A DNA stretch of 40,173 nucleotides from Basidiobolus ranarum. Lineage: Eukaryota. Below, one piece after another: positions 1 to 40,173 of the stretch. The notes under the pieces were generated by a model that did no database searches, had not been told where the DNA came from, and worked only from the letters and a program-made list of their open reading frames with translations. A program made the position numbers and the translations under genes. The stretch is from NCBI GenBank assembly GCA_040143965.1, contig JASJQH010006914.1, positions 1 to 40,173 of the forward strand. Reading direction: 5' to 3'. Every line of letters begins with the position of its first letter. Positions within the stretch are counted from its first letter, which is position 1.

Positions 1-66
1 GAGATTTTCCGTAAGGCTGATGCTGACCTTGGTGCCCGAGTTGCCAAGGGTTTAAATTTAGATTAA
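1..66 (+). CDS. 3' end of a probable monofunctional catalase (partial)
   Basis: Frame 1 reads EIFRKADADLGARVAKGLNLD*, resembling the catalase C-terminal helix motif (F.K.D.D.G.RVA.GL). Followed by an AT-rich 3' region containing AATAAA. Confidence 0.7.
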   Translation, partial: EIFRKADADLGARVAKGLNLD

Positions 67-516
67 TAGTTAAATATTTTTAAAGTCAATAGAACTAAGT
101 CAATAAACCCTCTATTAAACCACCACTACTTCCTTTATCTCTTCTATTTAATAATAACTAGTTATTTCCGCCATGCTTAAATTTGTCACGTGATTGTAAA
201 GATGTAATTGAAACGATCATTATCAGAGCCAGACAGCGCTTCAATTTTACCTTCAATGTTGCGATGAAATATACTTTCACCATTTTATTCAGAAACAAGC
301 AAAATGGGAAATAGATAGCAACTTTATATATTAAACTTATCTATATGGTAAACACTCCTCAGGTGAGTTCGGGCCTAAGCTTATCTATATGGTTAACCCA
401 GGTGATCCTTGAGTGTATGGGATCCGGTCACCTTTTTGAATAGTCATGGTGAATACAATTATCATTTATATTTCGACTTATTGCAGCAATATTACTAATG
501 CCACAGCTTAGTAAGT

Positions 517-1257
517 CAATTAACTATCAGTAACCAGTTCAATTTATTTGGAAGCCACATTTTTAAAGCAGACATCCTCTTTCTCTCTAAACATCGTTAC
601 TTTTTTTATTACTAAGCACCAATCACCTTGATATCCTGACCTATTTCAGTATATCACCACTAAACATCCCTTTTATGGGCACTCTGAGCATTATATTGGT
701 TGGTTAATTGAGATGGATTTGGTAAATAGATAAGGATTTGGTTAATGGATATGGATTTCGTTATTGGAGGTTGACTTGGTTAATGGGGATGGATTTAGTA
801 AATGATTTACCTTGATTCTCACACTATCAATCTGACTACCATTTCAATTATCCACAAGTTGGTTGGTCAATGGAGATCACTTAATTGAGATTCGCATACA
901 ATCAATTTGATTCAAAACCTACACACTTCCAATCAATTCAATTAATCAATACGTGTGATATGAACCATCCTTATTTCATTAGCTAATCCTGAGCCTAAAA
1001 TTAACGCACAAAGTACAATACCTATGGATTATCAATTTGCAAGTAATGCGTGAACTTTACATACCTTTTTATGTAATTGATATCGCTATTTCGCCAGAGG
1101 TTTGGACCAACTCAAGTTCTAGGTCAAGGTCCAGAGCCCATGCATTTAATTTGTGAAATATTAATGATCAGGGTCAAGTATAGCATACTAACATTAGACA
1201 ATCTCTAGAACAAACCCGTTTTGAAATGTTGATTATAGATGAAGAGATTTGTATACA
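517..1257. repeat. Dispersed direct repeat, copy A (homologous to ~5663-6607)
   Basis: Shared blocks include TTTGGAAGCCACA, CTCTCTAAACATCGTTACTTTT, CCTATTTCAG.ATATCACCACTAAA, AAAGTACAATACCTAT, CAGAGCCCATGCATTT, ATACTAACATTAGACAATCTC and GATTATAGATGAAGAGAT. Roughly 80% identity by eye, with indels. Confidence 0.85.
698..806 (+). repeat. Degenerate ~19-bp minisatellite (GGTTAATGGATATGGATTT-like) inside repeat copy A
   Basis: Successive units: ggttaattgagatggattt / ggtaaatagataaggattt / ggttaatggatatggattt / cgttattggaggttgactt / ggttaatggggatggattt. Confidence 0.65.
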
Positions 1258-1427
1258 GCAGTGCAACTTTGAATCAATTAGTAGAATACCCAAGCTGATT
1301 ACAAGGGTTGTTGAATTGTTGGTATACACCTTTATCTTGTATCACTTACAAGGGTTATTCAATTGTTGATCTTCGCTTATTCTGGATGAAAGTACCCCAG
1401 TGATGGGTACTTTTCTTTTTCTTTATG

Positions 1428-4180
1428 TTAAAGAAACATGGAGCGATCAACTGCATCTTTGACAATATCATGGCAAATCATTCCATTAGCATAGGCCGTG
1501 GTAGCAGCCTTACTACGCAAATCTGTCTCAGGTGATATAGCCACTTGTGATATGGTTCGACTAGATGTGCTAACTGTTGTGTAAAATTGAGTACAGTAGC
1601 CCATGTATCCTGCTGTTTGTAATGTAAACTTCCAGTCCAAAAATATTGCAACATATAGAATCTAAATTTGCAAGTAGCCTTACTAATAGAATGGAAATCG
1701 TAATCAAAGTTATTTGCTGTCATGATATGCTTTCTGATAAGGGTTGATGGCCATTGAGGAGCACAATCACAGCATCCGGATCTGGCAAATGTAGCACTCA
1801 AATCCTTCTGCAAGCATTAACACGGTGGAATCATACATGGCTGGATGGTTAATCATATAATAAATATTTGGTCAAAATGCCTTGTTGGAGAACTCATCAT
1901 TGGAATTGGGTAAAGGAGCCATTGGGATTAGGTAATCACAAGAGATGCGAATTCGCCATTTGTTGATCGTTGGGGGCAGTGATATGGTCTACAGCCAAAC
2001 TCTAGATATTCAACATACTCTATATTCTCTTCTATGCTCAAAGCCTCCAATAAACGCTCGACATCTTTCACATTCTTTTATGTATCTTATCTTCTATTTG
2101 ATTATGTGCTTCCTGTTTAATGGAGGTATTCCGCATGTGTCCAAGACAGATCCAGTGAAGACTACCCACGATTACATTGTTGATTTTAAAGATACCGCAA
2201 ATAATGGTGATTTCGATCATCTCACCTTTAAAATACTTGCTGGGCAATCCATCATTGGAGCCGGGGTGCTCTTAGGGTTAGTTAGATCAGAGATACCGAC
2301 GAAGGTGCAGATGAAGTGGTTCGCTTGTTCATTGAGCAGAAACAGTGATTGAGGTTCAAGAAAGTAAATGTCAATCTACGATTCGTCGACACTTCACCAA
2401 CAAACCATGGTTCCTTGGCGTTCTTAAGCACAATTGAATGTAAGTCAAATGCCGTCCAGGAGATGGCAAATACATCCGTACCAAACGTGACATCCACCGC
2501 TGGCTTCGCTGTACAGTTTATACCGATCCAGTTTATAAATAATTGAACATGGGTAGGCATGGTACTATTGACCGCTTGACGCGAGAAGACTGCTGAATGC
2601 AAAAGTGGTATCGTTACCAACTCCGTAACTGACAATTAATCAATATGTCAATATGCCAGAGCGTTACCAACGTAGTCTATCGTGTTCACATCAAGGTTAG
2701 GAAATGAACGGTGAGTAGTGTACTGCACAGGTTGACACTGTCACCTACCGGACGCTAATGGCGGGGATATCTTCTTCCTAATGTTATAGCATCGAAAACT
2801 TGGCATCTGCTGGCAAGTACCTAGCTCTGGTGATAAGGCACCACATGTGCAAGCATTGTTGGTGCTAATCCATAATGCATCAGCGTCCTTTGGATTGTTT
2901 AGATCTTTCTTCATTGCAAGCAGCTCCTTCGCAAAATTGATTAATTTTGCTGTGCAATGTGGTAGCTTGGCGAAGAAATCAGTATAGTTGACACCCTATC
3001 ATCCATGTGCTGGAGTGAGATTGACAGTGGTACCGGAAGTTCCGAGGCATGAACCAACGAGCGATTCAGAACTGGCGAAGAATAAGGATTCTTTGAGCAC
3101 AGGTTAGCCCACTTGTGCATCAAGTCAGAATTTGTTTCACCATCACCAAGTAGATAAAACATCTCAGATGCCAGTGTAACTCCGCGATGGAAATAAGTGA
3201 TTTGCACTTGTTAGACAGGATCACTTGGATTTGTCCATTGCATATAAAGTCCTTCAGGATACTGATCTTAGTCCCCCAAAACAAAGTCGTCGAGAGTCAA
3301 ATCTGAATGAGTGACAGCAAGAGGAACGCTAGCGTCGTTACTCGCAATAAACCATTGTTTGTCTTCAAGTCTGGCTCTCCCGGCCAACAGTAACTACTAC
3401 ATTAACAGCTCAGCCAAGGATGCTCTCATATTCTCCGGGTTTATGAAATTAGAAGCATTATTTTGGCTCTTATACACGAACTGAAAATGAAACGATATGA
3501 CAGGCGTGATATTGTCGATAGCAGAGAGAGCACCATCATGATACAAATCCATCACTTCATCTAAAGTCTGAATATTTTCAGGATACTCTTTTCAATTTGC
3601 AAATGGGTATCAACGTACTGATATAGATCTGTGTTGATAAATCCGCCACTATGGGAGCTCTTAGGTTAACGGATCAATCTATAGTACCCCCGAAATTTAT
3701 GCTCCTTTGCATTTGATATCTACTATTAATGTTGGTACCTTTATTAGTATAGGCAACCCAATCACTAGTGCCACAGAGTAGTAAAATACTATCGCGCTCA
3801 CTGTCGTGATATAGTTTACGATATTGTAAACTATTGTTAATCTCTTGGATCTCCCAATAGCCTAGATAATTGCTCTGTTTAGTATATCTTCCAGGAGTAG
3901 CTCTCTTACTGGTAAAAATACAAGTAGATCCAGAACAGTTGGAATCACTTGGTCAGAAATATCTGCCATAATTAGTTGCTTCCAGTAACATCTTATTGGA
4001 ACCTATTCCAGCTTTAGTAATCATAGTTAGAGTATTCAGGTTTACTCAAGTGGGATAAAAGCTTAGAATCTAGATATTGATATCCCATTGTCTATGAAGA
4101 ACATGCACCATCCACCACTAATAGTATAAGGTCTAGACAAGCATTCAACTCGGCAGCCGGGAAGTTGTCGATTGAATGTT
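1428..4180 (-). pseudogene. Decayed GH18 chitinase, subgroup C / zymocin-alpha (killer toxin)-like, with a long C-terminal extension
   Basis: Manual minus-strand translation of ~4180-3660 gives NFPAAELNACLDLILLVV, HVLHRQWD, and LNTLTMITKAGIGSNKMLLEATNYGRYF*PSDSNCSGSTCIFTSKRATPGRYTKQSNYLGYWEIQEI...YHDSERDSILLLCGTSDWVAYTNKG...SINFGGTID*SVNL. These match subgroup C motifs MTYDLHGQWD, ALSMITKAG, SYGRSF, PGRCT, DSDILVY..EWVAY and NFGGT.DWA.DL. In-frame stops and frameshifts are present. Broken minus-strand ORFs continue to the stop at 1428; linking them to the same gene is inference. Confidence 0.8.
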
Positions 4181-4839
4181 TTAATGATGAGTGTATAGAG
4201 TACCATCACCATCTATAACAGAATTAGAGACTCTAGTTACTACGTGGTTCAGTCTGTGTAGGCACTGTGATCTCTCTATCATATATTTATATGCAGAAAA
4301 ACTCATCATTGGCTAGGTTAGAGGATTTGTTGATTCTAGATTGTGCTTAGGGTAAGTCATTAAGACTGGGAGATTAGGTCGCAAACAACACGAGACAAAT
4401 GTTTCGTACCAGCGCAAGCATTGATAGAATGCAGGATTAAGAAAAGAGCAAGTATAAAAAGGGAGTTTCCCGAAAATAACTAACGTACAGCTTATTTAGT
4501 ATCATCTAGAACTACAAAAGGACTGTTACAGACAATACACACTGACAATATAAATAATAGCACACTTTTGGAGATCGCTATCTGAATGCAAATAAAACCT
4601 CGCGAAAGATTTGGATGAAAACAAAATAGCCATGTAATAGCTATATTCTAACTCCAATTAACACGATAAAACCTAAAACGGAAGGAATGGAGTACGAATT
4701 AATTATAGATTGATGGATTGAAAATGGAAATGTGATTATTAATCGAACCCAATACTTAGTAGTGACCTGGACAGGATTTGAACATAACACTTTGTCTGGA
4801 CTGGAATTGACTTCAGCTTAAGAAGAGATAGGTTTGCAT

Positions 4840-4920
4840 ATACAGCAATACAACAAAACACAGCAATACAACAAAACACAGCAATACAATACTATACAGC
4901 AATATAGTAATATAATAATA
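4840..4920 (+). repeat. Short tandem repeat (CAGCAATACAACAAAACA x2 plus degenerate copies)
   Basis: Directly visible tandem units. Confidence 0.75.
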
Positions 4921-5662
4921 CTCTATTGTTTGAACCTCAATTGGTCCTTCAAATCACTACTACTTATCAGAGTGAATGGCTAGTATTTTATCAGAGTGAA
5001 TGCCTCGTATTTACCCAAAATGTCATTCAATTTCGGCTCAACTAGACCATGTTATGGGTCAAGTAGTCTTAGTAACCAATCAGTCAGTTCCATTGCAAAT
5101 CTTGAATAACAGATACCGAGCAACATCGCCATTGACATGTGTGTCTAGAAGAGCCACTGCTTACATATATCTTGAATTCGGGATTATTCAGCATCATTAC
5201 AATTAGTATCAGTTCGAAAAAGAATCGATTGTATTACTGTCACTGGATTTTTATATATATTATTGAACCTTCTGTTGATAAGATGTTGCAATAAACCCTC
5301 TATAGAATTCACCAGAATTCACCATTACATCCTTTATTTCCAAGACACATTATTGTTTGCAATATAGCTAGTACTCGATTTATGAGATAAGAATGGAACA
5401 TCTTTGGGTATTTACTGTTGCAGTAAGTTTTTGGTATTGTTGCAGTAACTCCATTATCAACATACCTTAAGGACCTTACTCCTAGTCCAGGCATTACCTG
5501 CGTCAAGCTGTTCATTTGATTAAATGAAAAATCACCGTAGATATAACTTCAACCTTGCTTTTGATGTCATAGTTTTGGGACCACGAACGCATTATGAATG
5601 GATTATTTACACGGGTACAGTAAATAGCTCTCATTACAACCATATTGATGCTGCTGCAGCAG

Positions 5663-6607
5663 GCAATCAACTAGTCAATATCCAGGTCAACTGATTTGGA
5701 AGCCACAATTCTAAAACAAACAGCCTCCTTCTCTCTAAACATCGTTACTTTTCAATTACTAAGCACTAATCACCTGCCCTTATATTTGTGAAGGGACTGA
5801 TATAAGGAATTGATATACCGACCTATTTCAGCATATCACCACTAAATATTAATACATCACTAAATATCTCTTTTCTTATGATCGTTAAATTTGTTGGCTG
5901 ATTGAGATGGACTAAATTGATTGGCTGATAGCTTACCTCCAGATCGTCACAAAATCAATCTGCTGAATAAATACTTACAAACGATCTGATTAAGAATGAT
6001 GAAAACTGACACTCAATTCAACTAATCAATAGTGTAAATTACAATAATTCATACCTGACATTTTATTGAATAGGGTTAGTAAATATGGGATGAAGAACAA
6101 TAGCAACAATGGTTTCCTAAAGGTTTAAGGGGTTTGAACCAGTTTTAAGCATTGTATATTTTCCAAATATTTCTGAGATATAGCAAAATATATATCATGA
6201 TTTTAACTTTAGAAATGTGCGAGTATTTCATTCTAATATAAAGTGCTAACTCTGTGTTCTATTTCGCAACCAACAAAAGCATCCTTTGGGTAAGAACGTC
6301 TATGGATACTATGAGCTATCCTTACCTCATTAGCTAGCCTCAAGCCTAAAATAAATGCTCAAAGTACAATACCTATTTACAATCAATTTGCAAGTAATGC
6401 ATGAACCTGACATACCTATCTATGTAATCAATATCCCTACTTCATCAGAGCTTTGCATCAACCCATGTTCTAGGAGAAGTTTCAGAGCCCATGCATTTGC
6501 TTTGTGGAATATTAATGAGCAGGGTTAGGTATAGTATACTAACATTAGACAATCTCAAGAACAAAGCTATTTTGAAGTGTCGATTATAGATGAAGAGATC
6601 TATATAC
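5663..6607. repeat. Dispersed direct repeat, copy B (homologous to ~517-1257, with an extra insert at ~6040-6310)
   Basis: Same conserved blocks in the same order and orientation as copy A. Confidence 0.85.
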
Positions 6608-6647
6608 AATTGTGTCTAAAACAGAAATTGCTAAAATCGAGGAATGT

Positions 6648-7132
6648 ATTGTTGAAATTAGCAATGCCTAAGCACCTATATAGTCATATATAGCTTAGTA
6701 CTTAGTTATCCTATATTGAACTAAGATATCATCTCAAGAGGAGTTTGCTTAGAAGTTTGAAGATATATTACTTTTTCAAACTTGCGCTAGGAGCCCCAAA
6801 CTTTGCACACGTGTTCCTGGGACCTTCCTTGACATATTCTACACGTTAGTTTGTTTACATCTTGACAAAACTATAAATGTCAACTTTCTACTCAATAAAT
6901 CAATAAGTGAAAACCACCAATTCCTCTAATTCTCCAAACCACTTCCAACAGGCTCCCAAATACTTTAACAGAAAGTTGACATTTAGAGTTTTTCAAAGCT
7001 GTAAGATAACAAATACTCCAAATGTAAATTCCAATTCAGAATAGTGAGTGATATCTTAGTGAAATATAGGATAACTAAATATTGAGCTATATAGAACTCT
7101 ATAGGTGTTTAGGCATTGCTAATTTCAACAAT
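6648..7132. mobile_element. MITE/foldback-like non-autonomous element with ~84-bp terminal inverted repeats
   Basis: 6648-6731 (ATTGTTGAAATTAGCAATGCCTAAGCACCTATA...CTAAGATATCA) is the imperfect reverse complement of 7049-7132 (TGATATCTTAG...ATAGGTGTTTAGGCATTGCTAATTTCAACAAT). A second inner inverted pair lies at ~6854-6888 and ~6971-7005. No coding capacity. Confidence 0.7.
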
Positions 7133-8961
7133 TTCAACAGTGATCAAATAGTTTACAGAAAAGCACATAATTTTTGATGAAAATAGTGAAAAGTTAAAAT
7201 TGTAGTGTTTTAATATTTCACATACCAAATGTATATTCCAATTTAGAGCTAGTGATATTTACTGAAAATACTAGCCAACTATTAATATAGTTTAGGAAAT
7301 AGTAAAGTATATGAAGAGATGGAAAACAAACATGCTAAAGATAACAAGCTTCAACATACTGAAAGCAAATTTGACTACAATAATAATAATAATTAGTAAG
7401 AGTTGAATTCAAGGTTGCGGAGAAATTAAATATAAAACAAAACCTCTAATTGGGTGGAAAGTCTTCAGAAATATTGATTTTTGGTTGTTTCCGCAATCCC
7501 TAGTGAGATGTCAGTCCAATCAAGACTACACGGCTACATACTGCTCTTGTTCTTCTTCAAGTATCTTACTTGTTGGGAGTATGCCCATGCGAGCAGGCAC
7601 ATTTACAATTGAATGCTTATAATGCTAAGAAAATATTTCAGAGTGTATTCCTAACAGTAAAGTCATCATATCAGTTGTTATCTTACTAGTGTTTCTTACG
7701 CATAAGACAGAAAAATTAGCACTTGTACCTTTCAAGAAACATTTATATTTCTGGCAAACACTATTTAGAACAATATAACTAGGCTTTTTGATTGCACGAT
7801 ACGAAATCATCTTTGCAGGAATCAACATAACTCGATCAATCTGATTAATCTAAAGCTTGCGACTACGATGGTTACTCAGAAACTGGCAAGCAGATCTCTA
7901 TTTTTAAGATTAACGCGCATCACTTTAACTCTGAATCATTGGCTGATAGAGTTATTGTTCAAGTTAGCACCTACAGCAGATTAATGACTTAACATCTACG
8001 TACAAGATAATGCATATAAATTGTTAAAAGATGACAGCACATAGGTGATAACTTGAACAACAACAACATTAAAGAGGATTTACTTGGTGATTCAATGTGT
8101 CTATTTCTTAGGCACTCGTGGTCTAGTGATTTGATTACTCGTTATTAGCACATATTGTATTCTATATGTGTACTGTCGTTTATACCAACCTTTGCACCTG
8201 TATCTTCCGTTAATCTGGATTTCCATTCACTAATGTAGTGATTATGTGATTTTCGGAATTCAGCATGCGCTACCTCAGTGTTTCGAGATGTGGCAAAGCA
8301 TTATTTGCAGGCATCTTAACAAATCAAAATAGAGGGAACCATATCGATATTTCTATTGAAGTCCTCTATGTTTGAATATAGCCCTATATATCCCCAATCG
8401 AGGAAGTAATTACTGATATTGTGAGCATTTCATTGTGCACATTGGGCAAACTCTGATCCCGTCATGGTATCAAAGGCGATGGTAATATACCCTAGTGTCT
8501 TGTGAGAACTGGAAGTTTCCAAATATAGAAATGCTCTAGAAAAACCCCATATATAGATGAAACTATGGTTTAACCTTATACTCAGACAATGATCCAGTCA
8601 TTAATTCAGTTGCATGATTGCATATCGATAAGAGTAAAGAAATGGTAATATATAATGGCTATCAATACGGAGACACGGAAACTGCCATATTAGGAAGACT
8701 TCGAGAATTAATTCTTTGTTGGTTCAAGGAAGAGCTCCAACTAGCAGCTTTTAGAATAATAATGCTGTATAAATGGTAACAAACACATGCGTCTCTTCGA
8801 CCAAATTTGGATGGTTATAGCTCATTTGATGTACACTTGGTTCGTTAAATAAATTACTTCCAAGTTGAAACTCTACGGTTTATTATTTCGTTATGATATC
8901 AAACACGTATATTTCCGGTGTTGAATTGGTTTTCCTTTGATTTCAAACCATATCCTAAACT

Positions 8962-10656
8962 TTAATTTCGTTTGATTCTTCTTCTAACTCTCCCTTCTTT
9001 ATACTTTCTTTGGCCAGTACTGATCTTACCCAGAATGATTCGATCCATGTCACCAGGGCAAAGAGGGCTAGCACATTCCATACTAAATGGCTATTCAGTG
9101 GAAATGGCAGTGATGATTTAATTGAATTAGAAAGTAAAACACCACCCAGGGCAGGACCAATAGCTCTTGTCAGCGAAACTACTGCCTGTGAATATCTAGA
9201 ATATACATCATATTAATAAAATATCCAGTTTAAGATTGTTACTCTGTGTTGCTTACCCGTTGACTGCTCCCAAAGTTTCCTTAGATGGACAAACATCTGT
9301 GAGCAATATGGAGGTTGCGGTGAAGCATATTGGGGAGCATATAACCTTCGTAATTAGGCAAAGACCAATTCCAGCCCAAACTCCTACCCACACCCAGTTG
9401 TAAGTGCTGGTATCGGTGGTTTGAAATTGGTTTGCATAGCGAGCTAGGTCAGCTATGAAAGGTTGCAAGAAATAAAAAGGAATGTATACGAAAAGCACAA
9501 CCATATAGCACTTGAGGTCACCATAACGTCTTTGAAGTGGTGGGTATATTATAAGTTGTACGATGGGTGTCAGAATCCCTACGACAGCTAGGGTAATACT
9601 GATTTTCTGCTGATCTAAACCAAGACCGTATTGGCTAGAAGGCGCCGCTGTCCATAGGTTATATAACTCGTCCCATGTCACGTTCTGTAGAGAGAAAAGT
9701 ACATAGGATAATACAACTACATGGACTGGCTTAGTAAGGGAAGATAGAAATCCAAATTTGAATCGCTTTGAGGTTGTTTTCACACTTTCATCACTTGTTG
9801 AACAAGACTCTGAAACAGTATAAACGGAATTTTCTTGCTTCGTTTCTGTTTGATTGGATTGTTTCTTCACTTTCTTCGCCAAGGTTTCTTCCAAGTATAT
9901 TGCTCCAAAGATGGATCCAGCTAAACTAATACAGGCACCTATTGCGCATGGTAGAAAGTATGGATATCGAATTAAAAATTCATTTCCACCAAATATCGAA
10001 GGGTATTGAGAGGCAGGTTCTGATAAAAGACCACCTAATAGGGGGCCCACTACACTGCCAACCCCCCAAACAAGTGGCAATAACGTGAAAGCCTTTGCAC
10101 GATTGGTGTCATCCGTTATCTCGGCCAATAAAGACTTTATAACACCAATGTTACCGTTTAGTATCCCTGCTAATGAGCGACTAAGGATGGCCATCACATA
10201 GCTCCGACTTAACCCAAACAGTAATATACCAACAGTACTCCCAAGCAAGCCCATTAATATAACTGGCTTGCGGCCAATTCGATCTGACAATATACCCCAA
10301 GGAATGCCTAGTGAATAAGTAAATTAGAACCAAAAAAGATCAACTCGTGAGCTTATGTGCAATCGTTACCACTAATGAATTGGGCAATTGCAAATGATGC
10401 TGCAATCAAGCCTGCAAAAGAGCTTACATCCTCTTCACTTTCACCTACATTCATCCACTTGACCATCTAGTAGAGAAAGCAAGACTCAGAAAAAGTTGAT
10501 CTACGCAAATAACTTTATATATCACACCTTATACATGAATGGAAATAATATGGTGTAGTTGATCGGCTCAGCAAGTCTGACTAGACAGAGAATAATAAGC
10601 TGCCTCATGGGCAACGGGGTGATGGTTTCTGTAGTAGAAGGCGAACTGATACTCAT
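8962..10656 (-). CDS. MFS transporter, ZIFL/TOM1/ENA1 (fungal YCR023C-like) family; 4 exons
   Basis: Exons 10656-10528, 10466-10370, 10307-9257 and 9195-8962 with GT-AG introns that keep the frame. N-terminus TPLPMRQLIILCLVRLAEPINYTIYYFPFMYKMV...FAGLIAASFAIAQFISGIPWGILSDRIGRKPV (MFS motif A). Also contains NGNIGVIKSLLAEITD, YPYFLPC and LGAVNGYSQ..SLTRAIGPALGG, typical of this family. Confidence 0.9.
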
Positions 10657-11258
10657 CGTCAAAGCTAATATGGAATACTGGCAAGCAATGGTGAGCTAGT
10701 TATGTTTATTTTATAGCACGCTACATAGTTCGGAAATAGAACACCAATTATGATAGGTTTACGATTAGCATGGGGCTGTGCCATGGCATATCGGGTATAA
10801 GCTAGCTTGTAATAAATATACGATAGTCCTACCAGAACTAAAACTTACGTTTCAACCAAATCAGTGACAACTCATCGATTATGGGTAGCAATTACGACAA
10901 TAAGCGTGACCATGTTCTTTGCTTAGGTATAAAAAAAACTACCCTAACGCTGGTTTGAATCGCACATGTAATTCTTTATTTATATTATAATCCTATATGG
11001 AAACCACGATGAAGATCTAAGAGATGCACCTTTTATTAGTCTGAGAAATATTGTGGTAAAGCTATTTTAACTAGTTCCCTCGCAGAATACCCGATATCAT
11101 ACCCGACTCGAATTCTTGGTACGAATGGATTGCCCCGCTTTTGGTATTATTGTGGAGTCATCAGAGTTTGAAGAGGTAAATATTCCCATTGAGTTTCCGT
11201 CTATAAATAAGGCTGCTTCTTTTTGACTTTGTAACTCATCTCAACTACTTATCTTAAG
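10657..11258. promoter_or_regulatory. Bidirectional promoter between the MFS gene and NAS
   Basis: Divergent ATGs separated by 602 bp. TATAAATAA at 11202 (+) and TATAAAA on the minus strand near 10709-10715. ATACCCGA(TAT) motif at 10788-10798 (-), 11087-11097 (+) and 11099-11106 (+). Confidence 0.6.
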
Positions 11259-12164
11259 ATGCTTAGCGCCACTGAAATACTGCCTCTATCAAAGGATGCC
11301 TTTATCCCCGAGAATTCAAGGGACACCATAGAGCGACTCTATGCAATCTATAGTATCCTGGCTAGCGCACCTTTACTTGACCCCAGCCCAGAAATTAACT
11401 CTGCTTTCACTGAATTAGTGGGGATCTGTATCAAAGCTTTACCACGAGAAACCATCCAAGAGATATTGGAAGACGAGCAAATCGTGGCTATTACCAACCA
11501 TTTCCGCCAACTCTGTGCTTCGGGAGAATTTCGTCTGGAGCTGACCTGGGCCACCTATGTCACTAAAAACCCTGAGAGAACCGCGATTGAGTTAATGAAA
11601 TTCCCCTACTATAACAACTATGTAGCGCTAGCGAAGATGGAGCTTAATGCTATCCATTCAGTATTATTCCGGGCCCCCAAAAGAATTGCGTTTTTAGGTT
11701 CAGGTCCGCTCCCATTGACCTCAATATGTCTGGCACGGGAATTGATTAACAAAGGAAACAATCAGTTGAACCCGAGCACTTCTGACTTTACTATCGAAAA
11801 CTACGATATAGATTTGGAAGCCTTGAAAATTAGCAAGTTGTTGACTGAGCAACTCTCAGACGTGCAGGCCCACCTGACCTTTCATCATCAAGATATTAAT
11901 TCGATTCAAGATCTTCGTAAATATGATGTTGTCTATCTTGCTGCCCTTGTCGGATTGGTTGTATCTGAGAAGCGAAAACTCATTCAACAATTATGGAAAA
12001 GCATGTCACCTGGATCTTATTTGGTCCTTCGCAGTGCTCACAGTCTTAGAAAGATATTGTACCCAGAGGTTGAGACGGAGATGTTACAAGGTTTTGAGCC
12101 AGTACTTGTTGTGCACCCTTACAATGAGGTAGTGAATTCGATTGTTATCGCAAAACGCCTGTAG
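11259..12164 (+). CDS. NAS: Nicotianamine synthase (SAM-dependent aminobutyryl transferase), single exon, 301 aa
   Basis: NAS family motifs: FPYYNNYVALAKME, IAFLGSGPLPLTS, NYDID, YDVVYLAALVG, PGSYLVLRSAHSLRKILYP and VHPYNEVVNSIVIA. Confidence 0.95.
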   Translation: MLSATEILPLSKDAFIPENSRDTIERLYAIYSILASAPLLDPSPEINSAFTELVGICIKALPRETIQEILEDEQIVAITNHFRQLCASGEFRLELTWATYVTKNPERTAIELMKFPYYNNYVALAKMELNAIHSVLFRAPKRIAFLGSGPLPLTSICLARELINKGNNQLNPSTSDFTIENYDIDLEALKISKLLTEQLSDVQAHLTFHHQDINSIQDLRKYDVVYLAALVGLVVSEKRKLIQQLWKSMSPGSYLVLRSAHSLRKILYPEVETEMLQGFEPVLVVHPYNEVVNSIVIAKRL

Positions 12165-13378
12165 TTTGTTTGAAATTCCCATGTAACATATGGAGAGTAT
12201 TACTTTGTTTATGTCCCTTTCATAAAGTTACACTTTTTGAAACAAATCAAATGCAGTATGTATCAGCAACGGACTGAATTTAATTACCGTTACCGTGATT
12301 AGAGAATCTAAAATACCCATAATTGATCTACCGTTTCTATATTCCGAACTAGAAACTGTACATTCTATTCTGGATTAGAGAGCAATGGAATACTTCTAAG
12401 CGAATAGAAGCTTACATAATAAGGCTTTCTCAAATAGATGTATTTACTTACTCTTAGTAGCTACTGTAGAAGAATCATTCATATAGCTATTCCATATTGA
12501 GAATCTCTTTAGTATCTTCTTTAGGAGAAACTCAGCTGCTCATTTCTTTTTAATCAAATACATCTATAACTACAGTACTGACGGGGAGTTTATTTATTCT
12601 AAATGTGCTAATAGCATCCATTAATCTTTTGGCACCTTCAATCTCAAAATATGGCATCTTCACCAGACCAGCGCGTAGAGAAACAGCACGAATAGAGGAT
12701 AGAGCATGCTTAGTAGATATTTAGTGTACGTATCGTCATCTCATCTAGTCATGAGAAGCTCAGATAGCTATCTTATTAAAAGTGGATCAATTGCTACAAG
12801 AACTTCTAATACTAGAACCACCAATAAATACTTATGATATCTACTAACCCATGAACCATGGAATCAGATAAGCTTAGCTAACTCTTCCGAACACCAATTG
12901 TCACTTTATGTAGAATTTACGCCTGAGACCCAGAATCCATACATAGATGCAAACAGACAGAACACAACAGAAAAATGAACGTAGATCAGTTATCGTACAA
13001 ACAGAAACTCACTAGCGGTCGTTGGTCAACAAAAGAGACAACTATATTAGTTCTGATCCCTCAACCCAATAAAATTCCATTTGGGTCTGTTGCTGGCTTG
13101 TGACTAGTGACTTTATATTAATTTTCTCAAGATCTGGTTCCGAGTATGATCGGTGCGAATCCTGTTATAGTAACTAGGATGACTGACCATATATCTAATT
13201 GAGTGGTTGTGGCGCAAAAGCTTATCATACATTAGATGTTAGTTATGCAATCGAAGGCTGACTACGAATAGAGGTTATATATTTATATTTGGATTCGAAG
13301 TAGGTTTAGGTAATCCCACAATCAAATGAAAGAGGCTAACATGGAGATAAAAATACAAAGCAGGAATGGTTAAGTCAA

Positions 13379-13846
13379 CTAGTCAAAGGTGCTGATGCTA
13401 CTCTGTGAAGCTAAAGAGTAGTCAGAATTTACATTATCACCACATTGCCTGTAACGTAGAGATTTAGCAAATGAAACAAAATCGTCTCGGATAATGCTGC
13501 TTGCAGTGGAGCTTATCATACTAACTGCATCAGTATCCGAGTCTGATGTAGAGTCACTAGCGGAAGTGAGATCAGGGACTCTTAGAGTCTCTTCTAAGCT
13601 AAATTCACCTAAATCGTAGTCATCAAAAAGCTCGTCCATCAGACTACCATGCATGGACCTCGAGCCTTTACGATAAGCTAGGTGCTTTGATAGAGTATCT
13701 ATTTCATGAATGGTTAGTTGTCGGTTTTTCATGGGTTCTTTTAGGTGCATGTTGGTGGTCTCTTCTTTAAACATGTCTTTTAGACATTCTTTAATGACTC
13801 GGTTGTCTTTACGCTGAAACAGATGAAAGCGGAGGGAAACAGACAT
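13379..13846 (-). CDS. Hypothetical 155-aa protein with an acidic/Ser-rich C-terminal half
   Basis: ATG-initiated ORF with protein-like composition. Upstream TATAAAAG (minus strand, ~13962-13969) and a possible 5'UTR intron (~13882-13931). No recognised family. Confidence 0.6.
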   Translation of the reverse strand: MSVSLRFHLFQRKDNRVIKECLKDMFKEETTNMHLKEPMKNRQLTIHEIDTLSKHLAYRKGSRSMHGSLMDELFDDYDLGEFSLEETLRVPDLTSASDSTSDSDTDAVSMISSTASSIIRDDFVSFAKSLRYRQCGDNVNSDYSLASQSSISTFD

Positions 13847-15324
13847 GATAGAAGCAGATTTGCCAATGTTGCAGAAGGAAACTAGATCAAGACTTGCCGT
13901 ACAACTAAATAGAGAATAAGGAAAAGCTCACCACTGAGATACAAAATCAATGCGGCACTGACTTTTATACTCAAGTGCTTGTACAAAAGCGTACCTATGC
14001 CGAGCATGGAAGTAAAAAAACCCCATATGACCTGAATAAAGCCCTATCGAATTCAATATAATAACGCCTCATTTATTATCTTCATTCATCATCTTGAATT
14101 AATAATTTTTAATGAGTGGATCGATTTACATTGTCGATTTATTCAACAGAATTACGTAGTAAATTTTGTACCCTCCATGCCAAATCCGAAGCCCAAATCT
14201 CGACAATTTATGATAATATAATCCCGGAGTCGGTGCTTGAAATTTACCAGGTTTGTTGCACCATCCTCCTAAGCCGTAATCACTAAAGAAACTTTTTCTT
14301 TGCGCTCGTTTCCCCCTTATTTTGAGCAGCCAACAGAAAGCTTTTAATAGGTAACTAGCTAGATGAATACGACATGGCCACTCTAATTATGCTTGTAAAT
14401 CATATGGTAAACTTCTAACGAGTTGTTGTTTGAGACGGCAATGGTAAAGCCTACTTGATGGAAATCAACATCTGATTCTAGTGATCGCAAGATGCGGGCA
14501 ATTCCTTCATTGTGTTAACTTTTTTCACCATTGAAATCAATTCTATTTCAAAGATATTGAGTCGGAAGTAGTTGTAAGCATTTTTTCGAAGCTTCATTGA
14601 ATGAATAACCGAATGTGCAAAGTTAGTGAAACCTCTCATCGTGCCATCTGAGCCTTGTACACTACTCGATCTCAAACCTTAGGAACCGAACGATAGACCA
14701 TCTATTTGGGATAGACGGAGGTGTAAAATCAAAACTAACACTTGGTACTACATCATATATGTAGCCCATAAAAGCAGGTTTTCCTTGGCATTGTCTCCTC
14801 AACTTTATTGAAAAGAACTATAGAAGCATTGCTACACATTGGCGGAGTACTATTTTCTGTGAATTCTATCTGGAAAAGCAAAAGTAATCTTTATTGCAAC
14901 AGATCAATGAGAAAGCACTACCAACGTATCATCTAGCGTGTGATTGGGCGCACAATACCAATGTCTTATGTGTGTATACTCGAAAATATAGAAACTTGAT
15001 TTCAAAATCCACAGATTAGAACCGAATAGCTATTAATTCAATGGGGGAATTCTATCTAGTTCAATGCAGATTCAAATGGAATTTTGGACGAAATAAATAA
15101 TAATAAATATATACCGAGAATCATATAATAAATAAAATATCCTATTTTCCTTTTTGGTTACCCGCTTTGTAAGTCTGATCCCATTCGAAATGAAATTGGG
15201 AATGATCTCTGGCTTGGACGCGTATATTGGGTTCCTTTGAAAGCATGTCCATTCGAACGTTTCTTACATGTTAACTTTCAGTTATTTTCTTTTACGACTT
15301 GAGTGTTAGAAAGTTGACAGAAAC

Positions 15325-16617
15325 ATGCGAGTTCAAGTTTGTTCGAAATGCAAGCAACCTAGAAAGGGTCATATATGTCCTTTATGGAATGAATCTTCAG
15401 TGAGTTCAAAAATAAATTCTTCAGAAGATAGTATGAGGTGGGTGTAAATTTTCAGTCAAGAATTTAGTAGCGATTGATGACCATAAAAGAAATTTTCTTA
15501 TTTTTCCAAGTATCAATACATCTCTTCTATCTTGCTTTGTTCAAAGTAAAACGAAAAGAGAATATTCTAAATTATGATATATATCAGTCAGAGTCCACAA
15601 GTTCTCCCCAGTCCACCTCCAATAGCCCACCAACCTCAATCTAGATCTACTGAGTACGTATACCCGAACGGTGTTGCTGTTTTGAATCTCATAACCTCTG
15701 ATACTTAAGCTGACCCAATGTTCATTTTAAGTACACAGATTGTTTACGAAGAAACCACCAGAAGGCCCTCAATTCACTCTGCTTTCGAAGAAGGTACAAT
15801 CGTCAAAAGAACCTTTAATGGGCTGCTTATAGCTTCAAGAGAAATTAATGTCTTTTTTAGTAAAACAAGCCAGTCCGATCCACACAACCCACTGTGTGAA
15901 CCCAGTCGCTCAAAACAACATGCAACAACTGTTAAATGGGTATTATTCTTTTCTTTCAAACAACGTCATTATTCTGCATATGCTGTCCCAGTTTTACTCT
16001 CAAGCAGTATACGAAACACATAGATATCACGTGATCGAATGCTAACATCAATACTATATATACAGGCCAACTTCTGGTCCTCAAGTGATCGAGTATTCAG
16101 GTGTTAGAGGTAGTTTACTAAAGAAATACACTGTCCAATGAATATGGTACAAAAATTGATCAGCAAAGTTGTTTACAAGAAATTGCCTCTATATAGAAAA
16201 CCCCCATGAAAAGAAAATGAAGGATTACGAAGAAATGTCAGAGACACTAATGCAAAGAGTAAGAAGCATTATACACTTCAATCATAATACTCCATGCTTA
16301 TATTTAATCACAATCAGGCGGCGCAAACTTACAAGGAGGATCGAGCGCAGATCATTTTGTATGTTACTAGTATGGATCCATATCAGAACGCAGTTAAAAG
16401 ATTTGTGAGTGAACCATTGAAGGCCGAGACGAGCTCTTTTCAAATGATGGATCGTAGTGCACTGGAGTTGATCGAAACCTGCAAGAGCTGCTTGACAGCT
16501 TCTCGCGAAGAATTGTTGGAAATTCTGAATGAAAGAAGTCGAGAGTTGGCAGAATCCAGAAAGGAGGTTGATCAATTAAAGCTAGAAATGTCTAAGCTGC
16601 CCTCATTTCTTCATTAA
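15325..16617 (+). CDS. Multi-exon hypothetical protein with N-terminal CxxC-x5-H-x-C Zn-knuckle-like motif and C-terminal coiled coil
   Basis: Exon 1 encodes MRVQVCSKCKQPRKGHICPLWNE. A phase-consistent GT-AG chain of about 8 exons joins SQSPQVLPSPPP, DTQIVYEETTRR, ASREINVFF...VKW, FYSQAVYETHRYH, ANFWSSSDRVF, RNCLYIENPHE...MQR and AAQTYKEDRAQ...KLPSFLH*. Confidence 0.65.
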
Positions 16618-17650
16618 TTCTTGATATTCACTGATGCTCCATCCCTATTCTACTCATTCGTTCGAAAACATAGCTTATCTTTAGATCACGGACCCCTTTT
16701 CAGATCAACGAAGTCTGCACTATAATGGGTTAATTTCCTTCCATTTTTGTTTATTTTATGCTACTATTTTAATCATTCACGTTTAACTTTTACTGCCTTT
16801 ATATTATAAAAGCCATCAATTATTATTGTCACAAGTGTGAGACAATGTCTATTTGGACTAATTGCTTAATTGGACAAATCATGACACCATGCCTTGCATC
16901 CCCCACCCCTCGTTCTCCAAATTGCAATCAAGAGAATGATCACTCCAACATGTCGCAGCACTCTCTAGGTCACATCAATGGTCCGATCAGAGACAACAGC
17001 AGAAACAATGGCATATTCGTAGCACTCAAATGAAATGACTCTTGGGCCTTATCCACCCTCAGCAGCATTACCCTCGTTATCTAGCTTACGTTGTATGACC
17101 CTTGCTAATGTTGTTTTTATGGTGCGCTGTAACGACTTATTCAAATTCAAATCACTGCACTTTCTTGGTGTCATCTTTCACATAAATTGATCCAAGTTCC
17201 TTGGTTTGATTGTATGCTGCTAGATCGATGCTGATATACAGCGCTATAGGATAGGCGAATCTCAATATGTTTATAAAATACCAATCTATACGATTCTCAA
17301 AGTATTCCTCTCTAAAATAGCGATATATTAATTGGCTGAATGGTTAGAAGTGATCGATTATAATAAATATCATTTTTAATCAACCGTCACTTAAGACAGT
17401 GATTCTTTCCCCCCACAAGCTTTACCTCACTCAACAGTTACTTTACCCACCTACTCAGGAATACTTAATCCTGTTACCGAGAAGGATTATATAGTGGATA
17501 CTTCCTTATATACGCCAACCTTTAGCAAAAATAGTCCTCGTTTTTCTTTACATGTTGAAAGCGCACTCAACGTCTCAGTATAGGAATAAGATCTAAATTA
17601 GAGTGAACCACTTGAAGTACAGAGCATATAAATAACCGAAATCCCCAAAT

Positions 17651-20428
17651 ATGAATAATCCCTTCAACAACCTTACTCAAGAAGACATAGACTATGTAAA
17701 TTATATGGATTCCACTAACTCCCATCCACAATACATCCCCTCCACTGTTTCCCTTAATTCAGGTGAACTCAATTCCGAAGCACAAACGAATAACAATATG
17801 AGGGAGTCAAACTATGATTTTACAAGCATAAACTAGTAAGCAAGATATACATTCACTTTTTTTGGTTTATTCTTAGTGTATATATAACTATTACCTATGA
17901 CCATATATGGGACTTCCATTGACGGCTTTTTATCTTTCTTAGTAATGGGGGTTCTAATGGGGAAACCTCTATGTCAAATATCAAACCAAATGATACAGAC
18001 GAGATTTCTACTGGCCCTTACATACCAACCTCGCAACTTTTCCACTCCATGCTAAACGATATGGGCTCCTCAAGTAGCTCTCAATACAATCGTCCGTCAC
18101 AGTTTAGTAGCTACTCTACTCCGCTCAATATGAATCTAGATGAAGTTAACTCCGATCCTTCGAAACGTTAGTTGTAATGTGATACTTTAACCTAACGATT
18201 ATGCGTAACTAACACTGAAATCTTCAACTTAGTGGCCAATACTACACTGAGTCATTTTCCTGGGTTATATTCTAATTCAGGATTCGACATGCTGAGTGTT
18301 TTGGTGAGTGTTTAGAATATGATATATACATGAGTATTTTCACCCTGCTAGATAAAAATAGTACTTCTTTTCCAACTGAATTTCTTTAATATACGAGTAG
18401 AACTTTTTCAATTCAACTTTACATCGATTAACATCTATTTTTTTACGTTATGTTGATCTAGGCCAAAGTCGCAAATCGGTTCGTATTATTCATATTCTTT
18501 TTGTAAGTTAATGGCATATTTCAGATGTTTACCTATCAAATCTTGTATTGACGTAGACCTAATCCACAAATCAATCTTGGGCCTGTAGATATGAGCTGCT
18601 CTTTTGTAGTTGGTAAATCAAATCTAACATCTATCTGAATCGGTTCATTCTATCAAATGCCTAATTCTCGCAATGCTATTTTACTAGTGGATGCTCGTCA
18701 GTTCGACTTCCCCATGGTATACGCCAGTCAATCATTTGAAAATCTGACGGGATATTCTGATGTAGAGGTGATTGGTAAAAACTGCCGGTTTCTACAATCT
18801 CCAGATGGACAAGTAACTCTGGGATCTCGGAGACGCTACACTGACAATAATTCGGTCCATAATCTTAAAAAGCACGTGCTTCAAGGAAAAGAAATACAAG
18901 TTTCGCTAGTAAACTACAAAAAAGGCGGACAGGTAACGTTTATCTGCTTGATGATTGATGGTACATTATTCTAATCTACTATTTGTAGCCATTTGTGAAT
19001 CTACTTACCATCATACCTATCGCTTACGGAAATGGTGATGAAGTAACACACTTTGTTGGATTTCAAGTGGTAAGTACAAATCTTCCACAATACCTAGGTA
19101 GAGTTATTAATGGATACATTTACCATCCCGTAGAATCTTATCGATCAGCCCAACAATATTCTACAAAAGATGCAAGGTAAGCTGTTAATGAAAATGAACT
19201 AGCACGGAATCAATTGGTAACCTGGCTTATTTATATAAAAGATGGTACATATATGGTGAACTACAGCGCACAGCCTATGCTTCATTCTGGTAAAATATAT
19301 ACACATCATTACGTAAATATCACATTCCTTCAAGCATACTGAGCCTCTTCTCTCTTGCGTACGCTAGGTATATTTCAGAGATCATTAGATGAACAGTTCT
19401 CCTCTACACCTATATCTTCCGATTTCTCTGCCACTCCCGAAGTATACGAGCTAATGGAAACTGGTGAACACACTGATCAAGAAGCCATGCTTCGACAATG
19501 GAATCAGATGCTCTTGGAACACTCCGATGACTTTATACACGTTCTATCACTAAAAGGGCTATTCCTTTATTGCTCACCCAGTTGCAAAAAACTTCTAGGA
19601 TATGAGCCAGAAGAATTGATTGGGCGTAATATCTCGATGCTATGTGAGCCTAGCGACTTAATACCATTAATGAGAGAATTGCGAGAAGCAGTAAAGACCC
19701 AGGAGGACCTAGATCCACTCTGTTTCTTGTACCGAATAAAAAACAAACACTCGGGTTATTTTTGGTTCGAGGTTCAGGGTAGGCTATACTCCGAGAAAGA
19801 CAAAGTAAGGAAATGCATTGTCCTCACTGGTAGACCTAGGCCAATTTACAAATTGTCCATGGAAGCACTTCAGTCCTGCGGTGGTTTGTCTACGCGAGAA
19901 TTTTGGTCCAAATTGACTTTGGATGGAATGTACCTTTATGTGACAAATAATTCGAAAAATATTCTTGAACTGGCGCCTGAAGAGTTAATAGGAACCTCGC
20001 TATATCAGATGATTCGATTCGACAGAGCTACTGCATTGACTAAAACGCTTCAACAAGTAGCAGATGGAACTACCGTAAAGCTGAAGCATCGAATGCTCAA
20101 TAAAAATGGACATTCCGTCAATATCATTAGTACATTTTATCCGGGAGACGCTACGGAAGGGAAACCTGCAACGTTTATATTGTGCCAATCTAAGGAAGTG
20201 CTGGACAATGAGGAATCTTTAGATGGAATCAGCACCACCTCGTCGGCACCCTCACCTCAAACCAACCAAAAATCTACGAGTATAGACAACCTTTTCAGCA
20301 CACTTGATGCAGGTGGTAATACCACATGGCAATATGAGCTTCATCGACTTCGTATTGCAAACCAGCGACTAAAGGATGAATTACAAAATTTAATTAGCCG
20401 TAGAAGAGGAAGGGAATTATCAGTTTGA
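17651..20428 (+). CDS. wc-1: White Collar-1-type blue-light photoreceptor (LOV + PAS-B + PAS-C), about 10 exons, no visible GATA finger
   Basis: Spliced sequence YSNSGFDMLSVL-AKVANR-PNPQINLGPVDMSCSFVVVD...GKNCRFLQSPDG (LOV with photoactive Cys), VNYKKGGQPFVNLLTIIPI and FVGFQV. PAS segments DDFIHVLSLKGLFLYCSPS and EFWSKLTLDGMYLYV. Ends TWQYELHRLRIANQRLKDEL...ELSV*. Confidence 0.93.
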
Positions 20429-21307
20429 TGAATACTGTATACATATGTATATGTTCTATTCTCAGTAGCACTTTCTATCCATCTCGTAGCAATTTTCTGA
20501 AAGATAGGGTTATTTTTCTTACAACTTAATTATCTCTAGAAGACATCGAAACCGAATACATATTCCCACTTTTCAACCTTTTTTTTAAATATTCCTATCT
20601 CTTTCACTATTTTTTTCAGAAAGCATTACGAATTTCTTGTATTTCTCATTCTTATTTTCCTATCGTCTTGTCACATTACTCGTCACAAACTCCTTTGACC
20701 TTATCCTTTTCAATGAAAGATTCTCGAAACTTTTGGTCTAGTTTAATATTGTTTAAGGTATCGAATGTGTATTTGTTCCATCTATCCTACCCTTACTCTG
20801 CGCTACTCCCACACCTATCGCTTCTATTTTACTCGTTAGTTTCATTTTGAATTGTGCATGTACATTGACAGAATTTTTACTCGTTTATAATTCACTTACA
20901 TCATCATACAATGAACATTCACTTTACACATTCGGTGAATAAAATGTATCGACTGTTCATATTGTACATTGTATTGACAATTCCGAAATTTACTCGGTTA
21001 TGACTCTATCGAAACTCTTAATGGGTTTCAGACTGATTTATCCCTGAATTCTCACTTGTTTCAAGCATATACTAAGAATTGATGGATTGAGGATTCATTG
21101 AAATACTTTTATTAACATGAAGAATGGTGGAGGGCGGTAGGTAGCGGGCAGTGGGTGGTAGGTTGTGGGAGAAGGGAATAAGAAAAATACATGATTCAAT
21201 TTTAAAAATAAATTATTAATTCAACAAAAACTGCAAATAAACCCTGATATAATATCAAATCATTCCCACATTAAGCATGACACACACTTAGCTAACTTCA
21301 CTCATCC

Positions 21308-22006
21308 CTAAGAGTCGGTTTCCATAGATTGTGATTCATTATTTGCTTCCCGAGTAGTCATATACGCCTCTAATTCATCGTCTAAACGAGTTTTCGCGGT
21401 TTTATCATCTTTCATCATGAAGCTATCTAATTCTTTGTCAAGATCATCCTTGGATTTGGGTCCTGATTTACCATTTGCTCGTCCACCACGTCCTCCGCGA
21501 TGACTACCACGTCCCCCACGACCAGATCTACCTCCTCTACCGTTACCACGAGGTTGTGTTTGGTTTCCAGCTGCCCCACGAACAGTGATACCTCCGTTGG
21601 GATTAGCACGACCTTTTGGAGCAGGAGCAGCTTTCTTGGTGACTCCACCCCCAACGCGACTCAGAATACCACCAGTGGGTTTCTTGGTATTACCAAGCCT
21701 TTGTTGAATATTTTGATGGCCAGTGGCAGTAACCGGTGTTCCAACTCTACCAGAAAGTTTGACATTGAAACTAGGTCCATTCGAAGTACCAATTTTCTCC
21801 ATTTTACGGGCCTCTGCGATCTTGGAAAATCTAATCAATATGAAATTGGTTAATCACTTCGGTATTAAACATGAAGAATTCCTATCATCACTACAATACC
21901 TATCAGAGAGAGATGTTCCAGAGGAAGCGGGGGTATTTGCGGTAGCAACCACACGACGGTTAACGGTATTAACGTTTCCTTTTCTATTGTTAGGATGTCC
22001 ACGCAT
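21308..22006 (-). CDS. CHTOP/FOP (Friend of PRMT1)-like RGG protein, mRNA export (TREX) associated; 2 coding exons
   Basis: Exons ~22006-21900 and ~21830-21308. N-terminal SLSDRFSKI resembles CHTOP SLNERF. Has an RGG box and the C-terminal duplicated motif DLDKELDSFM...RLDDELEAYM. Confidence 0.8.
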
Positions 22007-23278
22007 TTTTGGTATTGACCTTAAAATAAAAGATTCTAATTTCGGAAGAGGGTGTATGAGCAAGAGATAAAGAAAAGGTGAATAGATAGATTTTCTTGCT
22101 GTCAAAAATGGATTCCTCTTCAAGAAGCTCCGAATCAACTCTCAATTAATACCCATGAACATAATTCGTCTCTTCATTAAATATCTCTTTGAAAAGTCGT
22201 AAGGCGAGCAACTAGTTGAAGGTCTGAACCGATTCAACCCAACTTCAGTAAACTTGAGCAATGAGTGCCATAAACCATTCACCCATATTATCAGCATATA
22301 AATTGGCGTATTCACACTTTTGCTAGATTGAAAAATCCTTGATCTATTCGATAGATCAGCAAGAAAAGTGTGAAGTACCTATGATAGGGCCTATATTAGC
22401 GTAACATGCATCAAGAAACACTAAAATGCGTGGGGTTCACGCTTTAGTTCCATTTGTGAGTGGGGTCAAGGTATCAAAACGTTCGCTACCGCAAGAAACG
22501 CCAAATATGACAAAGTTAGAGTTGGCTCAGAATCCCTTTGTCTATCAAGTAACTTGATTTAGAAAAGGCTCCGTGTTCCCTCTATCCTCAAGATCCCCAC
22601 TTCGACACAACAACAAAGCGCTCAAAAGCCTTAATACTATCCATTATATATAATAATATAGCAGACAGAACATATACTGAGCCAAAGGAATTGAAAGTAC
22701 TTATGGGTCTTGTGAGTTAAGTCCCAAAGATGATACGGAGATCAAGAGAAAACCCATTTGAGCAAGAAAATAGGGTATAGAAGGACCAAGTACCTTATAT
22801 ATGCTGAGTGTCGAAGAAGATAAGCTATTTGCTTAGAAGTGTTGTTTGAATAACGTGTGCTTTAGTGTTTCCGAGTGGGATTTTCAGGAAAACCGTTAGT
22901 CAGGATTCTTGTTGCTTACGAGGGAAAATAACTAGACGGAAAGAAGGAGCTTGTCTTTCGTGAATTGAAAGTGATTTTTTTTAACCACTCTGCCTCTAAG
23001 GTTGTAACCAATTGATGACTCATCCCTGACCCCCCGTTGGCCAATCAAATGACGCTTACTCCTAAGTAAAAATCAGATGAGCTTGTGAATAAATTAGACA
23101 TACTTTGTTTCAGACTTGGAAAATCCAGTATAATAGTGATTCTGATACTGATTACGCAAATTTGAATGAGGGGAGCATATATTGCATCAATGCATCTTTG
23201 TGATGTGTTGTTTGTCATTTTAAAATTGACGCGTCTACTTGCTGCGGCCACTCCATCACATATTGGGAGTTCAGCAGG

Positions 23279-23317
23279 AACCCTAACCCTAGCCCTGGCC
23301 CTGGCCCCAGCCCTAAC
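23279..23317. repeat. Degenerate telomere-like hexamer array (CCCTAA/CCCTAG/CCCTGG), G-quadruplex-capable on the minus strand
   Basis: AACCCTAACCCTAGCCCTGGCCCTGGCCCCAGCCCTAAC. Further TAGGGTTAGG runs at ~23831, ~23937, 27421 and 37591. Confidence 0.6.
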
Positions 23318-24547
23318 TGGTACGCGTTCGCGTGGATCTTATCAATGGCTGTATGCCATCTACTTTCTATTTCATGATCGACGTTCGTTTCGAGAGTCTA
23401 GACTCTACTGGGCATCGCTGCTTGTGGATATGAAAATAACAACACAATGAATGACAATCGTAAGGCAATCGTAAGGGGCAGAGACATTTGGTAAGTTGGA
23501 GGTTTTTCATCTATCTATAGATTTTATACATAATCTATTAGATCACCAACTCTGCCTGTCGGAGTGAGTAACTGTCACGTGAATGTGCCATGTCTTCACA
23601 GCCATTGTTTCGTTGCCCTTACTAGCGCTTTTTCAGTATATTCTGGGGAGTTGGATTCGATAGCTATTGGGGCCCAATAAATGGAATCCGTCGATGGCTC
23701 AGCAATTGGTTGACTGTTAATTAAATATTGCTAAGAAAGAATTTAATATCATGGTTCTGATTAAATACTTTAATCTGTGCCGATCTCGATTCATTTAGTT
23801 TCAAAATAGCATCTGCCGTCCAATAATCGAGGGTTAGGGTTAGGATTTCCATCAAGAATATGAAGGATATACCAAATTGGGACTGGCAGTAATTAGCCTT
23901 TTTTCTCTGTAACCGGTGGACGCCTACTTCTTTTGTAGGGTTAGGGTTGCGGTGATGATAACTGGCCCTCGCTTGGTCCTTTTAATCTTACCCTTTCAGT
24001 CTGAGACAGTTTGCGGTTCGGTATTTAAAACCGATTTGAAAGAGAGAGTCTGTTTGGAAAAGTAGCGAGAACTTACGAAACTGACGACTTTTGCTAGCTC
24101 TTCTTCATAGTTTCCTTCCATTTTATCCCCTTCCCTCACTCTTACTTGTCGTCATTTTTCCATCCCGATTTTGTCACATCACTGAAACCTCAGACAAAAT
24201 ACGTATTTTACTCACTTTGGTTTCTAAAGCACTTGCTTTAATAATTATTGAATCTTATATATTATTTTCTCTTCAAACTGGCCATCCCTCAGGGCACTAT
24301 ATAATCAACCTATCTCTCATAGAGAGAATTCTTACTCCTCTTTTTTTTGGAAAGGGTAGTAACCGAAATATCTAGGAGTTTACGGCTTCAATAGAATTAT
24401 TCTCGGACTCTATTTTACTTTTTCTTTACTGTACTGCTAAACCTGCAGGTGTAGTCATTGACATTTGAACAACCACAACAACTCTGTTGATCCACTGGTT
24501 TTCATAAATTCAATAGCTTACTCGTCCAATTTAAATACACTACCGAA

Positions 24548-26783
24548 ATGGGTCTTCGTCGGTTTTTAAGTGGAACCGTAATAGGTTCCATCATGCGAAC
24601 TCGGTATGTTCGTTTGATTAAAGAGGCTTGTAAAAGTATGAACCCCGAGAGTGAAAAGGAGGCCCTTTCTGAGGCTACTGATATATTGATAGCTTTATCT
24701 CAAGATGGTAAGTGGTTGAGGGGTTTTTTCATACCCTTTGAATGTCCCAGTGGTTTACGATAGTTTACCTTTCTATAGAAAGCGAATTCATTGAAATTGT
24801 ACTCACCATGGTGGAAATATTGGACGAAGAAGATCCCTTATCTTCAGCCTTTTTATGTCATATTATAGGTATACCTTTTTCATAACCTTATATGATAAAC
24901 TTTCCTCTTTGCTTAGTATTTTTGCTTTGTAGAATTGGCCGCTTTACCCTCAGTGAAAACCGCTCATCGGATCAACTATCACTTACTTCAAAAAACGAAA
25001 ACCGGTAAGTGAACTCCATTGAAAGGTCCAGTTCTTGAAAGTATCTACTAACATTTCAATATTCTTTAAGCACCTTTATTTCGACCTCACCTCCGCGAAA
25101 GATATCGAATTAACGCATATATAGTGTGGAGTGTTTTAGCCGAACGACTTGCTGGTATGATTGATTTCTCCAATAAATCATCGGTAATCAGAAGAACTAA
25201 TCCAAAATACTCCCCTATATAATTATAGGAAAAGTGAGTGCGATGATTTTCACGGAAGATATTCTAAACAGTTTAATCAATGGTCTATTGGATGAAAGGG
25301 AAAAAGTCAAACTCGCATCCATTATAGCGTTAGAGAAGTTCGCAATGACTGGTAAATTAGCGAATAATTCTAATTCATTTCTCTATCTGTTGATCGTTAA
25401 CCTATTCTATTCGATCTATCTTCATTTTAGGCGATAATAAAATCAAGATCCTTAAATCTGATGTTATCTATCATATTCGTAATGTTGTGAGTAGACAACT
25501 TGAGCGATCATGTTCTTATGAGCGTGGTAATGGTTCAATTGAGCACCGTTTTCGCGAGCTGGATTTATGTGCTCCATGGTCATTAAGACATGCATTTGGT
25601 ATAGATCTCTTTTTTTTTGCTGGATGTAACGATTGCTTTTGTATTTGTGATTAATTTTTCTGTTTAGCTGACCGAGAGGACTTACTTGGTTATCAAGAGC
25701 AGGATATGTGTGAAGCTAGAGAAGCCTTGGTGGGGGTGAACGTTACCTTAAACTGGCTAGACTCAACTCCTCGTTTAAAGTGGTTGCCCTCAGGACTGGA
25801 GGTAATTGAGTTAAATTCTCAACTATATGAAGAACTTGGTTTAAACTAATATCTGTTCATAGATACGTAACGATAATACTACCTTCGAATCTGTGCGTGG
25901 CACCATGTTCGCTAAAGAAGGGTGTTGGTACTATGAAGTGCAATTGTTAACCTCTGGAATTATGCAAATCGGCTGGGCGACAAAGTATACTGCTTTTAGA
26001 CCTGAGGAGGGAGTGGGAGTTGGTGATGATGATCATTCATTTGCCTTTGATGGGAGGAGGAAGTTGGCTTGGGTAAGCGTTGTAATCTTTATGAGAGAGA
26101 ACCCTTTACATGTCCATTTTCTAATGCTTCTTTTAGTCCGATGGTTACCCTATCCCCTATGGTGGTGTAAATTCATGGAGCGAAGGGGATATTCTTGGCG
26201 CATTGCTTGACATGGATTATGGCTTAATCCGATTCTACTTAAATGGGGTGGATTTGGGATCAGCTTTTGAATTCAGTGCTAGACAGTTGTTAAGATTTGA
26301 GGAAGAGGGTGGCTTTTATCCAGCTATATCACTCACCTCCTTTCAACATATCAAAGTGAATTTCGGCAAAGAACCTTTCAGGTAAACATATAGATTTCAA
26401 CCTGAGCAGTCTTCGATTCTATTTACTGATCTCACTATCTTTTCAGGTACCCACCCCTTCAAATTTTCCGAGTATTCAATGACTGCGGAAAATTACCTGA
26501 AAGTTTGTATTTAACTGGTGTATATCCGAAGGTGGATCTAGAACTACAATCAGATCAAACGAGCTTAGAGACGGATCCAAGTGAATTTACCGATCCGTGT
26601 TCCATTTGCTTTGATGGCCAAGCCATGGTCACATTATATCCATGCAGACATGATGGACTTTGCTCGCTTTGTGCTATCCTTATCACCAATTGTCCATTTT
26701 GTAGAACCCCTATCAATGAAAGAGTAAGTCTAGCGGAGGTGGATGAAGCAGCCACATACGTAGAGAGTGTTGATGTAAAGTAA
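24548..26783 (+). CDS. RING finger and SPRY domain protein 1 (RSPRY1)-like E3 ligase, multi-exon
   Basis: EEDPLSSAFLCHII, IIALEKFAMTGDNK, SPRY segments (NTTFESVRGT, WYYEVQLLTSGIMQIGWAT, GVGDDDHSFAFDGRR, FYPAISL) and a C-terminal RING CSICFD...PCRHDGLCSLCAILITNCPFCR. Confidence 0.88.
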
Positions 26784-27226
26784 ACCCAGAACATCTAACC
26801 AGAGTGAATGAAAGAAACGTAGCATTCTAATTCGACGGTTGAACATTCATTTTGTATTTATATATATTCTGCTAACTCACACTCCCTTCGTTACACATCT
26901 CTTCGTTTGTAAATATCTTTTCTAGTCCAATATTTTCCACTAACTATCAAATGGACTGTGTACTCCAACTCTCACACCTCGTCATTAAAATCACACCTCC
27001 CGTTCATCTTTTTGTTTGGGTCTTTTCTTTTCTTTTCTCAACACAGTTGATCCATCTAAAACCTAAAACCAAATAGTCAGATGCATATTAATATCAGAAT
27101 GGAGAGAAGCAAATATACATCATGTCAACCTAAGTTATTTTCATTTATTCTATTTGTCCTTTATTATCTGTACAAAAAGAGATGAAGTATCAGTGAGAAT
27201 AGAATACTTATTCTGACTGAGAGTGA

Positions 27227-29154
27227 CTACCATCTGGGTCCACCAAAGGATCTATTGGCGTTACTGTTGGTTTTAGGTAGATGGGAATTGTTGGATGGGG
27301 AGATATTGAATTTGGGATTTCCCATGTTAGGGTTGATTTTCTTTTTCGGAGTGGATTTACTGGAGCCATCTCTTGGTGGTGGTGAGCGTGGTCTTAGAGC
27401 TTCAATTTCTATCGTAGTAGTAGGGTTAGGTTAACGTGTTCAAAGTGTTATAATGGGAAGGGAGTGGATGTCTTTGAGGAGGGGGGAAGGAGTGATCATT
27501 ACCTGAGTTTCCTCCGAGTAAATGTCCATTTGTGCCCGCGAAGTAGGAGTTATACTTGGTAGAGTTATAATTCGAACCAGTGATACGTTGACCTACGGTA
27601 ACCCAACCAGGACGGATATTATGATTCTGAATAAACAGGATATAATTGTGAATAACCACATTCGTATGTAGACATAGTAGAAGTAGGTAATGATGAATTA
27701 CCTCTCCAAAGAGCTCAAGTCTACGTCTTCCTAAACAGAAGTGTTCAATGATGTGATAAATTTCTTCAGGTTTTGCAGTGCCTAAGGTTACATTAAGGTC
27801 AGTCCAAGTAAAATAGGGAAGTATCTGATCATTCATAAGACTGACTTCCATGTGAGGGTTCTTCGGAAATGATGATATCTGTATCAACATTACAATGAAT
27901 GAAATGTCCATCGGTACTTCTGCGCACGGTTCCTTTGATTCCCATTAAACAATGTTCTTTTGTGTGTTGAAAGACGGATTTTCCTTCGATAAAACGACTT
28001 CCCTTATTTCACTCACTTTAACTTTGTTATTCATACAAGTTGGAGTATAAAGTAATCAACCAAAATACCTCCCAAGTTCGATTGGTTTTGGTCCAAACAA
28101 TATCTTCACATCTACGATATCCCCATTTGGAGAGTAGTCTTCTACCAAGATCTAGTCCTTCCGCACTCCCAGACCAGATAAAAATGAATGATGGATTGGC
28201 AGCAATCTCTTCAATGCGAAGACTCGCTTGAACATATGTTAAGGCGTATATAATCAATCGAATGAAAACCATGAAAATTCTTCAAAAAAAGGATATTAAT
28301 TCCTCATACGTCCAAAAATCTCGGTTAGTACCAGCAATCATAGGTGACCTACGACAATACCTGATCCAAAGAGAGTCAATAACTATAGATTATTGGAATT
28401 CTAGGACCCTGACCAAGACTTACTCTTCTAGAGGGGGATCAATCAATATTACATCGAACTTTGTATCTAAAAGTCTCAAATCGTACGTTCTTAAATCTGC
28501 TTGTAAATACATTGGAGGGGTTCCACGTTCGGCCACCAATTGGTTTTTTAACTTGGCTAATTCTTTGAGTTTAGGATATCTAGGGTGGAAGGTGACGTTA
28601 AGCTTTTGTAAACGTTTTTCCACTTCCAAACTAGCATAGAAATGACTAACTCATCAAAACGTTGCGCTAACTCCGCATCACGAACAAAATTCTGTGGCCT
28701 TTTACTAGTATCGATGAAATGTTGTGCATAGTCGTTGTATACATTGGCCATTCTATCCTCCTATATAAAGCGGAAGGGAGAGGGGTATTTTAGTAAGTGT
28801 ATAGGAGGGAGTAATTTACCAATGACTGCGATAGTAAGAGGATAAGTAAACCAAGGTTACCAGATCACCGCTTTCAATAGAACTTGTAATGTATTTCAGG
28901 TTTTTCAAAGTAGATTTAGGGCGTATATTATATTCAGGTAAGTGTATACTTTGTTTGGTGCAAGCTCTTTCAAGTTCCCAAGTTGAGCTATCCAAAGTTT
29001 CTTCTTTTTCTTCTTCCTCGTTTGGGTTGGATCGAGGTGGTTCCATATTTTCTTGGTCAATAACTATTAAGTTACGTTTTCGAATTTTCTCTTGAATCTT
29101 TTGAGAAAATTCTTTACGAGAAGTCATCCATGTTTCCAAGTCGTTTCGTGACAT
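27227..29154 (-). CDS. METTL14: MT-A70 family m6A methyltransferase scaffold subunit METTL14-like, multi-exon
   Basis: [27 protein letters not shown]...[100 protein letters not shown] and [12 protein letters not shown]. Stop TAG at 27227-27229. Confidence 0.92.
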
Positions 29155-29593
29155 TAGGAATTTCAGTATTCAACTAAGTAAACAAGTAATAATAGTGAAG
29201 TGAGTGATATAGGACTGGATAAAATTCAAGTAGATTCAAATTATCCGAATTTTGTATGAATATTAGAGTGGATTTTCTTTTTCACATACTATTTCATATC
29301 CTTAAATATCCATTGAATGGGATTTTAAAAATGCCTAATATTTCTAGTGAATTTAGCAGAAGTTATGTGAGTCAACGAAATATGATGATTCGTTTGTTAG
29401 TAGCTCATTACTCTAAACCTTTGAGTCAGAGGAAGGATTTTCTTATTTTAACAACCAGTCGACTCAAGGCAATTATCGGGTAATTCAAGGTTTATTATAA
29501 GGGTTGAAGCGACTTTGGATTAGAACAATGAATGGGAATAGTAGAAATTATTGTATATATGTGATATTATGTAATCTATGATGATTGAGGGTA

Positions 29594-31012
29594 TTATTGT
29601 CTATTCATCATTACCATCATAGGAATTAAAGCAGTCCAGAAAAGTGCACGAACTGACGAAGCATCTGAAGTGCCATTCTTTCCATTGGCAGAAACTCCTT
29701 TACCGTCTGTCTTATTGCTACCATTGAGGTCAATTGGCTTGCTATTATCGATATAGTTGCAAGAATCATTTTGACATAGGCACTTGCAACCAACTGGATC
29801 CCACCACAAAGTATCACAGTTATCGGGGACAGGGCATCGGGCACCAGCTGTACCTACAGCCTTGGCACGTCCAGGTGCAGGATTTGATACACTAGGCTCT
29901 GTGGTAGGGCAACCATAGCATGTACTAAAGGAACCACCGGGAAAGTTGCACATCTCTGGTAATCCTGGATCAATCTGGCCACCTTTTACATCAGCGACAC
30001 CATTACAGATCTCCGGGGTTTCTGCTTTAGTTTGACATTTAACGGCAGCAAAGTCTCCCATTTTGGTCTTATCCACTGGATTCTTCATCCAAGTTAAAAG
30101 TTGTTGATTATTAACAAACCACACATCTGCTTGTTGAGATGCCCAAGTGGAGAAGTCTTTGAGCATTTTCACTTGTTCTTGTGGATAAGCGACACCAGGG
30201 GATTTGGAGATGTGTGCGGGATGAAGATAAATTCCAAATGGAGCTCGACTACCATTGTAATGTCTATTAAAGTTATCCTTTAACCATTGAAGAACAGTTT
30301 CCGGCTTTGAATCCAAGTTAGGGTCCATAAGATGTGGAGTGGCACCATCCATGATAGCATACATAGGAATTTCCCAGAAGCCAGGAAGTTTCAAGCCAGT
30401 ATCACAAATACCAGAATAACAGTCATTGGCTATACCATTATCCAATGTATATGGCCAGAATGAATCCCCACCTAAAGCAGTTAAACTCGAGTCATATTCA
30501 AACCCAAGATCGGCGGCATTCTGAAAGGTAGTTGCTGAATAATTCAAAAATGGGGCTCGAAATCCTGCCAATTTCCCTCTAGGAATACCAGCAAAGGAAT
30601 TGATGGCCATACGTGATCCACCCATCTCTTCCTTGGAAGGGTTTCCAATATGATTCATAGTATGACAGGCAACTTCATGACCCATACCGTACCATTGAGT
30701 CACCAAATTATAGTCGGTGTATTGGGTACTGACGTAGAAGGTACCAACAGCTGGACAACCGTTGGGGTTCTTCTGATTAGCGAGGATATCAAGGGCAGCA
30801 GGAAAAGTGTATGCTTGAACGGCATCGTCAAAAGTAATAGTAACAAATTGTGGAGCATTTGTATTGGCAATACCACCAGGCGGATTGGTGGAAGCACAAT
30901 TACATTTTGGAAGCGCACAAGCAGCAGCATCACAACTGTAAGCAGCATCAGAATTCCCGACCAATGCTAAAGTCAACAAAATTGTGGCGAATTTGGACAA
31001 AAGAGATACCAT
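29594..31012 (-). CDS. Secreted, probably GPI-anchored CE4 polysaccharide/chitin deacetylase-like protein, single exon, 472 aa
   Basis: Signal peptide; PQFVTITFDDAV (motif 1), HEVACHTMNH (motif 2), GFRAPFL (motif 3), YDSS and WPYTLD. Cys-rich C-terminal region and a hydrophobic tail after an S/G-rich omega-like site. Confidence 0.9.
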   Translation of the reverse strand: MVSLLSKFATILLTLALVGNSDAAYSCDAAACALPKCNCASTNPPGGIANTNAPQFVTITFDDAVQAYTFPAALDILANQKNPNGCPAVGTFYVSTQYTDYNLVTQWYGMGHEVACHTMNHIGNPSKEEMGGSRMAINSFAGIPRGKLAGFRAPFLNYSATTFQNAADLGFEYDSSLTALGGDSFWPYTLDNGIANDCYSGICDTGLKLPGFWEIPMYAIMDGATPHLMDPNLDSKPETVLQWLKDNFNRHYNGSRAPFGIYLHPAHISKSPGVAYPQEQVKMLKDFSTWASQQADVWFVNNQQLLTWMKNPVDKTKMGDFAAVKCQTKAETPEICNGVADVKGGQIDPGLPEMCNFPGGSFSTCYGCPTTEPSVSNPAPGRAKAVGTAGARCPVPDNCDTLWWDPVGCKCLCQNDSCNYIDNSKPIDLNGSNKTDGKGVSANGKNGTSDASSVRALFWTALIPMMVMMNRQ

Positions 31013-31303
31013 TGTGATGTGAGAAAAGGATGGGACGGTATCTTTCTATCGTTGACCACTTGACCATTATATACAGAACGGCAATCTACGTGATTCATTA
31101 TCCTTACAACTCGCAACCCATATATCTTCTATTACCCATATATCTATCTTCGATTACCCACAAATCGGGATTTATCATTGAATTATTGTTTTTCGCTCAA
31201 ATGGTGCATGCTTCCAATAGCTAGTTTGTATTGTGATCGCCACAATTCAGATACATTTAATGCGAGTAGGATCAAAGAGATCGATCTACCTGGCATAAAT
31301 ATC

Positions 31304-31370
31304 TATATACCATTATACTATAATCATGAGACGATATATATATATACCATTATACTATAATCATGAGACG
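31304..31370. repeat. Perfect 30-bp direct duplication upstream of the CE4 gene
   Basis: TATATACCATTATACTATAATCATGAGACG at 31304-31333 and 31341-31370, separated by ATATATA. Confidence 0.85.
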
Positions 31371-32344
31371 CAAGACGTATGAATTCGCAATAGGTGCTTG
31401 GCCATTAATTGAATCCCTTTAGATGAAGCTGTAGTTAAGCAAATCTCCTGAATGTTGATCAATTATGCATGTTGTTCATCTGGTGAAAAAGTTTGTACTT
31501 TACGCCTATAATTGAATCAGTAATCGGATGCATTTCTTTCGAACAGTTAGTTGGCTAAAGAAACCCAATCGACACAATATCCTGAAGTCAGTTAAGCTTA
31601 TGAGGAAATTAGTTAAATGCTATGCCTCAACTACTGCTATTTTCTGACCTTGCATATGAGCGCCCCTTATTAGCTCTATCCAATGCGCGGCAAAAGTCCA
31701 GCAAAGTGATGCTTCTTTTGGATTGGTGATAATTGACTTGCATAGATATATATGGTTTCTTAAGCACCCCTGATCCCTTTCTACTGCGTGCGGTATATCC
31801 ACGAAAAAGAATGATACTTCAGATTAGTTATACGAACTCACTTATGAGTGAATGTTGAATATTTCAAATCCTATAGAAGCAGAATATCCCACAAATTAAT
31901 GACATGCGCATTATGTCTATAATAGTAGTTCTTTCCATCCTCCCATTCCTGAACCTTTAGAAAAGAAAGTATTTGCTTCTCTCAGTCCCAAAACAAACTC
32001 TAATCTAATCTTGAACGTTGTATGATAGTATATCTCTCCTGCGCCAAGTATGAGCTTACCGAATCACGTAGGTTGTAAATACATCCCAAATACGAATAAC
32101 TCGCCTGAATTTTGGTTCGTATGATGTTCAATATCCCTGGAATATTGCTAAACGTAGTAAATAGTCGGAGATGAAATGCACAACTGATAATTTTTCTTTA
32201 TATACACATGGCGGATTTGGGTATGAAGGGGATCATCTTTTGGTCAACAAACACTGAGGAAAGAGGATGTGAAATGTTCATGAAACGAAAGATTAAACTT
32301 TAAGTACAAATAGGAAAGAGCGAATAATTCTTCAAATCTACAAG

Positions 32345-35285
32345 TTAAAACACCTTGATCATCCCTTCTTCATGATTGCTCGCCACATCAATCTCCGTTA
32401 ACGGCAGATTGTCTATAGCATTCCTTATAACATTGCTATTTTTACAGTCCATATCCAGCGCTTTAGTAAATTCCATCAAAGCGTCGGAAGTGTTGCCAAG
32501 TTTTTTGAACGTCTGGCCTACTAGATAGCGAATACTAGCTTCTTGGGGATATATCTCTTTGAGGTATTGAAAGAGAGGCAATGCTTCCTAAAAATGACGT
32601 CAATATTCGATGTAACCTTGGATTGAAATTTTAAGGATTATGAAATTACCTCATATCTTTCAAGTGCCATCAATGTCTTGGCAATCTTCAATTTAGGCAA
32701 AGGACTTTCAGGGTTGTATTTTTGAGCAGCTTGATACCATCGAAGAGCTTCGGGTAGCTTGTCGGATTTCTCTAAAACCTACGATGGTGAAGAATTGGTA
32801 AGAGGGTTTTCGATGGATATTGAACTGGGATAGATTCGAACTTACTGTGCCAATACAGCAAAGTAGGACGTTATTTGTTGGATTAATCCCTACTGCCTTT
32901 GAAAAGTAGTATTTTGCTGTAGGAATTTTGTCGGTTTTCAACGCGACCGTTCCCATACCGTACCTAGATAGGACATTGAGTGAAAATATTCTAGAAATGA
33001 GTATTATGAAGTGTTCGTACCAAGCATTGTAATGATTTGGATCCAAGCGTAGAGCACTTCTGAAGTGATTCATGGCATTATCATAGTCTTCTGCTGAAAT
33101 ATATTCATGCCCACACAACGTATGACCATAAGCCATATTTGGATCAAGTTGAATGGCTCGCTTGAAGCATCGGATGGCAGATTGATGTTCACGCCTCAAA
33201 CTATAGCAGTTTCCTATAGCAAACCACGATTGTGGAGAGTCTCTGTCTATATCCATCAACTCGTGCCCAAGGTGACTAAGGTTGACCTCTTTTTGTAAAT
33301 GCCAAAGCGTGGTCGAGTAAATTTCAAGACCATCTAAACGATAAGGCTCTACAAGTCTCATTTGTTCAAATTTCTCTTCAGCCTAAGAACAAACCATCAG
33401 TATACGTTTACATGGAAATACACGGTTTTTAGAGAATGTCTCACCTCTTTGTATTTAGCCAACTCAAAATATGCTTTTCCAACGCGAGAAAGAACCCATC
33501 CGGTATTGAACTGAGACGTAGGGAGTGACGAAAAGGTTTCTAGAGCTTGAGCACATTTGTAGTTCTGAAGATAAATGAGAGATTGTCCAATTTTCCTTAA
33601 CAAATCAATCACGATTTCGGTGCCTTTTCTTTTGGAAATTATTTGATGATTCAGGACACTAGAACTGAGTGCATTACTGCTTTTGTTTGTATCATCTTTG
33701 AATGAAAGAGTCTAAGAGATTGTGAATGTTAATAAAATGGTTGGATATTTAGGTGGTAGTTGTTGTGTAATACCGTTTCAACTTTGATTTTTTTGTCTAC
33801 ATCAACTTTATCTATGGAGTTTTCATTTTCAAGTCGGGTTCGTTTGACTCTCGGGGCCACATGAAGTACACTAGTGCCCTATGGAATAGTAAGATAAGTA
33901 TTACGGATATGTATCAGACCACGGTATGTTACTTACTCTGTATGCATTTGTAAAAGTAATGTTCTCAATCTTGGATGGTTTGGGAATCTGTCTAGGCTTG
34001 ACAGAAGGGGCTGGTGGATTGGTAGTGATTGTTGTCACTCTGGCCATTCTCCTAGCTCCTAATTCAGTTTCGACCACGCTGCTTGCTGATTTTATCACTC
34101 TCGATGGTACGGTTTTGATAATGCTAGAGCTCTGAAGATAAGATTAGCCTGACTTTTGTGAAATTAAAATCAATTATGAGTGACATACCTTTTTGGCAAT
34201 ATTAGAGCTCAATTCTCCTCTAGCGCGAGCAGGTATAGTTCTTTGAAGGGTAGGTCTGCGCACATGGGATTCTGCTGAGACGACGCGAGGAAGGACTTTG
34301 TTCGACTGAGCCAGTGTTGAACTTGATTGAAAAGAATGTTAAATTTCGATTATTCAGAAGAGAAGGCTACTACAAAATAACCAACCCGCATTGTAGAGGA
34401 TTTCTGGATACTCCCCTGGTAAGTGGAATCTTCGGTTTGGTGAGTACACGATCTTCTCTGGCATTGGTTCCGATCTGTTCAGGTAGCTTAATGATATCAG
34501 GGTTGGATATTTTCTTCTCAATGTTACCACTGTTGGCAATTTGTGAGGCTCTATTCAGATCGAAATACGTATTGGCATTCATGGCAGTTCCTGTGAAGAG
34601 TACTATTAGCATGTCATGTTAGGATCATATTCCGGCTAATGTCCTACCATTTTTAATATAACATATATTCTCGAAGGCGGCCCAGTGAAACGGGTTAAGC
34701 TCAATACATTTCGAGAATTGCTTCTCAGCATCAGCTTGACGCTCCAATTTTCTATCAGAGAGAGTTGATATCAGTGAGAGAACAAGAACGAATTGAATTG
34801 AGAAGTAATCCAATACCTATACACTAATCCTAAATTCAAATAAACCACACTTTTATCGGGACAATTGTGCCGATTCCGATGATCAATCTTATCTGTTAAA
34901 TAAAGTATTGTCAACATAATGAAATTGTCGCTAACAACACCAACTGAAGTTTACCTAAATTAACCTCTTCATATTGAATATTCTCTTCTGTTAAAAGTGA
35001 GAGTAACAACTTCTCAGCCTCTTCTAATTTTTCTAAATATATGCAGCACCTGGCGAGCATGAATTTGCATGAAAACGACGAGGAGTTTCGTAGATAGTGG
35101 TAAGCGCTATTATATTGTTTCCTTCTAAATAAACATTTGGCCAGGAGGTACTGTGTTTCTTCGTCCAAGGTGGCATAAGCGTGTAATCTTTCAGCAAAGA
35201 AGGTGGCGGTTTCTAAAAGGTCGTGGTCTAAGTGGTACCATATTAAAGATTTGAATTGCGACACTGCAGCTGAGGATATGGTCAT
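32345..35285 (-). CDS. CDC27: Anaphase-promoting complex TPR subunit Cdc27/APC3 (Nuc2/BimA), multi-exon
   Basis: N-terminal IWYHLDHDLLETATFFAERLHA and IELNPFHWAAFENIC, a central low-complexity linker, then TPR block QFNTGWVLSRVGKAYFE, EPYRLDGLEIYSTTLWHL, SPQSWFAIGNCYSL, YGHTLCGHEY and HYNAWYGMG. Confidence 0.93.
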
Positions 35286-35916
35286 TGGATAGCTTTTAAT
35301 AAAGAGCGAGACCGATAGTTGGAGTATTGGGGGAAAAGAAGCAAAGAGCTGTGTGGATACGAGTTATTACAGAATAGCCCAAGTGACGGTACTCAAAGGA
35401 GTCGGTATTCAAACGTATAATGGAGCCAACCACAGACCTACTATCGTCACGATAAATACTAATTGTTTTTCTCTAAAGTGGAAGCGTCAGGAATAAACAC
35501 AGAACACGACATATCATTGGTCTGCTAATTTCAAACAACAGTGACTGAAATTCAAACTCCCAAGGATTTTACATCAAAATAAATCTGGTTCAACTGATGT
35601 AGGACAGTCACGTTTACGCTGTTGAGAGCAAAAACAAATTATTTTGTTTAGATTTGCGCTCTGAATAAATGCTCGCATATATATATAAATTATCCTTTTA
35701 TTGTGAAATTTGAACCAAACTAAGTAAGGAAAGCTGACACTTGAAGTATGTTGATTATTTATTTTGAAGTCCAAGATCTGATTCAATCTAGGCCCTATAC
35801 TCTAGTCCCCTATGGGTTAGTGGGCTAATAGTAAATAGAGGATATTGCACAACGAGCCTCCGTAGTGTCCCTATCCATACACTTTTATTTAGTCCACTAT
35901 TACATATCTACTAACT

Positions 35917-37405
35917 ATGGATTCAGACCTGAAGGAGAAACTTCAAGTAGAATGTGAAAAAATCATTCGATATGGTGATCTAAGGTTTGCTAAGAAGATT
36001 TTCTCTACACTACACAATTTATCAACGTACTAAAAGTATTTATTTTCTTTAACAGCGTTCTTACTCCCCGCATAATCCGTACTAAATTACAAGACAACCT
36101 CGGTTTAGAAAAAGACGCTTTAGAAAGTACCGAGTTGAGGAAATACATTCGAGAAATTGCTGAGCATATTACGGTGGGTATCTTTATCATTGAGTTCTGT
36201 ATTTTTTTTCACTAATTATAACTAATCTTCACATCAAGACCAAAGTTCTTCAGGATAATGAGTCGAACGAAACGACTTCCTCCCCGAAAAAACGCAAAGC
36301 CCCGAGTCCAAAACCAAAAAAAACCTCTTTAAAACGACCTAAGAAAAGAGGCGCCATAATAGAAGAGAGCGACGAAGATGATGAATCTGTACAAATACCA
36401 AACTCTGCAGAAACTAATTCTGTTGAAAATCTTCATATCTCCACTGCAGATAGCGAGAATGAAAGTCAAGATACTGTAGATAATCTGAAAGAATCAATAG
36501 AGTCGGAGATTAGTGAAGTGGAAGATGTTCCCTCTCCAAAGAAATCCAAAAAGCAAGCGACAACGAATAGTGAACGTACACCTACAAAGAAAACCACTGG
36601 ACTCATATCGGTAAATTCAACTGAATAGATGGTTTTACCACGCAACATATGTAGTTGGTGAACAATTCATAGTAATCGTGCATTTCTTATAGGAAAAGGA
36701 TCAAGAAACTATTAAAAACCTAAAGATGTACATCGGAAAATGTGGAGTTAGAAAGATGTGGTAAATAGAATGTATATTTCGCATATAATCTATAAATAAC
36801 TAATGATGGGGTGGAATAGGTTTAGGGAGTTTAAAGGTATTGAGGACAAGCCAAAACTACAGATTAAAAAATTGAAGGAGATTCTTGCCGAGCTGGGAGT
36901 GACAGGTAATACATGAGTATATTCTCTCTTACGAATCAAGTAGCTAATCCATACTATTCACAAGGCCGCGTGACCATTGAAAAGTGTAAAAAGATTCAGG
37001 CTGAACGCGAGCTACGGGCTGAGCGTGAAAGTGAGTTAGCAAGGGAAATATATACTTACACTAAGCATTCATTAAATTCAATTTTATTCCTAGGCTTAAG
37101 CAAAGACAATATCATTGAAGAAGACGAAAAGTATGGAAGGCGGACGCGTGCCAGTCGTAGGGGTACTGCTCAACCTTTGAGTAAATCTAAGGTAAAGGTT
37201 GGTTCAAACTCATAAATTCACTCACTTTATCTCCGGATCCAACATTCCTAACACTCCACTCTCATTACAGACAAATGAAAACACCGATTTCTCGTTTCTC
37301 GAGGAGTTAGATTCGGAAGTATCCGAGGATGAGGATGAAGACGGAGACGAGACAGATGAAGAAGAGGTTGTCTCTGGTCAGAGTGAGGAGAGCGACTCGG
37401 AGTAA
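35917..37405 (+). CDS. HIRIP3-like histone-chaperone-type protein (DEK-C-like N-terminus, CHZ-like region, acidic tail), multi-exon
   Basis: MDSDLKEKLQVECEKIIRYGDL, LTPRIIRTKLQDNLGLE, a K/E/S-rich linker, IKNLKMYIGKCGVRKMW, LKEILAELGVT/GRVTIEKCKKIQAERELRAE and an acidic C-terminus ending ESDSE*. Confidence 0.7.
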
Positions 37406-37904
37406 AGGTTGTGTCTGACCAAACAAATATAGAAGTCTTAGGTATTTTGAGTTTAGCGCCTTGTCGTTATTGTTACAATACAGTGCACACAATCGAGTAT
37501 AATAGTGCATGTTATCAATAAATAAGGTGTCAGTTCACCTATGCCTAAACATACATATATGCCAGATCGGTTTAACTTGCAGTCTACAGTTAGGGTTAGG
37601 GCTCAAACTAGTGAGATAAATGGGTGTGACTTGTTTTTGATGAACAATGGGCCAGAAAGAATACTGCGTCTCCATATGCTGTATGCTAAAGGCTTAATCA
37701 GGAAACATCTGATCATAGACATTGGCATTAAGGTTTCAATATTTAATTATCATATATATATATTGGCTGATTTCCTAACCCAAATTGAAACCACAAATTG
37801 AGACCTACCTCTCGGCAATCTGTATGCTTGATAGCCATCTCCAGTTATAAAATGAGGGGCTTGGACTCTTCAACTTGATTATCAGCATTTTCAAATAGTC
37901 AAGC

Positions 37905-38949
37905 ATGTGGACCAACAACTCTATCAATGTTCATCTTCAGAGTGAAAACATTGTATTCCACGGTACAAGTGAATCCGCGTCTGGACAAATGTTAAGAGGC
38001 TCAGTTACACTTGATATCGTTAGTCGAACCAAAATTTCATCCATCAAACTAATCTTCAAAGGCATAGCATCTACTCTGAGTAAGTACCATTGATTTAGTT
38101 TACCTAAAAGTCAGTTTGCTAATGTTACTTATAGACTCCAAGCAAGACAATGATGTATTTTTCCAAAAAGAGTTGGAGTTTCTACGCGCAGTCGACGAAG
38201 CTAAAGATTTCCTACCTGGCTTGTATAAGTACAATTTCGAGATTCCACTATCGGGGGAATTGCCTGAATCAATGCACTCGTCGCTTTCTCATATCCGATA
38301 CACAATCACTACCGTTGCAAAGCGAAATGGATTTTCCAAGAATCTTAAAGACAAAAAAGAAGTAAACATCCAACGACTATCAGTGTCTACTTCAGAAATC
38401 GAAGAATCACAACCACTCTTCAAATTCGGTGAACTCGAATCGGAATTGGCATTTTGCTTATTCGCTCCATCTGCCATATATAGTCCTGGCGATGACATCC
38501 CTATCAAGGTTGGTGTCGAATCTTTCAAAGAAGACACAGAAGTTAGTGGGATTCATGGGACAATACATGAAGTAGCGAAATATCCAACTCAAGATGGAAA
38601 ATTCAAATGCAAAAGAAGCAAAATCAGAGAAGCCTCCATCAACTGGAATACCAAATCATGCGGTCAAATGTGGATTCAGCCAGTCACTCTCATGGCTAAT
38701 AAGAAGTCGGAAAAAACCGTCTCGGATCGAGAAAATCACTATGTGTCTATTCAGCATGAGCTTACAATCGTTATCACATTGGTTAAGCAAGAACGTATCA
38801 GAAAAAGAATTGTCATTCGTACATCTCTTCAATTTGTTGATTCAAATGCTCTGGAAGCTGCAAAATCTTTACCCTGTTATGATGATTCCTTGGTGGTGCC
38901 GCCTTGCTATAACGATTTTGATGGTTATCCAATCGGCTTTAATCAGTGA
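37905..38949 (+). CDS. Alpha-arrestin (arrestin-N/C domain) protein with PY-like motifs; 2 exons
   Basis: VFHGTSESASGQMLRGSVTL, intron ~38080-38134, PGLYKYNFEIPLSGELPES, IRYTI, YVSIQHELTI and C-terminal LPCY/PPCY. TATAAAA at ~37846. Confidence 0.85.
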
Positions 38950-39726
38950 TTAAACCATAGCAACTTGTACATATGTAACATACAGATTTTGAAACTCATC
39001 CTAATTTCGTTTTTTTATTTAACGCCATACTAATTTAAAATGCAATATTGTTCTATCGCCAACCCAATTATACTCAGAACCCACTTAACCCTTCACGATA
39101 ACTTCAATTAACAATAGCACACCTTAACAAGTTAACTTTAACTCTGTAAATAAAACCGCATTTTGATTTCCTAACTATTTTATGTACGTTTGTCATTCTT
39201 GTGTATGCTCTTTGGATCTACCACTATTCCAAGTATATTCCAACATGTAACATAATTATAATCTAATATAGTAGACTTGCTCCATCGGGCCAGCGATTAT
39301 CCGACCTTGCCTCAATGTAATACAATAATTATAATTGAAATTGATTGTGCTAGATAGTGCCGCATTATTTTATCCTCGATCCCATATTCTATATACAACA
39401 CGGTCTGGCACTATAGAGAACAAGTCCAACAAAGAGGTTGATCAGAAATATTCGAGTCTATCTTACTTAAAAGCTACTGCTACTATATCAGTAATTACTT
39501 GACATGATATTGCTCACTGCATCCAATATTCAGAAAGTATCCAACAGCCAGAAGGCAAGACTCTATTGTTTAGAGGATTAGAACGGATTGTTTTTTATTA
39601 ATATCTATGATATATTCCGGGATGACTTAACAGGGAAATATTCCATACGTGTTGGGAATGAAGAAATTGAAAGAGTTAGGTTTAGGTAGCTTACTACATA
39701 GTGGAATCCATGAATTGCATGATACA

Positions 39727-40173
39727 TTAAGCGTAGACATTGCTTGTATCATATGCCCCAGCACCTCCACCATTTCCACCAGCACCAGGTCCTTCACCTC
39801 CGCCGTTTCCAGCACCAGGTCCTTCACCTCCGCCGGTTCCAGCACCTGGTCCTTCTCCTCCTGTGCCACCATAGCCAGGGCCGGAGTTACCGCCACCAGC
39901 TCCTGCATTAGGCCCTCCGGCGTTACCAGATTCACACTCCTCACCGCCACCATTACCGCCAGCAGCAGCGCCAGGGCCAGCACCATATCCTGGACCTTCA
40001 CCACCACCATTTCCACCAGGACCTGAGCCATTGCCGTTACCACCAGCACCATTTCCGGTGTCATAAGAGTTGGGTCCTCCGTTACCACCAGCACCAGATC
40101 CTGGACCTTCACCTCCACCATTTCCACCGGCACCTGGGCCGGCTCCATATCCAGGACCTTCACCTCCACCATT
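39727..40173 (-). CDS. 3' end of a glycine-rich repetitive protein (GGGEGPGAG repeats), partial
   Basis: The minus-strand frame from 40173 is open for 148 codons plus stop: NGGGEGPGYGAGPGAGGNGGGEGPGSGAGG...GGAGAYDTSNVYA*. Synonymous variation among Gly codons supports this frame over those in the ORF track. Confidence 0.85.
   Translation of the reverse strand, partial: NGGGEGPGYGAGPGAGGNGGGEGPGSGAGGNGGPNSYDTGNGAGGNGNGSGPGGNGGGEGPGYGAGPGAAAGGNGGGEECESGNAGGPNAGAGGGNSGPGYGGTGGEGPGAGTGGGEGPGAGNGGGEGPGAGGNGGGAGAYDTSNVYA

What the first reader, a model, noticed from the sequence alone, without database searches (positions are those of the whole stretch)
8962..12164. Head-to-head nicotianamine synthase + ZIFL/ENA1/TOM1-type MFS transporter: candidate fungal metallophore synthesis and transport module
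Seen: an intact NAS and an MFS gene transcribed divergently across 602 bp, at the edge of a repeat-rich accessory zone. Known: NAS makes the Fe/Zn/Ni/Cu chelator nicotianamine from 3 SAM. In plants the ZIF1/ZIFL family (Arabidopsis ZIF1, rice ENA1 and TOM1) moves NA or NA-derived phytosiderophores, and bacterial opine-metallophore operons pair the NAS-like CntL with an exporter (CntE in staphylopine). Fungal NAS is characterised in Neurospora. Inference: this is a co-regulated two-gene cluster that makes and secretes or compartmentalises NA in an early-diverging fungus. It would also suggest a substrate for a poorly characterised fungal YCR023C-like MFS clade. I do not know of such a cluster being described.
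Basis: partly seen in the sequence, partly recalled or inferred. Interest (0 to 1): 0.85.

Follow-up and report, generated by a model that had tools for sequence, protein, structure and literature searches.

The report
Fungal nicotianamine synthase–transporter gene pair
In the gut fungus Basidiobolus, the gene for the enzyme that makes the metal chelator nicotianamine sits back-to-back with a membrane exporter gene, and the pair has been kept together through several duplications, so the two probably work as a small unit for making and moving the chelator.

Summary
The window is a 40,173-bp Basidiobolus ranarum contig. It carries an intact 301-aa core-type nicotianamine synthase (NAS, 11259-12164 +). 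A four-exon, 505-aa MFS gene (10656-8955 -) is transcribed divergently from it across 602 bp.

New here: the pairing recurs.
- A second NAS/MFS pair in B. ranarum has adjacent locus tags.
- Two B. meristosporus NAS genes lie on contigs of the same length as the closest MFS homologues.
- The NAS-linked MFS proteins form their own clade (SH-aLRT 100), apart from the genus's ordinary paralogues.
- A white-collar-1 gene 5.5 kb away is not co-retained.

The pairing is not pan-fungal: 0 of 80 metagenomic NAS loci, 29 of them ascomycete-like, carry such an MFS.

The MFS is a DHA1-type proton antiporter. Its best solved relatives are MFSD10 and NorA. It has the Trp-prefixed MFS signature and near-matches the antiporter signature, but lacks the three plant-specific ZIFL motifs. 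A tree with ZIF1, TOM1, ENA1 and YCR023C could not be built.

The closest fungal precedent I found is the copper-responsive MFS / opine dehydrogenase / SAM-enzyme cluster of Pseudogymnoascus destructans (2025).

Verdict: a likely nicotianamine synthesis-plus-efflux module, and a new variant of a known kind. Expression, substrate and membrane are untested.

The parts
11259..12164 (+). Nicotianamine synthase CDS, 301 aa plus stop, no intron. Core-only (class III) form.
   Evidence: ORF. PF03059 at E 2.2e-70. Holds all 40 columns that are invariant across 20 fungal, moss and plant NAS. Has C86, E90, E94 and Y121, the C-x3-E-x3-E...Y pattern of AtNAS1 C69/E73/E77/Y106. Best solved relative is MtNAS 3fpe, E 1.9e-8.
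11125..11175 (+). Extra 5' exon of the deposited NAS model (17 codons; the implied intron is 11176-11258). Doubtful.
   Evidence: P0121 is 318 aa, and its last 301 aa equal the ORF. The paralogues P0122-P0124 start at the Met that corresponds to 11259. No RNA data could be obtained.
10657..11258 (.). 602-bp shared upstream region between the two divergent start codons; candidate bidirectional promoter.
   Evidence: Coordinates. No match to the metal-response consensus motifs I recalled (ZRE, CuRE, Aft, iron-GATA).
10788..10798 (-). ATACCCGATAT, sense to the MFS gene, 132-142 nt before its ATG. Candidate shared cis-element.
   Evidence: Perfect 11-nt inverted partner of 11087-11097. These are the only two copies in 40 kb at up to 1 mismatch. 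An inverted repeat of 11 nt or more arises in 6.1% of 1000 random 602-mers.
11087..11106 (+). ATACCCGATAT followed by a second ATACCCGA (11099-11106), sense to NAS, 153-172 nt before its ATG.
   Evidence: The 8-mer ATACCCGA occurs 4 times in the window against 0.65 expected; 0 of 100 shuffles reach 4. Three of the 4 copies lie in this 602-bp region.
10528..10656 (-). MFS exon 1 (43 codons, starts with ATG).
   Evidence: The spliced product equals P0001.
10370..10466 (-). MFS exon 2 (97 nt).
   Evidence: Flanked by GT..AG introns of 61 and 62 nt.
9257..10307 (-). MFS exon 3 (1051 nt). Carries the MFS signature WGILSDRIGRK and the antiporter motif GSVVGPLLGG.
8955..9195 (-). MFS exon 4 with the stop codon (8955-8957).

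Best explanation
This is a two-gene unit for making and exporting nicotianamine (NA).

The NAS condenses three S-adenosylmethionine molecules into NA in the cytosol. This step is inferred from family membership and conserved catalytic residues.

The divergently transcribed MFS is a 12-helix DHA1-type proton antiporter. It belongs to a Basidiobolus-specific clade found only beside NAS. It moves NA, free or metal-bound, out of the cytosol. That is inferred from the conserved linkage, the antiporter motif, and analogy with plant ZIF1/ENA1/TOM1 and the exporters of the bacterial cnt systems.

I think export across the plasma membrane, giving a secreted Zn/Cu/Fe/Ni-scavenging metallophore, is somewhat more likely than loading into the vacuole. 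The data do not decide this.

Both genes are probably driven from the shared 602-bp region, perhaps through the repeated ATACCCGA element. That is a lead only.

The pair was duplicated as a unit in the Basidiobolus lineage and kept together.
For: 1. Both genes are intact and 602 bp apart, head to head.

2. The pairing recurs.
- K7432_004751 (MFS) and K7432_004752 (NAS) are adjacent locus tags on a 23,209-bp contig of the same species.
- B. meristosporus NAS P0123 and MFS P0003 are both on a contig of 198,920 bp.
- NAS P0124 and MFS P0005 are both on a contig of 244,099 bp.
- So 4 of the 4 Basidiobolus NAS genes listed are paired.

3. The five closest MFS proteins form a clade (SH-aLRT 100, stem length 0.96). 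It stands apart from Basidiobolus's other paralogues, which sit with Entomophthora and Neoconidiobolus (42 rows).

4. Pairwise identities of the NAS and MFS partners rise and fall together (r = 0.95 over 6 non-independent comparisons). The window pair is the outlier in both families. The NAS tree is compatible with this (Basidiobolus clade SH-aLRT 98).

5. The neighbouring WC-1-like gene, 5.5 kb from NAS, is not co-retained. Apart from the window's own copy, the 9 other Basidiobolus WC-1-family proteins listed all lie on contigs whose lengths differ from those of the NAS/MFS contigs.

6. The MFS has motif A and the antiporter motif C. The AlphaFold model has pLDDT 90.3 and shows 12 long helices. 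The best fold and sequence matches are MFSD10 (an organic-anion transporter) and the NorA efflux pump.

7. The NAS keeps the catalytic Glu/Glu/Tyr positions. N. crassa NAS makes NA and is induced by zinc deprivation (cited in 10.64898/2026.08.27.747422 and PMC10248798, passages read).

8. Published precedents exist for NA-type synthase plus MFS in one system: plant ZIF1, TOM1 and ENA1 (PMC6503003, passages) and the P. destructans cluster (PMC12113139).
Against: - There are no expression, metabolite or transport data.
- The B. meristosporus linkage rests on equal contig lengths, not on seen adjacency. The orientation and spacing of the other three pairs are unknown.
- All the pairs descend from one ancestral adjacency, so they show retention, not repeated independent assembly.
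- The fifth clade member (P0002, partial, contig 57,046) has no listed NAS partner.
- The pairing is absent from 0 of 80 metagenomic NAS loci. These include 23 ascomycete-like loci with at least 2 kb of flank on one side, 18 of them upstream, and 12 loci whose ORFs of 200 aa or more (68 in all) were scanned with Pfam. Other fungi therefore use NA without such a neighbour.
- The MFS lacks the three plant-ZIFL-specific motifs.
- No importer for metal-NA complexes is nearby.
Confidence: 0.6

Rival explanations
1. The two genes are neighbours by descent only. They share a bidirectional promoter region but no pathway. The MFS carries some unrelated organic ion (drug, polyamine, anion or chloride), and the adjacency survived because the duplications copied a block.
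For: - Gene order in eukaryotes is often functionally neutral.
- The wider MFS family is present in Mucorales and many Dikarya, none of which appear among the 120 listed NAS hits, so its ancestral role is NAS-independent.
- The solved relatives are a broad-specificity anion transporter (MFSD10) and a drug pump (NorA).
- YCR023C was reported to raise Cl- currents (PMC8673761).
- No pairing was seen in the 80 other NAS loci.
Against: - 4 of 4 Basidiobolus NAS genes keep a member of one MFS clade at NAS identities down to 63-67%, while a WC-1 gene 5.5 kb away was not kept.
- The NAS-linked MFS clade is separate from the genus's general paralogues.
- An 8-mer is shared by both upstream halves.
Confidence: 0.2
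2. The module is functionally coupled, but the MFS is an importer or retrieval carrier for metal-NA complexes, or it moves a NAS substrate or by-product (SAM, methylthioadenosine), rather than exporting NA.
For: - A secreted metallophore needs an uptake route, and none is seen in the window.
- MFS carriers can run in either direction.
Against: - The conserved TM5 antiporter motif G-x3-G-P-x2-G-G is typical of DHA1 exporters.
- The known metal-NA importers are YSL/OPT proteins, not MFS (PMC6503003 and 10.64898/2026.08.27.747422, passages).
- The known NA/DMA-handling MFS proteins (ZIF1, ENA1, TOM1) all move the ligand out of the cytosol.
Confidence: 0.1

Closest known systems
Plant NAS with the MFS carriers ZIF1 (vacuolar NA), ENA1 (NA efflux) and TOM1-3 (deoxymugineic acid efflux)
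   Same: The enzyme family is the same: 38-41% identity to plant NAS, with the catalytic Glu/Glu/Tyr kept. The logic is the same: NA is made in the cytosol and moved out by a DHA1-type MFS. The MFS has the ZIFL-style Trp before motif A. It matches the antiporter signature with Thr in place of Ser; three paralogues have Ser. By eye it resembles the published rice ZIFL motifs, for example PYFLPC, LFPF.Y and WG...DRIGRK.
   Different: The plant genes are not described as linked in the passages I read. The fungal MFS lacks the Cys motif, the His motif and the TM8-9 motif of plant ZIFL (0 of 120 family members for Cys and His, 2 of 120 for TM8-9). The NAS is the short core-only form without the plant autoinhibitory tail. 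Clade membership could not be tested by a tree.
Pseudogymnoascus destructans copper-responsive gene cluster VC83_01834-01838 (PMC12113139, 2025)
   Same: It is a fungal cluster that joins an MFS transporter to a SAM-using enzyme of the opine/NA-metallophore type. Its authors propose that it makes and traffics a metallophore (passages read).
   Different: That cluster also has an opine dehydrogenase, a metalloreductase and a P450, and it is shown to respond to copper. The Basidiobolus unit is only NAS + MFS; no such domains appear among the window's 20 other ORFs of 110 aa or more that were scanned. Its NAS is a canonical one, and its regulation is unknown. Whether the two MFS proteins are related was not testable.
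Bacterial cnt operons for opine metallophores (staphylopine, pseudopaline, yersinopine)
   Same: A NAS-like aminobutyryl transferase is encoded together with an exporter (PMC7438024 listed; PMC10248798 passages).
   Different: The bacterial systems add an opine dehydrogenase and a dedicated importer and are operons. Here there are two monocistronic eukaryotic genes with introns, and no dehydrogenase or importer.
Neurospora crassa NAS (class III fungal NAS)
   Same: Both are core-only fungal NAS. NcNAS is enzymatically active and zinc-responsive.
   Different: No linked transporter is mentioned in the passages read. The Sordariomycete-like NAS loci in my sample pair NAS with an ATP-grasp enzyme instead. 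Fungal and moss NAS genes are reported to share a conserved intron, whereas the Basidiobolus ORF has none.
Human MFSD10 (TETRAN, PDB 6s4m) and S. aureus NorA
   Same: These are the best solved relatives by sequence (3.4e-14; profile search 4.7e-22 and 5e-25) and by fold (Foldseek rank 1, E 2.3e-11).
   Different: Identity is only about 16%. Their substrates (organic anions, quinolones) say little about NA.

Membership tests
Nicotianamine synthase (Pfam PF03059) | Full-length match above the curated cut-off | tested here: met
   237.6 bits against a cut-off of 27.1, covering profile positions 5-271 of 276.
Nicotianamine synthase (Pfam PF03059) | Catalytic residues equivalent to AtNAS1 E73, E77 and Y106 (MtNAS-type reaction chamber) | tested here: met
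   E90, E94 and Y121 lie in invariant columns of 20 NAS sequences. The residues named as essential come from PMC10248798. The mapping uses the C-x3-E-x3-E...NNY pattern and Brassicales sequences, not AtNAS1 itself. The VGMD motif reads VGLV here.
Nicotianamine synthase (Pfam PF03059) | Makes nicotianamine from three SAM | not testable with these tools
   Needs an enzyme assay or LC-MS.
MFS, DHA1-type (12-TMS drug:H+ antiporter) | MFS_1 domain and a 12-helix MFS fold | tested here: met
   MFS_1 at 5.1e-25 on exon 3. AlphaFold2 model with pLDDT 90.3 and pTM 0.86, and a disordered central loop around 235-261. Foldseek's top hits are all MFS.
MFS, DHA1-type (12-TMS drug:H+ antiporter) | Motif A G-x3-D-[RK]-x-G-R-[RK] and antiporter motif C G-x3-G-P-x2-G-G | tested here: met
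   WGILSDRIGRK and GSVVGPLLGG. Profile hit to NorA at 5e-25.
Plant ZIFL family (ZIF1/TOM1), as defined by Ricachenevsky 2011, PMC3041735 | Trp immediately before motif A | tested here: met
   5 of 5 NAS-linked MFS and 80 of 120 family members.
Plant ZIFL family (ZIF1/TOM1), as defined by Ricachenevsky 2011, PMC3041735 | Antiporter signature starting with Ser: S-x8-G-x3-G-P-x2-G-G | tested here: inconclusive
   The window protein and P0002 have Thr at that place. P0003, P0004 and P0005 have Ser.
Plant ZIFL family (ZIF1/TOM1), as defined by Ricachenevsky 2011, PMC3041735 | N-terminal Cys motif C-[PS]-G-C | tested here: not met
   0 of 120. In plants 58 of 68 have it.
Plant ZIFL family (ZIF1/TOM1), as defined by Ricachenevsky 2011, PMC3041735 | His motif [PQ]-E-[TS]-[LI]-H-x-[HKLRD] after TM6 | tested here: not met
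   0 of 120. The window protein has EETLAKK.
Plant ZIFL family (ZIF1/TOM1), as defined by Ricachenevsky 2011, PMC3041735 | TM8-9 loop motif [RK]-x2-G-P-[IV]-x3-R | tested here: not met
   0 of 5 NAS-linked and 2 of 120 overall. The window protein has RRYGDLKCYM.
Plant ZIFL family (ZIF1/TOM1), as defined by Ricachenevsky 2011, PMC3041735 | Groups with ZIF1, TOM1 and ENA1 in a phylogeny | not testable with these tools
   No tool returned plant ZIFL, ENA1 or yeast sequences. The 120 MFS hits listed are fungal or unnamed, and the Atlas neighbours are all fungal clusters.
Yeast YCR023C-like MFS | Orthology to S. cerevisiae YCR023C | not testable with these tools
The literature read calls YCR023C a CLN7 homologue.
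Opine-metallophore (cnt-type) cluster | Opine dehydrogenase (CntM-like) next to the NAS-like gene | tested here: not met
   No such domain among the window's 20 other ORFs of 110 aa or more, or among 14 shorter ORFs.
Co-regulated fungal biosynthetic gene cluster | Conserved linkage of enzyme and transporter across genomes | tested here: met
   4 of 4 Basidiobolus NAS: 2 by adjacent locus tags and 2 by equal contig length. Not met outside the genus.
Co-regulated fungal biosynthetic gene cluster | Co-expression under an inducing condition | not testable with these tools

The most novel reading that the evidence does not exclude
Basidiobolus, a gut-dwelling fungus of amphibians and reptiles and an occasional human pathogen, secretes nicotianamine as a true extracellular metallophore (a zincophore or copper/nickel scavenger) through a dedicated MFS exporter clade. 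That would be a fungal counterpart of grass 'strategy II' and of bacterial staphylopine. It would have evolved by recruiting a housekeeping MFSD10/ZIFL-like carrier next to NAS, then amplifying the pair to at least two copies per genome. The clade would be the first fungal NA exporter and would give a substrate to an uncharacterised fungal MFS family.
Probability: 0.3. Interest if true: 0.7.

Novelty: new variant of a known kind. Interest (0 to 1): 0.5.

Why it matters
Fungal nicotianamine has been treated as an intracellular chelator known mainly from Neurospora. How fungi move it is unknown.

A synthase/exporter pair kept together through duplication gives a concrete and cheap hypothesis to test: express NAS with and without the MFS in yeast and measure NA in cells and medium.

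It also names a candidate substrate for a widespread uncharacterised fungal MFS family. It adds an early-diverging lineage to the recent proposal that fungi use NA- or opine-type metallophores.

It bears on metal competition in the vertebrate gut, where Basidiobolus lives. It also bears on the evolutionary story in which plants obtained NAS from fungi.

Tried and rejected
- Own genome: not held. No genome-wide count of NAS or MFS copies could be made.
I wanted accession numbers to check adjacency in B. meristosporus. I used the locus tags and contig lengths instead.
- The genome search on the records behind five long fungal metagenome loci: not held.
- Haydon & Cobbett 2007 is not held, by DOI or by PMC id.
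- Protein Atlas: only generic fungal MFS clusters came back, with no plant ZIFL neighbour and no structure search.
- The search of earlier findings: 8 notes on prokaryotic NAS-like operons, and nothing on this genome or these proteins. None of them bears on this case.
- Metal-response motifs as I recall them (ZRE ACCTTNAAGGT, CuRE, Aft, iron-GATA, MRE). None occurs in the 602-bp region. The ZRE-like pattern has 14 matches in the window against 21 expected, and none of them is intergenic.
- Positions specific to the NAS-linked MFS clade. Eight were found (M41, G51, S59, A66, N292, Y302, S312, L447). None is charged, and there is no clear substrate signal. I dropped this line.
- HGT of the pair from bacteria. 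I rejected this, because the nearest relatives of both genes are fungal.
- Block duplication that includes the WC-1 neighbour. Not supported.
- Complex prediction was not used. An enzyme and a carrier of its product are not expected to bind each other.
Full report
**What is there**

The window is one whole 40,173-bp contig of Basidiobolus ranarum. The deposited proteins K7432_001641 and K7432_001642 are listed with that contig length. The lineage is Basidiobolomycota.

On the plus strand, 11259-12164 is an uninterrupted 301-codon ORF. It matches Pfam NAS (PF03059) at E 2.2e-70 over nearly the whole profile.

On the minus strand a four-exon gene runs 10656-10528, 10466-10370, 10307-9257 and 9195-8955. 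Its three GT..AG introns are 61, 62 and 61 nt. It encodes 505 aa, and the product is identical to the deposited protein. Exon 3 matches MFS_1 at 5.1e-25.

Two small corrections apply.
- The MFS stop ends at 8955, not 8962.
- The deposited NAS model adds a 17-codon 5' exon (11125-11175). The three Basidiobolus paralogues do not support it, because they start at the Met of 11259.

**The enzyme**

In an alignment of 20 fungal, moss and plant NAS sequences, the window protein holds all 40 invariant columns. These include C86, E90, E94 and Y121. That is the C-x3-E-x3-E...Y pattern of AtNAS1 C69, E73, E77 and Y106. Seebach et al. showed E73, E77 and Y106 to be essential (PMC10248798, passages read; residues checked).

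It ends right after the core domain, like the active 'class III' fungal and moss enzymes. Its best solved relative is the archaeal thermonicotianamine synthase (3fpe, E 1.9e-8).

In a 23-row tree the four Basidiobolus NAS form a clade (SH-aLRT 98). Chytrids come next, then Dikarya plus a moss, and seed plants lie far away. Nothing suggests a bacterial origin.

That the enzyme really makes nicotianamine is inferred, not shown.

**The transporter**

The AlphaFold2 model, built on 65 homologues, is confident (mean pLDDT 90.3, pTM 0.86). It shows the two six-helix halves of an MFS joined by a disordered loop at about 235-261.
- Foldseek ranks human MFSD10 (TETRAN, an organic-anion transporter) first, at E 2.3e-11. 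SV2A and the NorA efflux pump follow.
- By sequence the order is MFSD10 at 3.4e-14, then NorA.
- With a family profile it is NorA at 5e-25 and MFSD10 at 4.7e-22.

The protein has motif A (WGILSDRIGRK) and the TM5 antiporter motif (GSVVGPLLGG). This is the hallmark of DHA1 proton antiporters that move substrates out of the cytosol.

**Is it 'ZIFL-type'?**

I tested instead the five signatures that Ricachenevsky et al. give for plant ZIFL (PMC3041735, passages and Table 2 read), with these results:

| Signature | NAS-linked proteins (of 5) | Whole fungal family (of 120) |
|---|---|---|
| Trp before motif A | 5 | 80 |
| Ser-initiated antiporter signature | 3 (the window protein has Thr) | 67 |
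| Cys motif C-[PS]-G-C | 0 | 0 |
| His motif | 0 (window: EETLAKK) | 0 |
| TM8-9 loop motif | 0 | 2 |

By eye, the published rice ZIFL consensus motifs resemble the fungal protein along most of its length. Short shared strings include PYFLPC, LFPF.Y, WG...DRIGRK and G.VVGP..GG. I did not compute this.

My reading is that this is a fungal family related to the MFSD10/ZIFL kind of DHA1 carrier. It is not a member of the plant ZIFL family as that family is defined.

The only functional paper on YCR023C that I found calls it a CLN7 homologue that raises chloride currents in HeLa cells (PMC8673761, passages).

**Linkage: the main new result**

The NAS search listed four Basidiobolus proteins, and the MFS search listed the matching partners.

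| NAS | MFS | Basis for linkage |
|---|---|---|
| K7432_001642 (the window) | K7432_001641 | seen directly, 602 bp apart |
| K7432_004752, 23,209-bp contig | K7432_004751 | adjacent locus tags in B. ranarum |

A fifth, partial MFS (P0002, contig 57,046) is the closest relative of the window's MFS at 78% identity. It has no listed NAS partner.

In a 42-row tree these five MFS proteins form a clade (SH-aLRT 100) on a long stem of 0.96. Basidiobolus's three other paralogues in the tree sit elsewhere, with Entomophthora and Neoconidiobolus. The tree used the quick method and warned about several long rows, namely Puccinia, Coemansia, Diversispora and Dimargaris. The placement of the clade within the family is unresolved.

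Across the four pairs, MFS identities (72-80%) and NAS identities (63-76%) move together. The correlation is r = 0.95 over six comparisons that are not independent. The window pair is the most divergent in both families. This fits duplication of the pair as a unit.

As a control I asked whether a larger block was copied. The white-collar-1-like gene K7432_001645 (17651-20428) lies 5.5 kb beyond NAS. It has nine other Basidiobolus relatives in the listing, and none is on a contig of 23,209, 198,920, 244,099 or 57,046 bp. Its 77% orthologue is on a 48,350-bp contig. So what is retained is the pair, not the neighbourhood. Fragmented assemblies weaken this control.

**Outside the genus**

A scan of JGI metagenome contigs with the NAS alignment matched 317 stretches. 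Of these, 144 encode a relative and 80 were kept. By best NAS reference:
- 33 look like plant DNA;
- 29 have a named ascomycete NAS as best reference;
- the remaining 18 include a few high-GC loci that are probably bacterial, and others whose best reference is unnamed.

tblastn with the window's MFS found nothing in any of the 80 at E 1e-3 or better. Of the 29 ascomycete-like loci, 23 have at least 2 kb of flank on one side, and 18 have it upstream. A Pfam scan of 68 ORFs of 200 aa or more from 12 of the longer non-plant loci found no MFS domain.

No chytrid or Pezizomycete genome could be examined directly, so the state in the NAS lineages nearest to Basidiobolus is open. As far as this sample shows, the pairing is a Basidiobolus feature, not a general fungal one.

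**The shared upstream region**

None of the yeast or ascomycete metal-response motifs I recalled is present.

One feature stands out. The 11-mer ATACCCGATAT occurs only twice in 40 kb. Both copies lie in this region, and each is in sense orientation 132-172 nt before one of the two ATGs. The 8-mer core ATACCCGA occurs 4 times in the window against 0.65 expected, and 0 of 100 shuffles reach 4. Three of those copies are in the 602 bp.

The inverted pair alone is only marginal: 6.1% of random 602-mers have one as long. The motif was also chosen after the fact. It is a lead for a shared element, to be checked in the paralogous promoters, which I could not fetch.

**Literature**

I found no paper that describes a fungal NAS next to an MFS of this kind. 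The searches were:
- 'nicotianamine synthase' + fungi + MFS (14 papers);
- nicotianamine + Neurospora crassa + zinc + fungal (11);
- Basidiobolus + nicotianamine (1 paper, listing only, not opened);
- NAS + horizontal gene transfer + fungi + Dirick;
- 'nicotianamine-like metallophores' + fungi + genomic.

Three papers close to the topic were checked by term search:
- Dirick et al. 2025 (PMC12454661): no 'MFS' or 'neighbo', and 'transporter' and 'synten' only in the reference list.
- The 2026 YSL/NAS preprint: no 'MFS' or 'synteny'.
- The Basidiobolus secondary-metabolism paper (PMC7466969): no 'nicotianamine' or 'MFS'.

The closest precedent is the copper-responsive cluster of Pseudogymnoascus destructans. 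It comprises a metalloreductase, an MFS, an opine dehydrogenase, a SAM-using enzyme and a P450, and was proposed to make and traffic an opine-type metallophore (PMC12113139, passages read). This lowers the novelty of 'a fungal NA-type synthase clustered with an MFS'. The Basidiobolus unit is simpler and uses a canonical NAS.

**Mechanism and odds**

- Most likely, at about 0.6: NAS makes NA in the cytosol, the linked antiporter moves it or its metal complex out of the cytosol, and both genes are read from the shared region. Within this, I lean slightly towards secretion over vacuolar loading, without decisive evidence.
- About 0.2: the adjacency is inherited but has no functional meaning.
- About 0.1: the carrier imports metal-NA or moves a related metabolite.

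What is shown: gene integrity, family assignments, motifs, fold, and conserved linkage within the genus.

What is inferred: the product, the substrate, the direction, the membrane and the co-regulation.

**Verdict**

But it is lineage-restricted, the 'ZIFL-type' label is only loosely justified, and there is a published fungal analogue. It is a new variant of a known kind, of moderate interest, and easy to test.

Noticed in passing
L024, L025, L047, L048, L050, L051, L053, L059 (e.g. L025:1561-3876 minus strand, with NAS at L025:4954-6150 plus strand): In Sordariomycete-like metagenome contigs, NAS is divergently paired with an ATP-grasp enzyme of about 700 aa (PF18130 + PF13535) 1-2 kb upstream. 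This holds for 8 of 8 such loci with at least 2.3 kb of upstream flank; some loci are near-duplicates of each other. L025 also has a P450 fragment right after NAS. This may be a cluster that modifies nicotianamine.
   Followed up: partly
L077:4370-6025 (+), with NAS at about 8001-9099: In one Mollisiaceae-like contig a POT/PTR2 peptide transporter lies 2 kb upstream of NAS. This is a single case.
   Followed up: no
window 17651-20428 (+): A white-collar-1-like LOV/PAS photoreceptor gene (K7432_001645, 676 aa). The listing shows no GATA zinc-finger Pfam domain for it, unlike most WC-1 hits. Nine other Basidiobolus members of the family appear in the listing (5 B. meristosporus, 4 B. ranarum).
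   Followed up: partly
window 15660-15667 (+): The fourth and only other copy of ATACCCGA in the window lies about 50 nt before an unannotated ORF (15709-16023), between NAS and the WC-1 gene. It could mark a third gene under the same control, or it could be chance.
   Followed up: no
window 527-1257 and 5675-6608; 6648-6731 / 7049-7132: Direct repeats 5.1-5.35 kb apart (83-90% identical) and an 84-nt inverted repeat lie in the 9 kb beyond the MFS 3' end. No Pfam-detectable coding sequence was found there. This may be a decayed mobile element.
   Followed up: partly
window 11125-11258: The deposited NAS model starts with a 17-codon exon and an 83-nt intron that the three paralogues lack. This is probably an annotation artefact. 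If it is real, the intergenic distance is 468 bp.
   Followed up: partly
window 11259-12164: The Basidiobolus NAS ORF has no intron. Fungal and moss NAS genes are reported to share an intron at a conserved position (PMC10248798).
   Followed up: no
window 39740-40140 (minus-strand ORF running off the contig end): Six imperfect 53-nt repeats that encode a Gly/Pro-rich stretch at the contig edge.
   Followed up: no
window 13379-13927 (-): The gene next to NAS on the far side is a Ser/Asp-rich ORF of 155-182 aa with no Pfam match. Its relation to the pair is unknown.
   Followed up: no
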